Below are positions 1-64,000 of a stretch of DNA of 64,000 nucleotides, in pieces. The translations under genes were made by a program, and so were the position numbers. Source of the stretch: an uncultured Thermoplasmatales archaeon (GTDB taxonomy: Archaea; Thermoplasmatota; SW-10-69-26); NCBI GenBank assembly GCA_964581775.1, contig CAZOQA010000005.1, positions 52 through 64,051 on the forward strand, in the 5' to 3' direction. A model generated the notes under the pieces. That model was not told where the DNA came from. It saw only the letters and a program-made list of their open reading frames with translations, and ran no database searches. Each line of letters begins with the position of its first letter. Position 1 is the stretch's first letter.

Positions 1-40
1 CGAGGAGGTTCCGCTCCCACCTGGCACAGGACATCCAGGA

Positions 41-1570
41 GTGTCATTCTCTCAAAGGATCACGCCAGAACGACTATGTATCCACGGGCCGCCTGACCAG
101 GCGATCGGGAGCATGGAGGTCCGGAACGGCGGGAGACAAGGCACAACATCGCGTCTACCGGGGAGCGTTTTGACCGTTGGAACGATGATCTTCATTCTCC
201 TTGGACTCGGCTGCATCTCTGCGCCACCGACCGACTCGACTTTCCCTGAACCCAAGCTTGGTGAGGAGTTCGTGTACGAGCGGGAGGACGGCACGCAGAT
301 GACGGTCGAAGTGGTGGGGGAACAGCCACGGTACGATACATTCCTCGAGCCTCAACCGTCTTTGGTCTTCAATTGGGCCATCGCCGGGCTCCCTAACTTC
401 GACTCTGTTCTCCGGTTCCAAGAGGCCGTGGATTCGCAAGGCCGGGTCGTCCAGCACCTGGCATGGTGCGGGGGCACTCTCATCCAGCCTGACGGGCGCA
501 GAGAGTGCACGGAAGGGCCCGGGTCGGTGGCCTTCGATGCGGCGGGATACCCGGGTGCGTTCGGGGCTGGCCCGTTCTGGGGGTCGAGCCTTCCCTTGGA
601 GGAGGATGCGCCTCGAGAGGCCCCGTTCTTCTCCACGAACGGGAGCGTAGAGGTCTCCCTTGAGCGCCTCGACTGGGACGTGAGCGAGTGCGTCGAGGTT
701 CGCAGCCAGCCCTGGGAGCAGGTTGTCTACGCTCCCCCGTTGGAGTTCGCAACGCTCGGCGGTCCGGTCACGCTCTGCGAGGATTATGCGCTTCCCGTCG
801 AGTTCACGACGGCACGAGGGGGAACCTGGACCCTCCAGAACGTCACCCGCCCGCCCCAGGCACCCACCCAGGGCTCGGAGGATCAAAGCGTCCAGCGGTT
901 CGGCCCGCTTGAGACACGCAGGGCCAAGACGCCTTTGGTCGTTGCCGACGAGACGGATCCGTCCGCCTTCGACGTCGAGGCGGCTCACGAGGAGGCTCTC
1001 CGATGGAGCGACGCGTATCGTTCGTTGTTCGAAGAGGGGGACCCGCTTGTCGTGGGCACCGACTACCGCAAGGAGGGGGTCGAGGTGGGCCTGGTTGATA
1101 TGGAAGGGGACCGGCGGACGCTGTTCGCGGTCGCGGAGAACGGAACGTGGGTCGAGGTCGTCGTGCACCGGGGCAGGGTTTCCGAAGCCGCGGCGACCTA
1201 CGAGGTCGAGGAGGAGGGGTCGGGAACGATGGAGGACCCTCCCACGAGGGAGACGCTTTCGAGCGAGCAGGTAAAGCTCGAGGCTGCCATCGAGCGGGGG
1301 GAGTTGTTGACGGGGCAACCCCGAACCGATATAGACTGGATCCGGATGTACGCGCGGACCTTCAGCCATTCATGGGCTGCCGATGGAGCGGTTCACTCCC
1401 AGGCGGGTCCCTTCGTCCGAAGCCTTCACGAAGACCCCGACCCCCAGGGAGGCGGAGGGTTGATCGTGATGGTCCCGTATACTGCCTTGATCGAAGGCCC
1501 GACCGGTGCCGTGGTTCACACGGATGTGGGGTGGGATCGGTTGCCGTTGTATGAGAGCATTGGAGGCTAG
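41..1570 (+). CDS. Hypothetical secreted lipoprotein (real start probably 170 or 185)
   Basis: 509-aa ORF; hydrophobic stretch ending in lipobox-like LLGLGC, followed by an acidic soluble region; no family recognised. Confidence 0.7.
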   Translation: MSFSQRITPERLCIHGPPDQAIGSMEVRNGGRQGTTSRLPGSVLTVGTMIFILLGLGCISAPPTDSTFPEPKLGEEFVYEREDGTQMTVEVVGEQPRYDTFLEPQPSLVFNWAIAGLPNFDSVLRFQEAVDSQGRVVQHLAWCGGTLIQPDGRRECTEGPGSVAFDAAGYPGAFGAGPFWGSSLPLEEDAPREAPFFSTNGSVEVSLERLDWDVSECVEVRSQPWEQVVYAPPLEFATLGGPVTLCEDYALPVEFTTARGGTWTLQNVTRPPQAPTQGSEDQSVQRFGPLETRRAKTPLVVADETDPSAFDVEAAHEEALRWSDAYRSLFEEGDPLVVGTDYRKEGVEVGLVDMEGDRRTLFAVAENGTWVEVVVHRGRVSEAAATYEVEEEGSGTMEDPPTRETLSSEQVKLEAAIERGELLTGQPRTDIDWIRMYARTFSHSWAADGAVHSQAGPFVRSLHEDPDPQGGGGLIVMVPYTALIEGPTGAVVHTDVGWDRLPLYESIGG

Positions 1571-1574
1571 AACG

Positions 1575-2234
1575 ATGCAGGGTTCAGCGCTCTTTTGGTG
1601 GACCGGCTTGGTGGTTGGGGTCCTTGTCGTCGTATCGTGCGGGGTCCAGGCGCAGGAGGCGGAGTCGCGGTTGTGGTTCGAGGGGGAGCCTGAGGAGGAT
1701 CTCGAGGTCGAGATTAACAGGACTCATGACGAGTTCCAGGTCTATCTCACGTATGAGGTCGAGGGCGCCATTTGTTCGCCTGGTTTCTTTACAGAGATCC
1801 CCTTGAGTCGCGAAGCTGCGAAGGGGCTTTTCGTCTATCGGAGGCCGGTATCTGTCATCGCCTTCCTGGATCAGCCTACGACGGAGGGGACGTACGAGCA
1901 GCGTGAGACCGTCGATGTCAGCATCTCGGCTACCGACGATGCATCTCCAGGGGACAGGCTGGGTTTCGCGATCCATGCTCGGGCTCCTGCGGTTTCGCCC
2001 CCGACCTGCCAGCCAGGCGTCCCTGAGGCCGTGGCCGTCATCGAGGGGAACGTGACCGTGGGGGCCGGTGATCGAAAAGTCAAGGCTGACGGCCAGGGCG
2101 GGGAGGATGTGCCTGAGATCTTGATCGACGAGCAAGAGGGGTCCGTTGTTCCCGCCCCTTCCGTCGTGACCGTCTTGGTCATCGGAACCGGCCTTGCCCT
2201 GAAGCAAGCAGGTCCCGCGTCCCGGAGGGGATGA
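1575..2234 (+). CDS. Secreted protein with N-terminal signal peptide and C-terminal VPAPS-TM-RRG anchor
   Basis: ATG at 1575 just after the upstream stop; signal peptide MQGSALFWW...VQA; Ig-like beta-rich core; C-terminus VVPAPSVVTVLVIGTGLALKQAGPASRRG. Confidence 0.7.
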   Translation: MQGSALFWWTGLVVGVLVVVSCGVQAQEAESRLWFEGEPEEDLEVEINRTHDEFQVYLTYEVEGAICSPGFFTEIPLSREAAKGLFVYRRPVSVIAFLDQPTTEGTYEQRETVDVSISATDDASPGDRLGFAIHARAPAVSPPTCQPGVPEAVAVIEGNVTVGAGDRKVKADGQGGEDVPEILIDEQEGSVVPAPSVVTVLVIGTGLALKQAGPASRRG

Positions 2235-2247
2235 GGGAGAGGCGACT

Positions 2248-2811
2248 CTAAGACCAGGTTCCCTGGAACACGCATCCGTTCTCGCCGGCGTGCGTGTCCT
2301 CGCGCACGGTGACCTCGTCCGCGCCGGTGCGCTCGATCAATCCCTCGAAGAGGCCCTCGAGGGTCCGGCAGAAGTGCGGGTGGGTGTCGAACCCGTGGAT
2401 GCGCAACCGAGCAGAGCCTTTGCTCACGTCGAGGACCTCGATGTCGCCGAAGTCGGCGTACGTGCCCCAAAGGGTGCGGGCTCGCTTGAGCAGGCGCTTG
2501 GGGGAGGCGAACCGGAGCATGAGGCCGGCGCCGGGGATCACGTCTTCCACGTTCATGGCTGCGTCGTACCCGATCTCGCGCAGCGTGGCCTCGTCGGCGT
2601 CGGTGAGCTGGGCGACCTCCTCGAGGACGGTGGTGTGCACGCTGTAGCGGACCTTCCCGGTCTTGGAGACCTGGTCCCGTTGCAGGGTAGGTCCGTCCGT
2701 GCCGGAGAGGCGGTCGAAGAGCCGGTCCACGGTGGCTGGGCCTTGTCGTTGTTCGAGCCAGGAGACGACAAGGGCCGTGCTTGCACCGGTGAGGGTTCCC
2801 GTGGCGCCCAT
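2248..2811 (-). CDS. Stand-alone V4R/HNOB-like (DUF2378-like) ligand-binding protein
   Basis: C-terminal FCRTLEGLFEGLIERTG...REDTHAGENGCVFQGTW resembles a V4R domain; start trimmed to MGATG. Confidence 0.55.
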   Translation of the reverse strand: MGATGTLTGASTALVVSWLEQRQGPATVDRLFDRLSGTDGPTLQRDQVSKTGKVRYSVHTTVLEEVAQLTDADEATLREIGYDAAMNVEDVIPGAGLMLRFASPKRLLKRARTLWGTYADFGDIEVLDVSKGSARLRIHGFDTHPHFCRTLEGLFEGLIERTGADEVTVREDTHAGENGCVFQGTWS

Positions 2812-3007
2812 GGGACCCCCTCGGTCCGGAAGGCAGCCCTTAACCGTTACCGAACGCACCTCGCTTATCGACGAAGCTTCCCGGCGCGAGGGTTCGGCGC
2901 GCGTCACGGGGCCTTGACGGTGGAAAGGCCCCGCCTAAGCCCTGGGAGCCGTTGTTCCGGTCCCCTCCTGCCTCAAGGTTCCCAAGGCCTCGGCCCTCCT
3001 CGCGGCC

Positions 3008-3286
3008 ATGGACGCTGTGCAAGCGACCAGCCTCGCCGAGTGCATCGAGCACCGTCTCGGGGCGACCGAGTCGGGGCGCGTAGAGGCCTTCGCTATCCCC
3101 CGGCGGAAAGCCTCCACGCGCCGCTCGACGCGATGGTGCTTTCTGATCGTCACGAACCTGCCCGAGGACCACGTCCGGGACACGCTTCGGGAGATGACGC
3201 TCGAGGTCACCGAGCGACGAGGACCGTTCCTCGTCTTCGTGGCCTGGCCGGACCAATCCAGACGCTTATACGGGGCCACGACGTAA
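3008..3286 (+). CDS. Hypothetical protein (92 aa)
   Basis: Fills the gap between flanking genes in operon-like spacing. Confidence 0.5.
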   Translation: MDAVQATSLAECIEHRLGATESGRVEAFAIPRRKASTRRSTRWCFLIVTNLPEDHVRDTLREMTLEVTERRGPFLVFVAWPDQSRRLYGATT

Positions 3287-3293
3287 CTAGGGG

Positions 3294-3575
3294 GTGATGG
3301 GCGCAATCACGAAGCGGATCACGGGAGTCTTCGACGCCCTCGCGACGGGCTTCACGGTGGGAGAACGGTTGTCCAAGGGCGAGAACCTCCAAGCCGTGGG
3401 CCTGGGCTTGGCCCTCGCCGCCCCGCTTTTGTGGCGCCGACGCTACTGGTCCCTGGCCGGAGCCCTCGGCATGGCGGCTGTCGCGTACCTGTTCTGGGAA
3501 GAGTTCCACGAGCAGGAGCCCGTGCTTGAGGAGGAACCCGCCCCCTCCGCCCCGGCCGATCCTCGCGTGAACTAA
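3294..3575 (+). CDS. Small membrane protein
   Basis: GGGGTG ribosome-binding site upstream; two hydrophobic segments and an acidic tail. Confidence 0.6.
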   Translation: MMGAITKRITGVFDALATGFTVGERLSKGENLQAVGLGLALAAPLLWRRRYWSLAGALGMAAVAYLFWEEFHEQEPVLEEEPAPSAPADPRVN

Positions 3576-3742
3576 GCTCGCTTCCCGAGCAGCGCGGCCC
3601 CCTGGGCGTAACCGGAAGACTATTCGTGAGAAGCGCATCCATGCTGCAGATGCCTACAAAACGCCCGAGTCAACGACCCGGACGAGGCCTGATGAGCGCT
3701 CGGGCCCCCCCGAGAACACGCGAACACTGAGGAGGCAACCAG

Positions 3743-4852
3743 ATGCCCATCGAAACGGCCTACGAACCTCCGACGATCGAGAAAGTACAGGTCCTCGACA
3801 AGGACGGGAACGTGGACGAGGAGCTGGAACCCAAGATCCCGGAGGACGATCTCTTCCAACTGTACCGGACCATGGTCAAAAGCCGGCTCTACGACGACCG
3901 CCGGCTCAAGCTGCAACGCCAGGGTCGCATCGGCACATTCGCCCCCAGCCAAGGCCAGGAAGCCGCCCAGCTGGGAAGCGCGTACGCGCTCAACGACGAC
4001 GACTGGATGGTGCAAAGCTACCGCGAGCTCACAGCGAACCTCTGGAGAGGCGCCAGCCTCGCGGACGATCTGCTCTACGCGGCCGGGTACGAGCAAGGCA
4101 TGCAGCTGTCCCCCGAGGACCACCAGACCCCCATCTCGATCCCCATCGCCAGCCAGATCTGCCACGCCACCGGGATCGCGTGGGCCTCGCGGCTCAAAGG
4201 CGAGGACAAGGTCTCGATGGTGTACTTCGGGGACGGATCCACGAGCGAGGGCGACTTCCACGAAGGCCTGAACTTCGCGGGCGTCTTCGATGCACCCGTC
4301 GTCTTCCTCAACCAGAACAACCAGTGGGCGATCAGCGTACCCCGCGAGCGGCAAACCCGCTCCGAGACGATCGCCCAGAAGGCCCTCGCCTACGGGATCG
4401 ACGGGATCCAGGTGGACGGGAACGACATCCTCGGCGTCTACCACGTGACCCAGCAAGCCGTCGAGCGAGCCCGGCGCGAGCACAAGCCTCGCATGATCGA
4501 GGCCCTCACGTACCGCATGGGCATGCACACCACCGCGGACGACCCCACCAAGTACAGGACCGAAGACGAGGTCGATCCCTGGAGGAAGAAGGACCCGATC
4601 AACCGGTTCCAGATCTACCTCGAGGACCGTGGCGTGCTCGACGAAGGCGACCACGATTCCCTCAAAGAGGAGATCGAGCAAGAGATCAGCGACGCCGTCG
4701 AAGCGTTCGAGGAGAGGGCGGACGAGCTAGGCGACCCGGTCGACATGTTCGCTCACCACTACGACGAGATGCCCGCCTACCTCGAGAAGCAGAAGGACGA
4801 GTTCACCGACTACTGGCGCCGCCACGACGTGTGGGGTGATCACCATGGCTGA
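3743..4852 (+). CDS. pdhA: Pyruvate/branched-chain 2-oxoacid dehydrogenase E1 alpha subunit
   Basis: TPP-binding motif GDGSTSEGDFHEGLNFA...NNQWAIS; YRMGMHTTADDP; GGAGG RBS. Confidence 0.95.
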   Translation: MPIETAYEPPTIEKVQVLDKDGNVDEELEPKIPEDDLFQLYRTMVKSRLYDDRRLKLQRQGRIGTFAPSQGQEAAQLGSAYALNDDDWMVQSYRELTANLWRGASLADDLLYAAGYEQGMQLSPEDHQTPISIPIASQICHATGIAWASRLKGEDKVSMVYFGDGSTSEGDFHEGLNFAGVFDAPVVFLNQNNQWAISVPRERQTRSETIAQKALAYGIDGIQVDGNDILGVYHVTQQAVERARREHKPRMIEALTYRMGMHTTADDPTKYRTEDEVDPWRKKDPINRFQIYLEDRGVLDEGDHDSLKEEIEQEISDAVEAFEERADELGDPVDMFAHHYDEMPAYLEKQKDEFTDYWRRHDVWGDHHG

Positions 4853-5876
4853 AGCCCAAACCGCCGTCCAGGAATCCCACGAGACCGAGGAGCTCACGAT
4901 GGTCGAAGCCATCGTGACCGCGCACGACCAAGAGCTCGCCCGCGACGACCGGGTCATGGTCCTGGGCGAGGACGTGGGCGAAGACGGGGGCATCTTCCGC
5001 GCCACGGACGGCCTCATCGACAAGCACGGGCCCGACCGCGTCGTAGACACGCCCCTGGCCGAGACCGGCATCATCGGCGTCTCCATCGGCCTGGCCATGA
5101 ACGGGATGATCCCCGTGCCGGAGCTGCAGTTCAGCGGGTTCAGCTACCAGTCCTTCCACCAGATCGAATCCCACGCGGCCCGGCTTCGGAAACGCACGCA
5201 GGGCGGGTACAACGTGCCCATGACGATCCGCATGCCCTACGGGGCCGGCGTGCGCGCGCTCGAGCACCACAGCGAGTCCCGGGAGACGTACTGGAACCAC
5301 ACGCCGGGGCTCAAGACCGTGATCCCGCGAAGCCCCTACCACACATGGGCCTACCTCAAGGCGAGCATCCGCGACCCGGATCCGGTGGTCTTCCTGGAGC
5401 CCAAAGCGCTGTACCGCAAGTTCCGCGAGCCCGTGCCCACGGAGGACGTGGACACGAGCGAGCTGCCTGAGATCGGGCATGCCGAGGTCCTCCAAGAAGG
5501 CGACGATGTGACCGTGGTCGCGTTCGGGCACATGCTCTACCGGACCCGGCAAGCCGTGCAGGAGCTCGAGAACGAGGAAGGCCTCAGCGCGACGGTCATC
5601 GACCTGCCCACGGTCTCACCGCTGGACAGCGAGACGATCGTGGACTCGGTCAAGAAGACCGGACGATGTGTCGTCGTGCAAGAGGCCCACCGGTCGTTGG
5701 GCATCGCGAGCGAGATCAGCGCCCGGCTGATGGACGAGGCCATCCTGCACTTGGAGGCGCCCGTCAAGCGCGTGACCGCGCCAGACGTGATCGTTCCGCT
5801 TTTGGCGCGCGAGCAGTGCTACATGCCGGATGTGCCGCGCATCAAGGAAGGGATCCAGGAGACCGTCGGGTTCTAG
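4845..5876 (+). CDS. pdhB: 2-oxoacid dehydrogenase E1 beta subunit
   Basis: LGEDVG..GGIFRAT, DTPLAE.GI.G, EHHSES; overlaps the pdhA stop. Confidence 0.95.
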   Translation: MAEAQTAVQESHETEELTMVEAIVTAHDQELARDDRVMVLGEDVGEDGGIFRATDGLIDKHGPDRVVDTPLAETGIIGVSIGLAMNGMIPVPELQFSGFSYQSFHQIESHAARLRKRTQGGYNVPMTIRMPYGAGVRALEHHSESRETYWNHTPGLKTVIPRSPYHTWAYLKASIRDPDPVVFLEPKALYRKFREPVPTEDVDTSELPEIGHAEVLQEGDDVTVVAFGHMLYRTRQAVQELENEEGLSATVIDLPTVSPLDSETIVDSVKKTGRCVVVQEAHRSLGIASEISARLMDEAILHLEAPVKRVTAPDVIVPLLAREQCYMPDVPRIKEGIQETVGF

Positions 5877-6766
5877 GCGGGATCCGCGGGCCCGCCGTCG
5901 GGCGGGAGGGCCGCGTCGAGCGCGGTCAGCACCATCGCGGCGGCCAAGCGCGCCGTCTGGCCCAGCCGGTTCGTGTTGACCTCGACCACGTCGAGGCCTG
6001 CCAGCTCGTACCGCGAGGCGACGCGTCGTACCATCTCCAGCACCGTGCTCGGGGAGGGGCCGTCCTCTTCGGGGAACGCCACGGCCGGCGCATCCCGGGG
6101 GTCGAAGACGTCCACGTCGAGGCTGAGGTACACGGGCTCGGGCAGGTTCTCCGGGAGCTCGCGGTAGGTGCGGGGGTGCTTGATGGTGTGCTCGGCTTCG
6201 CCGCGTAGCGTGCGGAGCAGGGGGAGCGCGACCGTGCAGTCGAGCTCGTCTCGGGCGTGGTAGAGCCAGGTGCTGTGAGCGATGGTTCGACCGTTGGTCT
6301 CTTTCCAGAGGTCCGAGTGCGCGTCCAGGGACACGATGGTGGCGGGTTCGAGGGCCCGGGCGGCGGGCAGGGAGATCGTGTGCTCGCCGCCGAGCAGGAT
6401 GGGGAGAGCCTGGGGGCAGGTGTCGGTGGCGGCGTCGAGCGCGCCTTGTACGCTTTGGTCGAGGATGGATGTGTCGAGGGGGTCGACGAGCGCGTCCCCG
6501 GCGTCGTGGACCTGGAGGGGCCTGGCCGGCGGAGCGGGTGCTAGGTATGTGAGCGCTGCGCGCAGGAGCTCGGGCCCGTGGCGTTGCATGGGGCGTCGTC
6601 CGCTCGTCCCGTCGAAGGGTACGCCGAGGACGACGGCGTCCGCGTGGGTCGCGCGCCCGGTCTCGAGGCGGGGGACATCGAGCGTGGGCAGGGCTCTTCG
6701 TTCGTCGCGGGGGAGTTGCGCGATGGGCTCGGTGGGGGGTGCGAACCGTGCTTCCCGGGGGTCCAC
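5873..6766 (-). CDS. Arginase/agmatinase family ureohydrolase
   Basis: GGEHT, DAHSD, SLDVDVFDP and DVVEVN metal-ligand motifs intact. Confidence 0.85.
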   Translation of the reverse strand: MDPREARFAPPTEPIAQLPRDERRALPTLDVPRLETGRATHADAVVLGVPFDGTSGRRPMQRHGPELLRAALTYLAPAPPARPLQVHDAGDALVDPLDTSILDQSVQGALDAATDTCPQALPILLGGEHTISLPAARALEPATIVSLDAHSDLWKETNGRTIAHSTWLYHARDELDCTVALPLLRTLRGEAEHTIKHPRTYRELPENLPEPVYLSLDVDVFDPRDAPAVAFPEEDGPSPSTVLEMVRRVASRYELAGLDVVEVNTNRLGQTARLAAAMVLTALDAALPPDGGPADPA

Positions 6767-6819
6767 GCTCGGGCAGGCGGGGGGTCCGTGATGAGGGTTG
6801 CGGGGCCTCGCCTGGGGGG

Positions 6820-9225
6820 TCAGTCGTCGTCGAGCCCGTGCATGGCGACGAGGTCCGGTTCGAAAGGGGCAAGCTCTTTGGGCACGTCGACGCCCTCGAT
6901 GGGGCTTCCCAGCGAGATGCCCTGGTCCTTCTTCTCGGCCCAGACATCGCTGTTGAACTCGGTGACGGCGTCGGTGAGCTTGACCAGGCCTTCATCGGCC
7001 TCGTCGAGGGGGCCTGGGAAGCCTTGCCGGTGGACGTTCTCGCCGTGCAGCGCGTCGTAGAGGCGGTACGTGACGACCGGCGTGAGGGGTGCCAATAGCT
7101 CGATGACGCCCTTGATCACGTCGTGCAGGGTCCGGATGGTGCCCCAGTCGTCGTCGTAGGCGCGGGGCTTGACCATCTCGAGGTAGTGCGGCGCGAACAG
7201 GTTCCACACGAAGTCGCGCAGGTTGTTGGCGGGGCGGAAGAAGTCGAACTCCTCGTACCCGGCCAGGCACTCCTCGCGCAGGCGGTTGAACTCGGCGCGG
7301 ATCCACCGGTTCGCGGGCGCCATCTGTTCCTCGCCCTCGGGCTCGGGCACCTCGAACATGGAGAGGAACCGGGCCACGTTGTAGAGCTTCGTGATGAACT
7401 TGCGGGAGCCTGCGATGCGGTCCTCGCTGATGCGGTAGTCGTCCCCGATGGTGCACTCGCTTGCGATCCAGAAGCGGAACGCGTCCGCGCCGTGCTCTTC
7501 GAGCACCTCTTGAGGCTCGATCACGTTGCCCAGGGACTTGCTCATCTTGCGGCCGTGCTCGTCCATGCCCAGGCCCGTGATCCACACGTGCTCGAACGGT
7601 TCGCTGTCCTCCAAAAGCCGGGACTTGAGCGCGGTGTAGTACAGCCAGGTGCGCACGATGTCTCGGCCTTGGGGCCGGACCGAGCAGGGGAAGTTCTCCT
7701 CGAAGAAGGCCTCCTGCTCGTCGTCGTGCCAGCCGAGGATGAAGAGGTTGGATTGGCTGGAGTCCATCCACGTATCGAAGACCTTCCGTTCGCCCTGGAC
7801 CTCGAGGTCGGGGTTCTCCTCGAGCACCTCGTCCAGGCGGCCGATCTCCTCGCGCGTGGCCCGGTCGTACACGCGCGCGTCCTCGGGCGGGTCCTCCTTC
7901 CAGGGCCGGTAGTAGTCCCCGGCCGGGGGAAGCACCACGCGGTCCGGTTCGTCCTCCTCGACGAGGTACCAGAGGGGGATCTCGGTGTGGTAGTACCGAC
8001 GCCGGGAGACGGGCCAGTCGATGCTGACCGTGTCGATCCAGTCCAACAAGAGCGTGCGGTGCTTGTCGGGGTGGAAGTCCATCTCGTGGGCGACCTCCCG
8101 CAGCTCGTCCAGCACGCCGGTTTGCTCGATGTACCATTCCTTGAGCAGCACGACCTCGACCGGCGCCTGGGAACGCTCGCTGATGGGGAAGGTCTGCTGC
8201 ACCTGCTCGGTGCGCGTGATGCGCCCTCTCGACGCGAGGTCCTCTTTGATCTGCCCGCGAGCCTTTTCGACCTTGAGACCGGCGTAGGGGCCGGCCGCGT
8301 CCGTCATCTCGCCGTTCGTGTCGATGGCCTTGACGGGCTCGAGCTCGAGCTCGCGGAACAGCTGCACGTCGCTTTGATCCCCGTACGAGCACACCATCAT
8401 GGTGCCGGTGCCGAACTCGGGGTCCACGTGCGGGTGGGCGCGAATCTCGACGCTTCGCTCGTAGAAGGGCAGCTGGGCCTGCTCGCCGACGAGATGTTGG
8501 TAGCGGTCGTCGTCGGGGTTCACGAGCACGGCCTGGCAGGCACAGATCAGCTCGGGGCGCGTGGTCGCGATCTCGAGCGTGTCCTGGGTCCCTTGCACGT
8601 TCCATTCCACGTAGACGAGGTCCGCGTGCCGTTCCTCGTGGAAGACCTCGGCGTCCGCGATGGTGGTGCCCAGCTCGGGGTCGTAGTTGTTGGGTCGGAG
8701 CTCCTCGACGATGTGCCCGTTCTGGAAGAGCTCGATGAACCCCGCTTGCGTCATGGCTCGGAACTCGGGGTCGTCGGTCTGGTACTTGTTCTCGAAGTCG
8801 CAGCTCATCGCGACGCGTCGGGCGGTCTCCTCGAGTTCCTCGGTGACCTCGTCGATGGCTGAGCGGCATTCCTCGAGGAAAGCTTCGCGGTCCCAGTCCT
8901 CGAGCTTCTTGCCGCTTTCCTTCTCGACGACCTGCTCGATGTTGATGCCGTTGCGGTCCACGCCCCAGGGGAAAAGGACCTTCTCCCCCATCATGCGCCT
9001 CGAGCGCGCGATCACGTCGATCAGGGAGTACTGCGCCACGGCTCCGATGTGCCAGGTCCCGCTCGGGTAGGGCGGGGGCGTGTCGATGGCGAAGACCTCG
9101 GTCCCCTGTTCCCGGTCTTCGCGCGTGACGTGGTCGACGGGCTCCTCGAGCAGCGTTCCCAGGGTCTCGCGCTCGAGCTCAACGTCCCACGCCTTCTCCT
9201 CGATCGTCGGGGGGCGCCTCGGCAT
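6820..9225 (-). CDS. valS: Valine--tRNA ligase (archaeal type)
   Basis: IDTPPPYPSG.WHIGA (HIGH-like), KMSKS, DTWMDS, QGRDI.RTW. Confidence 0.95.
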   Translation of the reverse strand: MPRRPPTIEEKAWDVELERETLGTLLEEPVDHVTREDREQGTEVFAIDTPPPYPSGTWHIGAVAQYSLIDVIARSRRMMGEKVLFPWGVDRNGINIEQVVEKESGKKLEDWDREAFLEECRSAIDEVTEELEETARRVAMSCDFENKYQTDDPEFRAMTQAGFIELFQNGHIVEELRPNNYDPELGTTIADAEVFHEERHADLVYVEWNVQGTQDTLEIATTRPELICACQAVLVNPDDDRYQHLVGEQAQLPFYERSVEIRAHPHVDPEFGTGTMMVCSYGDQSDVQLFRELELEPVKAIDTNGEMTDAAGPYAGLKVEKARGQIKEDLASRGRITRTEQVQQTFPISERSQAPVEVVLLKEWYIEQTGVLDELREVAHEMDFHPDKHRTLLLDWIDTVSIDWPVSRRRYYHTEIPLWYLVEEDEPDRVVLPPAGDYYRPWKEDPPEDARVYDRATREEIGRLDEVLEENPDLEVQGERKVFDTWMDSSQSNLFILGWHDDEQEAFFEENFPCSVRPQGRDIVRTWLYYTALKSRLLEDSEPFEHVWITGLGMDEHGRKMSKSLGNVIEPQEVLEEHGADAFRFWIASECTIGDDYRISEDRIAGSRKFITKLYNVARFLSMFEVPEPEGEEQMAPANRWIRAEFNRLREECLAGYEEFDFFRPANNLRDFVWNLFAPHYLEMVKPRAYDDDWGTIRTLHDVIKGVIELLAPLTPVVTYRLYDALHGENVHRQGFPGPLDEADEGLVKLTDAVTEFNSDVWAEKKDQGISLGSPIEGVDVPKELAPFEPDLVAMHGLDDD

Positions 9226-9249
9226 CGGCCCCGCGAGGCCGGTGACCCG

Positions 9250-9258
9250 TTATAAAAG
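9250..9258 (-). promoter_or_regulatory. TATA box of valS (leaderless transcript)
   Basis: CTTTTATAA on the minus strand about 24 nt upstream of the ATG at 9225. Confidence 0.6.
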
Positions 9259-9354
9259 TCACCGGTGGTGCGGCCCAGCCCAGAGCACACCGGCGCGGGG
9301 GCGTGCCAGGGACGAACGGCAACGCTTAAACCCCCCGAGGCGTCCCTTGCGCAT

Positions 9355-11334
9355 GTGCGACCTCTCGAGACGGGAACGCTTGCCCTCGCGCTCGCCGCGG
9401 TCCTGGTCCTCGTGATGGCGCCCCCCAGCGCGGCCCACCACGACGCGGAAAACGCGCCCGAGCCCGACGCTGGCCCCGAGCTCGTGCTCGAGCACGGCGA
9501 GAACACCACCTGGCGGGATGTCGCGTTCGACCCGACCACCGACGAGGCCGTGCTGGTCGGCGACCGTGCCGCGGAGGACGGTCCGCGCGACGTGGTCGCC
9601 ACGTGGGCCCCCCAAGCGGGGCTCGAGATCGTCCTGGACCGACCCGGATCCGGGCTCGTGGACGTGAGCGTCGACGAGGAGGGGCGACACCTGATCGTGG
9701 GCTTGCACGATACGATCCTGCTCGGCGAGCCCGGGGACTACCGGAACGTCTGGAACGAGAGCGAGTTCTCCCAAGCCGACGAAGGGTACACGTTCTACGG
9801 GCTCAACGGCGCCTTCGAGCCGGGTCACGGGCACGCCGTCCTCGCCGGGTCCAGCCTGCTACGCATGGACCCCGACGGGTCCCTGGAGACCCTTCACGGA
9901 GGCCAGAACGCGTTCTTCCGCACGCTCGACTGGAACCCGCGCGCCTCGAACCTCCTCGTGGAAGCAGCCGTCGAAGAAGACCAACAACGAGCCTGCGAAG
10001 GCACGAGCCCCCCCACCCTGTTCGGGACGCTCTGGCGGACCGACGGCATCCCGCCCTCCCAGGGAACCGGCGGGCTGGAGAACGTGGCCCTGTACGGGAA
10101 CAAGGAGCCCGGGTGCGGTCTCGCCAACGCGATCGCGCACGCCCCCAACGGGACGTTCGCGCTCGCCGCAGGACGCGACGACCAAGGCGCGTCCCTGTAC
10201 ACGTGGGCCGCGGATCGCCCCGACGACGACGCCTGGCGCTACCAGCCCACGGAGAAGCCGGAAGGCCCCATCACGTGCATCGCCTGGCACCCCACGGGAC
10301 GCTACGCCGTCACCACGGGCCTCGACCAGGATGTGGTGGGCCTGGCCAGCGATCGCGCCTGGGCGCCCCTTCTGCACCAGGGACCCAACCTGCACGGGTG
10401 CGCGATGCACCCGCAGGGGGACTACGCGTTGGGCGTGGGCGAACAGGGAGCCCTCGTGATGGTCCCCCACGAGACGGGGCCAGTCGTCACGGTGGCCCAC
10501 CCAGGCCCCGGCTCCCTGGTCGCGCCCCAAGAGGAACAACGGTTCCTGCTGGACCTGATCGACCGGGGAGGAGCAGGCAACGCGACCCTCACGGGCACCC
10601 TGGACGGTACGGATGGGATGCACGAGGCGTTCCTGACGCCCCCGTGGTGGGAGCTACGCGTGGACACGCGCAACCTCTCCGAGGGGTTGCACACGCTCGA
10701 GGTCACAGCCCACACCGACGCTGGCGAGAGCACGATCACGCACCCATTCCTGGTGAACGCGGACCGGTTCACGCCCGAGACGCCGCGGATCCAAGACCCC
10801 GAAGGGCTAGACGGCCAAGGCTTGTCCACGACGGGCACGTTCACGATCCGATGGCAACCCCTGGATGCGCCGCTGCACTACCAGGTACGCCAAGAGCACA
10901 CCGGCCAACAAACCAACGCGACGCGCATCCTGGACGCCGGCGACGCGGACGAGCTGACCGTGGACATCAACCAGGAGGGCACGTACGCCTTCAGCGTGCG
11001 CTCCGTGAACGCGTTCAACTCGAGCCCGTGGAGCTCGAACGTGGTCGTGAACGTCGCCTTCGACGAGCAGGGCCCCCAACGCGGGGACGGGGACTTCCGA
11101 ACGTGCTCAAGCCCCAGCGAAACCTCCGACGTCTCCTGGCGGGAATGCGTGCTCGGCATCGATCGTGACGACGACGCGGACACGGACGGTGGTGGGGGAT
11201 CTAGCGGGGAAGACGATGGCGGGGGACCTGACGGGGAAGACGATGGCGGGGACGAGGGCCATCCCGTACCGGGGCCTGGGCTGGTGGCGTTGGTCATCGC
11301 TTCGACCTTCGGGGCCTTGATCCGACGCGGTTGA
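9355..11334 (+). CDS. Cell-surface protein: signal peptide, 7-blade beta-propeller, Ig/FN3 domains, acidic linker, VPGPG-TM-RRG anchor
   Basis: Seven repeats of type hydrophobic-x-W/F/H-x-P (VAFDP, VSVD, AFEP, LDWNP, IAHAP, IAWHP, CAMHP); FN3-like YAFSVRSVNAFNSSPWS; C-terminus PVPGPGLVALVIASTFGALIRRG. Confidence 0.8.
   Translation: MRPLETGTLALALAAVLVLVMAPPSAAHHDAENAPEPDAGPELVLEHGENTTWRDVAFDPTTDEAVLVGDRAAEDGPRDVVATWAPQAGLEIVLDRPGSGLVDVSVDEEGRHLIVGLHDTILLGEPGDYRNVWNESEFSQADEGYTFYGLNGAFEPGHGHAVLAGSSLLRMDPDGSLETLHGGQNAFFRTLDWNPRASNLLVEAAVEEDQQRACEGTSPPTLFGTLWRTDGIPPSQGTGGLENVALYGNKEPGCGLANAIAHAPNGTFALAAGRDDQGASLYTWAADRPDDDAWRYQPTEKPEGPITCIAWHPTGRYAVTTGLDQDVVGLASDRAWAPLLHQGPNLHGCAMHPQGDYALGVGEQGALVMVPHETGPVVTVAHPGPGSLVAPQEEQRFLLDLIDRGGAGNATLTGTLDGTDGMHEAFLTPPWWELRVDTRNLSEGLHTLEVTAHTDAGESTITHPFLVNADRFTPETPRIQDPEGLDGQGLSTTGTFTIRWQPLDAPLHYQVRQEHTGQQTNATRILDAGDADELTVDINQEGTYAFSVRSVNAFNSSPWSSNVVVNVAFDEQGPQRGDGDFRTCSSPSETSDVSWRECVLGIDRDDDADTDGGGGSSGEDDGGGPDGEDDGGDEGHPVPGPGLVALVIASTFGALIRRG
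11205..11251 (+). repeat. 20-bp direct repeat (27-bp period) encoding a GEDDGG acidic linker
   Basis: CGGGGAAGACGATGGCGGGG at 11205-11224 and 11232-11251. Confidence 0.8.
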
Positions 11335-11430
11335 GTTGGAGAGCCTTGACCTGCCACCTGGGGCGGCGTCGCTTCGACCCTCTTGCATCGCTGAAGATGC
11401 GGTCTCAGCCGTTCCGCTTCAGTCGAGGGC

Positions 11431-11460
11431 ACGAATTGACAACAAAGTCTTTCTATTCGT
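11431..11460. promoter_or_regulatory. Imperfect inverted repeat, candidate operator of the HTH-SRPBCC pair
   Basis: ACGAATtGAcA-N8-TtTCtATTCGT just upstream of the GTG at 11477. Confidence 0.45.
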
Positions 11461-11476
11461 AGGCGCTTCCCACCGC

Positions 11477-12121
11477 GTGAATGATGACCAGGCACCGGCC
11501 GGGATCACAACCCTCCACGATGCCGCCGCGGCCGAGCTCCTGCTGGACCCGTTGCGTTCCCGACTGATCGCGCACGCGACCGAGCCCATCTCGGCCACGC
11601 AACTCGGCGAACGCATGGACCAGCCCCGCCAGAAGATCAACTACCACGTCCACAAGCTCGCCGAGGCAGGGCTCCTCGAACGTGCAGGAAGCCGGCCCCG
11701 CCGGGGTTTCACCGAGAAGCTCTACCAGGCCACCGCCGAAGCATACGTGATCGCCCCGAGTCTTCTGGGTCCGCTTGCGCCCGACCCATCCGAAGGCCAG
11801 GACGCCTTCAGCGCCGCGCATCTCTTGGCCCTGACATCCCGCACCCAATCCGAGCTCTCCCAGGTCCTCGCCGACGCACGGGAGGATGACGAGCGCGTGG
11901 CCACCCTTTCCATCGACGCCAGGGTGCACTTCGCATCGCCGACCCAGCGCGCCGCGTTCACCCACGCCCTCGAGGAGGCCATCGCACGCCTCCTCCGCAA
12001 GCATACCGCCAGCGTGGACGAGGACGGTCAGCCGCCGGCGGGAACGCGCCCGTTCCGGTTCTTAATCACCAGCCATCCGGTCCCAGCGAGCACCGAGGAG
12101 GATACCAGCGATGACGCATGA
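11477..12121 (+). CDS. ArsR-like winged HTH transcriptional regulator
   Basis: LLDPLRSRLI...SATQLGERMDQPRQKINYHVHKLAEAGLLE...EKLYQATA. Confidence 0.85.
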   Translation: MNDDQAPAGITTLHDAAAAELLLDPLRSRLIAHATEPISATQLGERMDQPRQKINYHVHKLAEAGLLERAGSRPRRGFTEKLYQATAEAYVIAPSLLGPLAPDPSEGQDAFSAAHLLALTSRTQSELSQVLADAREDDERVATLSIDARVHFASPTQRAAFTHALEEAIARLLRKHTASVDEDGQPPAGTRPFRFLITSHPVPASTEEDTSDDA

Positions 12122-12941
12122 AGGAAGCGACCACAAGGGACGACGCATCGACGAGGAGACAACCATCGACACAGCCCCGGCACACGCTTGGGCCGCGTTC
12201 GCCGACCCCGACGAGCTGGCACGCTGGTTCGTCGACCGCGCAGCCGGTTCGGCCGAACCCGGGGGTCAGCTTACATGGGGATGGGATGACTACGATCTCG
12301 AACAGACGCTTGACGTCGTCGAGGCCGAAGACGGGAAACGCCTCGTCCTAAGCGTCACGTGGGGCCAAGGGACCCCCACCCTGATCGAGATCACAATCGA
12401 TCCTCTTGAGCACGGGTGTGTTGTGCGCCTGGTGCATAGCGGGTTCCGAGACGATGGTTCCTGGGACGGCGAGTACGAGGGGGCCAAGAGCGGGTGGACG
12501 AACGCGCTGGCCCACCTCCGCGTCTATCTTGAGGACTACCGTGGCCAGGACAAGCGGACACTGGACCTCGTCCGACCTGCCGCCTATGCTAGGGAGGATG
12601 TGCACGCGGCCACACGCACCCCGAAGGGCCTTGCAGGCTGGCTTGGCACGGCCAATCACAGGCTTGATACCGTCGGCGACACGGTTCGAATCGAACTGGA
12701 AAACGGCGATCTGCTGACCGGGGAGGTCGTCTCGGTCACCGACTGGGAAACATCCGTCACATGGCAGGAGGTCGAGGGGATCCTCACCTTCCAAGCCTTC
12801 CCCGGAGAGCAAGACATCGAGCAGGGCGACCGCATGCTCGGGTTGCGCGTGACGAGCTGGGGGAGCGAAGACCTTCTGGAACCGTACCGGAGCGATCTCA
12901 AGGCGTCGTTGGATCGCCTTGTCGAGATCGTCCAGCTCTGA
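12111..12941 (+). CDS. SRPBCC/AHSA1-like domain protein (two domains)
   Basis: AWAAFADPDELARWF, VRLVHSGF...GWTNALAHLRVYLE; overlaps the regulator gene. Confidence 0.85.
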   Translation: MTHEGSDHKGRRIDEETTIDTAPAHAWAAFADPDELARWFVDRAAGSAEPGGQLTWGWDDYDLEQTLDVVEAEDGKRLVLSVTWGQGTPTLIEITIDPLEHGCVVRLVHSGFRDDGSWDGEYEGAKSGWTNALAHLRVYLEDYRGQDKRTLDLVRPAAYAREDVHAATRTPKGLAGWLGTANHRLDTVGDTVRIELENGDLLTGEVVSVTDWETSVTWQEVEGILTFQAFPGEQDIEQGDRMLGLRVTSWGSEDLLEPYRSDLKASLDRLVEIVQL

Positions 12942-13015
12942 CGCGGGGAGCGTGAAGAAATTCGGGTCTATACCGTTCCTCGGGCGGATCCTGGCACCGC
13001 TACCTCCGTGGGGCG

Positions 13016-14062
13016 TTAGATCTCGTCCAGGATGAGCTCGTCGAGCCCGGCGACGCGTTTCTGCCAGTCATCGGGATGCGCCATGCGCGTGGCCGCGTAC
13101 ATGTTCGAGAGCAACGCGTTGCCGTCCTGGGGCGTAAAGCAGAACCCGGTCACCGTGTCCTCGTCCACGAACAGGGAGTCGACGGCGATGACGCCCTGGT
13201 TCACGATGCGTCCGAAGGGCCCAAACTCGCGCCCCATGTTGAACACCAGATCCGCGTCCATCTTGTGCGTGGTGGCCACGAGAGGGTCCTCCTCGATGCG
13301 CTCGAGCACGGTGGCTTCGTCGACGTCCTCCTCGAGCTCGAACCGGAACCAGACCGTGTGCATGAACTGCGTGGGGACCTTAATCGCGCTCGAGAACAGG
13401 TCCAGCTCGGTGCCGGTCGTCTCGTAGAGGTCGACGACGTCGTGCGCGTGGTGGGTCCCCTCCGCGGCGTCGTGGACGGACAGGTGCGGCGCAAGGGGGG
13501 CCGCGCCGGCTTGGCCCACGTCCGTCCCGCGGCGGATGCAGACGACGGAGCCCTCGTCGAAGCGGTCGTACCGGTTCCCTGTGAGCACGCGCACGAGGCT
13601 GGCGATGGTGTGCGTGTTGCAGGAGACGATGTGCACGAACCGGTCGTCCAGCGCGTCGAGCACGTCGTCGTTGACGTGAGCCGCGTAGGGGGTCCCGAAC
13701 CCGGCCTCGGAGCCTTGGGCCAGGAACCCGGCGGGCCCGTCCATGCCTTCGTACGCGGGTTTGCGGTCGAGCGCGATGCCGCTGGGCGTGGCCTCGATGA
13801 CGACGGTGGAGGCTTCGGCGGTGCCTTCGAGGGCTCCGTCGACGGTGAACCCTTCCTGCTCGAACTCGGAGCGTCGGTCGTCCTCGACGACGAAGCGCGC
13901 GCCGCGGGAGCGGAGCCGCTCGATGAGGGGGCGGTCGCGGGCTCGAGGGGTGTGCTTGGTGAACGTGACCTCGTCGAACCCGAGCTCGGTCCCGTACGTG
14001 GAGAACAGGTGCACGAGGGGGGCTCCGATCGTTCCTGCCCCTTGGACGTGGACGTGGGCCAT
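13016..14062 (-). CDS. gap: Type II (archaeal) glyceraldehyde-3-phosphate dehydrogenase
   Basis: GAGTIG Rossmann motif, catalytic VSCNT; near tpiA. Confidence 0.8.
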   Translation of the reverse strand: MAHVHVQGAGTIGAPLVHLFSTYGTELGFDEVTFTKHTPRARDRPLIERLRSRGARFVVEDDRRSEFEQEGFTVDGALEGTAEASTVVIEATPSGIALDRKPAYEGMDGPAGFLAQGSEAGFGTPYAAHVNDDVLDALDDRFVHIVSCNTHTIASLVRVLTGNRYDRFDEGSVVCIRRGTDVGQAGAAPLAPHLSVHDAAEGTHHAHDVVDLYETTGTELDLFSSAIKVPTQFMHTVWFRFELEEDVDEATVLERIEEDPLVATTHKMDADLVFNMGREFGPFGRIVNQGVIAVDSLFVDEDTVTGFCFTPQDGNALLSNMYAATRMAHPDDWQKRVAGLDELILDEI

Positions 14063-14120
14063 GGTGCGTGAACTCAGCCTCCCCGTTCCTTAAAAAGGAT
14101 ATGCCCCGGTCCTCGAACCG

Positions 14121-14693
14121 TCAGCGCTTGCACAGGTCGACGAAGTTCTCGAACACGCGCGTGCCGTGTTCGGTGTGGGAGACCTCGGGGTGGAACTGCA
14201 ACCCGTACAGCCCTCGCTGCGTGTCCCGCATGGCTTGGACGTCGCACTCTTGGCTATGCGCGAGCACCTCGAAGCCGTCCGGGACCGTCGTGACCTCGTC
14301 GTTGTGGCTCTCCCAGACTTGGCTTCTCTTGGGGAGCCCTTCGAGGATGTCGTCCTGCTTGACATCCTCGTTGAGCACGAGCTCGGTCTTCCCGAACTCG
14401 GGGGTCCCTGCGGCCTCGGCCTCCCCGCCAAAGTGCCGGGCCATGAACTGGTGACCTGCGCAGATGCCTAGGATGGGCACGTCCGCCGCGTCGAGGTAGC
14501 TGGCGCATTCGCCGAGCGTGTCCTCCAGGCCGACGCGAGGGGCGCCCCCGGAGAGCACGAGCCCGTCCACGTCCAGGTCGTCCAGGGGCGTGGTGTTGGG
14601 TTTGATCTCCGTGTCCACGCCGATGTCGCGCAGCAGCCGCCATTCTCGGTGGGTCCACTGGCCGCCGTTGTCGATGACGACGATGCGCACCAT
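14121..14693 (-). CDS. guaAA: GMP synthase glutamine amidotransferase subunit A
   Basis: IDNGGQWTH, LSGG, PILGICAGHQ, QFHPEV (Cys-His-Glu triad). Confidence 0.92.
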   Translation of the reverse strand: MVRIVVIDNGGQWTHREWRLLRDIGVDTEIKPNTTPLDDLDVDGLVLSGGAPRVGLEDTLGECASYLDAADVPILGICAGHQFMARHFGGEAEAAGTPEFGKTELVLNEDVKQDDILEGLPKRSQVWESHNDEVTTVPDGFEVLAHSQECDVQAMRDTQRGLYGLQFHPEVSHTEHGTRVFENFVDLCKR

Positions 14694-14814
14694 CAGGCGA
14701 GCCTCCTCGGGTGCGTCCGCGGGCGGGGATCCTGGTGTTTGACCATCGGGTTGCCGGCTCGTACCCCCCGCGGGCTCTTAAGCGTTCTTCCAGGGGGCGG
14801 TCCTTTCAAGGAGG

Positions 14815-15528
14815 ATGGCGGCGTTCGGGTCCGCGATGCCCAGACTCGAACGGGGTTCCACGCCCCTGATCGTCATCAACATGAAGGTCTACCCGCAAGG
14901 GTTGGGCGAGAACGCAGCCCGCCTTGCAACGGAGCTCGAGGACGCAGCCTCCTCGTTCCCCGAGGCCACGGTCGCCGTGGCGCCCAGCCATCCCGACCTT
15001 GCACGCGTGCGGGATGCCACCGAGCTGCCGGTGCTGGCTCAGCACACGGACGGTCACGAGCCCGGGTCCGGGACGGGCCGCGTCCTGCCTGAAAGCTTGG
15101 ATGCCCTGGGTGTGGAGGGGAGCTTGATCAACCACGCCGAGCGGCAGATCCCCCGCAAGGAGGCCGAGCGCTCCGTGGCCCGGTTGAGGGATCACGGCCT
15201 GGCCTCGGTCGTGTGCGCGGAGGATGAAAGCGTCGTTCGCGAGGTCACGGGGTTCGATCCGACGTTCGTGGCCATGGAGCCTCCCGCCCTGATCGGGGGG
15301 GATGTTTCCGTGACGACGGCGAACCCGAGCATCATCGAGGAGAGCGTGCAGGCGGCAAAGAAGGTGGACGAAGACGTGCCCGTGTTGTGCGGAGCGGGCG
15401 TGAAGACCGGCGAGGATGTCTCCACGGCGCTTGACCTGGGCACGTGGGGTGTGCTGGTTGCGTCCGCTGTCGTGAAGGCAGATGATCCCGGGGACGCGTT
15501 GTCTACGTTGCTAGACGGAGCTACGTGA
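14815..15528 (+). CDS. tpiA: Triosephosphate isomerase (archaeal short form)
   Basis: INMKVY, AQH, SLINHAE, AMEPPALIGG, LCGAGV, GVLVASAVVKA. Confidence 0.95.
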   Translation: MAAFGSAMPRLERGSTPLIVINMKVYPQGLGENAARLATELEDAASSFPEATVAVAPSHPDLARVRDATELPVLAQHTDGHEPGSGTGRVLPESLDALGVEGSLINHAERQIPRKEAERSVARLRDHGLASVVCAEDESVVREVTGFDPTFVAMEPPALIGGDVSVTTANPSIIEESVQAAKKVDEDVPVLCGAGVKTGEDVSTALDLGTWGVLVASAVVKADDPGDALSTLLDGAT

Positions 15529-15587
15529 GGGGAGAGCGACCCCAGGTCTGCAGTCGATGGGGAGGCGGCAGAGCCGCCTGGCCGCGA

Positions 15588-15773
15588 TCACGACTTCCGG
15601 AGGTAGGGAAGGCCGGTCGATTCGTTGACCCCGACCTCGTACCCGTCTGGAAGCTCCGTCTTCTCCCCGGACTTCGGTTTCCCTTTGGAGAAGAAATAGA
15701 TCGTTTGCGTCCCACCGTTCTTCAGATCCACGTCCCGTTCATAGAGCGTGTAGCCATTGTGTTTGTACGGCAT
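15588..15773 (-). CDS. Small conserved-looking 61-aa hypothetical protein
   Basis: MPYKHNGYTLYERDV...TIYFFSK...LPDGYEVGVNESTGLPYLRKS; GGGTG RBS and an AT-rich promoter upstream. Confidence 0.75.
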   Translation of the reverse strand: MPYKHNGYTLYERDVDLKNGGTQTIYFFSKGKPKSGEKTELPDGYEVGVNESTGLPYLRKS

Positions 15774-15819
15774 CCCTGGCACCCGACGAGAGGATGGAGA
15801 ACGGGGGCAAGAAGGTTCC

Positions 15820-15842
15820 GCTTTAAATTGTACATAAATACC
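15820..15842 (-). promoter_or_regulatory. AT-rich TATA-like promoter of the 61-aa gene
   Basis: TATTTATGTACAATTTAAAG on the minus strand, standing out from the GC-rich context. Confidence 0.55.
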
Positions 15843-15983
15843 CAATCCTCCCTGGATAGCTGCCAAGGTGGCCAAGCCGGCCGGTCCGGCGTGGCGGGCT
15901 GGGTGCGGGAGGGCACGCATGGATGGGAGCCAATTAAAAAGGCGAACGTTCTTGGCGAGGCAAATGGAGGCCGGCCCTGAACG

Positions 15984-16493
15984 ATGTCATCCCCCTCTGG
16001 AGGCATGTTAGTGGCCCGGCCGGAGGAGGTCGTGCAGGCTGCGCGATCCAACGGGATCGAGGCCACGCTGTTCTCCGGACTCGATCCTGTCCGCACCGTG
16101 ATCGAGGCCTCCCAGACGCTTGACCGGGACCTTTCCGAGGTCGTGAACACGGTGCTGGTCACCGTGGGAGAGGACCCGGTGCTCGTGCTCGTTCCAGGCG
16201 ACCGACGGGTGGACGGTCGCCTCGTGGGGGAACTGTACGGGGCGGAGCCGCTGAAGGTGTCCCTGGCCACGCGGAGGGAGACTGAGGAGCAGACAGGGTA
16301 CTCGACGAGCCTGATCCCTCCCTTCGGCTTGGAGGAGAGCATCGAGGTGCTCGTGGACGAGAACCTGCTCGAGCACGAGACGATCGTGATGCCGACCGGG
16401 AGCCCCCGAGCCATGCTTGAGGTCCGCTCGGAGGATCTGACCAACCTCCCGAACTCGACGCTTGGGACCTGGTCGATCCCTGCCGAGGAGTAG
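15984..16493 (+). CDS. YbaK/aminoacyl-tRNA deacylase-like protein
   Basis: VVNTVLV, PVLVLVPGDRRVD, IPPFGL, VLVDENL, GSPR. Confidence 0.85.
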   Translation: MSSPSGGMLVARPEEVVQAARSNGIEATLFSGLDPVRTVIEASQTLDRDLSEVVNTVLVTVGEDPVLVLVPGDRRVDGRLVGELYGAEPLKVSLATRRETEEQTGYSTSLIPPFGLEESIEVLVDENLLEHETIVMPTGSPRAMLEVRSEDLTNLPNSTLGTWSIPAEE

Positions 16494-16561
16494 CCGCCTG
16501 CTTCGCTCTGGCATGGTCAGAGGGTTTATCAACGGTTCGTCGGTATGGCTCGGGTAAGCTC

Positions 16562-16879
16562 ATGGCTGACGAGGGCGATACCAGCAACGAGTTCCGCGGA
16601 CCCCTCCCCGACAAGCGCAAGAATGAGATGTTCGCCATCGCGAAGAAGCTGCTCGGCGGGTCCCGGCTTCGCGTGGTGTGCGAGGACGGAGAGACGCGCA
16701 TGGCCCGGATCAAGGGCAAGCACAAGCGGCGCATGTGGATCCGGGAAGGGGACCTTTTGATCATCCAGCCGTGGGACTTCCAGGATGAGAAAGCGGACGT
16801 GGTGTACAGGTACGTGAAAAACCAGTCCCAGTACCTCTCCCGGAAGAACGTGATCCCGGACGACCTGGACGTCTTTTAG
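16562..16879 (+). CDS. eif1a: Translation initiation factor aIF-1A
   Basis: KLLGGSRLRVVCEDGETRMARIKGKHKRRMWIREGDLLII.PW..Q.EKAD. Confidence 0.97.
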   Translation: MADEGDTSNEFRGPLPDKRKNEMFAIAKKLLGGSRLRVVCEDGETRMARIKGKHKRRMWIREGDLLIIQPWDFQDEKADVVYRYVKNQSQYLSRKNVIPDDLDVF

Positions 16880-17832
16880 GCCTCCAGTCGCTTACCTCTG
16901 GCCCGTCCCTTGAACTTCTCTGCGACCCGATCGGTCAGGGGCAAGATCAGCCCCCAGAACACGAGAACGAGCACCAGGAACAGAACCCAGCCCCCGTGCG
17001 CGTGAACGGTTTGCAGGGCGTCCCCTCCCCAACGATGGCCCACGATGGCTAAGCCCACTAGGCGGACCATGTTCACGAGGTAGACGGCCGCGATGCCGAT
17101 CAGGAACATCCCCCCGAACCTGCGGGGCGAGGTTCTCCTTTTCCACGCGTCCAGGCCCAACAGACCCAAGAACAAGATCCCTGGCTGGATGCCCGCGCAC
17201 ACCAACCCGACGGTGAGGAAAAGCTCCCCCCGCGGCGTCTGCAGGGAAAGCGTTTGGCCATGGTTGGCCACCTCGAACCCGAGCGCGGTCAAGGACGCTT
17301 CCATGGGAGGCACCAGGGCGTGTTCGATGAACGCGTCCAGCGGAGAGGCCCCCGCACCGGCGTCCAGCGCGGCGTCGAAGGCCCAGATGCCCAGCGGGGC
17401 CCCCAGCAGCGGCAGGCTCCACGCGACGAGGCTCCCCACGCGGACAGGACCCAGCGGCCGGTGGAGGTCGGGGGCGGCGGCCAGGAGCGCGATCCCGTAG
17501 GCAAGCAGCGCAAGCTTCGGAGAGGTCCACGAAGCTCCCGCGGCGAGGTTGTAGGACAGGACGCCTCCAGCTGCGAAGAAGCCAAGCAGCAAGGTGGCGA
17601 GCGTTCTCCCAGACGTCTCTTCATTCATCTGTTGGCGAGGACGGGGACCAGAGCCCCGAGAGGTGCCCGCCGAGAGCCCAAGGGGGACCAGCAAGCCAAG
17701 TCCCACCACGATGAGACCGGCCCCCACCCACAGGGACTCGTGCGCGAGCACGTCGAGCAACACCAGGGCCCCGTACCCGAACAGCAGCAGCCCCGCCAGG
17801 AAGCCGAGTCTACGTGGCTCGCTCGTGCTCAT
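16876..17832 (-). CDS. Archaeosortase/exosortase family transpeptidase (ArtC-like)
   Basis: Multi-TM protein; Cys (VGLVCAG), Arg (VNMVR) and His (VHAHGGW) catalytic triad. Confidence 0.82.
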   Translation of the reverse strand: MSTSEPRRLGFLAGLLLFGYGALVLLDVLAHESLWVGAGLIVVGLGLLVPLGLSAGTSRGSGPRPRQQMNEETSGRTLATLLLGFFAAGGVLSYNLAAGASWTSPKLALLAYGIALLAAAPDLHRPLGPVRVGSLVAWSLPLLGAPLGIWAFDAALDAGAGASPLDAFIEHALVPPMEASLTALGFEVANHGQTLSLQTPRGELFLTVGLVCAGIQPGILFLGLLGLDAWKRRTSPRRFGGMFLIGIAAVYLVNMVRLVGLAIVGHRWGGDALQTVHAHGGWVLFLVLVLVFWGLILPLTDRVAEKFKGRARGKRLEA

Positions 17833-17838
17833 CGTTCA

Positions 17839-18666
17839 TCACGATCCTTTGTACGTGGCGGCGACGACGCCCGAGCCGCCGATCACGGCGGCCGCGATCA
17901 GGGCGGGGGCTCCAAGGACGGAGCTCGCGGACGCTTCGATCACCGGGCACGCGTGGCTTCGCCCGTGCTCGTTCTCGGCGAGCACCTGGTACTGGTACGT
18001 GGTCGTGAGGTTCGTCTGCGAGTCCTCGTAGACCGTCCCGTTCGTGGTCGCCAGCGTCGTCCAGATCCCCCCCTCGGCACGCTTCACGGTGTAGGCCTCC
18101 GCGTCGGGCGCGTCCTCCCACGCCAGCTCGATCGTGCCATCCGCGCGTTCGTCCACGTACACCTGCTCCGAGCAGGCGGGCGCACCCTCCCTGGTTTCTT
18201 GCCCGTCAGAGCACCCGGCGAGAGCCACGCTCGTGCGGCCCGTCGCGTGCCCGCCTTGGTCCATGGGCGGGGAGGTCTCGTTCATCTCTGCGTAGAGCTC
18301 GCGGGATCCCTCCATGTGCTCCTCGACGCGGAAGGGCCCGGCCTCGAACGCGTACATGCCCGTCCCGTCCGAATCGGCCCGGAACGATTCCAGTACGGTA
18401 CCGTTCCACGCGCTCTCGTCCGCTTCGACGACCAGGCGTACTTCCTCATGGGAGAGGCCGTGACCGTGGACCCAGAACTCGCAACGGACCTCCGTCGTCC
18501 GGGGACCCTCCGCCTCGTCTTGGAGGGTGATCTCGCCATGGTCCTGGTTGGTGTGAGCGTCCACGATCGCGGCCGCCGCCAGGAGGGCAGCCAGGACAGC
18601 CAGCACCGACAGGGGAAGCCCCCGCCTTGTCCAACGGTCCCGGGAACTCGACTGGATGACATCCAC
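17839..18666 (-). CDS. Secreted FN3-domain protein with C-terminal TM anchor, probable archaeosortase substrate
   Basis: TRRG twin-arginine-like signal; FN3-like IELAWED...YTVKR...YEDS...YQYQVLAEN; terminal hydrophobic helix followed by KGS. Confidence 0.7.
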   Translation of the reverse strand: MDVIQSSSRDRWTRRGLPLSVLAVLAALLAAAAIVDAHTNQDHGEITLQDEAEGPRTTEVRCEFWVHGHGLSHEEVRLVVEADESAWNGTVLESFRADSDGTGMYAFEAGPFRVEEHMEGSRELYAEMNETSPPMDQGGHATGRTSVALAGCSDGQETREGAPACSEQVYVDERADGTIELAWEDAPDAEAYTVKRAEGGIWTTLATTNGTVYEDSQTNLTTTYQYQVLAENEHGRSHACPVIEASASSVLGAPALIAAAVIGGSGVVAATYKGS

Positions 18667-18779
18667 CGGCGTCTGGGCTCCCCCGCAAGGTCCCTAAGGC
18701 GATTCTGGGACGAAGATGGTCCCTTGAGCCGCATCCTGGCTCCCGCCCGGCCAAGCCGTTAAATAGCGGTCCCCGCTCC

Positions 18780-19571
18780 TTGCAAGGTGTGGACGAGGAC
18801 TGGGAACAGGTCGTCGACGACGCCCTCAAGCGCCTCGAGCACGATCCCAAGCTCGAGGCCGCAGACCTGTTCAAGACCGAGGCGGAGGTCTTCGACCTTC
18901 GCACGATGAAAACCCTCTCCAAGCTGATCAGCGATCGGTACCTGGACACGGTGGACTTCTGTGTCAGCACGGGCAAGGAGGCCAACGTGTTCCGAGGGAC
19001 CACGCCCGACGGGGGTCACGTCGCGGTGAAGATCTACCGGGTCCACACCTCCAGCTTCCGCTCCCACATGTCGTACCTGTTAGGCGATCATCGGTTCGAG
19101 CCCGGGGGCAAATCCAACCGGGAGATCATCGAGCTCTGGGCGAGGAAAGAGTTCCAGAACCTCCGCCGGTTCGAGGACGCCGGGCTTCGCGTGCCTCGCC
19201 CGATCAACGTGCTCAACAACGTGGTCCTCATGGAGTTCATCGGTCAAGGCCAACACATCGCGCCGCTTCTCAAGGACGTGGAGCTCGCGGACCCTGAGGG
19301 CGTCCTCGACGACCTGTTGGCGTTCGTGGAGACCGCCTGGGACGATGCCAAGCTCGTGCACGGGGACCTCTCCCAGTTCAACGTGCTCGCGCTTGAGGAC
19401 GAGCTCGTGGTCATCGATGTCGCGCAGGCCGTCCCGCGCGAGCACCCGCGAAGCCAAGAGCTTCTGCGCAGGGACGTCGAGAACCTCGTCGCCTACTTCC
19501 AACGTCAGGGGGTCGACCACGACCCCGAGCAGACGCTCGACGAGCTTTTACCCGGGAAGGAGGCCCGCTGA
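18780..19571 (+). CDS. rio1: RIO1 family serine kinase/ATPase
   Basis: STGKEANVF, VAVKIYR, WARKEFQNL, LVHGDLSQFNV, IDVAQAV. Confidence 0.95.
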   Translation: MQGVDEDWEQVVDDALKRLEHDPKLEAADLFKTEAEVFDLRTMKTLSKLISDRYLDTVDFCVSTGKEANVFRGTTPDGGHVAVKIYRVHTSSFRSHMSYLLGDHRFEPGGKSNREIIELWARKEFQNLRRFEDAGLRVPRPINVLNNVVLMEFIGQGQHIAPLLKDVELADPEGVLDDLLAFVETAWDDAKLVHGDLSQFNVLALEDELVVIDVAQAVPREHPRSQELLRRDVENLVAYFQRQGVDHDPEQTLDELLPGKEAR

Positions 19572-20122
19572 TGGAGATCCACCCTATCCGCATCCCGAGC
19601 GAACGCATCGGCGTCCTGATCGGGCCTCGCGGCACGACGCTTGAAGAGATCGAAGAGCGTTCCGGCGCCGAGGTCACGGTCGACTCCGAGACTGGGGAGG
19701 TGTTCATCGACGACGAGGACGTCTACGATCCGTTGCTCGCGTTGAACGCTCAGGACGTCGTCAAAGCCATCGGGCGCGGGTTCAGCCCAGACCGGGCCTT
19801 CCGCCTCTGGCAGGATGACGCGTACCTGCACATCCTCGATTTGACCGATTACGTCGGCCGGAAGAAGAACCACCTCGAGCGCGTCAAGGGTCGGATCATC
19901 GGGGAATCCGGACGCACGCGCGAGCACATCGAGTCCATGACGGACGTGCACCTGTCCGTCTACGGGAAAACCGTGGGCATCATCGGTGCTCCCGCCGAGG
20001 CCGACATCGCTCGCGACGCCGTCAAGATGCTCGTGGAGGGACGCCAGCACAGCACCGTGTACAAGATGCTTGAAGAGCGCCGACGGGAGCTTCGCATGCG
20101 CGATCTGGGCCTGGAAGGCTAG
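19571..20122 (+). CDS. KH-domain RNA-processing protein (Dim2/Pno1-like)
   Basis: RIGVLIG..G, KAIGRGF, RVKGRIIGESG.TR..IE; follows rio1. Confidence 0.92.
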   Translation: MEIHPIRIPSERIGVLIGPRGTTLEEIEERSGAEVTVDSETGEVFIDDEDVYDPLLALNAQDVVKAIGRGFSPDRAFRLWQDDAYLHILDLTDYVGRKKNHLERVKGRIIGESGRTREHIESMTDVHLSVYGKTVGIIGAPAEADIARDAVKMLVEGRQHSTVYKMLEERRRELRMRDLGLEG

Positions 20123-20207
20123 CCCGCCGCGCGGGCGGAACCGAAACGCACGTATCGACGGGCCAACGTGAAAGGGTAACTTACCGCGAAAGGGAACCCC
20201 TGGTAGG

Positions 20208-20750
20208 ATGAAGCTTGTCCGCAGGATCCGACGATGGTTCGCCCGCGTCACCGGGAACGAGAACCTCTACGCTCGCGTCAAGGGCAAACAGCTGCTCGAG
20301 CACGAGGCCCGCGAGGAGATCCTCGCCATCCTCAAGCGCGAGCCGGGCCTATGCTTCCAGGAGATCCAGGACCGGGTCGGGCTTGCGCCTGGGACCACCA
20401 AGTGGCACCTGAAAAAGCTCGAAGCCTCCAACTTCATCGACTCCACCGAAGACGGGCGACACACCCGCTACCATCCAACCGGCATGGAGAAAGCCACCGT
20501 GAACGCCGTGCTGGCCGTGCGTGACCCCAGCCGCCTGGCCCTGGTCCGCATGGTGCAACGCAACCCCGGCATCACGCAAGGCGACCTCGCCAAGGCTGCA
20601 GGGCTTGCCCAATCCACCGCAAGCCACCACCTCAAACGTCTCTCCGAAGACGGGTTGATCACGAAAGAACGAGACGGTCGCGCCAACCGATACTACGTCG
20701 CAGACGCCATGGAAGCCCCCGTTCGAGAGGCCGTCCGGTACGTGATGTGA
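20208..20750 (+). CDS. Double winged-HTH (ArsR/MarR-like) transcriptional regulator
   Basis: Two HTH modules: REEILAILKREPG...TKWHLKKLE and LVRMVQRNPGITQGDLAKAAGLAQSTASHHLKRL. Confidence 0.85.
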   Translation: MKLVRRIRRWFARVTGNENLYARVKGKQLLEHEAREEILAILKREPGLCFQEIQDRVGLAPGTTKWHLKKLEASNFIDSTEDGRHTRYHPTGMEKATVNAVLAVRDPSRLALVRMVQRNPGITQGDLAKAAGLAQSTASHHLKRLSEDGLITKERDGRANRYYVADAMEAPVREAVRYVM

Positions 20751-20809
20751 CAGGACTGCATCGAGGCCCAAAGCGGAAAGAACCAAGTCCTTGCCCCACG
20801 TGAGCACCC

Positions 20810-21022
20810 GTGATGGCCATCGCCGCCGACAACGACGCGTCCTCCACCCCCACGCTTCGACGCACCTGCCATCTCTGCGAGGACGCCGTCGACAGCCACG
20901 TCTGGTACGCGAAGACCCTCACGGACGACGAGGGACACCCCCACCGCGTCTACGCGTGCCCCGACTGCTTTTTCGACCTCGACGCGGCCAAGCGCGAGAC
21001 CTACTACCGCGAACGCGTCTGA
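20810..21022 (+). CDS. Small C4 zinc-finger-like protein
   Basis: CHLC and CPDC pairs in about 70 aa. Confidence 0.6.
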   Translation: MMAIAADNDASSTPTLRRTCHLCEDAVDSHVWYAKTLTDDEGHPHRVYACPDCFFDLDAAKRETYYRERV

Positions 21023-21087
21023 CCCAGCCCGACCCTCTCGTCCCGTTACGCACTTAAGCACCAGGGCCATGTCGTGGCGAGCCCCGC

Positions 21088-23991
21088 ATGTCCTCGTCCC
21101 AGCAGGACCTCGACCTCGACGCCATCGAACGACGCTGGCAAGACACCTGGCAAGAGCGAAACCTGCACGAGGCAGAACCCCGAGACGGGGAGGACTCGTT
21201 CTTCGTCACCTACCCCTACTCCTACATGAACGCGTTCGCGCACGTGGGCCACGCCTACACGATGCTGCGAAGCGACATGATGGCCCGCTACCAGCGCATG
21301 CAGGGCAAGAACGTGCTCTTCCCCTTCGCCTACCACGTCACCGGAACCCCCATCGTCGCGGCAGCCAACCGCATCCGCGAAGGGGAAGAATCGCAGATCC
21401 AGCAGCTGCTCGACCAAGGCATCCCCCAGGAGAAGGTCGAATCGTTCGCGGACCCCATGAAATGGATCGACTACTTCCCCGAGCAATGGCGCCAAGACGC
21501 CGACCGGCTCGGCCTCATGATCGACTGGCGCCGCCAGTTCCACACCACGGACATCAACCCCTTCTACGACGCGTTCATCCGCTGGCAGTTCCGACGCCTC
21601 AAAGACAAGGGCCTCGTCCGGCGAGGCGAGCACCCCGTCGTCTGGGACCCCGACGCTGAGAGCGTGCTCAGCGACCACGACCGCATGGAAGGCGAAGGGG
21701 CCACGCCGCAGGAGTTCACGCTCATCAAGCTCCGCGACGAAGAGGACCCCCAGCGCGTCTTCGTCGCCGCCACGCTTCGCCCCGAGACCATGTTCGGGCA
21801 GACCAACGTATGGGTCCACCCCGAGGAGACCTACACCGAGATCCGCGTGGGGGCCGAGCGCTGGGTCGTCGCCCAAGAGGCCGCCCACAAGTTCGAGCAC
21901 CAGTTCGATGACGTCGAGGAGACCGACGTGACGCTCGAGGGAGCCACCCTGGTCGGTCAGCACGTCAGCGCGCCCGCGACCGACCGAACCATCCCCGTGC
22001 TCCCCGCTGCGTTCGTGAGCGCGGAGACCGGCACGGGCGTCGTCACGAGCGTTCCCAGCGACGCGCCTGACGACCACCAGGCGCTTTTGGACCTGCAAGG
22101 CGACGTGGACGCGTTGGAGGCGTACGGGTTGGACCCGAACGAGGTGGGCTCGATCGAGCCCATCGCGATCATCGAGACGCCTGGACTGGGAGACCTGGCT
22201 GCGCCGGCGATCCTGGACGAGATGGGGATCGAAAGCCAGCAGGAGCGCGAGGCCCTCGAAGAGGCCACGGACGAGGTGTACCGGCGTGGGTTCTACGAGG
22301 GCACCATGAAGGAGGAGCTTGCGCGTGTGGGCGGGATGCCCGTGCAGAAGGCCAAAGAGGAGGTTCAAGCGTGGCTGGTCGAGGAGGGCGACGCGGAGCT
22401 CTTCTACGATCTGACCGAGCCCGTGATCGCGCGATCGTTGACGCAAGCCGTGGTCAAGATCGTGGACGACCAGTGGTTCATGGCGTACGGGGACGAGGAC
22501 TGGAAACGCGAGGTCCGCAGGGCCCTTGACGAGGTCGTCACGCTGTACCCTGAGAAGGTGCGCTCCCAGTTCGAGCACGTCGTGGACTGGCTCAACGACT
22601 GGGCCTGCACGCGCGCGACCGGGCTGGGCACCAAGCTCCCCTGGGACGAACAGTGGATCATCGAGTCCCTTTCGGACTCCACCATCTACATGGCGTACTA
22701 CACGATCGCGCACCTGCTCGAGGAGGAGGACATCGACCCAAGCGACGTACGCGATAACGATGCGGCCTTCGACTACGTGTTCCTGGGGGAGGGCGAACCG
22801 GGGCAAGCCGCGCAGGGGACCTTGACGCGGGAGCTTCTGGAGCGCATGCGCCAGGAGTTCACGCACTGGTACCCGGTGGACTTCCGCAACAGCGGCAAGG
22901 ATCTGGTCCAGAACCATCTCACGTTCATGGTGTACAACCACGTGGCCCTGTTCGACGAGGAGCACTGGCCGCGTGGGCTCAGCGTGAACGGGTGGGTCAC
23001 GATCGGGGGCGAGAAGATGAGCAAGTCCAAGGGCAACTTCATCACGCTGCGGGACGCCCTGGACGAGCACGGGGCCACCGTCACGCGGCTGGCCTTGGCC
23101 AACGCGGGGGAAGGGCTGGACGATGCCAACTTCGACCCCGAGTTCGCGCGCACCGCGTACGGCCGGATCGAGGCCTGGTTCGCCACCGTTACGCAAGCCC
23201 CTGACCAGGCCCGCGAGGGGGAGAAGGGAAGCGCCGAGCTGTGGTTCGAGGCGCGCATGGCGGAGCTGCTCGACGAAGCGAGCAGCGCGTACGACGGGGC
23301 TCGGTTCCGCTCGGCCTTGAAGGCTTGTTTTTTCGACCTCACGGCGGCCTGGAACCGGTACGTGCGCCGGTGCCTGGGCGAGCCTCATCGGGACACGTGG
23401 GAACGCTTCTCGACCGTGGCGATCCGGGCCATGGCGCCCATCCTCCCGCACCTGGCCAGCGAGGCCTGGCGCGAACGCGAGGAGGGCATGGTCATCGATG
23501 CCCCGTTCCCCGAGCCGGAGCGGCCCGAGGGGGCCGTGGAGGCCTTGGCCGCGGAAGAGCTCGTGGTCCAGGTGCTCGAGGACACGCGGGATATCCTGCA
23601 AGCCACGGGGGAAGAGCCCCAGACGGTGCGCGTGTTCACGGCCCCCCCGTGGAAGCGGACCGTCGTCGACGAGGCGCTGCACCTCAAGCAGAAGGACGAG
23701 CTGGACCCGGGCACGCTGACCTCTCGGGTGATGCAGGAGGACGCGGTCAAGCAGCAGGGCGGGGACGCGGCCCGCTTTGCGAAGGACACGGCCATGAAGC
23801 TCGAGCGCGCACCTGAGCCCACGCTCGTCGAGGATGAGGCCTCCGTCCTCGAGGCGGCGATCGGGTTCTTGGAGGAGCAGCTGGGATGCCCGGTTGAGGT
23901 GCACCCGGCTCAGAGCGCGGAGGCCGTCGAGCACGGGGGCAAGGCCGAGCGAGCCGAGCCCGGGCGCCCGGGCATCTTCATCCAGTCGTGA
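21088..23991 (+). CDS. leuS: Leucine--tRNA ligase (archaeal type)
   Basis: YPYSYMNAFAHVGH, ATLRPET, SLSDSTIYMAYY, GKDLVQNHL, KMSKSKGN, KAERAEPGRPGI. Confidence 0.96.
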   Translation: MSSSQQDLDLDAIERRWQDTWQERNLHEAEPRDGEDSFFVTYPYSYMNAFAHVGHAYTMLRSDMMARYQRMQGKNVLFPFAYHVTGTPIVAAANRIREGEESQIQQLLDQGIPQEKVESFADPMKWIDYFPEQWRQDADRLGLMIDWRRQFHTTDINPFYDAFIRWQFRRLKDKGLVRRGEHPVVWDPDAESVLSDHDRMEGEGATPQEFTLIKLRDEEDPQRVFVAATLRPETMFGQTNVWVHPEETYTEIRVGAERWVVAQEAAHKFEHQFDDVEETDVTLEGATLVGQHVSAPATDRTIPVLPAAFVSAETGTGVVTSVPSDAPDDHQALLDLQGDVDALEAYGLDPNEVGSIEPIAIIETPGLGDLAAPAILDEMGIESQQEREALEEATDEVYRRGFYEGTMKEELARVGGMPVQKAKEEVQAWLVEEGDAELFYDLTEPVIARSLTQAVVKIVDDQWFMAYGDEDWKREVRRALDEVVTLYPEKVRSQFEHVVDWLNDWACTRATGLGTKLPWDEQWIIESLSDSTIYMAYYTIAHLLEEEDIDPSDVRDNDAAFDYVFLGEGEPGQAAQGTLTRELLERMRQEFTHWYPVDFRNSGKDLVQNHLTFMVYNHVALFDEEHWPRGLSVNGWVTIGGEKMSKSKGNFITLRDALDEHGATVTRLALANAGEGLDDANFDPEFARTAYGRIEAWFATVTQAPDQAREGEKGSAELWFEARMAELLDEASSAYDGARFRSALKACFFDLTAAWNRYVRRCLGEPHRDTWERFSTVAIRAMAPILPHLASEAWREREEGMVIDAPFPEPERPEGAVEALAAEELVVQVLEDTRDILQATGEEPQTVRVFTAPPWKRTVVDEALHLKQKDELDPGTLTSRVMQEDAVKQQGGDAARFAKDTAMKLERAPEPTLVEDEASVLEAAIGFLEEQLGCPVEVHPAQSAEAVEHGGKAERAEPGRPGIFIQS

Positions 23992-24003
23992 GAGGACGCA
24001 CCG

Positions 24004-24561
24004 ATGGACGTGATGGGATCCCCGTTGCCGGACTGGGCACGCCACATCGTGGAGCCTGGCGAGCGCGTCGGGGACGACGTGGGCGGGTTGGACGCGGCCA
24101 TCGATTTGGCGGTGGCCAGCGCGGAGCAGGGCGGGGGCCCGTTCGGGGTCCTCGTCGCGGACGCGGACGGGCGCGTGGTGAGCCTGGGGTGGAACCGCGT
24201 GATCGAGGCCACGGACTCGACCGCGCACGCGGAGATCGAGGCCCTGCGCGCGGCCCAGCTTCGCGTGGGCACGCACGATCTCTCCCAGCCTGAGCGGGCG
24301 CCGTTGTCGATGTTCGCGAGCTGCGCGCCGTGCGTGATGTGCTTTGGAGCGATCTACTGGAGCGGCATCGCGCGCGTGGTGTCGGCGGCCAGCGCGGCGC
24401 ACGCGGAGGCGCTGGGTTTCGATGAGGGGCCCGTGACGGAGGCGATGTGGCGGGCGGCCAAGGAGGACAAGGGCATCGAGTACGAGCCGGACGGTCCCGC
24501 GCGCAGGGACCCGGAGGCCCCGTTCGATCTTTACCGGGAGAAGGGCGGCGTGATCTACTAG
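24004..24561 (+). CDS. Nucleoside/guanine deaminase family protein
   Basis: GGPFG, DSTAHAEI, SCAPCVMCFGAIYWSGI Zn-deaminase motif. Confidence 0.88.
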   Translation: MDVMGSPLPDWARHIVEPGERVGDDVGGLDAAIDLAVASAEQGGGPFGVLVADADGRVVSLGWNRVIEATDSTAHAEIEALRAAQLRVGTHDLSQPERAPLSMFASCAPCVMCFGAIYWSGIARVVSAASAAHAEALGFDEGPVTEAMWRAAKEDKGIEYEPDGPARRDPEAPFDLYREKGGVIY

Positions 24562-24659
24562 GTCGAGGGTCGGGCTCGTTGGGGGGACCAAGCGTTCGGT
24601 ACGCTGGCATGAGCAGCGCTGAAGGCTCCTCAAGTAGGCCGGGAAGGGAATCAGGCGCG

Positions 24660-25238
24660 ATGCGCTGGACGGAGGACGATTACCCGGACCGGTTCAAGGG
24701 GTTGGACCCGGATGTTCGCTCGATGGCGATCGAGATCGCCAACCGCCTCGTCGAGGGCGAGGACATCGAGGAGGACCGCGCGCTCGCGATCGCAGAGTCT
24801 CGGGCCCGAGAGGGCGGCTCGAGGCCCTCGGACGTCGCGGACCGCGAGGGCCAACGCGTCGAGGGAGCCGACGTGCCCGGGGGCGAAGAAGAGCCGCAGG
24901 CGCGCCTTGAACCGGACGAACCGAGCGCTTCAGAGCAAGCCGACCCCGCGGCGCCGCGGGAGACGCGCGCTCCCCGCGAAGGACCCGAGGATCTGGCGCC
25001 GGAGGAGGACGAGGACGCCGTCGAGCGGACCCTCAAAGAGGACCCCCCGCCTGAGGGATCCCCTGGGGCCACGGAGCCGTCCAGGGGCCCCGAGACGGCC
25101 GATCGGGACCAGCTTGAGCACTGGCCCAGGGACCGGCTGATGGAGTACGCCTCGCAGCGGGGCGTGGAGCCCGATCCGCAGATCGACCGGGACACGCTCA
25201 TCGACCGGTTAAGCCGGGACGAGGACCGGGAAGCCTAG
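24660..25238 (+). CDS. YdaT-like stress protein N-domain, acidic linker and C-terminal HeH/Rho_N-like helix pair
   Basis: MRWTEDDYP...AIEIANRLVE.......ALAIA resembles the B. subtilis YdaT N-terminus; alternative start 24609. Confidence 0.7.
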   Translation: MRWTEDDYPDRFKGLDPDVRSMAIEIANRLVEGEDIEEDRALAIAESRAREGGSRPSDVADREGQRVEGADVPGGEEEPQARLEPDEPSASEQADPAAPRETRAPREGPEDLAPEEDEDAVERTLKEDPPPEGSPGATEPSRGPETADRDQLEHWPRDRLMEYASQRGVEPDPQIDRDTLIDRLSRDEDREA

Positions 25239-25311
25239 GCTCTGCTCACCCGTAACCCTCAAGAAGGCGTGTCCTGGCAAGACCTAGCACTTGCCTGCTT
25301 GGTGGTGCCCC

Positions 25312-25668
25312 ATGACTCAACATGAACACGACCGCGACGACGAGCCCGCCTCCCCCCGCCCCGACCGGCTCGAAGGCCAAGCCTCCTCCCACACGGAAGA
25401 GCCCTTCGAAGAGCCCGACGAGGAGCCTCAACCCTCCTCCCAACCCGACCGGAGCGACCCACGCACCGACGACGAACCCCCCGACCGACGAAGCGACCCC
25501 ACCCTCGACCGCACGACCGGGAACCCCGGCGGACCGCCCCCCACCGACCGCGAAGCGCTGGACGCCTGGTCCCGCCAAGAGCTCCTCGAACACGCAGACG
25601 ACATCGGCATCGAGGTCCCGTCCGATGCCTCCCACGACGACCTCGTCGACCGCATCCACGACGCCTGA
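25312..25668 (+). CDS. Acidic disordered protein with C-terminal HeH/Rho_N-like domain
   Basis: LDAWSRQELLEHADDIGIEVPSDASHDDLVDRI parallels the C-terminus of the upstream gene. Confidence 0.65.
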   Translation: MTQHEHDRDDEPASPRPDRLEGQASSHTEEPFEEPDEEPQPSSQPDRSDPRTDDEPPDRRSDPTLDRTTGNPGGPPPTDREALDAWSRQELLEHADDIGIEVPSDASHDDLVDRIHDA

Positions 25669-25671
25669 CCC

Positions 25672-26775
25672 ATGACGGAGGACCCTCACATGCCCCAAGA
25701 CCGCGCCCGCGACAAGGACACGAGCTGGACGCAAGAAGCCGCCTGGAACATGCCGCGCGACGTGACCATCGAGATCTCCCAGAACCCAGCCTCCTCCACC
25801 GTAAGCCTCGGCGCGGACCCCGCTGACCCCCCCGGTGACACCTTCGAGCCCGCAACCGGACCGCAACCCTCCCAGAAGACCCCCCAAGACGACGCAACCG
25901 ATCCTGCACCCCGCGACGAGCCCGAGCCCCCCTTCCCCGAGCAGGACCAAGAGCTGCCCGGGGTCGAAGAGGAGATGCACCCCCAACCCAGGTTCAAAGC
26001 GCCCGCGTACGCCCCTGCGGACAAGCTCGACGGACGCCGAGCCCTCGTCACGGGAGGCGACTCCGGGATCGGGCGCGCGGTGGCCGTCCTGTTCGCCCGC
26101 GAGGGCGCCGACGTCGCGTTCACACACCTCCCCGCTGAGCGCGAGGACGCCAAGCGGACCCTTCAAGAGATCCACGACGAAGGCGGCCAAGGCGTCGCGA
26201 TCGAGACGGACCTCAGCCAGGAAGGCTCCGCCCAAGACGCGGTCGAACGTACGGTCCGCGAGCTGGGCGGGTTGGACCTTCTGGTCAACAACGCGGCCTT
26301 CCAAGAGCACGTCGACACGTTCGAGGAACTCAGCTGGGAGCACTGGGAGCACACGTTCGACGTGAACATCCACGGGTACTTCCGCGTCGCCAAGGCGGCC
26401 ATCGAGCACATGGAGCCCGGAAGCAGCATCATCAACACCGGCTCCATCACCGGCATGCAGGGCCGCGGCGGCGCCATCGACTACGCGACCACCAAGGGCG
26501 CGATTCACACCTTCACGAAGTCCCTGGCCCAGGACGTCATCGACGACGGGATCCGCGTGAACTGCGTCTCCCCCGGACCCGTATGGACCCCGCTGAACCC
26601 CGCCGAGCGGGACGACGAGGAGATCGAAGAGTTCGGGGAGCGCACCGGCTTGGACCGTCCTGCCGAGCCTGAGGAGATCGCTCCCGCGTACGTGTTCCTG
26701 GCATCGAACGCGGACAGCAGCGCCATCACGGGCGAGGTGTTGACGATCCTTGCTGGGGACACGCGCGCTGGGTGA
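25672..26775 (+). CDS. SDR oxidoreductase, YdaD (general stress protein 39)-like, with acidic N-terminal extension
   Basis: PGVEEEMHPQP, TGGDSGIGRA, LVNNAA, YATTK, RVNCVSPGPVWTP. Confidence 0.92.
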   Translation: MTEDPHMPQDRARDKDTSWTQEAAWNMPRDVTIEISQNPASSTVSLGADPADPPGDTFEPATGPQPSQKTPQDDATDPAPRDEPEPPFPEQDQELPGVEEEMHPQPRFKAPAYAPADKLDGRRALVTGGDSGIGRAVAVLFAREGADVAFTHLPAEREDAKRTLQEIHDEGGQGVAIETDLSQEGSAQDAVERTVRELGGLDLLVNNAAFQEHVDTFEELSWEHWEHTFDVNIHGYFRVAKAAIEHMEPGSSIINTGSITGMQGRGGAIDYATTKGAIHTFTKSLAQDVIDDGIRVNCVSPGPVWTPLNPAERDDEEIEEFGERTGLDRPAEPEEIAPAYVFLASNADSSAITGEVLTILAGDTRAG

Positions 26776-26811
26776 CCTGCACCGGCATGCGCGGACCGCT
26801 GGGGCGCTCGG

Positions 26812-27975
26812 TCAGAGGTTCCCTCGTTTCTCCTGTTCTTGCTCGAAGCTCTTGAACAGGGCCTTGAAGTTCCCCTTCCCGAACCCTTGGGCGCCCTTGC
26901 GTTGGATGATCTCGAAGAACAGCGTGGGGCGGTCCTGGATGGGGTTCGTGAACAGCTGGAGGAGGTAGCCTTCCTCGTCCTCGTCGACGAGGATGCCCAG
27001 CTCCTCGAGGTCCTCGACGGCCTCGTCGATCCCGTCCAGGGGGACGCGGTCCGGGAGGTTCTCGTAGTAGGCCTCGGGTGCGTCGAGGAAGTCCACCTCG
27101 CGCTCTCGCATCTCGTCGATCGTGTCCAGGATGTTGCCGGTCGTGATGGCAAGGTGCTGGACGCCGGGGCCCGGGTAGAAGTCCAGGTACTCCTGGATCT
27201 GGGACTTTTTGAGGCCTTCGGCGGGCTCGTTGATGGGGATCTTCACGCTGAGGTCGTCGTTGGCCATGACGACGCTGCGCAGGGCGCTGTACTGGGTGGA
27301 GATGTCGTCCTCGTCGAAGTCGACGAAGCGCTGGAACCCGAACACGTCCTCGTAGAACTGGGCCCAGCTGGTCATCTCGCCCTCGGGCACGTTCCCGACG
27401 GTGTGGTCGAGGGTCTCGAACCCGACGCCGGGGCCCGCCTCGGGCGTGTCTTCGATGGGCTCGTACCCGGGCAGGAAGGGGCCGCCGTAGTTGGAGTCGT
27501 CGATGAGGGTGTGCACCGTGTCCCCGAACGTGGCGAGCGTGGCGAGTTCAACGGTGCCGTACTCGTCCTCGATCGTGTCGGGCTTGCGCACGGCGAACCC
27601 GTCGTCGATGAGCTCGTCGCCCTCGAACAGGTCCTCGTGGTCTTGGACCCGCTCGACGGCCTGCTGGAAGGTGCCGTCCACGTCGTTCGTCTCGAGCGCC
27701 ACGTCGCGGACGCCGTCCGTGTGGCGACCGACGTGGTCGGCGATGACGCTGTCCGTGGTCATGGGAGCCGTGAGGACGATGCGCACATCGCCCTGTTCCA
27801 TCACGTAGCTGGCGCGGTCGCGCACGCCGGTCTCGGGACCAGCGTACGCTACGGGCGTGAACCCGTACGCGTTCTCGTACACGTACGACGCCTGCTTGGC
27901 GTTCCCCACGTACAGCTCCACGTGTGCGAACCCGTCGATCGGGAGCTGGTCAGCCCGGTCTCCTTGTTCCGTCAT
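26812..27975 (-). CDS. hppD: 4-hydroxyphenylpyruvate dioxygenase
   Basis: HVELYVGNAKQA, LDHTVGN, SQIQEYL...GPGVQHLA, YLLQLFT, FFEIIQRKG..GFGKGNFKALF. Confidence 0.97.
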   Translation of the reverse strand: MTEQGDRADQLPIDGFAHVELYVGNAKQASYVYENAYGFTPVAYAGPETGVRDRASYVMEQGDVRIVLTAPMTTDSVIADHVGRHTDGVRDVALETNDVDGTFQQAVERVQDHEDLFEGDELIDDGFAVRKPDTIEDEYGTVELATLATFGDTVHTLIDDSNYGGPFLPGYEPIEDTPEAGPGVGFETLDHTVGNVPEGEMTSWAQFYEDVFGFQRFVDFDEDDISTQYSALRSVVMANDDLSVKIPINEPAEGLKKSQIQEYLDFYPGPGVQHLAITTGNILDTIDEMREREVDFLDAPEAYYENLPDRVPLDGIDEAVEDLEELGILVDEDEEGYLLQLFTNPIQDRPTLFFEIIQRKGAQGFGKGNFKALFKSFEQEQEKRGNL

Positions 27976-28142
27976 GCCCAATCCCTCTCCCCCCGGAACG
28001 GGTCGGCGTGCGATAAGGGTTGTGGGAGACGCAAGCACATGCTTTCTGGCAGGGAGGACGCGGGGCCGACTGCGGAACTTACATACGGGCGGGAGGGCTC
28101 CTTGGAGACCATGGATGGGCCCTGGCGCCCAAGGAGGTACTC

Positions 28143-28595
28143 GTGGGCCTTTTAGACTGGTTCAGGGACGACGACGAAGACCCGGATCGGCACCGGAGCA
28201 AGCGCCGCAGGGACCCTCCCAACCAGCACCCGATCAAGTACATCGAGAAGGAGGCCTTGCAGATGATCGTCGAGTCGGCCCGGCACGCGCACCCGAACGA
28301 GTTCGCGGGGGCGCTTCGAGCCCCGAAGGACACGATCGAGGAGATCGTGATCGTGCCCGGGACGGTGCAGGGTGCCACGCACGCGATCATGAAGATGCAC
28401 GAGCTGCCGCCGGACCCCTACGTGGTCGGGACGGTCCACAGCCACCCGTCCAAGACGGCCAGACCCTCCCAAGAGGACCTGCAGCTTTTCGGCAAGCACG
28501 GGCACACGCACATCATCATCCACCACCCCTACGACGAGAGCACCTGGCGCTCGTGGAACCACCGTGGCGAGCCCGTGAACCTGCGGATCGTGTGA
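28143..28595 (+). CDS. JAMM/MPN+ metalloprotease
   Basis: E (HPNEF) plus intact HSHPSKTARPSQED motif; GGAGG RBS before the GTG. Confidence 0.88.
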   Translation: MGLLDWFRDDDEDPDRHRSKRRRDPPNQHPIKYIEKEALQMIVESARHAHPNEFAGALRAPKDTIEEIVIVPGTVQGATHAIMKMHELPPDPYVVGTVHSHPSKTARPSQEDLQLFGKHGHTHIIIHHPYDESTWRSWNHRGEPVNLRIV

Positions 28596-28776
28596 GCACC
28601 AAGCGCCGGCTGCGCGCGCTCACCCCCGCCTATATGGGACGAGGTTGGTCCCTGTTAGAGAGGCTCTCGAAGCCGATCCTTGGCGAATCACTCCTGTAGG
28701 GCACCCGAAATTTCCGAGGGTTTACATACAGAGAGTGACCCATACGGACGTAGAACCAGCCCTCCGGTGACCCATC

Positions 28777-29016
28777 ATGACGCACGTAATCGCTGAACCC
28801 TGCATCGGGACGAAATCGGCCGACTGTGTGGACGTCTGCCCCGTCGACTGCATCTACGAGGCCGAGGAGATGTACTACATCCACCCCGAGGAATGCATCG
28901 ACTGCGGCGCCTGCGTCGCCGTGTGCCCCGTCACGGCGATCTTCCCGGAGGACGACCTCCCCGACAAGTGGGAGGAGTTCACCGCGCGCAACCGCGAACT
29001 CTCGGGCCTCGCCTAG
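28777..29016 (+). CDS. fdxA: 7Fe/8Fe ferredoxin
   Basis: CIGTKSADCVDVCPVDCI and CIDCGACVAVCP. Confidence 0.95.
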   Translation: MTHVIAEPCIGTKSADCVDVCPVDCIYEAEEMYYIHPEECIDCGACVAVCPVTAIFPEDDLPDKWEEFTARNRELSGLA

Positions 29017-29070
29017 CCCATCGACGACCCGACGCGAACCCCTAAACCCCCGCGCCGGGTCCATCCCCAC

Positions 29071-29733
29071 GTGACCCAGAACAGAGGTGGCCCCATGGCC
29101 TCCCGCGTCCGCCCCGCACGACGCCCCCGCTGGCGCCGCTACGTGCCCGGCCTGGGCCTCCTCCTCATCTCCCTTCTCCCTCTCCTCGCCACCACCCCCC
29201 CCGCAGGGTACCTGCTCTCCCTCGGCCTGTCCCTCCACACGACCCGCGTGATGCTCGCCGCTGCAGGCATCGGCCTCGTCATGGCAGCCGCCGCGCTCGC
29301 CAACCACTCCCCCGTGCCCGTGCTCGCGCTCGGCACCGCAGGCACGATCCTCGGCGCCAGCATGCTCACCGGACCCCTCGTAGGATTCCCCCTCTTCGCG
29401 GCCGGCGCAGGATGGCTCGCCTACCTCGAAGGCCGCCGCCTGTTCGAAGGCATCACCCTCTCCCCCCGGGGGACCACGCTGCACCGGTTCCTCAAACCCC
29501 CCCTCGTCATCCAGCACGAAGACATCCAGCACGCCCACACCGCCATGCACGACGACCACCGCGGCACGCTCATCCTCGAAACCGACCACGGCACGGTCAC
29601 CGCGCCACACCTCCCCGCGTGCACCACCCTGCAAGAGCGCATCGAAGCCCGCCTGAACCCCCCGCCCACCGAGCCCACCGCGACCAGCCTCTCCCACGCC
29701 CGAGAGCGTATCGAGGACCTGGTGGGTCGATGA
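29071..29733 (+). CDS. Membrane protein with C-terminal PH-like (bPH) soluble domain
   Basis: Several TM helices followed by a beta-rich domain; GTLILET... Confidence 0.6.
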   Translation: MTQNRGGPMASRVRPARRPRWRRYVPGLGLLLISLLPLLATTPPAGYLLSLGLSLHTTRVMLAAAGIGLVMAAAALANHSPVPVLALGTAGTILGASMLTGPLVGFPLFAAGAGWLAYLEGRRLFEGITLSPRGTTLHRFLKPPLVIQHEDIQHAHTAMHDDHRGTLILETDHGTVTAPHLPACTTLQERIEARLNPPPTEPTATSLSHARERIEDLVGR

Positions 29734-29734
29734 G

Positions 29735-30226
29735 ATGGCCCGAGTCCACATACGCAAGGCCCGACCCGAGGACCGCGACGACGTCAAGCTCCTCCACGAG
29801 GTCTGCTTCTCCGAAGACATGGCCCTGGACGAGCTCGTGCTCGAGAACCTCCTCACCCACCCGTACGGCATCAACCTGGTCGCCGAGCACGAAGACGCCA
29901 CCCCCCTCGCCGGATACGCGGGCGCCCTCCACGGCGCCCGGCCCACCGCACGGTTGCTCACCCTCCACGTCCACCCCAACCACCGCCGCGCCGGCATCGC
30001 CAGCCGGCTGCTGGACCGCCTGGAAGCCCAGCTGATCGCGCGGAAAGCCAACGCCCTCGAGCTCGAAGTCCACACCGAGAACCTCCCCGCCCAGCGCCTG
30101 TACGAAGACCGAGGCTACGAGGTCGTCCGAGAGGACCCGCAGGCCTACCCGAGCGTGGATCCCCCTCAGGGGTACGTGATGCGAAAACCCCTCACCGTCG
30201 AGGACCCGCGAAGCCAGCAAGCTTAA
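29735..30226 (+). CDS. GNAT N-acetyltransferase (RimI-like)
   Basis: LHVHPNHRRAGIASRLL, LEVHTENLPAQRLYEDRGY. Confidence 0.9.
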   Translation: MARVHIRKARPEDRDDVKLLHEVCFSEDMALDELVLENLLTHPYGINLVAEHEDATPLAGYAGALHGARPTARLLTLHVHPNHRRAGIASRLLDRLEAQLIARKANALELEVHTENLPAQRLYEDRGYEVVREDPQAYPSVDPPQGYVMRKPLTVEDPRSQQA

Positions 30227-30249
30227 CCGGGCAACCCGGTTCCCCCCTG

Positions 30250-31167
30250 ATGCGACTGGTCAGCCTCCGCCAAGAACGCGGGACCGAAGCCGCGCTCGAC
30301 ACCGGAGACCACCTGGTGCCCGTGCACGGACCGCTGGACCGGGACGAGCCGATGTCCATGGAGGCTCTTCTGCGCGAGTGGCCCGATGCTCGCGGCATGC
30401 TCCAAGAGGCCGACGAGCGGAGCCCCGACGACCACGAGGACGCGATCGCCCGGTCCGGCGCGGACCTTGCAGCGCCCGTGCCCGATCCTCCATCGTTCCG
30501 GGACTTCTACGCGTTCGAGGAACACGTCTCGCGCTCGTGGAAGCGGCGCGGCTCCACCGTCCCGGACGCGTGGTACGAGGTCCCCGTGTTCTACTTCTCC
30601 AACCCGTCCTCCATGGTGGGGCCCGGGCGCGTGGTCGAACGCCCCGCGTCGACGCAGGAGCTGGACTTCGAGCTTGAGGTCGGATGGGTGATCGGGGAGC
30701 AAGCGCGCGATCTGGACCCTTCCGAGGCGTGGGACGCGATCGTGGGGCTCATGGTGCTCAACGATTTCAGCGCGCGGGATGTGCAACGCAGGGAGATGAG
30801 CGTCGGGCTGGGCCCGAGCAAGGGCAAGGACTTCGCGACCGGGGCGGGGCCTTGCTTGGTCACGTTGGACGAGCTGGCGGATGCCCGACGGGGAGAGCAT
30901 CTCGATTTGGAGATGCGGGCCCGCGTGAACGGGGAGGCTGTCTCAAGGGGGAACCTGGCAGATCTGCATTACTCGATCGCTGAGATGACGGCGCACGCCA
31001 GCCGGGATGCGACGCTTCGCCCGGGGGAGGTGATGGGCACGGGCACGGTGGGCACAGGCTGCATCCTGGACCTGGGCACGGACGGGTGGCTTGAGCCTGG
31101 GGATGAGGTGGAGCTTGAGGTGGAGCGCTTGGGCGTGCTCCGGCACGAGATCGGGGCTGCCCTCTGA
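30250..31167 (+). CDS. Fumarylacetoacetate hydrolase family protein
   Basis: RDFYAFEEH, LDFELE, NDFSARDVQ, KGKDF, GTGTVG.GC. Confidence 0.92.
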   Translation: MRLVSLRQERGTEAALDTGDHLVPVHGPLDRDEPMSMEALLREWPDARGMLQEADERSPDDHEDAIARSGADLAAPVPDPPSFRDFYAFEEHVSRSWKRRGSTVPDAWYEVPVFYFSNPSSMVGPGRVVERPASTQELDFELEVGWVIGEQARDLDPSEAWDAIVGLMVLNDFSARDVQRREMSVGLGPSKGKDFATGAGPCLVTLDELADARRGEHLDLEMRARVNGEAVSRGNLADLHYSIAEMTAHASRDATLRPGEVMGTGTVGTGCILDLGTDGWLEPGDEVELEVERLGVLRHEIGAAL

Positions 31168-31204
31168 ACCGTCTGCGTGCACATGTCCACGTAGGACCGG
31201 AAGG

Positions 31205-32410
31205 ATGGAAGGGGCGGGCTGGGTGGCCAGGCGTATGCGCGTGCCGCGCTCGGGCGTGGCGGGCATCGCGGGGACGTTCGTGCTCATGATGGCGGCCACG
31301 CTGCCGTACCCGCTGCTGGACGCCTTCGTGGTGGACCGGCTCGGCACGGGCACGTTCGCGCCGGCGGCGTACGTGAGCGTGAACCTGATCGCGTACGTGG
31401 TCGCGGGTCCTTTGGCGGGTCGGTGGGTGGATCGGACCTCAAGGCCCCACAGGGGCCTGGTGGTCGGCATGCTGGGTCAAGGAGCGTTGCTGGGGGTGCA
31501 GCCGTGGGTGGGGGGCTTGGCGGTGCTTTTGCCGGTGCGCTTCCTGGAGGGGGCGGCGACGATGGTGGCGATGACGGCGTTGCATGCGACCGTGCTCGCG
31601 GACAGGGGGACGGATCGGGGTACGGGCGCGGGCGTGATCGGGTTGGGGTTGGCGTTGGGTGTGGCTGCGGGGTCGGCGTTCGGAGGCGTGTTGGGGGATC
31701 TTCGGTTGTGGGCCCCGTTCGTCTTGGGTGCGGCCGTGCTGGGGGCAAGCGCGATCGTGGCGGGCGCGTGGCGGCCCCGAGCGGGGGATAGGGGGCAGCG
31801 GTCGGGGCCGGGCTTGGTGGCGTTGTTGCGGGAGACACCGGATTTGTGGGTGCCGGTGGGCTTCTCGTTCGCGGACCGGTTGACGGTGGGGTTCTTGGTG
31901 ACGGCGTTGCCGTTGACCCTGGCTTCGGTCCAGGGGTTCGCCCCGTGGCGGATCGGGTTGGCGATGACCGTGTTCTTGCTGGCGTTCGGGGCGGGTCAGG
32001 TGCCTGCGGGTCGGCTCTCGGAGCGGTGGGGGCGGTGGGCTCCCATCGGGGTGGGGTCGTTGGCGTACGGTGCGTTGATCGTGGCCATCCCGTTCGCGGG
32101 CGGCGCGTGGTTGTGGGCCGTGTTGGTGGGGGCGGGGTTGTCGGGCGCGGTCATGTTCGCGCCGTCGCTGGCGTTGACGGGGGATCTTTCGGTGGACGTG
32201 CCGGGCCGGGGCGTGGCGTTGTTCCATCAGGCGGGCTCGCTGGGGTTCGCGATCGGTCCGTTGGGGGCGGGGGGGCTTTTGGGCTTCGTCTCGGCCGGGG
32301 GGGCCTTCTTGGTGGCGGGTTTGGTGGAGGTCGTGGCCGCGTTCGTGCTCTTGGCGGTGGCGTGGTCTCGGTCACGTGGCGGGGCGGGTCTTCTGGCGTC
32401 CGCGTCGTGA
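31205..32410 (+). CDS. MFS transporter
   Basis: About 12 TM helices; GRWVDR and GRLSERWGR MFS loop motifs. Confidence 0.88.
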   Translation: MEGAGWVARRMRVPRSGVAGIAGTFVLMMAATLPYPLLDAFVVDRLGTGTFAPAAYVSVNLIAYVVAGPLAGRWVDRTSRPHRGLVVGMLGQGALLGVQPWVGGLAVLLPVRFLEGAATMVAMTALHATVLADRGTDRGTGAGVIGLGLALGVAAGSAFGGVLGDLRLWAPFVLGAAVLGASAIVAGAWRPRAGDRGQRSGPGLVALLRETPDLWVPVGFSFADRLTVGFLVTALPLTLASVQGFAPWRIGLAMTVFLLAFGAGQVPAGRLSERWGRWAPIGVGSLAYGALIVAIPFAGGAWLWAVLVGAGLSGAVMFAPSLALTGDLSVDVPGRGVALFHQAGSLGFAIGPLGAGGLLGFVSAGGAFLVAGLVEVVAAFVLLAVAWSRSRGGAGLLASAS

Positions 32411-32455
32411 GGGGAACCGCTGCGTTCATGGGGGGTCGTGGGGGTGGCGGGCGTG

Positions 32456-33223
32456 ATGCAGCAGTTGGACCCGGGCGTGCCGGCCGTCGTGGAGCAGGGC
32501 GAGGATCTGGCGCTGATCCGGGTCCCGGAGGAAGACGGGACGGTGGAGGTGCCCGGGTTGGGCGTGTTGTCCGGGTCCTTGTTCGTGGGGGTCTCGTGGG
32601 GGGAGCGGGTCTCGTTGGGACGACGCTCGATGCGCGTGTTCCCGGTGACGCCTGAGCTGGCGTTCGAGACGTTGAACCGGGGCCCGCAGGTGATCCGGCC
32701 TCTGGACGCGTCACGCGTCGCGCACGCGTGCGGGGTGGGTCCGGGAGCGGTGATCGTGGAGGGGGGCGTGGGGTCGGGCGCGTTGACGGCGTATTTGGCC
32801 TTCCTGGTGGGCGAACAGGGTCGCGTGCACGGGTTCGATGCGCGCAAGGATCATCTGGCGACGGCTCGGGGCAACCTGGGCCGGGTGGGGCTGGGGGATC
32901 GCGTTGCGTGGCACCATGGGGACCTGGAGGCGTGCGAGGTCGCGTGCGAGGCGTTCGTGGCGGACGTTCCGGCCCCGGAGGCGGTGGTCCCGGCCGCCGA
33001 GCGGTGCCTTGAGGCGGGGGGGCGGTTCGCGGCGTACACGCCGCTTGTCAGCCAGGTCGAGGCGGTGCGCCGCGCGTTGGACGAGCACGCGTTCGTGCGC
33101 GTGCGCTCCTTGGAGCAGCTCTCCCGGGACTGGGTGGTGCACGAGCGGGGGGCTCGGCCGTCGTTCGAGATGCTGGGGCACTCGGGGTTCTTGACGTTCG
33201 CCACGCGCGCGGTCGAGCCCTAG
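32456..33223 (+). CDS. trmI: tRNA (adenine-N1)-methyltransferase TrmI/GCD14 family
   Basis: RGPQVIRPLD, VEGGVGSGALT, ADVPAP, YTP...Q, R.W.V....RPSFEMLGHSGFL.FA. Confidence 0.9.
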   Translation: MQQLDPGVPAVVEQGEDLALIRVPEEDGTVEVPGLGVLSGSLFVGVSWGERVSLGRRSMRVFPVTPELAFETLNRGPQVIRPLDASRVAHACGVGPGAVIVEGGVGSGALTAYLAFLVGEQGRVHGFDARKDHLATARGNLGRVGLGDRVAWHHGDLEACEVACEAFVADVPAPEAVVPAAERCLEAGGRFAAYTPLVSQVEAVRRALDEHAFVRVRSLEQLSRDWVVHERGARPSFEMLGHSGFLTFATRAVEP

Positions 33224-33226
33224 CCG

Positions 33227-34558
33227 TCATCCTTCGTGAACGTGCACTTGCACGGCCAGGCTTCGGCCTCCCAGGTCCCGGGGTTCCCACGACTCGGCCC
33301 CGTACCCGTCCTGGGGGGGCAAGAGAGCGGTCACGGATTGTCCATGGTGGGCGCGCTCGATCAGCGCGTCGATGCCGGGGACCAGTTGCGTGTCTCCCAC
33401 CTCGACCTGCAAGGGCTCCAGCTGGTCGGGGTCGTCGAACCAGGCCGGTTCGCGGAACCAGGTCAGCGAGTCTTCCTCTGCGTACGCGGGCACGGTGGTG
33501 TCGAAGGGGCGGGCGTCCTCGAGCGTGCCGACGAAGTCGAACTCGATCGTGTCCCCTTGCTCGGTGCTGGGACCAAGGGGGCCTACGTTCACGGTGAGGT
33601 TGCGCGTGGTGGAGACGGTCTCGTTCTCGGGGTCCGCGAACGTCGCGTTCACGGGGTAGGCTCCGTGCTCGGCGTCCTCGGGCACATGGACGTCGAGGAA
33701 GAAGGTGTCCGTCTGACCGGACGCGATCACGGGTCGGTCGGCGTACCGGAGCTCGGCGTCCCACGCGTCGCCGGGGAGCTCCGTCTCGACGGTCCCGTTC
33801 AGGGGAAGGGGGCCCGTGTTGCGGACCGCGAGCATGAACTCGGCCGTGCCTTCGGGCTCGGCGCTTTGCTCGCAGTCGAACCCGTAAGAGGACAGCTCGA
33901 CATGGCCCTCGTCCGCGGGGCGCTGGGCGGGCAACCCGTGGGCCTCGTGCAGCCAGGCGTTCTCCTCGGGACGGTCCCGCTCGTCGGTGGGGAGCTGGCT
34001 GAGCCGTTGGGCCACGTCCAGCCCGTCGACGACGCGAGCGATGACATCCTGCTTGTCGTCGAACCCGGGAAGCGGCATGAGCGTGATGATGAACTGGGTG
34101 CCGCCTTGCTGGGGTTGCGTGCCGGCGATGGAGACGGTCCCGGGTTCGTCGTGGCGCAGGTGCTCGTGGAACTGGTCGGGCATCTGGTACTGACCCCCTG
34201 CCCCCCAGAGGTTGCGGTTGCTGGTGCCGCCGTAGTCCACGTCTCCACCCTGGATGAACGTGTCCGGGTAGAGCTGGTGGAAGCGCGTCTCGTCGTACGA
34301 GCCGTCTTGCACGTGGGTCAGGAAGGTGCCAGCGGGGAAGGGCACCTGGGCTTGGTAGACGACCAGCTCCATGGTGCCCTCGGAGGTGACAAGCTCGACG
34401 CGGGGGTTGAACGCCTCGGCCTCTTCCAGGTCGTACCCAGTCAGCATCTCGCCGCAGGGCTCGATCGGGTTGGGCGCGGCGTCGGTGCCGCTCGTGGGGC
34501 ATCCCACAAGGGCGACCGTCGTGAGGATCGCTGCAAGCAGGACCGCGCGGTCCCTCAT
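33227..34558 (-). CDS. Lipoprotein with cyclophilin-like, Ig-like and FKBP-like domains
   Basis: Lipobox LVGC; FHQ...FIQGGD...GTQFII cyclophilin fold; GDTIEFDFVGTL...FDT...LVPG...GYG FKBP fold. Confidence 0.8.
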   Translation of the reverse strand: MRDRAVLLAAILTTVALVGCPTSGTDAAPNPIEPCGEMLTGYDLEEAEAFNPRVELVTSEGTMELVVYQAQVPFPAGTFLTHVQDGSYDETRFHQLYPDTFIQGGDVDYGGTSNRNLWGAGGQYQMPDQFHEHLRHDEPGTVSIAGTQPQQGGTQFIITLMPLPGFDDKQDVIARVVDGLDVAQRLSQLPTDERDRPEENAWLHEAHGLPAQRPADEGHVELSSYGFDCEQSAEPEGTAEFMLAVRNTGPLPLNGTVETELPGDAWDAELRYADRPVIASGQTDTFFLDVHVPEDAEHGAYPVNATFADPENETVSTTRNLTVNVGPLGPSTEQGDTIEFDFVGTLEDARPFDTTVPAYAEEDSLTWFREPAWFDDPDQLEPLQVEVGDTQLVPGIDALIERAHHGQSVTALLPPQDGYGAESWEPRDLGGRSLAVQVHVHEG

Positions 34559-34752
34559 CACCCCGCCAGGAGGGCTCCCCCGGTTAAAGCGTTCGTGTTC
34601 GGACGCCGTCCTCATGCAGGGGGGGTTTCGAAAGGCTTTCACGCCGCGGTCTGCTGAAGGGGCCAGACGATGGACCCGTCGGGTTCGACCGGTCGCGCCG
34701 TGTCCCCACGCGCTTCCCCAGACGCATCCCGGCGCCGCATGGGAGGGACCTC

Positions 34753-36024
34753 GTGAGCACGATCGCGTTCCTCCTGGACCTGGCCGCGGCGGTCGGGACG
34801 GGGGCCCTGGTCGGGATCGAGCGCGAGCACCGGCGAAGCGAGGGTTACGTGCTGGCCGGCGTTCGCACGTTCCCGCTGGTAAGCGTGGCCGGGTTCCTCA
34901 CCGCGACCCTCGGGGACGTGCTCGAGTCCCCATGGCCGGTGACCCTGGGCGTGCTCGGGTTCCTGTTGGTCACGATGGCGTTCTACTACGTTCGCTCCCA
35001 GAGCGGGGATCACGGTTTCACGACGCCGATGGCGGTCCTGTTGACGTTCCTGTTCGGGACGCTCATCGGATTGGGGTTCCTGCTGGAGGCCATCGTGGTC
35101 AGCGTGATCACGACCGCGCTGTTGCTCACGAAGACGCGGCTGCACCAGCTTGCGGAGACCCTCTCGAACCGGGAGATCATGGGCGCGGTCCAGTTCGTGG
35201 CGCTCGCGTTCGTCGCCTTCCCCTTGGCCCGGGAGGCGGAGGGGCCCTACTTGCGGGGCTTGATCGGGAGCGGGCGACCGATCGATCTCGAGTGGACCTT
35301 GTTGATCGTGGTCGCGGCCAGCGCGATCGGGTTCATCTCGTTCTTGGCGCTTCGTCGACTGGGCGCACGCGGGGGCCTTCCGGCCGCGGGAGCTCTGGGG
35401 GGTCTCGTGAACAGCGAGGCGGCCACGGCCAGCGTCTCGGGCCTCGCCAAGGGGGCCTCGAACCTTCGCTCCGCGGCGGGAGCCGCCGTGTTCGCGGCTA
35501 CAGGCACCTCGCTGGTTCGCAACATCGTGCTCACGGGCATCGCGGATCCCACGTTCGAGCTGCTGGTCCCGTTCACGCTGCTCTTGATCGCGCCCATCCT
35601 CTTGATGGTGCTCGCGGGAGCGTGGCTTGGCAGCCGCTCGCCCTCGGACGCGAGCACGGAGGACATCGGGTTGGAAAGCCCGTTCGCGATCCGGCCCGCG
35701 TTGACGTTCGCGCTCGTGTTCACGGCCGTGAACGCGGCCGCGTTCTTCCTTCAGGACCTGGCGGGACCCCTGGGCGTGTACGCGACGAGCATCGGCGCGC
35801 TGGTCTCCAGCGGCGCCGTGGTCGCCTCCGCGGCGAACCTCGTGTTCACGGGCACGGTCCCCATGGAGGTGGGGCTGATCACGGCGGGGTTGGCCACCGT
35901 GATCGGGTTCTTCTCGAAGCTCGGCGTGGTTGCCTTCATCAACCGGCCCCTTCTTCGACCGGTCACGCTCCCGGTCCTCCTGGCGGCCGCCGTGACGCTT
36001 GGCGGGCTTTTGTTCTTCGTGTGA
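34753..36024 (+). CDS. MgtC/SapB family membrane protein with DUF4010
   Basis: LVGIEREH, AGVRTFPLVS, GFTT, GGLVNSEA.T. Confidence 0.88.
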   Translation: MSTIAFLLDLAAAVGTGALVGIEREHRRSEGYVLAGVRTFPLVSVAGFLTATLGDVLESPWPVTLGVLGFLLVTMAFYYVRSQSGDHGFTTPMAVLLTFLFGTLIGLGFLLEAIVVSVITTALLLTKTRLHQLAETLSNREIMGAVQFVALAFVAFPLAREAEGPYLRGLIGSGRPIDLEWTLLIVVAASAIGFISFLALRRLGARGGLPAAGALGGLVNSEAATASVSGLAKGASNLRSAAGAAVFAATGTSLVRNIVLTGIADPTFELLVPFTLLLIAPILLMVLAGAWLGSRSPSDASTEDIGLESPFAIRPALTFALVFTAVNAAAFFLQDLAGPLGVYATSIGALVSSGAVVASAANLVFTGTVPMEVGLITAGLATVIGFFSKLGVVAFINRPLLRPVTLPVLLAAAVTLGGLLFFV

Positions 36025-36088
36025 CCGACCAAGCGGGGACCCGTCGGGAACCGAAGGGACCCTAAAGGAGGCGCGCATTCAGCCCTTG

Positions 36089-37186
36089 ATGCGGTGGGAC
36101 GTGGACCTTGCCACGTTGCTCGTGTACGGCCTGATCCTGGCGCTGTTGTCCTGGCAGGTCGCGGCCCCGTTCTGGGCCTACATCGTGCTGGGGTTGCTGT
36201 TCGCGACCCTGGCGTACCCGATGTACGAGTGGCTGTTGGATCGAACCGGGCGCGCGCGGATCTCGTCGGCCATCACGGTCTCGCTTATCTTCCTGGCCCT
36301 GATCGTGCCCTTGTCCTTGCTGGCGTGGCTGATCATCCGAGACATGGCGCAGCTGGTCGGCCGGCTCTCGGTGGCCACGGTCGAGGAGCAGTTGCTCACG
36401 TTCCTGACGTGGACGAACGAGACGTTCGGGTACCCTGAGACCGTGGAGGAGACGGCCGGCCGGGATCTTCTCATGGAGGTGATCCCGAGCGTGCAGGCCC
36501 AGCTGGCCTCGTGGATCCCGCGCGCGCTGGAGTCCACGGCCGTGTTCCTCCTGGGCTTGATCATCACGATCATCGTGACGTACTACGCGCTCATCCACGG
36601 ACGAAGCTTCCTGGCCCGGTTGAAGATGGCCAGCCCCATGGACGAGCACCTGGAGAACCAGTTCCTCAAGGAGGCCAGCGTCACGGTGGATGGCGTGATC
36701 TGGGGCCAGGTCGTCTCGGCCGGGGCTCAGGGGGGGCTGGGGTGGTTGGCGTTCATGGTCACGGGCCTCCCGAACGCGTTCTTCTGGGGGTTCGTGATGG
36801 CCGTGTTGAGCTTCCTCCCCATCGTGGGAGCGTTCCTGATCTGGGGCCCGGCGGCCGTTTTCCTTCTCGCCACGGGGGAAACCGCTTGGGGGGTCGCGAT
36901 GCTGTTGTGGGGCGGCGTCGTGATCAGCAGCGTCGACAACATCATCCGCCCCATGGTCATCGGGAAAAGCGCGGCGCTTCACCCCATGCTGGCCTTCGTG
37001 GGCGTGCTGGGGGGCCTCATCGCGTTCGGCATCATGGGGTTCCTTCTGGGTCCTCTCGTGCTGAGCATGCTGGCCGTCGTGTTCAACATGCTCGCGGAGA
37101 GCGGCTGGGACCTGTCCACGCTCGCGGAGCCCCCGACGCCGGAGGAAGGCGAGGATGCACCCCCTGACGAGCCCCCTCCCGCGTGA
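36089..37186 (+). CDS. AI-2E family (PerM-like) transporter
   Basis: SFLPIVGAFLIWGP, VDNIIRPMVIG, LHP...VGVLGG..AFGIMGFLLGP. Confidence 0.92.
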   Translation: MRWDVDLATLLVYGLILALLSWQVAAPFWAYIVLGLLFATLAYPMYEWLLDRTGRARISSAITVSLIFLALIVPLSLLAWLIIRDMAQLVGRLSVATVEEQLLTFLTWTNETFGYPETVEETAGRDLLMEVIPSVQAQLASWIPRALESTAVFLLGLIITIIVTYYALIHGRSFLARLKMASPMDEHLENQFLKEASVTVDGVIWGQVVSAGAQGGLGWLAFMVTGLPNAFFWGFVMAVLSFLPIVGAFLIWGPAAVFLLATGETAWGVAMLLWGGVVISSVDNIIRPMVIGKSAALHPMLAFVGVLGGLIAFGIMGFLLGPLVLSMLAVVFNMLAESGWDLSTLAEPPTPEEGEDAPPDEPPPA

Positions 37187-37190
37187 CGCG

Positions 37191-37511
37191 TTACAGGCCG
37201 GAGGGAAGCGCCGGGAGGGGCTTGCCGCTTCGCACGTACTCGATGCACTGCTCGACGTGCTGGATCAACGCCTTACGCGTCCACCCCTCCTCGACGGTCC
37301 CCCGCAGCACGGAGAGGGCTCGGTCCGCGCTGGACAGGGCGCCCTCCTGGTTCCCGGTGGCTGCATCGCGGTGGACCGTGGCGACGAGCAGGAAGGCCCG
37401 TGCGAGGGGGTCCTCGTCCTCGGCGGCCTCGCGGAGAGCCTCGTCGTGGACGGCTTGCTGGTAGCGGCCTTGCTCCATGGCCTCCAAGTACGAGACGCTG
37501 GGGACGCTCAC
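37191..37511 (-). CDS. Hypothetical helical (TPR-like) protein
   Basis: 106-aa ORF downstream of the RHH gene, same strand. Confidence 0.6.
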   Translation of the reverse strand: MSVPSVSYLEAMEQGRYQQAVHDEALREAAEDEDPLARAFLLVATVHRDAATGNQEGALSSADRALSVLRGTVEEGWTRKALIQHVEQCIEYVRSGKPLPALPSGL

Positions 37512-37552
37512 GACCCTGGAACCATCGGGGGCCCCGATAGGCCTTACGACGG

Positions 37553-37816
37553 TCAGCGTTCCAGGTGCTGCTCGAGGATCTCGCGCTGAAGCTCAAGCTG
37601 GTCCTGCATCTGCTGGAGCTGTTCCAACGCGCTGGTGAGCGCTTGCTGGCTCTCGGCGGCCTGCTTGACCTCGGGCCCTTGCTCGGTGATGAAGTCCCTG
37701 ACCGCCCGGCGCACGATGGCGGTCCGGCTGGTGAACTCCCCCGCTTCCACGAGCGCGTCCATGAACTCCACGTCTCGGACCGGTACGCGGACCGTGATGC
37801 GCTGCGTCTTGGGCAC
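37553..37816 (-). CDS. Ribbon-helix-helix (CopG/CdrS-like) regulator with coiled-coil tail
   Basis: RITVRVP...MDALVEAGEFTSRTAIVRRAVRDFI; Q/L heptads at the C-terminus. Confidence 0.8.
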   Translation of the reverse strand: MPKTQRITVRVPVRDVEFMDALVEAGEFTSRTAIVRRAVRDFITEQGPEVKQAAESQQALTSALEQLQQMQDQLELQREILEQHLER

Positions 37817-37888
37817 GGTTGCACCGCCTGGGGTCCTTTCATCCGCGAGGCCTTGTCAGGGTTACGGAGATGGCCCCCGCGCAGTGGC

Positions 37889-39181
37889 CTATTTCGGCTT
37901 CTCGGTACCCCATTTCTCGACGGCTTGGGCCACGGCGTCGCTGGATTGGGCGATTGTGTCCAACCTTTCCCCGTCCATCAGGCCCTGGATGACCTCGCGC
38001 AAAGCGCGGGCGCCGGCCCGTGATCCGTCGGGGTGACCGTGGATGCCGCCCCCAAGCTGGATGACGAGCTCGTTCCCGTAAAGGTCCATGATCTCGGGGA
38101 TGATGCCGGGGTGCAGGCCGCCGCTGGCGACGGGGAACGCGGGCGCGATCTGGCCCCAGTCCTGACCGAGCAACGTGGCGCGCGGCTGGGTGTGCTCCTC
38201 GCGGAGCTGGTCCCGGTTGGCGGCGACCTCGTCCTCGGGGCTGACCAGTTTGCCCACGACGGTGCCGGTGTGGAGCTGGTCGACGCCGATGAGCCTGAGA
38301 AGCTTGGCCAGGCAGGGCATGGCCATGCCGTGCGTTTCGTCCTTGGTGAACATCGCGTGCATGGCCCGGTGCGCGTGGATGGCCAACCCCAGGTCTTCGG
38401 TCGCCTCACGGATGGTTTGCAGGCCCCCGAACCCGGTCGTGACCACGTCCACCATCGCGTACTCCCATCCTTCCTCGTTGAGGAGCTTAGCCCTCCGGAT
38501 GGCTTCCTCTGTCTCGGCCGTGATGTTGATCAGCGCGGACTTGGTCTCCCCGGTCTCCTCCTCCGCTTGGCTTCGCTTGCGGGTGAGCTCGTCCACGCGG
38601 TCCTCGAACCTGTTGAAGGATTGGCCGGTGAGGTTCTCGTCGTCCTTGATGAGGTCGACGCCGCCGACCCAGGCCTCGTACCCGACATCGGCGTGCTCGC
38701 TGGCGCTCCAGCCCAGCTTGGGTTTGGGCACGGTCGCGGTGAGCGGGCGTTGGGGGATCCCGAGTCGCTCGCGCAGGCCGTGGATTCCGTACGCTGGGCC
38801 CGGGAACCCTTCCAGGTACTCGGGGGGGAAACGTAGGTCCAGAAGGCGCAACCGGTCCACGGCCTTCATGCCGAAGATGTTCCCTGCGACGCCGCTTAGG
38901 AGCTGCGGCATGTTGCTGGGTTCCCACAGCTCAAGCGGGTAGCGGACCTTCACGGTCGTCTCGTCCCAGTCGTAAGCGACGGCCTTGAGCTCGTCCAGTC
39001 GGTCGGGCATCTGGGCGAGGGTGGTCCACGTGCCCACGCTGGATTCGCTGGCGATGCGGCCCAGCGCTTCGAGCCTGGAGGTGTCCGCGTCGGGCTCGTA
39101 TCGGAACAGGGCCAAGATGTCCGAGCTTTTGGGCTCGGCGTCGTCGTCGACGAACGCGTCGTACCATGCGGTCCCAGCCAT
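37889..39181 (-). CDS. rbcL: Form III ribulose-1,5-bisphosphate carboxylase
   Basis: ASESSVGTWT, VPKPKLG, GGVDLIKDDENL (carbamylation Lys), HAHRAMH, DQLHTGT, SGGLHPG, QLGGGIHGHP. Confidence 0.95.
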   Translation of the reverse strand: MAGTAWYDAFVDDDAEPKSSDILALFRYEPDADTSRLEALGRIASESSVGTWTTLAQMPDRLDELKAVAYDWDETTVKVRYPLELWEPSNMPQLLSGVAGNIFGMKAVDRLRLLDLRFPPEYLEGFPGPAYGIHGLRERLGIPQRPLTATVPKPKLGWSASEHADVGYEAWVGGVDLIKDDENLTGQSFNRFEDRVDELTRKRSQAEEETGETKSALINITAETEEAIRRAKLLNEEGWEYAMVDVVTTGFGGLQTIREATEDLGLAIHAHRAMHAMFTKDETHGMAMPCLAKLLRLIGVDQLHTGTVVGKLVSPEDEVAANRDQLREEHTQPRATLLGQDWGQIAPAFPVASGGLHPGIIPEIMDLYGNELVIQLGGGIHGHPDGSRAGARALREVIQGLMDGERLDTIAQSSDAVAQAVEKWGTEKPK

Positions 39182-39321
39182 CGTGGCCTCATGCGGGGCT
39201 TGGCACTTACGAGTAGCGCCGAGACGGCGTGTTCGAGCGACCTGCTCTTTTAAAGGGAGGCGGGGTGGATGTGGCCCTAGGGAAACCTTCATCCGGTCCG
39301 AGGCCCACAGGCACCTGGACG

Positions 39322-40884
39322 ATGCCTTCTGTCGGTTTGACGCTTTCATGCCAGCTTCTGGACCTCGACCTGGGTCGCTACCAGGTGGTCCTGAACAAGG
39401 AGGACGCGGAAACGCTGGGTGTGCACGCCCAGGATCGGCTCAAGGTTCGGGTGGACGGCGAGAGCGTGGTTGCCGTGCTGGACACCACCGAGGCCGTCAT
39501 CCAGCCGGGCCACGTGGGCGTGTTCCCCAACGTAGCCAAGACGCTTGCGTTGGAGAACGAGGATCCTGTGGAGCTCGAGCCTGCCGAGCGCCCTTCCAGC
39601 GTTGACCACATCCGCTCCAAGATGGATGACACGGAGCTGGAGGCTCCGCAGATCCGCGAGCTGGTGGAGGACATGGTCTCCGGGGCGCTCACCGACATCG
39701 AGCTGGCCGCGTTCGTGACCAGCGTCCAGATCCACGGCATGAACCTGCGCGAGACCGAGAACCTCACGCGAAGCATGGTGGACACGGGTGAGCGCATCCG
39801 CTTCGGGGACGAGGTCGTGTACGACAAGCACAGCATCGGGGGGGTGCCGGGGAACAAGATCACGCTGTTGATCGTGCCCATCGTGGCCGCGGCCGGGTTG
39901 AAGATCCCGAAGACGAGCTCGCGCGCGATCACGGGCGCCGCCGGCACCAGCGACGTGGTCGAGATGTTCTGCGATGTGCGCTTGTCCGCGGACCGGATCC
40001 GCGAGATCACGGACAGCGTCGGAGGCGTGATGGCGTGGGGAGGCGCTGTGAACCTGGCGCCGGCGGATGACATCATCATCCGCGTGGAGCACCCTTTGAG
40101 CCTGGATCCTCGCTCGATCCTCCTGGCCAGCGTGATGGCCAAGAAACAGGCGGTGAACGCGGACAGCGTCGTCATCGACATCCCGATGGGGGCCGGGAGC
40201 AAGGTCCCGCACATGGGCAAGGCCAAGGAGATGGCGCGGGATTTCATCGCGCTGGGCGACCGGCTTGGCATGAACGTGGAGTGCGCGATCACGTACGGCG
40301 GGCAGCCCGTGGGGAAGACCGTGGGCCCCGCGCTGGAGGCGAACGAGGCGGTGCGCGCCATGCGGGACGGCGATGCGCCCGAGAGCTTCACCAAGAAGGC
40401 AACCAGCGTGGCCGGCGTGTTGCTCGAGATGGGCGGCGTGGCCCGTCGAGGCCAGGGCCAGGCCGAGGCGCAGAGGCTTTTGGAGAACGGTGCCGCGTGG
40501 GAGAAGTTCTGTGAGATCGTGCAAGCCCAGGGGGGCCCCGAGCCGGATTTGCAAGAGGTGGGCGAGCACGCCAGCGAGATCCGAGCCGACAAGGGGGGGT
40601 ACGTTTCGGCGGTGGACAACCGCGCGATCGTGAAGATAGCCCGGGCGTTGGGGGCTCCCCGCGTGAAGGGCGCGGGCGTGGAGCTTCTGAAAAAGCGCGG
40701 GGACGGCGTCGAGGAGGGGGAGACGCTGTTGCGGTTGCACACGGAGAGCGATCACCAGTTGCGCATCGCCAAGCAGGTGGCCTCCCGCGTGCACCCGGTC
40801 GAGGTGGAGGGCATGCTCTTGGAGCGGGTCCCGGAGGTTCGCCAGATGGAGGGCGGCATGCACGTGAGCGAACCGGCCGAGTGA
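39322..40884 (+). CDS. AMP phosphorylase
   Basis: N-terminal double-psi barrel; DKHSIGGVPGNK, PKTSSRAITGAAGT, VEHPLSLDP; start 39322 or TTG 39337. Confidence 0.92.
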   Translation: MPSVGLTLSCQLLDLDLGRYQVVLNKEDAETLGVHAQDRLKVRVDGESVVAVLDTTEAVIQPGHVGVFPNVAKTLALENEDPVELEPAERPSSVDHIRSKMDDTELEAPQIRELVEDMVSGALTDIELAAFVTSVQIHGMNLRETENLTRSMVDTGERIRFGDEVVYDKHSIGGVPGNKITLLIVPIVAAAGLKIPKTSSRAITGAAGTSDVVEMFCDVRLSADRIREITDSVGGVMAWGGAVNLAPADDIIIRVEHPLSLDPRSILLASVMAKKQAVNADSVVIDIPMGAGSKVPHMGKAKEMARDFIALGDRLGMNVECAITYGGQPVGKTVGPALEANEAVRAMRDGDAPESFTKKATSVAGVLLEMGGVARRGQGQAEAQRLLENGAAWEKFCEIVQAQGGPEPDLQEVGEHASEIRADKGGYVSAVDNRAIVKIARALGAPRVKGAGVELLKKRGDGVEEGETLLRLHTESDHQLRIAKQVASRVHPVEVEGMLLERVPEVRQMEGGMHVSEPAE

Positions 40885-40932
40885 CCCGGCGGGGACCGGG
40901 GGCTTCAAGCGGGGAAGCCGCCGTGCCGGGGT

Positions 40933-41262
40933 GTGGTCGAGTGCTGGATCGCGTGGACGTTCATCCTCGCCGCAAACGCGGTGGGGTGGTGGGCGATCCG
41001 CCACGACAAGAAGGCGGCGCGGTCTCGGGGCAAGGGGTATCGGTCCAGCCCCCGGCGCCGGATCCCGGAGCGCTGGTTTTGGGCGGTGGCGTTCTTCGGG
41101 GGTTTCGTGGCGATGATGGTCGCGATGGGTCGCTACCGGCACAAGACGCGCAAGCTGTCCTTCCAGATCCCGTTCTTCGTGGCAGCGTTCGTGTCCTCGC
41201 TCGTGTGGGCGGGGTGGTTGTCCGTGCTGAGCTGTTTCCCGTTCGCTTCTCTTCTAGCCTAG
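40933..41262 (+). CDS. DUF1294 family membrane protein
   Basis: DKKAA, RIPERW...AFFGG...AM..YRHKTRK..F. Confidence 0.85.
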   Translation: MVECWIAWTFILAANAVGWWAIRHDKKAARSRGKGYRSSPRRRIPERWFWAVAFFGGFVAMMVAMGRYRHKTRKLSFQIPFFVAAFVSSLVWAGWLSVLSCFPFASLLA

Positions 41263-41306
41263 GGTTGGCCAGGTGGGAGGGATCCGCCAGCAAGCGCCGG
41301 CGGGGT

Positions 41307-41314
41307 AAGAAAAA
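41307..41314 (-). terminator. Oligo-U archaeal terminator of the candidate sRNA
   Basis: TTTTTCTT on the minus strand, 6 nt after the closing stem. Confidence 0.55.
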
Positions 41315-41414
41315 GGGGGCGCGAACAACGCAAGGGACGAAGGGTGTGTGACGAGGTGTTGCCGAACCTTGGTGTTGCGTTGCCGAACCGAGCGACCGCA
41401 GGCGTTGTTCGCAC
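41307..41414 (-). ncRNA. Candidate novel small RNA (~100 nt) with 11-bp terminal stem and two internal GGUUCGGCAAC repeats
   Basis: Perfect inverted repeat 41321-41331/41402-41412; direct repeats 41358-41368 and 41379-41389; BRE/TATA upstream and U-tract downstream; no convincing ORF. Confidence 0.6.
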
Positions 41415-41433
41415 AACCACCGTTCCCGGGGGG

Positions 41434-41450
41434 TATAAAAACGTTTATCG
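41434..41450 (-). promoter_or_regulatory. BRE plus TATA box for the candidate sRNA
   Basis: CGATAAACG-TTTTTATA on the minus strand; spacing predicts a start at about 41409-41412. Confidence 0.65.
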
Positions 41451-41501
41451 TGACGCGGGCTTCGCGTCCTGGTACAAGCCTTGACCAGCGGGCCCGGCCG
41501 G

Positions 41502-42227
41502 TCACTTGGTCTTGCGGATGTACACGGGGCTTGGACCTTGATCGCGCTCTCGGCGGACCTCGAAGAGATCGTCGTTGGCTTCGATGAGGTCGAGAAGCTT
41601 GTCGGCCCCATACTCGCGCAGATCGAAGCTGGAGTCCAGCTGGCGCAGCATGTCCCCGAGCGCGCCCAGCTCGGCCCACCCGTCGTCGCCTTCGGTGAGT
41701 TCATAGGCGCGGGTGAGCAGTTGGCGGGCTTTCTCCAGGCCTTCGACGCCCTGGCTGGACCCGGAGGTGGTGGCGGTAAGGTTGCGGGGGTCCACGAAGA
41801 GGTTCGTGGCGCGGATGAGCGGGCTTGCGGTGCGTTCCTTGTTCCCGATGACCATCACGAACTTGCCGGCCTCGCGCAGCCGCATGACCAGGTGCGTGTA
41901 GTCGCTGTCGCTTGAGATGATGCAGAACGCGTCGACGTTCCCGCTGTAGAGGATGTCCATCGCGTCGATGATAAGCGATGCGTCCGTGCTGTTCTTCCCG
42001 GCCACGAAGCTGGAGGTCTGGATGGGCTGGAGGGCGTACTCGTGCATGACCTTGTCCCAGCCGTTCATGTGGTCCTTGCCCCAGTCCCCGTAGACGCGGC
42101 GGATGGTCGGGATGCCGTGACGTCCCACCTCTTCGAGCATCTCTTTGATGAGGGCGGGTTGGGCGTTGTCGCCGTCGACGAGGACGGCGAAGGTCTCACG
42201 GTCTTGGAACGCATCGGGTTCGCTCAT
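41502..42227 (-). CDS. NYN-domain RNase with C-terminal OST-HTH/LOTUS domain (LabA/DUF88)
   Basis: AVLVDGDN, RRVYGDW, GKNSTD..LIIDAMD, SSDSDY; LOTUS-like WAELGALG..L...DSSFD..YG..KL.DL. Confidence 0.92.
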   Translation of the reverse strand: MSEPDAFQDRETFAVLVDGDNAQPALIKEMLEEVGRHGIPTIRRVYGDWGKDHMNGWDKVMHEYALQPIQTSSFVAGKNSTDASLIIDAMDILYSGNVDAFCIISSDSDYTHLVMRLREAGKFVMVIGNKERTASPLIRATNLFVDPRNLTATTSGSSQGVEGLEKARQLLTRAYELTEGDDGWAELGALGDMLRQLDSSFDLREYGADKLLDLIEANDDLFEVRRERDQGPSPVYIRKTK

Positions 42228-42311
42228 GGCGACGGGCCTTGAGCAAGGATTCGGTTGCATCGCATAAGGGGTTACCCCTTCTATCGGGGCACGCCGTGGC
42301 ACGGGCAGCGT

Positions 42312-42803
42312 CTATCCCTGCCGGGGGTTGCGGCCCCAGGCCTCGTCGAGCCGGTGACACACCACGGTCCCCTCCGTGAGCAGGTTCCCTTCTGGGTCCT
42401 GGACCTCGACATCGACGTGGACGCGTCGCCCGTCGACGCGCTCGACGGTGGAGACCAGGCGGACCGGGTCCTCGATCGGGGCAGGCGCCCTGAACGTGGT
42501 CTCGAGCTTGGCCGTGACGTAGTGCGGGACCGGGTCCTCCCCCTTCGCGATGGCCCGCCAAGTCGCCGTCCAGATGCCGTGACAATCCACGAGCGTGGAC
42601 TGCGGGCCGCCTCCGAGCACGCCCGCGCTTCCCGCGTGCTGCTGTTCCCCCTGGTACTCGGCGACGAGGCCCATCTCGCCGTCGCCCGGGTACGATTTCA
42701 ACCGGAACCCCTCCGGGTTGTGCGGCCCACACCCGAAACACAGGTTCTCGTGCTCCATCATGTCCTGCACGGCGGTCTCGTCCTCGCGCTCGATGGCGGG
42801 CAT
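42312..42803 (-). CDS. PaaI/hotdog-fold thioesterase family protein
   Basis: CFGCGPHNPEG, VLGGG..STLVDCH, VTAKLETTFRAP. Confidence 0.85.
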   Translation of the reverse strand: MPAIEREDETAVQDMMEHENLCFGCGPHNPEGFRLKSYPGDGEMGLVAEYQGEQQHAGSAGVLGGGPQSTLVDCHGIWTATWRAIAKGEDPVPHYVTAKLETTFRAPAPIEDPVRLVSTVERVDGRRVHVDVEVQDPEGNLLTEGTVVCHRLDEAWGRNPRQG

Positions 42804-42900
42804 CGCTCGCCAGCAAGGGCTCGTGCCGCAAGTACGTGACGGACCCCCCGGGCCCCCAGCAGCAAGGGCTTAAGGCGAGGCTGGACTACAGCGTACCACG

Positions 42901-44265
42901 ATGGCTTCCGGAAGCGACGGGATGACCATGGCCGAGAAGATCCTGGCCCAGCACGCTGACGAGGAGAGCCTGCACCCCGGCCAGGTGGTCGAGGTCCCCG
43001 TCGACGTAGCCATGGCGCACGAAGCCTGCGCCCAACTGGTAGGTCCCTTCGAGGAGATGGGCGCCGAGGAGGTCTGGGACCGCGAGAAGATCGTGATCCC
43101 CATCGACCACTGGGTCCCCGCCAGCAGCGAGTCCAGCGCGCGCCTTCACCACATCGTCCGCGATTTCGTGGACGAGCACGATCTTCCGCACTTCTACGAC
43201 ATCGGGGGCGGCCACGGCATCTGCCACCAGATCCTGCTCGAGGAGGGCTTTTGCCTACCCGGCGACATCGTGGTCGGCACCGACTCACACACGAACATGG
43301 CCGGCGCGGTCGGCTCGTTCGCGTGCGGCATCGGGCCCACCGAGATGGCCAGCGTGTTCGCCCTCGGCGAAGCGTGGTTCAAGGTTCCCGAGACCATCCG
43401 CGTGCAGCTGACCGGCGGGTACGAGTTCCCGGTGATGAGCAAGGACTTGATCTTGCACCTTCTGGGCGAGTTGACCACGCGCGGCGGCATCTACAAGAGC
43501 ATCGAGTTCGGGGGCCCGGGGCTCTCCTCGATGCCCATGTACCAGCGCATGACGATCACGAACATGACCACCGAGCTCGGCGCCAAGGCCGGCATGATCG
43601 AGCCGGACCGAGAGACGATGCGCTACCTCGAGGAGCTGCCCGAGATCAAGAATGGGCGCGAGGACGAGCTCCGCGAGCACGAGGACTTGGCAAGCGACGA
43701 GGATGCCACGTTCGAGCGCACCGTGAACGTGGACCTCGACCAGCTCGAGCCGCTTGTCGCGCGCCCGCAAAGCCCCGACAACGTGCACCCCGTCGCCGAG
43801 ACGTCCACCGGCAAGGTCGACCAAGTGTTCGTCGGCTCCTGCACCAACGCCCGCCTGGAGGACCTGCGCGTCGTGGCCAGCATCCTGGAGGGGCAAACGT
43901 TGGCCGACGGCACGCGGCTTCTGGTGTACCCGGCCAGCCAACGCATCTACCGGGAAGGCATGCAGGAGGGCATCGCGGAGGCCATCATGGACGCCGGCGG
44001 CGTGTACAACGTGTCCAGCTGCGGGGCCTGCTTCGGCGGCATGGGCGGCGTCCTGGACGCGGGCGAGGTGTGCGTGTCCACCAGCAACCGCAACTTCCCA
44101 GGCCGCATGGGGCACGTGGAGTCGCACTCGTACCTTGTCAGCCCCGTCACGGCAGCCGTCACCGGGCTCTACGGCGAACTCGTGGACCCGCGCGATCACC
44201 TGTCCAAGAACGAGTGGAAACGCGTGGATCAGGCCAGCCAGGAAGGGCTCAAGGCGCTCGCTTAA
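42901..44265 (+). CDS. 3-isopropylmalate dehydratase/homoaconitase large subunit
   Basis: AEKILA, GICHQ, GTDSHT, FVGSCTNARLEDL, SCGACFG, STSNRNFPGRMG. Confidence 0.93.
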   Translation: MASGSDGMTMAEKILAQHADEESLHPGQVVEVPVDVAMAHEACAQLVGPFEEMGAEEVWDREKIVIPIDHWVPASSESSARLHHIVRDFVDEHDLPHFYDIGGGHGICHQILLEEGFCLPGDIVVGTDSHTNMAGAVGSFACGIGPTEMASVFALGEAWFKVPETIRVQLTGGYEFPVMSKDLILHLLGELTTRGGIYKSIEFGGPGLSSMPMYQRMTITNMTTELGAKAGMIEPDRETMRYLEELPEIKNGREDELREHEDLASDEDATFERTVNVDLDQLEPLVARPQSPDNVHPVAETSTGKVDQVFVGSCTNARLEDLRVVASILEGQTLADGTRLLVYPASQRIYREGMQEGIAEAIMDAGGVYNVSSCGACFGGMGGVLDAGEVCVSTSNRNFPGRMGHVESHSYLVSPVTAAVTGLYGELVDPRDHLSKNEWKRVDQASQEGLKALA

Positions 44266-44273
44266 GGCTCAGG

Positions 44274-44666
44274 TCAATACGCTTCGATCTCGACGCCGGA
44301 GACCCTCTCGAAGTGCTTGCGGTTCCTTGTTAGGATGGGATGATCCTCCGCTTTCGCCATCCCGGCGATCTGGGCATCGATGGGGTCCAGCATCTCGCCA
44401 CGGCGAACCAGGCGGCCCGAGATGAGTCCAGCTTGACGCGCGTGACTCGGTTCGAACGCCAAGAGGGTATATGCACCCAGCACATCCTCGACGAGGTTGC
44501 GTTCCTCTCGGGGGCGGTCGGAGCGCTCGATGCCCTCGAACAACTCGAAGATGGCCGGGGACGGGATCCAAAGGACGCGGCCATCCCCCTCAAGCTGGCG
44601 CACGGTTTCCACGGCGTCTTGGTCGCCGCGGAGCAGGTCGATCAGGACCGTCGTATCGAGGATCAT
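44274..44666 (-). CDS. vapC: VapC PIN-domain toxin
   Basis: ILDTTVLID, FELFEG, IDAQIAG, LTRNRKHF. Confidence 0.9.
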   Translation of the reverse strand: MILDTTVLIDLLRGDQDAVETVRQLEGDGRVLWIPSPAIFELFEGIERSDRPREERNLVEDVLGAYTLLAFEPSHARQAGLISGRLVRRGEMLDPIDAQIAGMAKAEDHPILTRNRKHFERVSGVEIEAY

Positions 44667-44902
44667 TCCAGCCCGAGCTCCTCGCGTCGACGACGTGTGC
44701 GGTCCCGGCGGTTGGCCTCGATGGCCTCGGCCAGGCTCTCTGCAGCGTCCTCATCCATGGTTTCGGTCAGGTCGGCCAGAGAGCGTGTGCGCGTCAGGCG
44801 TCTTACCACTTCGCTGAAGGATTCTCCCGGCTGCCGCATCTGGGAGAGGGCCTCGTAGGCATCCTCGGCCAGGCTAATCGTCTTGCTACCCACGATGCCC
44901 AT
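44663..44902 (-). CDS. vapB: VapB-type antitoxin
   Basis: KTISLAEDAYEAL....PGESFSEVVRRL; 4-bp overlap with vapC. Confidence 0.88.
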   Translation of the reverse strand: MGIVGSKTISLAEDAYEALSQMRQPGESFSEVVRRLTRTRSLADLTETMDEDAAESLAEAIEANRRDRTRRRREELGLE

Positions 44903-44946
44903 ATGTGTATCCTGTGTACTTCAGTCTTTGGCTGAGGCCCCGGCCC

Positions 44947-44954
44947 ATATATAA
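44947..44954 (+). promoter_or_regulatory. TATA box of aspS (leaderless)
   Basis: ATATATAA 23 nt upstream of the ATG at 44978. Confidence 0.65.
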
Positions 44955-44977
44955 GGGACGTCTGCGGTTGCGCGGCC

Positions 44978-46297
44978 ATGAGCATCCCTCTTGACGAGCG
45001 GGTCGCGATCCCGGATCTCTCCGCGGACGACGATGGCGATGAGGTCGTCATCGCGGGGTGGATCCAGGAGGTCCGCGACCTGGGAGGCATCGCGTTCGTC
45101 CAACTGCGCGAGGGCACGAGCACCGGCCAGGTCGTGTTGCCCAAGAAGAAGGTCAGCGAGGAGATCGCGGACACGCTGATCGAGACGAACCGCGAGAGCG
45201 TCGTCGCGGTGCAGGGCACGGTGCAAGAGAGCGACCAAGCCCCCGGAGGCTACGAGGTGCTGCCCAGCCAGGTGGAGGTCCTCAACGAGGCCGATGCCCC
45301 GCTGCCCATGGGCGTCGTCGACAAGGTGGACACGGACCTAGACACGCGCATCGACAACCGGTTCCTCGACGTGCGACGACCCGACGTGCAGGCCATCTTC
45401 CAGATCCGCGCGGCCGCGCTCGAGGGCGGACGACGGTGGCTGATCGACGAAGGCTTCACCGAGATCACCAGCCCCAACATCATCGGGGCCGCCAGCGAAG
45501 GCGGCACCGACGTGTTCGAGGTCTCCTACTTCGAGGACACCGCGTACCTCTCCCAGAGCCCGCAGCTGTACAAGCAGATGATGATGGCCACGGGCTTGGA
45601 CCGCGTCTTCGAGATCGCCAAGTACTTCCGCGCAGAGCGCCACAACACGCGCCGGCACCTGAACGAGTCCAGCGCGTTCGACTGCGAGACCGCGTTCATC
45701 GACGACGAGGAGGACGTGCTCTGGGTGCTCGAGAACCTCGTTCACGCCATCACGAGCCACGTGGCCGAGCACTGCACCGACGAGCTCGAAGTGCTCGGGA
45801 AGGACGTACACGTCCCCGAGACCCCCTTCGAGCGCGTCACCTACGACGAAGCGCTCGACTGGACCCAGGACAGGGTCGAGGAGGAGGTCCCCTGGGGCGA
45901 GGATCTGTCCACGGAGGCCGAGTACGCGCTGGGCGAGATCATGGCCGACAAGGGCCACGAGTACTACTTCATCACGAAGTACCCCGACGCGTGCAAACCC
46001 TTCTACGCCATGCCCGAAGGCGAGCTCTCCCGCAGCTTCGACCTGGGCCACAAGGGCATGGAGGTCACAAGCGGCGCCCAGCGCGTCCACGATCCCGACC
46101 AGCTCGAGGCGCGCATCCAGGAGATGGGTGTCGACGCCAGCGACTTCGAGGACTACCTGAAACCCTTCCGCTACGGGATGCCCCCGCACGGAGGCTTCGG
46201 TCTGGGGTTGGAGCGCGTCGTGATGGAGATGCTCGAGCTGGAGAACATCCGCGAAGCTGTGCTCTTCCCCCGCGACCGGTCCCGGCTTCGACCCTGA
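44978..46297 (+). CDS. aspS: Aspartate--tRNA ligase, archaeal type (probably non-discriminating)
   Basis: GWIQEVRDLGG, TRIDNRFLD.R, LSQSPQLYKQ, FRAE...T.RHLNE, YGMPPHGGFGLGLER. Confidence 0.95.
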   Translation: MSIPLDERVAIPDLSADDDGDEVVIAGWIQEVRDLGGIAFVQLREGTSTGQVVLPKKKVSEEIADTLIETNRESVVAVQGTVQESDQAPGGYEVLPSQVEVLNEADAPLPMGVVDKVDTDLDTRIDNRFLDVRRPDVQAIFQIRAAALEGGRRWLIDEGFTEITSPNIIGAASEGGTDVFEVSYFEDTAYLSQSPQLYKQMMMATGLDRVFEIAKYFRAERHNTRRHLNESSAFDCETAFIDDEEDVLWVLENLVHAITSHVAEHCTDELEVLGKDVHVPETPFERVTYDEALDWTQDRVEEEVPWGEDLSTEAEYALGEIMADKGHEYYFITKYPDACKPFYAMPEGELSRSFDLGHKGMEVTSGAQRVHDPDQLEARIQEMGVDASDFEDYLKPFRYGMPPHGGFGLGLERVVMEMLELENIREAVLFPRDRSRLRP

Positions 46298-46303
46298 GGA
46301 CGC

Positions 46304-46783
46304 TTACGCGCCCAGGCGCAGCGCCATCACGGCGATCCCCGCCAGCACCACGAGCCCGGCTCCCAGGCACGCGGCCGTCCAGGCTCGCCAGTACGAGCGC
46401 ACGCGCGAGCCGCCGGTGGTGCCGCGCTGTGCCTCGGCGTCCAGCTTGTCCCGGGCCACCCACATGCCCCCGAGGGCTACGGCCAGGATCAGCCAGAGCG
46501 TGGCGCCCGCGTGCAGAAACCCCGCGTCGGGGGCGGTGAAGTCGAAGCGGGCCCAGGGGCCCTCGACCATGAGCACACCGAGCACGAGCAGCGCCGCGGC
46601 CGCGGGGAGGAGAAGGACGTTCTGTACCGTTTGCACGAAGGAGAGCCCCATCTCGACGGTGCGGGAGTCCTCGTGGCCTTCCAGCCGGGGTCGGATCCAG
46701 GGCAGCGTCGCTAGGGCTCCCAGAAGGAGCCCGCTGGCGACAAGGTGGCCAAGCCTGAGCGCTTCGAACGGGGCAAGCGGCAT
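46304..46783 (-). CDS. DUF2269-like four-helix membrane protein
   Basis: LRLGHLVASGLLLG followed by three more TM helices. Confidence 0.6.
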   Translation of the reverse strand: MPLAPFEALRLGHLVASGLLLGALATLPWIRPRLEGHEDSRTVEMGLSFVQTVQNVLLLPAAAALLVLGVLMVEGPWARFDFTAPDAGFLHAGATLWLILAVALGGMWVARDKLDAEAQRGTTGGSRVRSYWRAWTAACLGAGLVVLAGIAVMALRLGA

Positions 46784-46905
46784 GGACCCAGGAGCCCGGG
46801 CGGGGGGTTCGAAGGTTCCGGTTCCGTGTCGGGCTAAAGCGGCGACGAGGAGCGCAAAAGGCTCGCTTCCGCAACGTTATCCTCCGCGTGAGGGGTGTCC
46901 GTGCC

Positions 46906-47223
46906 ATGCGAGTGATGGCGTTCTTCTCCATCCATCCGATCGGCGAGGGTGACAGCTTGGCTGAACCGATCTCGAACGCGGTGAAGGTGATCCAGAAGAG
47001 CGGTCTCGAGCACGAGGTGGGTGCCTCGGGCACGACGATCGTGGGCGAGTGGGACGAGGTGATGACCGTCGTGGAGCGCTGCCACGAGGTCGTCGGTCAG
47101 GACGGTACGCGCGTGAACAGCGTGTTGGAGATCGATTGGGAGCCGGGCCTCGAGGAGGGAGCCATCCAGGACAAGGTCGACCGCGTGATGCGAGAGGTCG
47201 AGGCCTCCCCGGAGGATTCATAA
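46906..47223 (+). CDS. MTH1187/YkoF thiamine-binding family protein
   Basis: FSIHPIG, IQKSGL.HEVGASGT.IVGEWDEVM. Confidence 0.88.
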   Translation: MRVMAFFSIHPIGEGDSLAEPISNAVKVIQKSGLEHEVGASGTTIVGEWDEVMTVVERCHEVVGQDGTRVNSVLEIDWEPGLEEGAIQDKVDRVMREVEASPEDS

Positions 47224-47254
47224 CCTTTCGCGGTTCCTTGTTAGCGGTGACCGC

Positions 47255-47641
47255 GTGCGGGTCGTGAGCGTATCCCTGCCTGAGGAGCTCGTTCAGCGGG
47301 TCGACCGCCTGGCCCAGCAGGGCGAGTACAGCGGCCGAAGCCAGGTGTTCCGGGCCGCGCTTCGCCCGTTCTTAGACGTTTCCGAGTCGGACGGGGAACG
47401 GACGGGTCACGCGACGGCGACGCTGACGCTTTGCTACGAGGAGTCCGAAAGCGAGCTTGTGAACCGGCGTCGCCACGAGCACGGGGACCCCGTGACGACG
47501 ATGGTGCACGGCCACATCGAGGAGCACCGGTGCCTGGAGGTCCTCGTGCTCGAGGGGCAGGCCGGTCAGATTCGGGACCTTGCGGACGACCTGCGGGGCC
47601 GCAAGGGCGTCCACCAGGTCGAGCTGATCTGGACCTCCTGA
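47255..47641 (+). CDS. NikR-family (RHH plus ACT) metal-responsive regulator
   Basis: VSVSLPEEL...YSGRS..FR.ALR; HEH...MVHGHIEEHRCLEV metal-site His/His/His/Cys. Confidence 0.88.
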   Translation: MRVVSVSLPEELVQRVDRLAQQGEYSGRSQVFRAALRPFLDVSESDGERTGHATATLTLCYEESESELVNRRRHEHGDPVTTMVHGHIEEHRCLEVLVLEGQAGQIRDLADDLRGRKGVHQVELIWTS

Positions 47642-47649
47642 CCGCATCA

Positions 47650-47691
47650 TAACAAAACAGGTCTTCACAGTTAACAATCGATTACTAGTAA
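47650..47691. promoter_or_regulatory. AT-rich promoter/operator of the metal ABC operon
   Basis: TAAC-N16-GTTA inverted repeat (47650-47673) and perfect palindrome TTACTAGTAA (47682-47691). Confidence 0.45.
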
Positions 47692-47712
47692 ACGGGCGGT
47701 GGTCCCCCCATC

Positions 47713-48657
47713 ATGGAGACCCGCCCGCTGCCCCTCCTCGTCGCCGCCGCGCTCCTCTGCGCCGGCTGCCTCGGGCCGCTTGCCGACGCGGACGCCGACG
47801 CCCCCGACGTGGTGGTCACCCACTACCCCATCCACTTCCTCGCCTCCCAGATCGCCGGCGACAACGTCACCGTCGAACCCCTCGTCGACGGCCTCCAAGC
47901 CCACAACTACGACCCCAGCGTCCAAGACCGCCTCCGCGTCGAACAAGCCCCCCTCGTCATCTACCAAGGCGCCCAGTTCGACCCCTGGCTCGAACAGATG
48001 GCCCACGACCGAGACGAAGCCACCACGCTCGAGCTCGCATCCACCGTCCAACTGATCGACCACCGAGACGAGCACGACCCGGAACGAGAAGACCCCGACG
48101 ACGAGCACGCCCACGCGTCAGGGGACCTCGACCCGCACACATGGACCGACCCCGTCAACATGATCCACCACGCCCACGCCGTCCACGACGCCCTCGCCCA
48201 GACCTTCCCCCAGCACGCAGACGCCTTCGACCACCGCACCCAACGCCTCACCGAAGACCTCGACACCCTCCACACAGCCTACCAGACGACGCTTGCCACC
48301 TGCGAGATCCGGACCCTCGTCGTCAACCACAACGCCTTCGCCTACCTCGGCGAACGCTACAACCTCACCATCGAAAGCGCGCACGGGCTCAGCCCCGACG
48401 CCGAACCCTCCGCACGCACCCTCGACCGCCTCATCGACCTCGTCCAAGACAACAACATCTCCACCGTGTTCCACGAGGACTTCCTCCCCCCCGACGTGAT
48501 CGAGATCATCGCCGACGAGACCGGCGCCCAAACCGAGACGCTCTCCCCCCTCGGCGCCCTCCCCCCCGACGCCGGCCCCGACGAGGACTACATCACGCTC
48601 ATGGGAACCAACCTCGACCAGCTCGCGAACGCCATGCGCTGCGATCCCCCACGATGA
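47713..48657 (+). CDS. Zn/Mn ABC transporter substrate-binding lipoprotein (ZnuA-like)
   Basis: Lipobox LCAGC; AHNYDP, His/acid-rich loop, DPHTW, NHNAFAYL, HE. Confidence 0.92.
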   Translation: METRPLPLLVAAALLCAGCLGPLADADADAPDVVVTHYPIHFLASQIAGDNVTVEPLVDGLQAHNYDPSVQDRLRVEQAPLVIYQGAQFDPWLEQMAHDRDEATTLELASTVQLIDHRDEHDPEREDPDDEHAHASGDLDPHTWTDPVNMIHHAHAVHDALAQTFPQHADAFDHRTQRLTEDLDTLHTAYQTTLATCEIRTLVVNHNAFAYLGERYNLTIESAHGLSPDAEPSARTLDRLIDLVQDNNISTVFHEDFLPPDVIEIIADETGAQTETLSPLGALPPDAGPDEDYITLMGTNLDQLANAMRCDPPR

Positions 48658-49427
48658 ACGACCCCGACAGAGACCCCGTGCTCGAAGCCCAAAGCCTCAC
48701 CCTGCACCGAGGCGACGCCCCCATCCTCACAGACATCACCCTCACCATCCACCCCAGCGAGTTCGTGGGCCTTGTCGGACCCAACGGCGCCGGGAAATCC
48801 ACCCTTCTGAGGACGCTGCTGGGGCTTCTTGAGCCCACCAGCGGGCACGCCCGATGCTTCGGGCACCCCTCCGGAACCTTCGACGCCTGGGGCCAGGTCG
48901 GCTTCGTGCCGCAGCACGCCGTCGACGTGGACCCCACCTTCCCCGCCACCGCTCTCGAGATCGCTCTCCTGGGCAGAACCCCCACCCGAGGCCTGCTACG
49001 CCGCTGGAAGCGCGAAGACGAAGACGCCGCCCGCCAGGCCCTCTCTCGCGTGGGCGTAGAGCACCTTGCCGACCGCTCGATCGGCACGCTCAGCGGAGGC
49101 GAGCGCCAGCGCGTCTTCCTCGCCCAAGCCCTCGCCCGCGAACCCGAGCTCTTGATGCTGGACGAACCCACCGCAGGCGTGGACCCCTCCGCGCGAGAAG
49201 ACTTCTACAACCTCATCGACGGCCTCAACCACCAAGCCGGACTCACGATCCTGCTCGTCAGCCACGACCTCCAGGCCGTACAGCTTTGCTGCCATCGCCT
49301 CGTAGCCCTGAACAACCGTATCGTCTACGACGGCCCCCCCGACGGGTTCGAAGACGCCGGCGGGCTTAGCCGAGCCTACGAGATGCACGTCTCCCATCAC
49401 CCCGACCGCTCGGAGGAGATCAGCTGA
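48654..49427 (+). CDS. Metal ABC transporter ATP-binding protein (ZnuC-like)
   Basis: GPNGAGKST, LSGGERQR, LDEPTAGVD, VSHD. Confidence 0.94.
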   Translation: MNDPDRDPVLEAQSLTLHRGDAPILTDITLTIHPSEFVGLVGPNGAGKSTLLRTLLGLLEPTSGHARCFGHPSGTFDAWGQVGFVPQHAVDVDPTFPATALEIALLGRTPTRGLLRRWKREDEDAARQALSRVGVEHLADRSIGTLSGGERQRVFLAQALAREPELLMLDEPTAGVDPSAREDFYNLIDGLNHQAGLTILLVSHDLQAVQLCCHRLVALNNRIVYDGPPDGFEDAGGLSRAYEMHVSHHPDRSEEIS

Positions 49428-50251
49428 TGGTCCTCGAACTGTTCCTCGAGCACGGGTTCCTGCAGCTTGCCCTCGTAGCCAGCTCCCTGATGGCCGTTTT
49501 GGCCGGCGCGCTGGGCGTGCCCCTGGTGCTTCGCGAGATGTCGATGTTCGGTCACGGGTTCGCGCACGTGAGCTACGCAGGCATCGCGTTGGGCCTGTTC
49601 GCGGGGGTTTACCCGCTGGGGACCGCCCTGCTGGTGACGGCGTTGGCGGCCGTCGGGATCGAGTGGCTTCGGAGCGCGGGTAAGCTGAAAGGCGATACGT
49701 CGTTGGCGATCGTGGTAAGCGTGGGGTTCGCGGCGGGCGTGGTCCTCGTCGGGTTGGCGGGGGGGTTCAGCGCGGACATCGGCGCGTACTTGTTCGGGTC
49801 TCCGTTCACGGTCTCTGTTCAGGATGTCTACCTGATGGTCCCGTTGGGGGTGCTCATCTTGGGCTCGTTCGCGCTATTGTATAAGGAGATCCTGTTCGTT
49901 ACGTTCGATGAGGAGGGTGCCCGTCTTGCGGGGGTGCCTGTGTCGTCGATCAACGTGGTGCTCGTGGTGTTGACGGCGGGCACGATCGTGATGGGCATCC
50001 GCGTGGTGGGGTTGCTTTTGGTGGCGTCGCTTCTGGTGATCCCGGCGGCGACGGCCTTGCAGGTGTCGCGGAGCTTCAAGGGGGCGATCGCGGGCTCGAT
50101 GGCGGTGAGCTTGGTGAGCGCGGTCGTGGGGTTGGGGTTGGCGGTCGGGTACGATCTCGCTTCGGGGGGCACGATCGTGTTGACGGCCGCGGCGGTGTTC
50201 GGCGTCGTGGCGGGGGCGCGCCGGGCGGGGTGGGTCGAGGGTCCGGCGTAG
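49427..50251 (+). CDS. Metal ABC transporter permease (ZnuB-like)
   Basis: FGHGFAHVSYAGIA, AYLFGS, VTFDEEGA...G, VGLLLVASLLVIPA. Confidence 0.93.
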   Translation: MVLELFLEHGFLQLALVASSLMAVLAGALGVPLVLREMSMFGHGFAHVSYAGIALGLFAGVYPLGTALLVTALAAVGIEWLRSAGKLKGDTSLAIVVSVGFAAGVVLVGLAGGFSADIGAYLFGSPFTVSVQDVYLMVPLGVLILGSFALLYKEILFVTFDEEGARLAGVPVSSINVVLVVLTAGTIVMGIRVVGLLLVASLLVIPAATALQVSRSFKGAIAGSMAVSLVSAVVGLGLAVGYDLASGGTIVLTAAAVFGVVAGARRAGWVEGPA

Positions 50252-50254
50252 GCG

Positions 50255-50959
50255 TTAGGCGTGGAAGGCGACGGGGCGGCCTGTTCGCGGGTCCGTGGGG
50301 GGGTCTTCGGGGAGAAGCTGGGCGCGGCCTTGTGCGGCGCGGTGGGCGCTTTGGGCCATCGCGGCGGCGTCGAGGATCTTGCGTGGCTGGGCGTCGGGCG
50401 CGGTGAGCTTGTCGGTGTCCCAGCCTTCTTGTTCGAGGAGCTGGGAGCGTTCCAGCAGCGCGTTGTAGGCGTCCCCGTAGTGCTCAAGGGGGCCTTCCCC
50501 GCCGTGGGATTCGTGGAGGAGGGTGTAGGTGACCTCGGGGTGGCCTTCGAGGATGCGGTCGTCGTGGGCGGCCGCTTGCGTGACGGTTTGGACGCGGTGT
50601 CGTCCGTGCCAGATGGGGCGCGGGAGGGGGGGCCAGTCGTTCTCTTCGCACCAGGCTTGGGCTTCGTGGTAGTGGTTGGCTTCGAACACTTTGGGCGGGG
50701 GCGTGAGGAAGATGCGGTCTTGGTGCTCTCCGAGCATGTGGCGGGCGGCCGTCTCGCAGGCGCGGCGCCCGTCGGCGTGCCCTTCGGGGTCGTCGTGGCC
50801 CGTGGCGATGTCGACCATGATCCGTTCGGCGTCGCGGGCGTGGTCGAGCACGTCGTCGAACGTGGCGAACAGCTCGACGTGCTCGGGGGCTCCGTCGAGG
50901 AGCGTGACGGTCCAGTAGCCTTCGCGTTGGCGGGCATCGGCGCCGACGACGCGCGTCAC
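50255..50959 (-). CDS. DUF429 (RNase H-like) domain protein
   Basis: VVGAD, VDIATG, R.C...AR..L, ILEGHPEV, LDAAA. Confidence 0.75.
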   Translation of the reverse strand: MTRVVGADARQREGYWTVTLLDGAPEHVELFATFDDVLDHARDAERIMVDIATGHDDPEGHADGRRACETAARHMLGEHQDRIFLTPPPKVFEANHYHEAQAWCEENDWPPLPRPIWHGRHRVQTVTQAAAHDDRILEGHPEVTYTLLHESHGGEGPLEHYGDAYNALLERSQLLEQEGWDTDKLTAPDAQPRKILDAAAMAQSAHRAAQGRAQLLPEDPPTDPRTGRPVAFHA

Positions 50960-51001
50960 GGCGCGGGAAGCGGAGGCGTGGCGGTCAAGCCTTTCGGGGG
51001 G

Positions 51002-51379
51002 TCAACATGTGGAGTGGATCAGCGCGCCCACCGCTTCCTCCTCGCGGGCCAACCGGTTGTACCGGTCCACGGCTTGGTTGGTTTCGAGCACCTCCACCGT
51101 GACATCCTGCTCGTGCAGCCACTTCAGGGTCGCCTCTTGGACCTGGAGGCGCTCGTTTTGACCTTTCGAGAGGATCACGTGCTGGGCGTCGTTCTGGACG
51201 AGTTCTTCCACGTCCGCGATCTGGATGCCGGGCGTGTGGCTTGTGCCGGTCTCGTTCCAGTCCCAGCCTCGGGCGCCGCCGGGCCAGAGCTTGGCGTCCC
51301 GGAACGACCCGTGACCCGGGACCTCGACGGTGCCCCAGGAGAGCTCGGCGATCTTGGGAGCTTGGTCAGGCATGGGCAT
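51002..51379 (-). CDS. Mth938/AAMDC-like domain protein
   Basis: RDAKLWPGG...WDW..TGTSH.PGIQ, T..AV..YN.L, LIHSTC. Confidence 0.9.
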   Translation of the reverse strand: MPMPDQAPKIAELSWGTVEVPGHGSFRDAKLWPGGARGWDWNETGTSHTPGIQIADVEELVQNDAQHVILSKGQNERLQVQEATLKWLHEQDVTVEVLETNQAVDRYNRLAREEEAVGALIHSTC

Positions 51380-51507
51380 CCCTTACACGCCTATGCGTTC
51401 TGCCGTACAGGAACCTTGGGCTGGGTCCAGGTCCCTCGCCGGCGTTTCGGGACCCCCCTCCCCCATGAACCTGCATCCTGGAGGGGGGCTTGTAGGTCGA
51501 AAAACTC

Positions 51508-52005
51508 ATGCCCTCTGAAGACGGACGACGACGCGTGCAGTGGCCCCCAGACATGGACACGGCCATCCGCCTTACGTGGCTCACGGCCGCTTTCTTCTTG
51601 CTCGTCGCCATCGTCTCGGGGATCGGCGAGCTTCTGGGATGGTGGAACCTCCCGGGCGAGCTGGGGATGAGCATCGGCGCCACGATGAGCATCGCCACGA
51701 CGCTTCTGGCCCTCGTCCTGACCGCGGGCCGCCGACAGGTCGAGACCCTGGACGCGGGTCTACGGTCGGTGGATCGGAACGTGACCTCCGTCTTCCAGGA
51801 AGTCCGCTCCGTCGATGACACCGTTCACAGCGTCGAGGGCCATGTCGAGACGAACGGGGACCGGTTGTCGCAGGTCGTAGAGGCGGTGGCCGGCGAGGAT
51901 GGGATGCTCAGGGAGCTGGATGCGATCGAGCTCGAGCTGGATGCCCAGACGGGCGTGCTCAGGGAACAGTTGGAGGTCCTCGGGGACGTACGGGACCGTC
52001 TTTGA
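51508..52005 (+). CDS. Two-TM membrane protein with coiled-coil tail
   Basis: Two hydrophobic helices, then V/L heptads; alternative start 51553. Confidence 0.6.
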   Translation: MPSEDGRRRVQWPPDMDTAIRLTWLTAAFFLLVAIVSGIGELLGWWNLPGELGMSIGATMSIATTLLALVLTAGRRQVETLDAGLRSVDRNVTSVFQEVRSVDDTVHSVEGHVETNGDRLSQVVEAVAGEDGMLRELDAIELELDAQTGVLREQLEVLGDVRDRL

Positions 52006-52025
52006 GCCCTGGCGGCGAGAGGGGG

Positions 52026-52592
52026 TTATGCGCGACCGATGCGGCGTTCCCACTCTTCCCGCAGCAGCCCGTAGAAGATCTTGTCCATCCACGTCTCGTC
52101 CCGCTTGGTGTGCCACCGTAGGCGTCCCTCCTCGTGGAAGCCGAAGCGTTCCAGGAGCTTCACGCTGGCCTCGTTGCCCTCCAGCACGATCCCGTACAGC
52201 TTCGTCAGATCCAAGCGCTCGAACGCGATCTCCAAGAGCAGATCGAACGCCTCGATGGCCAAGCCGCTTCCCCAGTACGGGCGCCCCAACCAGATCCCCA
52301 CCTCCGCGTTGCGGGACTCCATGTCCACGTTTGCCAAGGCCGCCATCCCCATCAGCGCGTCCGACTCCACATCGCACACGGCCAGGTGCACGCTCTCCCC
52401 CACCCGCAGCTCCTCCCTTGCCAGCGCGATCACCTTGGCCGCGTGCCCGCGCGTGTAAGGGTGCGGGAGCTCCGTCCAGCGCGAGACGCCCTCGTCGTTG
52501 GCCAGGGGGACCAGCTCGTCCAGGTCCTCGTCCTGGACGGGGCGAAGCCGGATGCGGATGCCCTCACGCGTGACGGCCTTGGGCTCGACCAC
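52026..52592 (-). CDS. RimJ/RimL-family GNAT acetyltransferase
   Basis: LRPVQDED, EVGIWLGRPYWGSG, NEASVKLLERFGF..EG. Confidence 0.92.
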   Translation of the reverse strand: MVEPKAVTREGIRIRLRPVQDEDLDELVPLANDEGVSRWTELPHPYTRGHAAKVIALAREELRVGESVHLAVCDVESDALMGMAALANVDMESRNAEVGIWLGRPYWGSGLAIEAFDLLLEIAFERLDLTKLYGIVLEGNEASVKLLERFGFHEEGRLRWHTKRDETWMDKIFYGLLREEWERRIGRA

Positions 52593-52652
52593 GCCCCTGC
52601 TACAGGCTGCTTTAGTTAAAAACGAGGGCCTCAGGCCCCGCCGAGCGGGCGG

Positions 52653-53942
52653 TCACGGTTGTTGACCCGTGACGTCCTCCACGATGTCCCAGAACTCCTC
52701 CCGGGAGACCCCTTGCTGGGATCGGGTCCTCTCCCGGAACTCGCGCACGAACGCGCGGGCCTCCTCCTTGCCGCGGGCCTCAATCTTGGCCTTGATCTCG
52801 TCCGCGATCTCTGAAAGCTTAGCATCGTCCGCGTCGATCCCGTTGCGCTCCAACCGGTCCTTGACCGCCGCCGTCCCCGTGTGCTTGCCGAACACGAAGC
52901 GACGCTCGTGCCCGACCTCGTCGGGTTGCATGGGCTCGTAGGTGAGCGTGTTCGCGAGCACCCCGTGCGTGTGGATGCCCGACTCGTGCGTGAACGCGTT
53001 CGATCCCACGACCGGCTTCATCTGGTCGACGGGGACGCCGCTTGCCTCCTCGACCTTCTGGCTGAGCTCGTAGAGCCTCTCCGTCTTGATGCCCGTGTCC
53101 ACGTCGTAGAGGTCCTCAAGCGCCATCACGACCTCCTCGAACGCCGTGTTGCCCGCGCGCTCCCCGATCCCGTTCACGGCCGTGTTCAGGTTTGGGACGC
53201 CCGACTGGAAGGCTGCCAGCGCGTTCGCGGTGCCCAACCCGAAGTCGTTGTGGTTGTGGAACCCCCACTCGGGCGCGCCCGGCCGGCCCCCGGGCGGGCC
53301 CTCGGGCACGCCCAGCTCGCGCATCTTCTCGAAGAACCAGGATGTCGCGGGCGGCGTCATCACGCCGACCGTGTCCGAGAAGAGCACACGCTCGGCGCCC
53401 GCCTCGATGGCCGCCTTGTAGAGGCGCGCCACGAACTCGGGGTCCGCGCGCACCGTGTCCTCGGTCACGAACGTGGTCTTCAGGCCGTGGTCGACCGCGT
53501 ACTCGACCGCGTCGACGGCCATCTCGACGCACTCGTCTCGGGTCGTCTTGAGCTTGTGCTCGAGGTGCACATCCGAGCAGGCTATGAAGGGGACGCACTC
53601 GTCGCAGTCCGCTTTGAGCACCGCGTCGATGTCGCTTCGCACCGTCCGCGCGGCGCCCATGATGCTGGCGTGCTCGAGGCCTTCGTCCGCGATGGCTTTG
53701 ATGCTCTGTTGCTCGCCTTGGCTGATGGCTGGGATCCCGCAGTTGAGGATGTCGCAGCCGATCTCGTCTAGCAGCTTGGCTAGCTCGACTTTCTCCTCGG
53801 TGGAGTAGTAGACGCCAGGGGTCTGCTCCCCGTCGCGGAGTGTTTCATCCCAGATCACGAGCTCGTCGGGTAGATCGAACCCGTGGCTGCCTTCCACGGT
53901 CCAGTTGTGCAGGCCTTGGCGTTCGTCCCAGGCGCGCGTCAT
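52653..53942 (-). CDS. Homocitrate synthase/isopropylmalate synthase family protein lacking the C-terminal regulatory domain
   Basis: DETLRDGEQTPG, HNHNDFGLGTAN, NGIGERAGN, NAFTHESGIH, GKHTG. Confidence 0.9.
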   Translation of the reverse strand: MTRAWDERQGLHNWTVEGSHGFDLPDELVIWDETLRDGEQTPGVYYSTEEKVELAKLLDEIGCDILNCGIPAISQGEQQSIKAIADEGLEHASIMGAARTVRSDIDAVLKADCDECVPFIACSDVHLEHKLKTTRDECVEMAVDAVEYAVDHGLKTTFVTEDTVRADPEFVARLYKAAIEAGAERVLFSDTVGVMTPPATSWFFEKMRELGVPEGPPGGRPGAPEWGFHNHNDFGLGTANALAAFQSGVPNLNTAVNGIGERAGNTAFEEVVMALEDLYDVDTGIKTERLYELSQKVEEASGVPVDQMKPVVGSNAFTHESGIHTHGVLANTLTYEPMQPDEVGHERRFVFGKHTGTAAVKDRLERNGIDADDAKLSEIADEIKAKIEARGKEEARAFVREFRERTRSQQGVSREEFWDIVEDVTGQQP

Positions 53943-54059
53943 CGCGGCACGGATACGCACGGGTCCTGATAAAGGTGCTCAGACCCTCCTCTCTGAGGAG
54001 GGGTGAAGAGAGAATAGAGAAGAAAAGGCCCGCGTGAGCGGGCTGGGGGCGGGAGTCCG

Positions 54060-54923
54060 TCAGACCAGCTGGGTGACCAAGCGCTGCACCGGCTCGGGCA
54101 GCTCCGTGAGCGGGATCAGGACGTCGGCCACGATCACGTAGGGGCCCACGGCGACGGTGGGGTCGTAGTCGAGCTCGACGTACCCCGCTGTGACGTTCGT
54201 GAACCGCAGCGTGGTCGTCGTGTGGTGGTCGCTGCCCGTCGTGTTGGCATCGACGATGGCCTCCTCTTCGGACTCGTCCTCGTAGATGGCGGTCGCGTTG
54301 GGCGCCCATTCGATGAACGCTTCGGGTTCCCCGGTGTCTTCGTCCTCGAATCCGAGGCCGTTCTCTGCGGGCTCGATCACCCAGTCGCTGGTGACCTCGA
54401 AATCGTAGGAGAGCTCGGAGTCGTCGCTCTGCCAGGGCCACTCTTGCACGTTGAGGTCGAACTTCGCGCTGTCGTCGCTCTCGTTGAAGTGGTAGACGAA
54501 CTCGAACGTGGCGGTCTCGTCGAGGAACCCATCACCTGGGGCTTTGACGCGCTCGGTGGCCGTGTACGTCACATTGACCCAGTCGCCTTCCTCTTCGACC
54601 GTGCATTGGCTGTTCTGGGGGTTGGCGTTCTCAAGCTTCATGGTGGCGAGCGCCTCGCCGTCCTCGACCTCCTCGATGGCCAGGGACTTGTACTGGTACA
54701 TCCCGTCGTTGCCTTCGCTCGTGTCGTTCTTCTTGTACAGTTGGAGCTGGGCCTTGGCCCCTTGGAACCAGATGCGGATATCGTCGTTGTCGACGACATC
54801 CGTGGGCAGGCAGGCAGGATGCCCTGGGGGCGACGGAGCTTGAGCCCCTGTGGATCCAAGCGCGGAGAGCGCTCCCGCGCTGGCAAGCAGGACCCCGATG
54901 ATCGCGATGGTTGCTCGGTTCAT
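54060..54923 (-). CDS. Secreted beta-rich acidic hypothetical protein
   Basis: Signal peptide MNRATIAII...GAQA; TATA-like ATATAT upstream. Confidence 0.7.
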   Translation of the reverse strand: MNRATIAIIGVLLASAGALSALGSTGAQAPSPPGHPACLPTDVVDNDDIRIWFQGAKAQLQLYKKNDTSEGNDGMYQYKSLAIEEVEDGEALATMKLENANPQNSQCTVEEEGDWVNVTYTATERVKAPGDGFLDETATFEFVYHFNESDDSAKFDLNVQEWPWQSDDSELSYDFEVTSDWVIEPAENGLGFEDEDTGEPEAFIEWAPNATAIYEDESEEEAIVDANTTGSDHHTTTTLRFTNVTAGYVELDYDPTVAVGPYVIVADVLIPLTELPEPVQRLVTQLV

Positions 54924-55056
54924 GAACGTCCCTCGGTACAGAGACAAATATATGGGATACTTAGCTCGTCCCCCGCCGCAAGCTCCCGGTTTCACGACCT
55001 TCGGGGCTCGGACCTCCCGAAGGGTTGACGTGCACATACGGGGCTGTTCTCTCTCG

Positions 55057-55323
55057 ATGGCGACGTTCTGGGGCATCGTCTGGTTCTTGATCATCGGCGG
55101 CCTCGCGGGTTGGCTTGCGGGTCTCCTGGTTCGTGGGTACGGGTTCGGTTTATTGGTCAACATCCTCATCGGAGCGGTGGGCGCCGTCTTGGGCGGCGTG
55201 CTCTTCGATGAGTTAGGCGTGGACACGGGGGAGGGGTTCCTCTGGCAGCTTGGCACAGCGCTCCTGGGCGCGCTGGTGTTGCTCGTGCTCGCCGGGTTGG
55301 CCAGCCGCTTGTTGCGGCGCTAG
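55057..55323 (+). CDS. GlsB/YeaQ/YmgE (transglycosylase-associated) stress membrane protein
   Basis: IIGGLAGWLA...G.G...NILIGAVGA.LGG. Confidence 0.88.
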   Translation: MATFWGIVWFLIIGGLAGWLAGLLVRGYGFGLLVNILIGAVGAVLGGVLFDELGVDTGEGFLWQLGTALLGALVLLVLAGLASRLLRR

Positions 55324-56666
55324 GGTCCCGATCGGGGGTGCACGTCGACCTTGACGGGTCCGGCGGGTCGAAGCGTGATGCTGGGCTCGATCTCGGGTCG
55401 TCCTTCTTGGGCCGGTGTCAACTGGAAGGCGGAGAGGATCCGGGCCAGGCATAGGCGCGTTTCGATCATGGCGAAGGAGTCCCCGATGCAGCGGCGCGGG
55501 CCTCCACCGAAGGGGAAGTGGGCGAACCGGGGCCGGGCGCCGTCGCGCTCGTCCAGCCATCGGGCGGGCTCGAAGCTGTCCGGGTCCTTCCAGAGGCGGG
55601 GGTCCCGGTGCACGACCCATTGGGGCATGAGCACCTGTGTGCCTTCGGGCAGGGTGTGACCGGAGACGGTGACGTCTTCCTGGGCCTCTCTCCCGATGGC
55701 CCACACGGGCGGCAAAAGCCGCATGGATTCGTCGATGACCGCGTCGAGCAGGGGGACCTGGTCGAGGCGCTCGAGCGTGGGGGCCTCGCCGTCGAGTACC
55801 TCGTCGAGACGATGGGCCAGACGAGCCTGGATATCGGGATGTGCGGCGAGCAGCCAGCTGGTCCAGGTGAGGCTCAAGGCCGTGGTCTCGTGCCCTGCAG
55901 CGAGGAAGGTGACCAGCTCGTCGCGTAGATCGTCGCGGTCCAGATCCGTGTCCGAGGCTTGGTAGGCTCGGATCAGGCGGCTCATCAGGTCCGACCCGAC
56001 GGAACCGTCGCGGCGGGTGATCAGCTCGTCCACGATGCCATGTAGGCGCGCTTTGGCTTTTCGGTACCGGATGTTCATGGGGAGCGGCATGGTCTTGGGC
56101 AGCATCATGAGCAGGCGGTTGTCGGAGCTGAACCGCTGCATCGTGGCGTCGAGGCTTGCGCCGATGGAGGCGGCTTGCTCGTCGAGGGTCACGTCGAAGA
56201 GCGTTTGAGCGGCGATGCGCAGGGTCAGGGTGGTCATGTCCTCGTGCAGGCTGCGCGTGGGGCTCGTGGCCCAGTCTTGGAGCAGGCGGTCGGTCTGGTC
56301 GAGCATCGCGGGCGCGTACTCGCGGATGCGTTTGGGGCGGAAGCTGGGCTGCGCCGTGGTTCGTCGTTTGCGCCATGCCTCGTCCTCGGCGACGAGCAGC
56401 CCGTTCCCCAGAGCGTCCCCGAGCGTCCAGCGTAGGTACTTGTGCTTCTGGAAGGCGTCGTTCTTCGTGATGAGCACCTGCTCGATGCCTTCGGGGTCGG
56501 CCATCTGCACGTAGCGCAGCTTGGCCATCCGGAACCGGGCTACAGGCCCGTGCTCTTCCCGGAGGTTCTCGAGGAAGGCAAGCGGTTCCCGCGTGAAGTG
56601 CGGGATGTTCCCGACGAGCGGCCAGCCGGAGACACCGGGCAGGGCGTCGTACGCGGACTTGGGCAC
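55320..56666 (-). CDS. Cytochrome P450
   Basis: AGHETT I-helix, ESMR (ExxR), FEPARW, FPFGGGPRRCIG heme-Cys motif. Confidence 0.96.
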   Translation of the reverse strand: MPKSAYDALPGVSGWPLVGNIPHFTREPLAFLENLREEHGPVARFRMAKLRYVQMADPEGIEQVLITKNDAFQKHKYLRWTLGDALGNGLLVAEDEAWRKRRTTAQPSFRPKRIREYAPAMLDQTDRLLQDWATSPTRSLHEDMTTLTLRIAAQTLFDVTLDEQAASIGASLDATMQRFSSDNRLLMMLPKTMPLPMNIRYRKAKARLHGIVDELITRRDGSVGSDLMSRLIRAYQASDTDLDRDDLRDELVTFLAAGHETTALSLTWTSWLLAAHPDIQARLAHRLDEVLDGEAPTLERLDQVPLLDAVIDESMRLLPPVWAIGREAQEDVTVSGHTLPEGTQVLMPQWVVHRDPRLWKDPDSFEPARWLDERDGARPRFAHFPFGGGPRRCIGDSFAMIETRLCLARILSAFQLTPAQEGRPEIEPSITLRPAGPVKVDVHPRSGP

Positions 56667-56712
56667 GGTGCCCGCACGAGCTTGGGGGGTGAAAGGCCTT
56701 CCCCGGCCCGTT

Positions 56713-57786
56713 TTAGACCTCGTCGATCATCTCGAGCACCATCGTCTCGACCTTGTCGTCGCGGCGGCCCAGGGCGTACTCGACAATCCAGGGCACGTCC
56801 GTGGGTTCGATGCCGTACTCGCTTAGCGGTTCGCGCTCGATCCCGACCCGGTCGATGAGATCCAGGACGCCTTCCTGAGCGGTGGCCGCGTCGAGCGCGT
56901 CCGCGATCCGCTGGGCGCGCTCGGGTTGTCGCTCCTCTTCGAAGGCCATCACAACGGGCAACGTGAGAGCGCTCGTTACGCCGTGCGGGACGTCCCATGT
57001 GGAGCCGAGGGCCTTGCCCAGCTTGTGGGAGAGCCCGGCGCCGCTTCCGGCGTAGTTGATGCCTGCTGAGGCTTCTCGACCGGCCTCCAGGCACTGCGTG
57101 TGCGCGGTCTCGTCCTTGGCGTCCTCGACGGCGGGGGGTAGGTGCTCGTCGAAGAGCTCCAGCGCTCGCGTGCATCGCGTGTCGACCGCGTCGTCCGCGT
57201 CGGGACTCGTGATGCCTTCAGCGGCGTGATCCACCGCGCGGATGCCCGTGGCAGCCCACAGCCATCGGGGCGTGAACGAGCAGGCTTCCGCGTCCAAGAG
57301 CGCCACGTCCGGCACGATGCGGGGGTCGCTCATACCAGTCTTCACGGGTTTGCCGTCGGGGCCTTCCACGGTCCACCCGGCCAGGATCGTGAACTCGGCC
57401 CCAGAGAGCGTCGTGGGGACGCTCACATGCGCGGGGATGGCGTCCTCGAACCCGTTGGAAGCCTCGCGCTGCACGAACTTGGCCGCGTCGATGACGCTGC
57501 CGCCGCCGATGCTCACGAGCACGTCCGCGTCGGCTTGTTGGGCGCCTTCGATGGCTTTGTTCACGTTCTCTTGAGGGCCGTGTTGCCCGATGCCGACGTG
57601 CGTGCCCGCGTGGGCGTCGCCGAGGGCGTGCTCGATGTCGCTGACGAGGGGCGTTTCCCGCTCGACGCTGCCGCTTGCGATCACGAAGGCGCGCTCGCGG
57701 TCCCCGGCTTGGAGGGCCTTTTCGACCTCGTGCCGGGCGCCGGGTTTGTTGAGCACGTCGGGTTCGCGGATCGAGCCTCCGGTCAT
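56713..57786 (-). CDS. Fe-containing alcohol dehydrogenase family, maleylacetate-reductase-like
   Basis: IGGGSVIDAAK, VPTTLSGAE, RAVDHAAE, SHKLGKALG...PHG; only the last ~357 aa of the 852-aa ORF are real. Confidence 0.8.
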   Translation of the reverse strand: MTGGSIREPDVLNKPGARHEVEKALQAGDRERAFVIASGSVERETPLVSDIEHALGDAHAGTHVGIGQHGPQENVNKAIEGAQQADADVLVSIGGGSVIDAAKFVQREASNGFEDAIPAHVSVPTTLSGAEFTILAGWTVEGPDGKPVKTGMSDPRIVPDVALLDAEACSFTPRWLWAATGIRAVDHAAEGITSPDADDAVDTRCTRALELFDEHLPPAVEDAKDETAHTQCLEAGREASAGINYAGSGAGLSHKLGKALGSTWDVPHGVTSALTLPVVMAFEEERQPERAQRIADALDAATAQEGVLDLIDRVGIEREPLSEYGIEPTDVPWIVEYALGRRDDKVETMVLEMIDEV

Positions 57787-57851
57787 CGCTGGGTCAAGGC
57801 TGGGGGTGGCGTATGGGCGTTGCGGTCCCGGGGGGGGGGCGCCCGGCGGGG

Positions 57852-59003
57852 TCACTCTTGCCAGCTGAGGGGGTAGTCCGCATCGTCGACGCGGCGGGCC
57901 CACTCGGTCGTCTTGAAGGGGCTGTCGGCTTCGATCATGACGCTGGTCTCCTCGACCTCTTCCACGCCGATGGAGCCCTCGTAGCGGCCGGGTTGGGGGC
58001 CGTGGTGGAGCCCGCGGCGGTGGATCGTCATGGACTCGTCCGAGATGCCTTCCCGCGAGGAGAACTCGCCTTCGACGTAGAAGATGACCTCGTCCGTGTC
58101 GATGTTGCTGTGGTAGTAGGGCGCGGGGATCGCGTCCGGGTGGTAGTCGACCTTGCGGGGGACCCAGCTTATGACCTCGAAGCTGTCCGTCTCGAACGTG
58201 ACGTGCTCGGGCGGGGGTTGGTGGATCTTGCCCGTGATGGGTTCGTAGTCGCTGATGTTGAACGTGAAGGGGTAGTTGTAACCGTCCCATCCGACCACGT
58301 CGAAGGGGTGGTTGCCGAGGTCGTACGTGCTGATCGTGTCGTCGATCTTGACGTCCAGCTCGAAGCTTCCCTCTTCGTTGTTCGTGATGAGGTTCTTGGG
58401 GCCGTGAAGGTCGCGTTCGCTGTAGGGGGCGCCTTCGACGAGCTGTCCCCATTCGTTCACGAACGTCTTGGGGACCCGGATGGGGTCCGTGGTCTCGATG
58501 AGGTAGAACTTGTGCCCGGTCGCGTTGCGGAAGCGGTACGTGGTGCCGCGGGGCACGTGGAGGTAGTCGCCTTCGCGGTAGTAGACCTCGCCGAACACGG
58601 TGTCGAGGTAGCCTTCTCCTTCGCGGACGAACCAGAGCTCGTCGGCGCCTCCGTTGCGGAAGAAGCGATCCATGGGTTCGTCGGGGTTCACCATGGCGAG
58701 GTTGGCTTCGTCGTTGAACAGGACGACCCGGCGCGCGTCGATGGCGTCGCCGGTGCCGCCGATCTTGCCGCAGCGGAAGTGGTGGTGGCGGTGTTGTTCG
58801 GGTTCCCACGCCTCGGGAGCGACGTTGCGGGAGCCTAGCAGGTCGTTGACCTCGGTGGGGGCGTGGTGGTGGTAGAGGATGCTTTCGACACCCTCGAAGC
58901 CCTCGGTCCCGAACACCTCTTCGCGAAGCAGCTGTCCTTCCTCGGTGCGGAACTCGGTGTGCCGCTTGGGCGGCACCTCGCCCATCTTGTTGTACGGGGG
59001 CAT
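57852..59003 (-). CDS. hmgA: Homogentisate 1,2-dioxygenase
   Basis: NGGADELWF, HPFDVVGWDGY, KIHQPPP.H, PYYHSNID.DE, GLHHGP. Confidence 0.95.
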   Translation of the reverse strand: MPPYNKMGEVPPKRHTEFRTEEGQLLREEVFGTEGFEGVESILYHHHAPTEVNDLLGSRNVAPEAWEPEQHRHHHFRCGKIGGTGDAIDARRVVLFNDEANLAMVNPDEPMDRFFRNGGADELWFVREGEGYLDTVFGEVYYREGDYLHVPRGTTYRFRNATGHKFYLIETTDPIRVPKTFVNEWGQLVEGAPYSERDLHGPKNLITNNEEGSFELDVKIDDTISTYDLGNHPFDVVGWDGYNYPFTFNISDYEPITGKIHQPPPEHVTFETDSFEVISWVPRKVDYHPDAIPAPYYHSNIDTDEVIFYVEGEFSSREGISDESMTIHRRGLHHGPQPGRYEGSIGVEEVEETSVMIEADSPFKTTEWARRVDDADYPLSWQE

Positions 59004-59124
59004 GCTGCTCGACCTCGACCCCGGATGGGCGAACGCCTAGATAAAGGACCCGAGGGGTGACATATCGTCCCGTGGGTGGGGTGGGGGCGAAGGGACAAAG
59101 GGGCCGGCTATCTCTGCTGGACGG

Positions 59125-59394
59125 GTGGCACACCACGTCTACGTTCTCCGTTGCACGGACGGGACGCTCTACACGGGGTACACGACGGACGTCCAGCGGC
59201 GGGTCCAGGAGCACGACGAGGGTCGGGCGGCCAAGTACACGCGTGGCCGCACGCCGGTCGAGCTGGTGCACGTGGAGACGTTCCAGTCGCGCTCTGCGGC
59301 GATGAAGCGGGAAGCGGAGATCAAGAGGAGGCCACGGTCCGCCAAGCTGGCGCTCGTGGAGACCAGCCTGGGGCTTGAGGGGACGACCGGGTGA
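59125..59394 (+). CDS. GIY-YIG nuclease (UPF0213)
   Basis: VYVLRCTDGTLYTGYTTDVQRRV.EH..G..AKYTR, A.KRE..IK. Confidence 0.92.
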   Translation: MAHHVYVLRCTDGTLYTGYTTDVQRRVQEHDEGRAAKYTRGRTPVELVHVETFQSRSAAMKREAEIKRRPRSAKLALVETSLGLEGTTG

Positions 59395-59416
59395 TGTCTG
59401 AGCGGGGGGTCGCCTG

Positions 59417-60460
59417 TCAGGAGGTCGCCGGGGATCGGGAGGCCAGGGAGTACCGTCGCGCCTGGCCCACGATCTCCTCCGGTGAGGCCTCCGGGTCGCC
59501 CGGTTCCGTGGGGGTCTCGAGGGCCACGGTGAGCTCTTCGGGGTCCGCAGCGGCGAGGGCGGAGATGTTCCCGAGGCCCGCGTGGACGAGCCGTTCAGCG
59601 GTCCCAGGCCCGATGCCGTCGATCATGACCATCATCTCGGCCACGTGCTTCCACGAGCGCAGCCGGTCGGCGGGGAGCCCCGTGGCGCCCTGGACCTCCT
59701 CGATGTCCGCGTACAGGAACGTGTCCGTCGTCGCGACGCCGTGCTCCTCGAGCATCCTCGCCTGGGGCGAGGAGACGCCCGGGACCTCGTCCATGCGGTA
59801 CGTGCTCGCGGGATCGAGATCCTGAGCAAGGAACTCGTGCGGGGTCTCCCCTTCGAGGTGTTCGACAGCTTCGCCGGTCGCGCCCAGATGCTCAAGCAAA
59901 AGGCCCTCGCGACGATGGATCTCGTCCAAGCGCTGGTCGACGCGACGCATCCAGACCTCGACCTCCTCGCGCGTGAGCGTCTGCTTGAGGCGGTCCTCGA
60001 GGTCCAAAAGCTTGGCCTCTTGCCGCTCGTGGGAGGCCTCCATCCGGTCCTGGGCTTGCTCCTGAAGCGTGTGCGAGGAGTGCCCCTCCTCGTGCAGGCG
60101 CGAAAGCTCGCGCGTCGAGCTCGACACCGTCTCAAGCACCTCCATCGGGGGGCTTCGTGCCTCCTCCAAGGCGGATTCCACCTTCCGCTCGAGCTCCCGG
60201 AGGCTCCCCCGCGCCTTCGCGACCGTGAACGCGAACAGCAACGAGGCGGGGACCAGCACGACCAAGCCGCCCACGATGCCGGACAAGGTCGCATCCGAGA
60301 CCAACATGCCTAACGACGAGACGCCGGCGAGGGCGACGCCGGCCAACCCGATCACGCCTAGCGCGAACAGGAAGGCGACCACGAGAAGACGCGGGCGCGC
60401 GATTCCAAGCGATCCCTTCGATCCATCACCGGACATCGGGGTGGGAGGCATACGATCCAA
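59417..60460 (-). CDS. Membrane-anchored coiled-coil protein with C-terminal HhH/DUF4332-like domain
   Basis: Two TMs, coiled coil, then VPGVS...LEEHGV..T and IDGIGPGTAERLVHAG. Confidence 0.65.
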   Translation of the reverse strand: MDRMPPTPMSGDGSKGSLGIARPRLLVVAFLFALGVIGLAGVALAGVSSLGMLVSDATLSGIVGGLVVLVPASLLFAFTVAKARGSLRELERKVESALEEARSPPMEVLETVSSSTRELSRLHEEGHSSHTLQEQAQDRMEASHERQEAKLLDLEDRLKQTLTREEVEVWMRRVDQRLDEIHRREGLLLEHLGATGEAVEHLEGETPHEFLAQDLDPASTYRMDEVPGVSSPQARMLEEHGVATTDTFLYADIEEVQGATGLPADRLRSWKHVAEMMVMIDGIGPGTAERLVHAGLGNISALAAADPEELTVALETPTEPGDPEASPEEIVGQARRYSLASRSPATS

Positions 60461-60557
60461 GAGTTCAGCGGATCTGTTGAAAGGGGTTCTCTCACAGGGT
60501 TCGAAAGGACACCGCCCCCCTGCAACCTACCGGTTTACTGCCACCACGCTCCCACCC

Positions 60558-61304
60558 TTACAACAGGAAGCGGACCCCGATGACGGCCAACACGATGCCG
60601 AAAGCCCGACGCAAACGAGCCTCCGGCGTGATCAACGCCAGCTTCGCCCCCAACCGCCCCCCCACCATGGCGCCCACAGCCAACGGGACCCCGATCGCGA
60701 GCATCGCCGGCCACATGCCCAGCACCGCCTGCGTCACCGCGGCGAACGTCCCGTTCGCGATGACGCCCACCAGGCTCGTCGCGACCGCCACGTGCATCGG
60801 GACCCCCAACAAGGCCAGCCCCGGCGTCATCACGACCCCCCCGCCCACGCCCAAGAACCCCGTCAACGTGCCGGCAAGCAGCCCCAGAAGGAACGTCGCC
60901 CCCGGGAACCCGATGCGGCCCTCCGGCTGAGCCGCCAGCGCCAACCTCAGCCCGACCAGGATCATCAGGACGCCGAACGCGGACGCGAGCAACGTCCCCG
61001 AGAGATCCTCCGCGACGACGCTGGACACGACCGCGCCCAACACGCCGCCCCCCGCCAAGCGTGCGCCCTTGCGCCAATCCACGTTGCCCGCACGATGGTG
61101 ACGCGCCACCGCGATCGTGCTCCCGAACACGACCACCATCAAGGACGCCGCTTTGGCCTCGTGGAAGCTGTCCGTGGCGATCCACAACGCCGCCGGGACC
61201 GCCACCACGCCACCCCCCAACCCGAACAAGCCCGAGATGACGCCCGCAGCCAGGCCCGCCAGGACCACGAGCACGATGCTGGAGACGGACGCACCGAGCA
61301 CCAT
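60558..61304 (-). CDS. Sulfite exporter TauE/SafE family protein
   Basis: SGLFGLGGG...VP and GFLGVGGG...P duplicated motif; AVATSL. Confidence 0.9.
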   Translation of the reverse strand: MVLGASVSSIVLVVLAGLAAGVISGLFGLGGGVVAVPAALWIATDSFHEAKAASLMVVVFGSTIAVARHHRAGNVDWRKGARLAGGGVLGAVVSSVVAEDLSGTLLASAFGVLMILVGLRLALAAQPEGRIGFPGATFLLGLLAGTLTGFLGVGGGVVMTPGLALLGVPMHVAVATSLVGVIANGTFAAVTQAVLGMWPAMLAIGVPLAVGAMVGGRLGAKLALITPEARLRRAFGIVLAVIGVRFLL

Positions 61305-61489
61305 TCAGGGCCCCCAACCCACACGTCCCGTATAACGGACCTCCTTCGCACCAAGCCTTAGCATGGGTCCGCGAATCAACCACACGCGACTCAAGCCCGC
61401 ATGGAGAAGCTTTTAATGAGGAAGCTTGCCTCTTGGCCCTCGCTGGAAGCCTTCTCCCCAGGGCAGACTGGCAACCAGCAGGTGCGTAC

Positions 61490-63421
61490 ATGGACGAAGA
61501 AGGACTCGTCTGGATGGTCGGAGGACCCCAGGGATCAGGCGTCGAATCAGCGGCTCGGCTCTACGCGACCACCGTCGCACGGGGCGGGCTCAACGTGATC
61601 GGGCAGCGCGAGTACTACTCCAACATCAAAGGGAAGCACTCGTACACGAAGATCCGGGCCGCGGGAGGGCAGATCCGCAGCCCCATCGACAAGGTCCACT
61701 TCCTGGCCACGTACGAGAACGAGACGCTCGCCCGGCACGTGCAAGACTACCGCGCCCTGGTCGAGGGAGGTGGCGTCCTCTACGATCCGACCCTGACCGA
61801 CGATCCCGTCTCCGAGATCCGGTTCATGGACGACCGCGTCAAGGCCGACATCCAGGAGGACCTTGACCTGCCCATGGACGAGATCACCGTCCAAGACCTT
61901 CTCGACAAGGCCAGCGACGAAGGGCTCCGACTGTTCGAGTTCCCCTACGAAGAGCTTCAAAAACAGATCGCAGACGAACTCGGCATGGACGATCACCACA
62001 AGCTGCAGATCCTCAAGAACACGATGGCGACGGCCGCATCCATCGCGATGCTCGACTTCGGGCTTGAGGAGCTCTACGACACCCTTGAAGCGGTGTTCGG
62101 GGACAAGGGTGAGCGCATCATCGAGATGAACAAGACCGCCGCCCGCGTCAGCGCCGAGTACATGTGGGACACCTTCGAGGCCTTCGAGTTCACCATCGAA
62201 CCCGTCGACCCCGGCGAGGAGCGGCTTTACCTGCAGGGCACCGACGCGGTGGCCCTGGGCAAGATGATGGCCGGATGCAGGATGCAGACCTACTACCCCA
62301 TCTCACCGGCCACGGACGAATCCGTCTACCTCGAAGGCAAGTCCGACAGCGGCGTCGTCGTGGTCCAGACCGAAGACGAGATCAGCGCCGTGGACATGGC
62401 CATCGGCGCCGCGTTGACGGGAGCCCGGGCCGCGACCAGCACCAGCGGGCCAGGGCTGAACCTGATGGTGGAAGGCCTCGGGTTCGCGGGGATCTGCGAG
62501 GTCCCGCTCGTGGTCGTGGATTACCAGCGAGGAGGGCCCTCTACGGGGATGCCCACGCGCACCGAGCAAGGGGACCTCCAGTTCGCGCTGAACCTGGGGA
62601 ACGGGACGTTCCCCCGGCTGGTGCTCGCCCCCGGGGACCTCGAGGAGATGTTCCACGACACGATCGACGCGTTCAACTACGCAGAACGGTTCCAGACGCC
62701 CGTCATCCTCCTCCCGGACAAGGACCTGGCCGGGAACATGCACACGGTCGAATCGTTCGACGTAGAGCAGGCTTCCATCGACCGAGGCAAGCTGTTGACC
62801 GAGGACGAACTCGCCGAGACCGCCCGGCACGACGACACCGACATCCACCGTCGCTTCGACGAGGTAGAAGACGGCATCTCGCCCCGAAGCATCCAGGGCC
62901 AAGAAGGCGGAATCCACTGGCTGACCAGCGACGAACACACGGCGGTCGGCCACATCACGGAGGACGTGATCCGACGCGAGAAAATCCTCGAGAAGCGCCA
63001 ACAGAAGCTGGAGACAGCAGCCCAGCAGATCCCCAGCGAGCGCAAGATCGCACGTTTTGGACCCGAGAACGCCGAGGTCACGGTCCTCACGTGGGGGACC
63101 CCCAAGGGAGCCGTCCTCGACGCGATGGAGCGACTCAACCGTGACGGGGACCTCGTGAACCTGCTCCAGCTTCGCATCCTATCCCCCTTCCCCGATGACG
63201 AGATCCAACAGACCGTCGCGAACGCGCAACGCACCGTCACGCTCGAGAACAACTACACCGGGCAACTGGCCCGCCTAATCCGGGAACGAACCGGTCACCA
63301 GGTCGACCACCAGGTCGTCAAGTACAACGGACGCCCCATCATGCAAGACGAGGTCGAAGACACCGTGGAGAAGGTCCGCAAGAAAGCTCCCGAGCGCATC
63401 GTCCTACGAGGAGGGATCTGA
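61490..63421 (+). CDS. korA: 2-oxoacid:ferredoxin oxidoreductase alpha subunit
   Basis: GGPQGSGV, YPISPAT, EDEISA, TSGPG..LMVE, QRGGPSTGMPT. Confidence 0.95.
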   Translation: MDEEGLVWMVGGPQGSGVESAARLYATTVARGGLNVIGQREYYSNIKGKHSYTKIRAAGGQIRSPIDKVHFLATYENETLARHVQDYRALVEGGGVLYDPTLTDDPVSEIRFMDDRVKADIQEDLDLPMDEITVQDLLDKASDEGLRLFEFPYEELQKQIADELGMDDHHKLQILKNTMATAASIAMLDFGLEELYDTLEAVFGDKGERIIEMNKTAARVSAEYMWDTFEAFEFTIEPVDPGEERLYLQGTDAVALGKMMAGCRMQTYYPISPATDESVYLEGKSDSGVVVVQTEDEISAVDMAIGAALTGARAATSTSGPGLNLMVEGLGFAGICEVPLVVVDYQRGGPSTGMPTRTEQGDLQFALNLGNGTFPRLVLAPGDLEEMFHDTIDAFNYAERFQTPVILLPDKDLAGNMHTVESFDVEQASIDRGKLLTEDELAETARHDDTDIHRRFDEVEDGISPRSIQGQEGGIHWLTSDEHTAVGHITEDVIRREKILEKRQQKLETAAQQIPSERKIARFGPENAEVTVLTWGTPKGAVLDAMERLNRDGDLVNLLQLRILSPFPDDEIQQTVANAQRTVTLENNYTGQLARLIRERTGHQVDHQVVKYNGRPIMQDEVEDTVEKVRKKAPERIVLRGGI

Positions 63422-64000
<579 letters not shown>

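Follow-up and report, generated by a model that had tools for sequence, protein, structure and literature searches.

The window, as we call the whole 64-kb stretch of DNA that was analyzed, most likely contains a gene for a small noncoding RNA of a new, clade-restricted family, located on the minus strand downstream of a gene encoding a NYN-LOTUS protein. The RNA is predicted to be about 100 nt long, or about 130 nt if a downstream hairpin is included. An undescribed, independently promoted, structured minus-strand RNA of about 100 nt was what the initial annotation had proposed, and conservation of the element in seven lineages supports that proposal. As far as the databases reach, the family appears to be confined to uncultured, Thermoplasmatota-related archaea of high G+C content that belong to one clade. 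Taking the whole picture together, we consider it fairly probable that this is a new-family RNA with its own promoter, a terminal helix and two protein-binding sites, for which the NYN-LOTUS protein is a candidate partner. The Thermoplasmatota are abundant and mostly uncultured archaea; to our knowledge, almost nothing has been learned about their regulatory RNAs, and we know of very few Rfam families for the phylum.

The features of the element and the genes on either side of it are as follows.

41502 to 42227, minus strand: gene for a NYN (PIN-like RNase) plus OST-HTH/LOTUS protein, 241 amino acids (Pfam NYN 2e-30, OST-HTH 3e-13)
41465 to 41450, minus strand: conserved upstream block GCGAAGCCCGCGTCAC, defined by alignment, with an abrupt onset of conservation
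41449 to 41442, minus strand: BRE-like A-rich sequence GATAAACG of the putative promoter
41441 to 41434, minus strand: TATA box TTTTTATA of the putative promoter, directly 3′ of GATAAACG
41426 to 41420, minus strand: G(G)ACGG box, GGAACGG in the window, about 10 nt 5′ of the predicted start
41414 to 41402, minus strand: extended 5′ arm of the closing helix P1, GUGCGAACAACGC, with the predicted start (41412 to 41406) inside it
41412 to 41402, minus strand: core of the P1 5′ arm, GCGAACAACGC, from the repeat search
41389 to 41379, minus strand: motif copy M1, GGUUCGGCAAC, one unit of an 11-nt direct repeat (GGTTCGGCAAC as DNA)
41368 to 41358, minus strand: motif copy M2, GGUUCGGCAAC, the other unit of the 11-nt direct repeat (GGTTCGGCAAC as DNA)
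41356 to 41336, minus strand: pyrimidine-rich segment with CCUCGUC (41356 to 41350) and CUUCGUC (41342 to 41336), the second conserved motif
41331 to 41321, minus strand: core of the P1 3′ arm, GCGTTGTTCGC, from the repeat search
41331 to 41319, minus strand: extended P1 3′ arm, GCGUUGUUCGCGC, from direct reading and pairing analysis
41318 to 41307, minus strand: C/U tract CCCCUUUUUCUU, by direct reading, within C5 T5 C TT (41319 to 41307)
41302 to 41285, minus strand: G+C-rich hairpin just 3′ of the C/U tract (−16.7 kcal/mol, z = −3.5)
40933 to 41262, plus strand: DUF1294 gene, convergent with the NYN-LOTUS gene, the element lying between the two

In the window the arms of P1 are 11 bp long, 100% complementary, and separated by 70 nt, and added U-G and G-C pairs extend the helix to 13 bp. 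The two motif copies are spaced 21 nt from start to start, and the 3′ half of the element is pyrimidine-rich. The initial annotation had described a BRE/TATA sequence on the minus strand, a perfect 11-bp stem, two exact copies of GGUUCGGCAAC 21 nt apart, a pyrimidine-rich segment, and a C5U5 tract following the stem. Direct reading found the BRE/TATA (GATAAACG and TTTTTATA) and both pyrimidine features in place, and the repeat search recovered the stem (41412 to 41402 with 41331 to 41321) as well as the two motif copies. The initial annotation had also singled out CAAC as a repeated motif; the four occurrences are indeed present in the element, but what is conserved is the full GGUUCGGCAAC(AC), together with CUCGUC, and not CAAC as such.

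Several of these features are unremarkable when the window is taken alone. The window has five loci at which a perfect inverted repeat of 11 nt or longer falls within 100 nt, where five are expected, and seven loci with a direct repeat of 11 nt or longer inside 30 nt, where 1.6 are expected; the 11-nt motif, allowing up to one mismatch, matched twice with 1.9 matches expected. The predicted fold of a 116-nt stretch had an energy of −33.2 kcal/mol, with z = −1.72 relative to shuffled sequences. Judged from the window by itself, therefore, neither the repeats nor the fold are individually beyond chance. The only feature that stands out locally is the promoter-like box, AAACNNTTTTNTA, which occurs once in the window where 0.09 occurrences are expected. 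We judge the element to be real because it is conserved in related genomes, not because of the window statistics.

Relatives of the host AspRS at 74–87% identity were found only in metagenomic contigs, and the best named hits, in “Candidatus Thermoplasmatota archaeon” MAGs, had at most 61% identity. Related loci were gathered by way of orthologues of the NYN protein and of DUF1294, and the element was detected in them with blastn, alignments, and the covariance model R1. Seven lineages, all from a single uncultured archaeal clade, carry it, with scores of 74–118 bits and with AspRS identity among the element-bearing lineages as low as 74%. The lineages are the following.

Lineage 1: the window
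Lineage 2: L145 (NCBI GCA_964391285.1)
Lineage 3: L139, L140, and L144
Lineage 4: L146 to L148
Lineage 5: L001 to L006
Lineage 6: L011 to L013 (NCBI GCA_964396185.1)
Lineage 7: L138, promoter part only, since the contig ends inside the promoter

Alignment A4 of these sequences showed that the upstream block, the BRE/TATA, the GACGG box, both helix arms, and the C/U tract were conserved; variation was seen from the 5′ arm to M1, in the spacer between M1 and M2, and in the length of the pyrimidine segment. Conservation was strongest in the repeated motif, the core of which, GUUCGGCAAC, was exact in 17 of the 18 motif copies, the one exception lying in a degenerate paralogue (L146A). For M2 the core was invariant in all nine sequences, and M1 was identical in every intact copy, even as the distance from M1 to M2 took values of 21, 19, 18, 17, or 14 nt across the lineages. 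The conserved repeat is the full GGUUCGGCAAC(AC), followed by (AC)CUCGUC, with one or two copies of CUCGUC in every lineage. The stretch between the NYN stop codon and the upstream block was 48–247 nt long and unconserved. Comparison of the window with L001, L011, and L139 gave identities of 0.77, 0.74, and 0.82 for the RNA and of 0.75, 0.62, and 0.68 for the third codon positions of the adjacent NYN gene.

Lineage 4 carries two tandem copies of the element with a 140-aa gene between them. The copy next to the NYN gene (L146A) has its box mutated to TTCTCCTA and contains one motif mismatch and one stem mismatch, and therefore looks like a decaying duplicate. Apart from this tandem duplicate, the covariance model found no further copies in the 198 kb made up of the window and the loci. 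A scan of genome contigs for the pattern GGTTCGGCAAC-N(1-30)-GGTTCGGCAAC yielded no archaeal homologue among the at least 120 matches listed, which were unrelated bacterial stretches, mostly coding repeats; the two-copy pattern is unspecific and also misses L139, in which the second copy starts with C. When CGTTGT was added to the pattern, metagenome contigs gave just three unrelated coding repeats of low G+C content, and the viral contig scan gave a single unrelated phage contig.

Transcription from a BRE/TATA promoter belonging to the element itself is suggested by its sequence and by the spacing of promoters elsewhere in the window. Just 26 sites in these 64 kb of DNA with 66% G+C carry an A/T-rich octamer, the box of the element being one of them. 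At least seven A/T-rich boxes in the window precede the start codon of a long ORF by 22–28 nt, counted between the final base of the box and the first of the codon, indicating that this genome uses TATA boxes with leaderless starts. The aspS box, ATATATAA, lies 24 nt and the box of valS (6820 to 9225, minus strand; NCBIfam valS), TTTTATAA, lies 25 nt before the start codon, and so the TATA-to-start spacing that the initial annotation had borrowed from these two genes holds. Applied to the element, this geometry would put the start of the RNA at 41412 to 41406, inside the 5′ arm and at its foot. Read on the minus strand, the box is preceded by an A-rich BRE-like flank; read on the plus strand, its flank is GGGGGG. 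The box was kept in all full copies, with 20 nt (19 in L011) from the box to the TGCG of the stem, and the GACGG box occupied the same position in all lineages, reading GACAG in L139 and AACGG in the window. A BRE/TATA of its own at the right distance, as is generally looked for in an archaeal small RNA, is thus predicted for the element. As a separate observation, no oligo-T comes between the NYN stop codon and the T5 of the TATA box in the window and in L139, and this T5 could serve as a terminator.

The predicted start would fall at the foot of a helix of 10–13 bp that pairs the 5′ end of the RNA with a segment near its 3′ end. In the 10-bp core of P1, 88 of 90 cells were paired in the nine sequences; over 15 columns of alignment A4 the paired fraction was 85.7%, and it fell to 26–50% when the partner was slid by one to three columns. 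Changes from A to G in the 5′ arm gave G-U pairs at four columns (L146A/B, L011, L146A/B, and L139/L140, respectively), and a change from C to U in the 3′ arm gave a G-U pair in L011. One compensatory double change, from A-U to G-C, was present in the L001 clade, and in L145 and L146 the helix is lengthened at its inner end by further G-C pairs. The stem changes remain paired in a transcript of the minus strand and would be C-A mismatches in one of the plus strand, which argues that the helix is formed by RNA made from the minus strand. The initial annotation had looked to relatives for both conservation of the element and covariation of the stem. Conservation was found; covariation was found only in part, as G-U and compensatory changes, since a shuffle control reached the observed pairing in 44 of 500 trials and just one or two pairs have both of their bases changed. 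With nine sequences from one narrow clade, we regard the covariation in P1 as suggestive and not significant.

Comparison of the related loci shows that the loop closed by P1 measures about 70 nt, has scarcely any conserved structure, and displays the two identical GGUUCGGCAAC(AC) sites at variable distance followed by the CUCGUC-type motif. The predicted probability of being unpaired was 0.4–0.7 for the motifs, making them only moderately single-stranded, and two copies are the minimum for calling a motif repeated. Two further helices were considered and rejected. A conserved inner helix, with GACGG paired to UCGUC or with GGU/ACC mini-hairpins around each motif, can form in some lineages and is impossible in the window and in L011, and its partners do not covary. 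A longer outer helix, in which the GACGG region would pair with the tract after the 3′ arm, forms 7+2 bp in L146B only, at chance level, and is incompatible with the TATA-to-start distance as well.

Transcription would stop at the C/U tract or just past the hairpin that follows it. The tract CCCCUUUUUCUU is likely to be an archaeal oligo-U termination signal, and the G+C-rich hairpin (41302 to 41285) may be part of the 3′ end of the RNA; a hairpin was present after the C/U tract in all seven lineages, its position kept and its sequence differing. The U-run of the tract is weaker in L001 (UUCUUCU), and the pyrimidine tract is in place in all lineages.

The element matched none of the known RNA classes that we considered. 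The initial annotation had expected no Rfam match, and none was obtained with Rfam 15 for the whole window at the gathering score, for positions 41150 to 41600 at E≤10, or for seven related loci; ARAGORN likewise found no tRNA or tmRNA in the window. Direct reading of the predicted RNA (41414 to 41307) located neither UGAUGA nor CUGA, the sequences looked for in a box C/D RNA. With respect to box H/ACA RNAs, the stem is followed by GCCCCCUUUUU and not by ACA, and Rfam gave no match. With respect to Y RNA and YrlA, P1 is a continuous duplex of 10–13 bp without a conserved bulge, no Y RNA model matched, and the genes adjoining the element encode NYN-LOTUS, DUF1294, an abhydrolase, or NikR_C, with no Ro/TROVE gene nearby. 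The dispersed copies that mark a MITE were not found in the window and loci searched, which have one syntenic copy each apart from the tandem duplicate in L146–L148. A 3′ UTR of DUF1294 was rejected as an identity for the element, because DUF1294 is absent beside it in L011, L145, and L146. Searches of the literature for the motif, for small RNAs of Thermoplasmatota, and for NYN-LOTUS proteins with small RNAs returned nothing relevant.

A noncoding nature is indicated by reading frames that are incompatible between lineages, by the motif period of 14–21 nt, and by the lack of a Pfam match; the initial annotation had seen no convincing ORF here, and no reading frame proved to be conserved among the lineages. 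The contrary idea, a leaderless micro-protein beginning at a conserved NTG (GTG 41414; VRTTPAVARFGN... in the window), draws on two features: every lineage has GTG, ATG, or TTG at this place, 20 nt past the TATA box, and the first motif reads (R/W)FGN in that frame in six of the seven lineages, with L011 differing by an in-frame deletion of 3 nt. The frame from the conserved NTG is 51 aa long in the window and 49 aa in L139. However, in L146B it is just 13 codons long, ending immediately past M1, and a 1-nt insertion shifts it in the well-sampled L001–L006, where the motifs read TVRQ and GSAT. M2 is out of frame in L011, L001, and L146A and yet identical in nucleotides. The motif copies are in fact nucleotide-identical in whatever frame they fall, showing that the constraint acts on the nucleic acid and not on a protein; in keeping with this, 17 of the 18 copies are free of synonymous variation, whereas the third positions of the NYN gene are only 62–75% identical. 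The frame has no Pfam match, and its 20-nt spacing is shorter than the 22–28 nt at real leaderless genes. We find the micro-protein hardly credible. A role at the level of DNA strikes us as very improbable, be it as a pair of operators for a transcription factor, as a recombination site, or as a miniature mobile element with its terminal inverted repeats. Such a role would account for inverted repeats of 11–13 bp around an insert of about 70 bp, for the palindromic outer triplet of the core GTTCGGCAAC and the partly palindromic GTT-N4-AAC, and for the tandem duplication around the 140-aa gene in L146. It does not fit with the finding of just one copy, syntenic in place, in each locus and none elsewhere in the window or loci, with a spacing that varies over 14–21 bp and so breaks helical phasing, with substitutions in the arms that obey RNA pairing (G-U) on one strand only, or with a C/U tract and hairpin kept on that same strand. 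It is also improbable, although somewhat less so, that the element is a conserved 3′-UTR element of the NYN-LOTUS gene, or an RNA processed from that 3′ UTR, with the box acting as a leaky oligo-T terminator. Such an origin would agree with the constant place of the element, which in every case follows the NYN-LOTUS gene and shares its strand, and with the T5 of the box, which in the window and L139 has no other oligo-T between it and the NYN stop codon. The distance from the stop codon to the element, on the other hand, ranges from 48 to about 250 nt and is unconserved, separate T-runs precede the block in L001, and L146 has an intact copy beyond another gene, the one of 140 aa. The fixed 20-nt spacing between box and stem and the A-rich BRE-like flank are expected of a promoter, not of a terminator, and in L146A, where the box is lost, decay has begun elsewhere in the copy too.

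The main alternative keeps the same RNA gene and changes how the RNA acts: the duplicated GGUUCGGCAAC would be a seed that pairs with GUUGCCGAACC-like sites in mRNAs, and the CCUC-containing CUCGUC would, as a second element, pair with purine-rich ribosome-binding regions. Invariant single-stranded motifs of 10–14 nt in a variable loop are typical of small-RNA seeds, and the C/U-rich segment is conserved as well. A U-rich single-stranded tract between stems is the binding module of Sm/Hfq-type proteins, and the U-rich tract between the two stems of the predicted RNA may be likened to it. Nevertheless, neither motif has a convincing target in the 64-kb window; the complement at up to one mismatch occurs there only in the element itself, and the best non-self duplex in the window falls within an ORF and needs G-U pairs to form. 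Two identical seeds at variable distance would be unusual for pairing small RNAs, and because most genes of the window look leaderless, few ribosome-binding sites would be available as targets. We therefore give base pairing a minor, though appreciable, chance. We consider the architecture most compatible with recognition of the RNA by a protein that binds it twice. In this model, the helix would shield the ends of the RNA and offer two single-stranded sites to a dimeric or two-copy RNA-binding protein, and the RNA would act as a decoy, a scaffold, or a dedicated substrate.

Gene order makes the NYN-LOTUS protein the leading candidate for such a partner. The element lies downstream of a NYN-LOTUS orthologue, on the same strand, in every lineage that bears it, and the next gene after it varies: a convergent DUF1294 gene in the window, L001, and L139, a convergent abhydrolase gene in L145 and L146, and a same-strand NikR_C gene in L011. 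The NYN protein of the window (P0001) starts at a Met internal to a 266-aa ORF, giving 241 aa, and its translation carries the acidic NYN motifs DGDN and SSDSD; its only relatives in the PDB are two uncharacterized LOTUS-like NMR structures. The element is absent beside NYN orthologues with 88% (L007–L010, RIO1 being the next gene), 70% (L014), and 53% (L141) identity. The existence of orthologues with no adjacent element indicates that the protein needs no RNA in cis and weakens the case for NYN-LOTUS as the partner, and the linkage could be merely inherited gene order. We consider it clearly unlikely, if less so than any origin outside an RNA gene discussed above, that the RNA is a dedicated NYN-LOTUS partner serving as an inhibitor or decoy, as a guide-like specificity factor, or as a processed substrate, with each site read by one subunit of a dimer. 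Were it so, the widespread, uncharacterized NYN-LOTUS (MARF1-like, LabA/TIGR00288-type) family would gain its first RNA ligand, and the archaea an instance of paired RNase and RNA genes.

The candidate is defined by a conserved promoter, a clear-cut terminal helix, two invariant 11-nt motifs, and a constant NYN-LOTUS neighbor. Lineage-specific small-RNA candidates are common; what sets this one apart is its unusually clear definition and the candidate protein partner next to it, its novelty being that of a new family inside a familiar class of RNA. Should the RNA and the NYN-LOTUS protein interact, the pair would open prokaryotic NYN-LOTUS proteins to experiment for the first time; otherwise, the element is one more lineage-specific small RNA, unsurprising as to its type yet useful for the annotation of MAGs and as the seed of an RNA family.

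The likeness to Y/vault-like RNAs and to protein sponges that the initial annotation drew is best taken as analogy. Among known systems, the element resembles CsrB/RsmZ (which act on CsrA) and CrcZ (Hfq/Crc) in being a small RNA, predicted to be independently transcribed, with repeated motifs that are its most conserved part and with variable spacers. It differs from them in having two long copies (11–14 nt) in place of many GGA or CA-rich motifs in hairpin loops, in showing no sequence or Rfam similarity to them, and in belonging to an archaeal host without CsrA, where protein binding is what we propose. Like Y RNAs, and YrlA, which is encoded beside the Ro orthologue rsr, it would be about 100 nt long, with paired ends that close a large loop and a U-rich tail, and, as with YrlA, its gene adjoins that of a putative protein partner. 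In contrast to Y RNAs, the neighbor is NYN-LOTUS with no Ro/TROVE gene nearby, the loop has no tRNA-like module, the stem has no conserved bulged Ro-binding helix, and no Rfam Y RNA matches. The neighboring protein shares its combination of NYN and LOTUS domains with eukaryotic MARF1 and with prokaryotic LabA/TIGR00288-type proteins. We know of no dedicated RNA partner for prokaryotic NYN-LOTUS proteins. RNA binding has been reported for LOTUS domains (PMC7498356); the reported preference is for G-rich or G-quadruplex RNA, whereas the element RNA is C-rich, and the association here is one of gene order only. In cultivated archaea (Haloferax, Methanosarcina, Sulfolobus, and Pyrobaculum), intergenic small RNAs have been found by RNA-seq (e.g., PMC3388794). 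The element is predicted to share with these an intergenic location, a TATA box of its own, oligo-T termination, a length within 50–200 nt, and a narrow range. Unlike them, it is known from sequence comparison alone, with no homology to them detected, and it has an unusually clear end-closing helix and duplicated invariant motifs.

The element, a candidate small RNA gene, was present twice in tandem 3′ of the NYN gene, which encodes the NYN and OST-HTH/LOTUS protein, in the fetched locus L146 (L146:2739-3607), and likewise in its two companions, L147 and L148. The components of this region in L146 were as follows.

L146:3503-3607, proximal element copy, in which the TATA box is mutated and a motif and the stem have one mismatch each
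L146:2988-3410, minus strand, 140-aa ORF between the two element copies
L146:2739-2853, distal element copy, intact

The intervening ORF had no Pfam or NCBIfam match. The tandem pair resembles the outcome of a duplication, after which one of the copies is decaying.

When genome contigs were scanned for the motif GGTTCGGCAAC, two occurrences within 30 nt proved common among unrelated bacteria in the matches listed (L015-L134; for example, L074:448-626), which included Mycobacterium, Streptomyces, and Myxococcales; in a Rubrobacteraceae MAG the matches occurred four times in tandem with a 45-nt period. As these bacterial pairs are presumably coding repeats, the motif by itself is not diagnostic of the element RNA.

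Beside a distant NYN-LOTUS gene (53% identity) we observed a direct repeat of 68 nt, present in two copies that were 74% identical and 101 nt apart (L141:5067-5266). This repeat is unrelated to the element; it lies 3′ of the gene in a convergent intergenic region, as the element does in the window, and it raises the question of whether repeat-bearing non-coding elements are often found 3′ of NYN-LOTUS genes.

For the NYN gene of the window, the mechanical ORF list gave a GTG start and 266 aa (window:41502-42302), and the recorded protein and all of its orthologues start at an internal Met (42227), giving 241 aa. As no clear TATA box was found upstream of the 42227 start, the NYN gene may be co-transcribed with the thioesterase-like gene upstream of it (window 42312-42803).

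Across the whole 64 kb (window:1-64000) no tRNA, rRNA, or Rfam family was detected; this is a long span to contain no known RNA gene. At window:15691-15940, in a genome of 66% G+C, there was a cluster of five or six A/T-rich octamers, including these two examples.

Window 15822, A/T-rich octamer TTTAAATT
Window 15932, A/T-rich octamer AATTAAAA

No obvious long-ORF start lay at promoter distance from this cluster, which could be a further intergenic region with orphan promoters or a different non-coding feature. The repeat count also gave a direct repeat whose copies, about 20 nt long, match exactly at a spacing of 27 nt (window:11205-11241). A perfect inverted repeat of 13 nt with a 47-nt spacer (window:21317-21389) was located within or beside a very long ORF (21046-24633).

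Follow-up and report, generated by a model that had tools for sequence, protein, structure and literature searches.

How is maleylacetoacetate handled in organisms without glutathione? Textbooks describe the breakdown of tyrosine and phenylalanine through the homogentisate pathway, whose isomerase step is glutathione-dependent; the fate of this intermediate where the thiol is missing is an acknowledged gap. The question is raised by a 64,000-nucleotide stretch of DNA from an uncultured soil archaeon of the Thermoplasmatales (hereafter the window), in which the range 56713-59003 holds two minus-strand genes, one hmgA-like and the other encoding a protein of the Fe-ADH fold:

59003..57852, minus strand: short-form homogentisate 1,2-dioxygenase HgmA, 383 aa (Pfam HgmA_N, HgmA_C and Cupin_2)
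57787..57851, minus strand: spacer between hmgA and the Fe-ADH gene, 65 nt, G+C-rich (sequence reading)
57786..56713, minus strand: gene for a maleylacetate reductase (MAR)-like oxidoreductase of the Fe-ADH fold, 357 aa (Pfam, PDB sequence matches, AlphaFold2, Foldseek, motif census and operon context)

The original prediction, made from the letters of the window, placed an Fe-ADH-fold gene directly after hmgA. Its ATG indeed lies 65 nt past the hmgA stop codon, and Pfam recognizes both Fe-ADH (1.6e-24) and ADH_Fe_C (1.9e-26) in the 357-aa protein. A plus-strand ORF overlapping this gene (57142..57876) has low GC3 and no sign of coding and was discarded as a shadow ORF.

The upstream gene has the features of a homogentisate 1,2-dioxygenase, that is, the HgmA cupin and a 2-His-1-Glu iron site. 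The window HgmA exceeds the Pfam cut-offs for HgmA_N (28.0 bits, cut-off 20.2), HgmA_C (22.6, cut-off 21) and Cupin_2, and remains below that of the long-form model TIGR01015 (47.5 against 510.75). Its residues H298, E305 and H334 are invariant in our alignment A3 and align with His331, Glu337 and His367 of Pseudomonas putida HmgA (3zds), which we take to be the iron ligands of that enzyme. Proteins of this ~385-390-aa form in Bacillales are about 50% identical to the window HgmA. Disruption of the 390-aa hmgA of Bacillus thuringiensis, likened here to the window HgmA by its short form, leads to accumulation of homogentisate (PMC6193087).

Ahead of hmgA the sequence contains a putative promoter of the hmgA/Fe-ADH unit:

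59038..59045, minus strand: archaeal TATA-box-like element TTTATCTA, 35-42 nt upstream of the hmgA ATG (read from the sequence)

The 65-nt spacer between the two genes includes a run of ten C, and reading it revealed neither an A/T-rich promoter-like element nor a T-run terminator. We infer that hmgA and the Fe-ADH gene are co-transcribed. The window sequence was found only in soil DNA runs and in no RNA runs.

In this lineage the genes for the first and, presumably, the last of the relevant reactions are located 26-30 kb from hmgA and the Fe-ADH gene:

28038..26812, minus strand: 4-hydroxyphenylpyruvate dioxygenase HPPD, 408 aa for the ORF as listed (TIGR01263)
30250..31167, plus strand: short FAH-family hydrolase, 305 aa (PF01557, 5.3e-55)

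Both lie inside the window and had been missed by the original prediction. The HPPD scores 416 bits with the TIGR01263 equivalog model (cut-off 277), its true start is probably the ATG at about 27975, and the HPPD at the head of an operon in another Thermoplasmatales locus (L003) is 64% identical to it. The FAH-family protein, presumed to be the final C-C hydrolase of the pathway, is 58% identical to the FAH of that same operon and belongs to one orthologue family with the FAH genes of bacterial HPPD-FAH-HgmA operons. It falls outside fumarylacetoacetase (EC 3.7.1.2) as defined by TIGR01266 (66.7 bits, cut-off 375), having the C-terminal FAA_hydrolase domain only, with the N-terminal FAH domain missing.

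The slot of the isomerase may be filled differently. That no GST- or DinB-type isomerase is encoded in the window, as had been claimed, is borne out by a Pfam scan in which neither the Fe-ADH protein nor any of 58 window ORFs matched GST_N, GST_C or DinB, and the Pfam lists of the annotated related loci contain no GST or DinB gene either. The Fe-ADH protein itself has neither the GST fold nor the thiol-binding thioredoxin-like domain of a maleylacetoacetate isomerase. When 288 flanking ORFs of 77 short-hmgA loci that lack the Fe-ADH gene were clustered, no GST-like family emerged as a recurrent isomerase-like neighbour, many of the clusters being shadow ORFs of high-GC DNA. The same gap is recognized for other short-hmgA operons, since no maleylacetoacetate isomerase gene is identifiable in B. 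thuringiensis (PMC6193087). We found no mention of a 'maleylacetoacetate reductase' in the literature searched.

Linkage of the Fe-ADH gene to hmgA extends over at least six lineages, from two phyla of archaea and one of bacteria. HPPD-FAH-HgmA-FeADH operons are present in the Thermoplasmatales locus L003, with a 4-nt overlap, in L014/L015, in Bathyarchaeia (L016-L021 and the 1.05-Mb contig behind L107), and in Ca. Thermoplasmatota (L101) and L102/L103. A Dormibacteria MAG has the order HgmA-HPPD-FeADH, and in L005 hmgA and the Fe-ADH gene are ~70 nt apart. Gene overlaps of 4 nt are frequent in these orthologue operons. The recurrence of the HPPD-FAH-HgmA-FeADH cluster across lineages is the main new result of this analysis, and it gives a positive outcome to the co-occurrence check across archaea suggested at the outset, with operons in several Thermoplasmatota lineages and in Bathyarchaeia. 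The linkage also follows phylogeny: P0322 and P0369, chosen only because they group with hmgA-linked sequences in a neighbour-joining (NJ) tree, both proved to lie in hmgA operons, while no hmgA linkage was found for relatives outside this group (Rubrobacter P0066, and P0243 and P0286). Recurrence in several phyla and a correct prediction by phylogeny rule out chance adjacency, and the connection of the Fe-ADH gene with the homogentisate pathway is well supported.

What kind of enzyme is encoded? A PDB sequence search with the Fe-ADH protein returns 9ph0 'MAR1' at the top (1e-40), a name that is the depositor's label only and for which a literature search yielded no description, followed by 3jzd, 3iv7, 3w5s and 3hl0, all of them MARs or entries of the MAR subfamily. 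The AlphaFold2 model (pLDDT 93.1) is matched best in Foldseek by 3jzd, 3w5s and 3hl0 (TM 0.85-0.86, rmsd 2.2-2.3), in a superfamily of which many Fe-ADHs match it at TM ~0.8 or more. It shows the two-domain architecture of the Fe-ADH superfamily, with a Rossmann-like N-terminal domain that carries the GGGS loop (residues 94-97; G94-G95-G96 invariant, S97 almost so) and a helical C-terminal domain. Sequence and model support membership of the protein in the MAR branch of this superfamily. With the MARs (EC 1.3.1.32, cd08177: PcpE, GraC 3W5S, MacA 3HL0 and HxqD 3JZD) it has in common the two-domain fold, the loss of a metal-binding Asp, key residues and the intact GGGS, at about 25% identity in the structural alignment.

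The key residues of the protein are GGGS 94-97, K149, R183, H187, S253-H254-K255, K258 and H268. Metal-dependent Fe-ADHs use the ligand set Asp-His-His-His, represented by D196/H200/H263/H277 of FucO, and replacement of the Asp by Asn or Arg is a hallmark of MARs and their metal-free active site (PMC5125639). In the window protein this position is Arg183, as in the MAR subfamily cd08177, and the four-ligand set is incomplete. The three ligand His (H187, H254 and H268) are all kept, and the original claim that a metal-ligand His is replaced was wrong: the lost ligand is the Asp. As the Asp ligand is replaced by Arg, a metal-dependent alcohol dehydrogenase is ruled out, and the protein is probably metal-free. 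In the alignment with 3jzd, H187 and K255 correspond to His172 and Lys238 of PcpE, the residues essential in that MAR, where an Ala mutant of either loses all activity (PMC5741723). H254 and H268 are also kept (PcpE His237 and His251), and K149 reads as PcpE Lys140 in the same alignment.

The resemblance noted originally between SHKLGKALG..VPHG and the HHKLCH motif of MARs is confirmed inasmuch as the segment G-L-S253-H254-K255-L-G-K258-A-L-G-S-T-W-D-V-P-H268-G aligns with 'HHKLCHTLGG..LPHA' of 3jzd. The protein diverges from the MAR signature itself, LHHKLCHTLGG reading LSHKLGKALGS with 6 of 11 positions identical. The changes relative to PcpE are His236 to Ser253 and His241 to Lys258, the latter at a position (FucO His267, GraC His243) that is no metal ligand (PMC5125639).

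This divergence is a property of a wider subfamily. Nearly all of the ~270 nearest homologues carry Arg or Lys at the Asp position together with S-H-x-[LI]-G-[RKHY]...PHG, a motif that the window protein has in common with 9ph0 'MAR1' and with Rubrobacter proteins annotated as maleylacetate reductase, and the 40 motif patterns that occur most often in 273 nearest homologues do not include HHKLCH. Within the subfamily the hmgA-linked clade is distinguished by Lys258, found in 86% of its members versus 4% elsewhere, at the position of the proposed substrate contact GraC His243. Two positions behave differently: that of H187 is Thr in L003/L014 and that of K255 is Val, Ser, Asn or Gln in several members. 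The 'essential' MAR residues thus vary within the hmgA-linked clade, which counts against a reductase acting on maleylacetoacetate. The partial match to the MAR signature, the distance of HPPD and FAH from the Fe-ADH gene in the window lineage and the P450 next to that gene weigh on the same side.

We propose that the protein is an enoate-type reductase of the MAR branch that depends on NAD(P)H but not on metal and that may have been recruited to the homogentisate pathway as a net reductive bypass to succinate and acetoacetate, and we regard the case for this as evenly balanced. HPPD would supply homogentisate, and the short HgmA would open its ring to maleylacetoacetate (4,6-dioxooct-2-enedioate). 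The Fe-ADH enzyme would then deliver hydride to C2=C3, giving succinylacetoacetate in place of the thiol-dependent cis-trans isomerisation, and the co-encoded short FAH-family hydrolase would cleave this 1,3-diketone to succinate and acetoacetate. By analogy we infer the substrate, product and cofactor of the Fe-ADH enzyme as well as the acceptance of the saturated diketone by the FAH. Maleylacetoacetate contains the same reactive cis-enone as maleylacetate, the presumed substrate being two carbons longer, and for EC 3.7.1.2 other 3,5- and 2,4-dioxo acids are noted as substrates too. The Fe-ADH gene occupies the cluster position equivalent to that of the GST zeta isomerases (GSTZ1, MaiA, HmgC), beside hmgA and FAH, and its product would remove the same intermediate, with an unrelated fold and with a nicotinamide rather than a thiol as candidate cofactor. 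Since the route is predicted to be a reduction and not an isomerisation, it should end in succinate plus acetoacetate and not in fumarate plus acetoacetate. A precedent for C=C reduction by the MAR family in a substrate other than maleylacetate is FUM7, an alkene reductase of fumonisin biosynthesis in Fusarium (PMC5125639), which differs in belonging to fungal secondary metabolism and in its substrate.

The same enzyme could instead serve the homogentisate pathway at another step or on another substrate: fumarylacetoacetate or both isomers in a detoxifying side route, a carbonyl of a pathway intermediate, or benzoquinone-acetate, the auto-oxidation product of homogentisate, which would be returned to homogentisate. 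Operon linkage indicates membership of a pathway and not the step, most short-hmgA operons manage without the Fe-ADH gene, as would be expected if its function were accessory and not central, and the active-site residues vary in the hmgA-linked clade. We nevertheless consider this unlikely, as the four-gene operons offer a candidate gene for every core step except the isomerisation, and as the 4-nt overlaps and tight translational coupling to hmgA suggest the HgmA product as the substrate; moreover, what the MAR family catalyses is reduction of the C=C bond in cis-enedioic keto-acids (PMC5125639). A role as a plain maleylacetate reductase (EC 1.3.1.32) in a pathway of the hydroxyquinol or chlorocatechol type, for which the position beside hmgA would be incidental, would agree with the fact that the closest solved and annotated relatives are MARs and with the MAR-like setting of a related Rubrobacter gene, with a dienelactone-hydrolase-like gene and two Glyoxalase-family genes, possibly ring-cleavage dioxygenases, in its vicinity. 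This is very improbable, however, given the linkage to hmgA in at least six lineages, correctly predicted by phylogeny, and a diverged signature motif in a subfamily whose commonest patterns are of the S-H-x-[LI]-G type without HHKLCH. In addition, the genomic context is one of homogentisate genes and not of hydroxyquinol, chlorocatechol or hydroquinone ring-cleavage genes: the scan of 58 window ORFs turned up no intradiol dioxygenase, dienelactone hydrolase or hydroquinone dioxygenase.

The hydrolase provides a further line of argument. Of 80 short-hmgA loci from metagenomes, 77 have no Fe-ADH gene, among them 50 of the 53 that extend at least 1.2 kb downstream of HgmA, yet these loci keep the same FAH orthologue family, which shows that a reductase is not a general need of short-hmgA operons. 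In an NJ tree the FAH genes from operons with and without the Fe-ADH gene are interleaved, so that a specialised FAH clade tied to the Fe-ADH gene was rejected and no sign of a specialised FAH is seen. Therefore the same type of FAH works without the reductase, either with an unlinked isomerase or by direct hydrolysis. The hppD-fahA-hmgA operon of B. thuringiensis (PMC6193087) is of this kind: it has the same short-form HgmA as the archaeal operons and, to judge by related operons in Bacillales and metagenomes, an FAH of the same short type, and no identifiable isomerase gene, but it is without the Fe-ADH gene that the archaeal operons have as their fourth.

Two further readings bear on the hydrolase. 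If the short FAH cleaved maleylacetoacetate directly to maleate and acetoacetate, as happens in the gentisate pathway in its direct-hydrolysis variant, the Fe-ADH enzyme would act downstream or on an unrelated compound. Most short-hmgA operons consist of HPPD-FAH-HgmA only, and their FAH must therefore cope without a linked isomerase or reductase. Maleate, however, lacks an activating ketone, which makes its hydride reduction unfavourable for an enzyme with nicotinamide alone, and a conserved, translationally coupled gene would be left without a role; we judge direct hydrolysis to be quite unlikely. The Fe-ADH protein might also be a redox-neutral cis-trans isomerase of maleylacetoacetate in which bound NAD(P)H takes the place of the thiol as a transient hydride nucleophile: hydride would add reversibly to the enone, rotation would follow, and the hydride would be taken back to yield fumarylacetoacetate. 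Such an enzyme, which would be a novel type of cis-trans isomerase, would fill exactly the isomerase slot, it is the simplest solution if the FAH substrate is the same everywhere, as the common FAH orthologue family of operons without Fe-ADH suggests, and the wider superfamily includes transient users of NAD such as dehydroquinate synthase. We give it little credence, as the MAR subfamily offers no precedent, its characterized members all being net reductases, and as the sequence holds no hint of a non-exchanging cofactor.

The conserved fourth gene of the archaeal homogentisate operons is a concrete, cloneable candidate for the missing step. If the reductive bypass is correct, it would constitute a new activity, maleylacetoacetate reductase, and a hitherto undescribed variant of the pathway, reductive, thiol-free and ending in succinate rather than fumarate. 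The labels 'alcohol dehydrogenase class IV', 'iron-containing alcohol dehydrogenase' and 'maleylacetate reductase' would be corrected, and metabolic reconstructions would improve for aerobic soil and hypersaline Thermoplasmatota, Bathyarchaeia and Dormibacterota. Succinylacetoacetate also forms in human tyrosinaemia, by a process that is poorly understood and to which this route would be an enzymatic counterpart.

A further gene follows on the same strand, 46 nt downstream of the Fe-ADH gene:

55320..56666, minus strand: cytochrome P450, 448 aa (Pfam p450, 2.8e-89)

A P450 is absent from the hmgA/Fe-ADH operons of other lineages. One is also found near the Fe-ADH gene in L013/L007 (49% identical) and, as a different P450, in L001, and the P450 of the window is possibly associated with the hmgA/Fe-ADH unit.

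The window (64 kb, approximately 66% G+C) comes from a soil-metagenome archaeon, and its nearest named relatives are the halophilic Thermoplasmata MAGs 'Thermoplasmatales archaeon SW_10_69_26' and 'Thermoplasmata archaeon CSSed11_322R1'. The range 56713-59003 comprises two genes, both on the minus strand, which are listed here with the P450 gene that follows them and the other homogentisate-pathway genes of the window.

Genes of the window considered here
59003..57852, minus strand: hmgA, short form, 383 aa; Pfam HgmA_N, HgmA_C and Cupin_2 all above cut-offs
57786..56713, minus strand: Fe-ADH gene, 357 aa; Pfam Fe-ADH and ADH_Fe_C
55320-56666, minus strand: cytochrome P450 gene, starting 46 nt past the Fe-ADH stop
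28038..26812, minus strand: bona fide HPPD; TIGR01263, 416 bits against a cut-off of 277
30250..31167, plus strand: short FAH-family hydrolase (Pfam)

In a mechanical ORF list the Fe-ADH gene is nested within an 852-aa reading frame; its true start is the ATG at 57786, which matches the N-termini of all close homologues. As the G+C-rich 65-nt spacer behind hmgA is devoid of a T-run and a TTTATCTA element lies 35-42 nt 5' of the hmgA ATG, co-transcription of the two genes is plausible. Within the spacer (57825-57850, minus strand), short G/C stretches complementary to each other (CCGGG ... CCCGG) border a run of ten C and could form a small G+C hairpin, which has no T-tract.

The window HgmA scores 47.5 bits against the long-form model TIGR01015, far below the cut-off of 510.75, and matches P. 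putida HmgA (3zds) weakly. Its residues H298, E305 and H334 align with His331, Glu337 and His367 of 3zds, which we take to be the iron ligands of that enzyme, and an alignment of ten diverse short-HgmA family members shows no variation at these positions. This family is large and its members are named homogentisate 1,2-dioxygenase in the source databases; Bacillales proteins of the same form (~385-390 aa) are ~50% identical to the window HgmA. Knock-out of the B. thuringiensis hmgA (390 aa) leads to accumulation of homogentisate (PMC6193087), and its protein seemingly shares the short form of the window HgmA. The window gene is thus a short-form homogentisate dioxygenase.

The Fe-ADH protein reaches no NCBIfam equivalog. 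In a PDB sequence search the best match is 9ph0 'MAR1' (1e-40), followed by 3jzd, 3iv7, 3w5s and 3hl0, so that maleylacetate reductases (MARs) or MAR-subfamily entries outrank true alcohol dehydrogenases. A confident AlphaFold2 model (pLDDT 93.1) retrieves 3jzd, 3w5s and 3hl0 as top Foldseek hits (TM 0.85-0.86, rmsd 2.2-2.3). Together with the Pfam domains this confirms that a gene of MAR-like Fe-ADH fold directly follows hmgA, and the protein is a member of the superfamily's MAR branch.

MARs have no metal in the active site, since Asn or Arg takes the place of the ligand Asp; His267 of the metal-dependent FucO, equivalent to GraC His243, does not bind the metal and probably contacts the substrate (PMC5125639). 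In the MAR PcpE the signature reads LHHKLCHTLGG, and its essential residues include His172 and Lys238 (PMC5741723).

Residue correspondences, taken from the PDB sequence-search alignment
Metal-ligand Asp (FucO D196): window Arg183
PcpE His172: window H187
PcpE His236: window S253
PcpE His237: window H254
PcpE Lys238: window K255
PcpE His241 (= GraC His243): window K258
PcpE His251: window H268
PcpE Lys140 (probable): window K149

Based on this mapping the predicted resemblance to the MAR motif HHKLCH is real. The accompanying statement that a metal-ligand His is replaced was wrong: the lost ligand is the Asp (Arg183), and the two differing His positions are non-ligands. A canonical MAR nevertheless differs from the window protein in both signature motif and gene context.

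Searching 1.84 billion representative proteins gave 149 matches below 1e-30 and, with the matches of the first search, 273 sequences. Their commonest motif patterns read S-H-x-[LI]-G-[RKHY] ... PHG, all with the Asp position occupied by Arg or Lys, and none contains HHKLCH. This subfamily includes 9ph0 and 340-aa Rubrobacter proteins annotated as maleylacetate reductase. Relatives at least 60% identical are few and all from halophilic Thermoplasmata. Position 258, that of GraC His243, is Lys in 86% of the hmgA-linked group versus 4% elsewhere.

Among the loci of the close halophilic Thermoplasmata relatives, hmgA and the Fe-ADH gene are separated by ~70 nt in L005, and hmgA lies 3-7 kb 5' of the Fe-ADH gene in L001 and L007/L013. 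More distant relatives carry a compact operon.

Loci with the order HPPD-FAH-HgmA-FeADH
L003/L010, Thermoplasmatales MAG: HgmA and Fe-ADH overlap by 4 nt
L014/L015, archaeal metagenome contigs: MazE-PIN pair precedes the Fe-ADH gene
L016-L018 and L019-L021, Bathyarchaeia: gaps of 8-12 nt (L016-L020) or ~460 nt (L021, HPPD and FAH not on the contig)
L107, Bathyarchaeia, 1.05-Mb contig: followed by a proline dehydrogenase gene

When 169 members of the subfamily were placed in an NJ tree, the uncharacterised homologues P0322, whose cluster includes a 'Candidatus Thermoplasmatota archaeon' protein, and P0369 grouped with the window clade, the L003/L014 clade and the Bathyarchaeia sequence. Examined blind from their tree position, both proved to belong to HPPD-FAH-HgmA-FeADH operons in which genes overlap by 4 nt. 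P0331 (Dormibacteria MAG), on an adjacent branch, sits in HgmA-HPPD-FeADH, and hmgA does not adjoin the members outside this region of the tree (Rubrobacter P0066, actinobacterial-looking P0243, and P0286). The anticipated co-occurrence of hmgA with a MAR-like gene across archaea is therefore found in several Thermoplasmatota lineages and in Bathyarchaeia. These comparative data count against an ordinary maleylacetate reductase placed here by chance, which is unlikely even though its family membership would fit.

We then consider how general the linkage is. Metagenome contigs were scanned with a short-HgmA alignment and 80 loci retained, 53 of which have 1.2 kb or more of sequence 3' of HgmA. 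Three of the 80, all Bathyarchaeia-like, contain an Fe-ADH gene; the remainder are mostly bacterial-type HPPD-FAH-HgmA clusters, and clustering of flanking ORFs revealed no recurrent GST-like neighbour. As, in addition, FAH genes of loci lacking Fe-ADH interleave in the FAH tree with those of Fe-ADH-containing operons, the association is real but lineage-specific. Evidently, in many bacteria FAH enzymes of this family function with no Fe-ADH protein involved. A pathway in which the FAH enzyme itself hydrolyses maleylacetoacetate, and the Fe-ADH protein has its substrate elsewhere, would agree with this distribution; set against the operon linkage we regard it as improbable.

None of the 58 scanned window ORFs matches GST or DinB (Pfam), as originally noted, and neither is among the precomputed Pfam hits for the related loci. 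For B. thuringiensis, which has a short hmgA, a gene for maleylacetoacetate isomerisation cannot be identified (PMC6193087). In the four-gene operons, removal of maleylacetoacetate is the sole core pathway step without a gene. MARs are known to use NAD(P)H to reduce the C2=C3 bond in a cis-4-oxo-2-enedioate, and maleylacetoacetate has the same group, lengthened by -CO-CH2-. Since this chemistry fits the cis-enone at the step lacking a gene, a reductive reading is the most economical: the Fe-ADH protein would reduce maleylacetoacetate to succinylacetoacetate, which the FAH-family enzyme would hydrolyse to succinate and acetoacetate.

The bypass proposed in the original prediction is thus partly supported and much strengthened by the operon linkage, while its reductive chemistry is something we infer from the family, with about an even chance of being correct. 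That the Fe-ADH protein has some role in the homogentisate pathway is highly likely, and by analogy it very probably acts like a MAR on a substrate homologous to maleylacetate. A different step or a protective role inside the pathway would equally accommodate the linkage, but leaves the maleylacetoacetate step without a gene and appears rather unlikely. A redox-neutral, hydride-mediated isomerase would fill that step, although MARs are reductases, and is improbable. The term 'maleylacetoacetate reductase' was not found in the literature searched, and of the 15 papers listed there for homogentisate in Bathyarchaeia or Thermoplasmata none mentions homogentisate.

Several neighbouring features deserve mention. 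P450 genes occur close to Fe-ADH in L013/L007 (49% identical to that of the window) and in L001 (a different P450) as well, and are absent from Fe-ADH operons of other lineages. Fungal PhacA and PhacB feed aromatic acids into homogentisate, and the window P450 might similarly supply it. An HMGL-like plus HCS_D2 gene (DRE-TIM metallolyase, citramalate/homocitrate-synthase-like) lies ~4 kb from hmgA (52653-53960, minus strand). Orthologues of 73-85% identity occur near hmgA/Fe-ADH in other Thermoplasmata (L005 5178-6476, L007 15327-16598, L003 1577-2827), and homologues 36-38% identical lie ~15-760 nt 3' of short HgmA in bacterial-type metagenome loci without an adjacent FAH gene (L024, L026, L030, L035, L036). 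Perhaps the genes are functionally linked, or the metallolyase supplies an alternative step of C-C cleavage.

The MazE-like/PIN toxin-antitoxin pair splits HgmA from the Fe-ADH gene at L014 11351-12003 and L015 2336-3015. L001 (SW_10_69_26) contains, besides the intact genes, a short piece of an Fe-ADH C-terminus (33% identity over 111 aa) and two HPPD C-terminal fragments (59-73% over 33-46 aa); located at 12163-12366 and 15884-16068, close to an Xre-RES toxin-antitoxin pair, they look like gene relics. The Fe-ADH protein P0401 ('Candidatus Dormibacteraeota bacterium') shares 84% identity with that of L016 (9191-10300), from contigs labelled Bathyarchaeota, which suggests either conflicting bins or labels or a recent transfer of the operon between soil archaea and bacteria; the 1.05-Mb contig of L107 supports the archaeal assignment of the L016-type lineage.

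Elsewhere in the window, a RuBisCO large-subunit homologue (37889-39349, minus strand) is divergent from a Glycos_transf_3/PYNP_C protein resembling AMP phosphorylase (39229-40884, plus strand), a pair that suggests archaeal AMP/nucleoside salvage with form III RuBisCO. The ORF at 33227-34642 (minus strand, 471 aa) fuses cyclophilin-type and FKBP-type peptidyl-prolyl isomerase domains, separated by a weak NPCBM_assoc-like segment. At 44274-44902 (minus strand) a 130-aa ORF, PIN-like by sequence appearance (44274-44666), is overlapped by 4 nt by its 79-aa upstream partner (44663-44902); the two probably form a toxin-antitoxin module.
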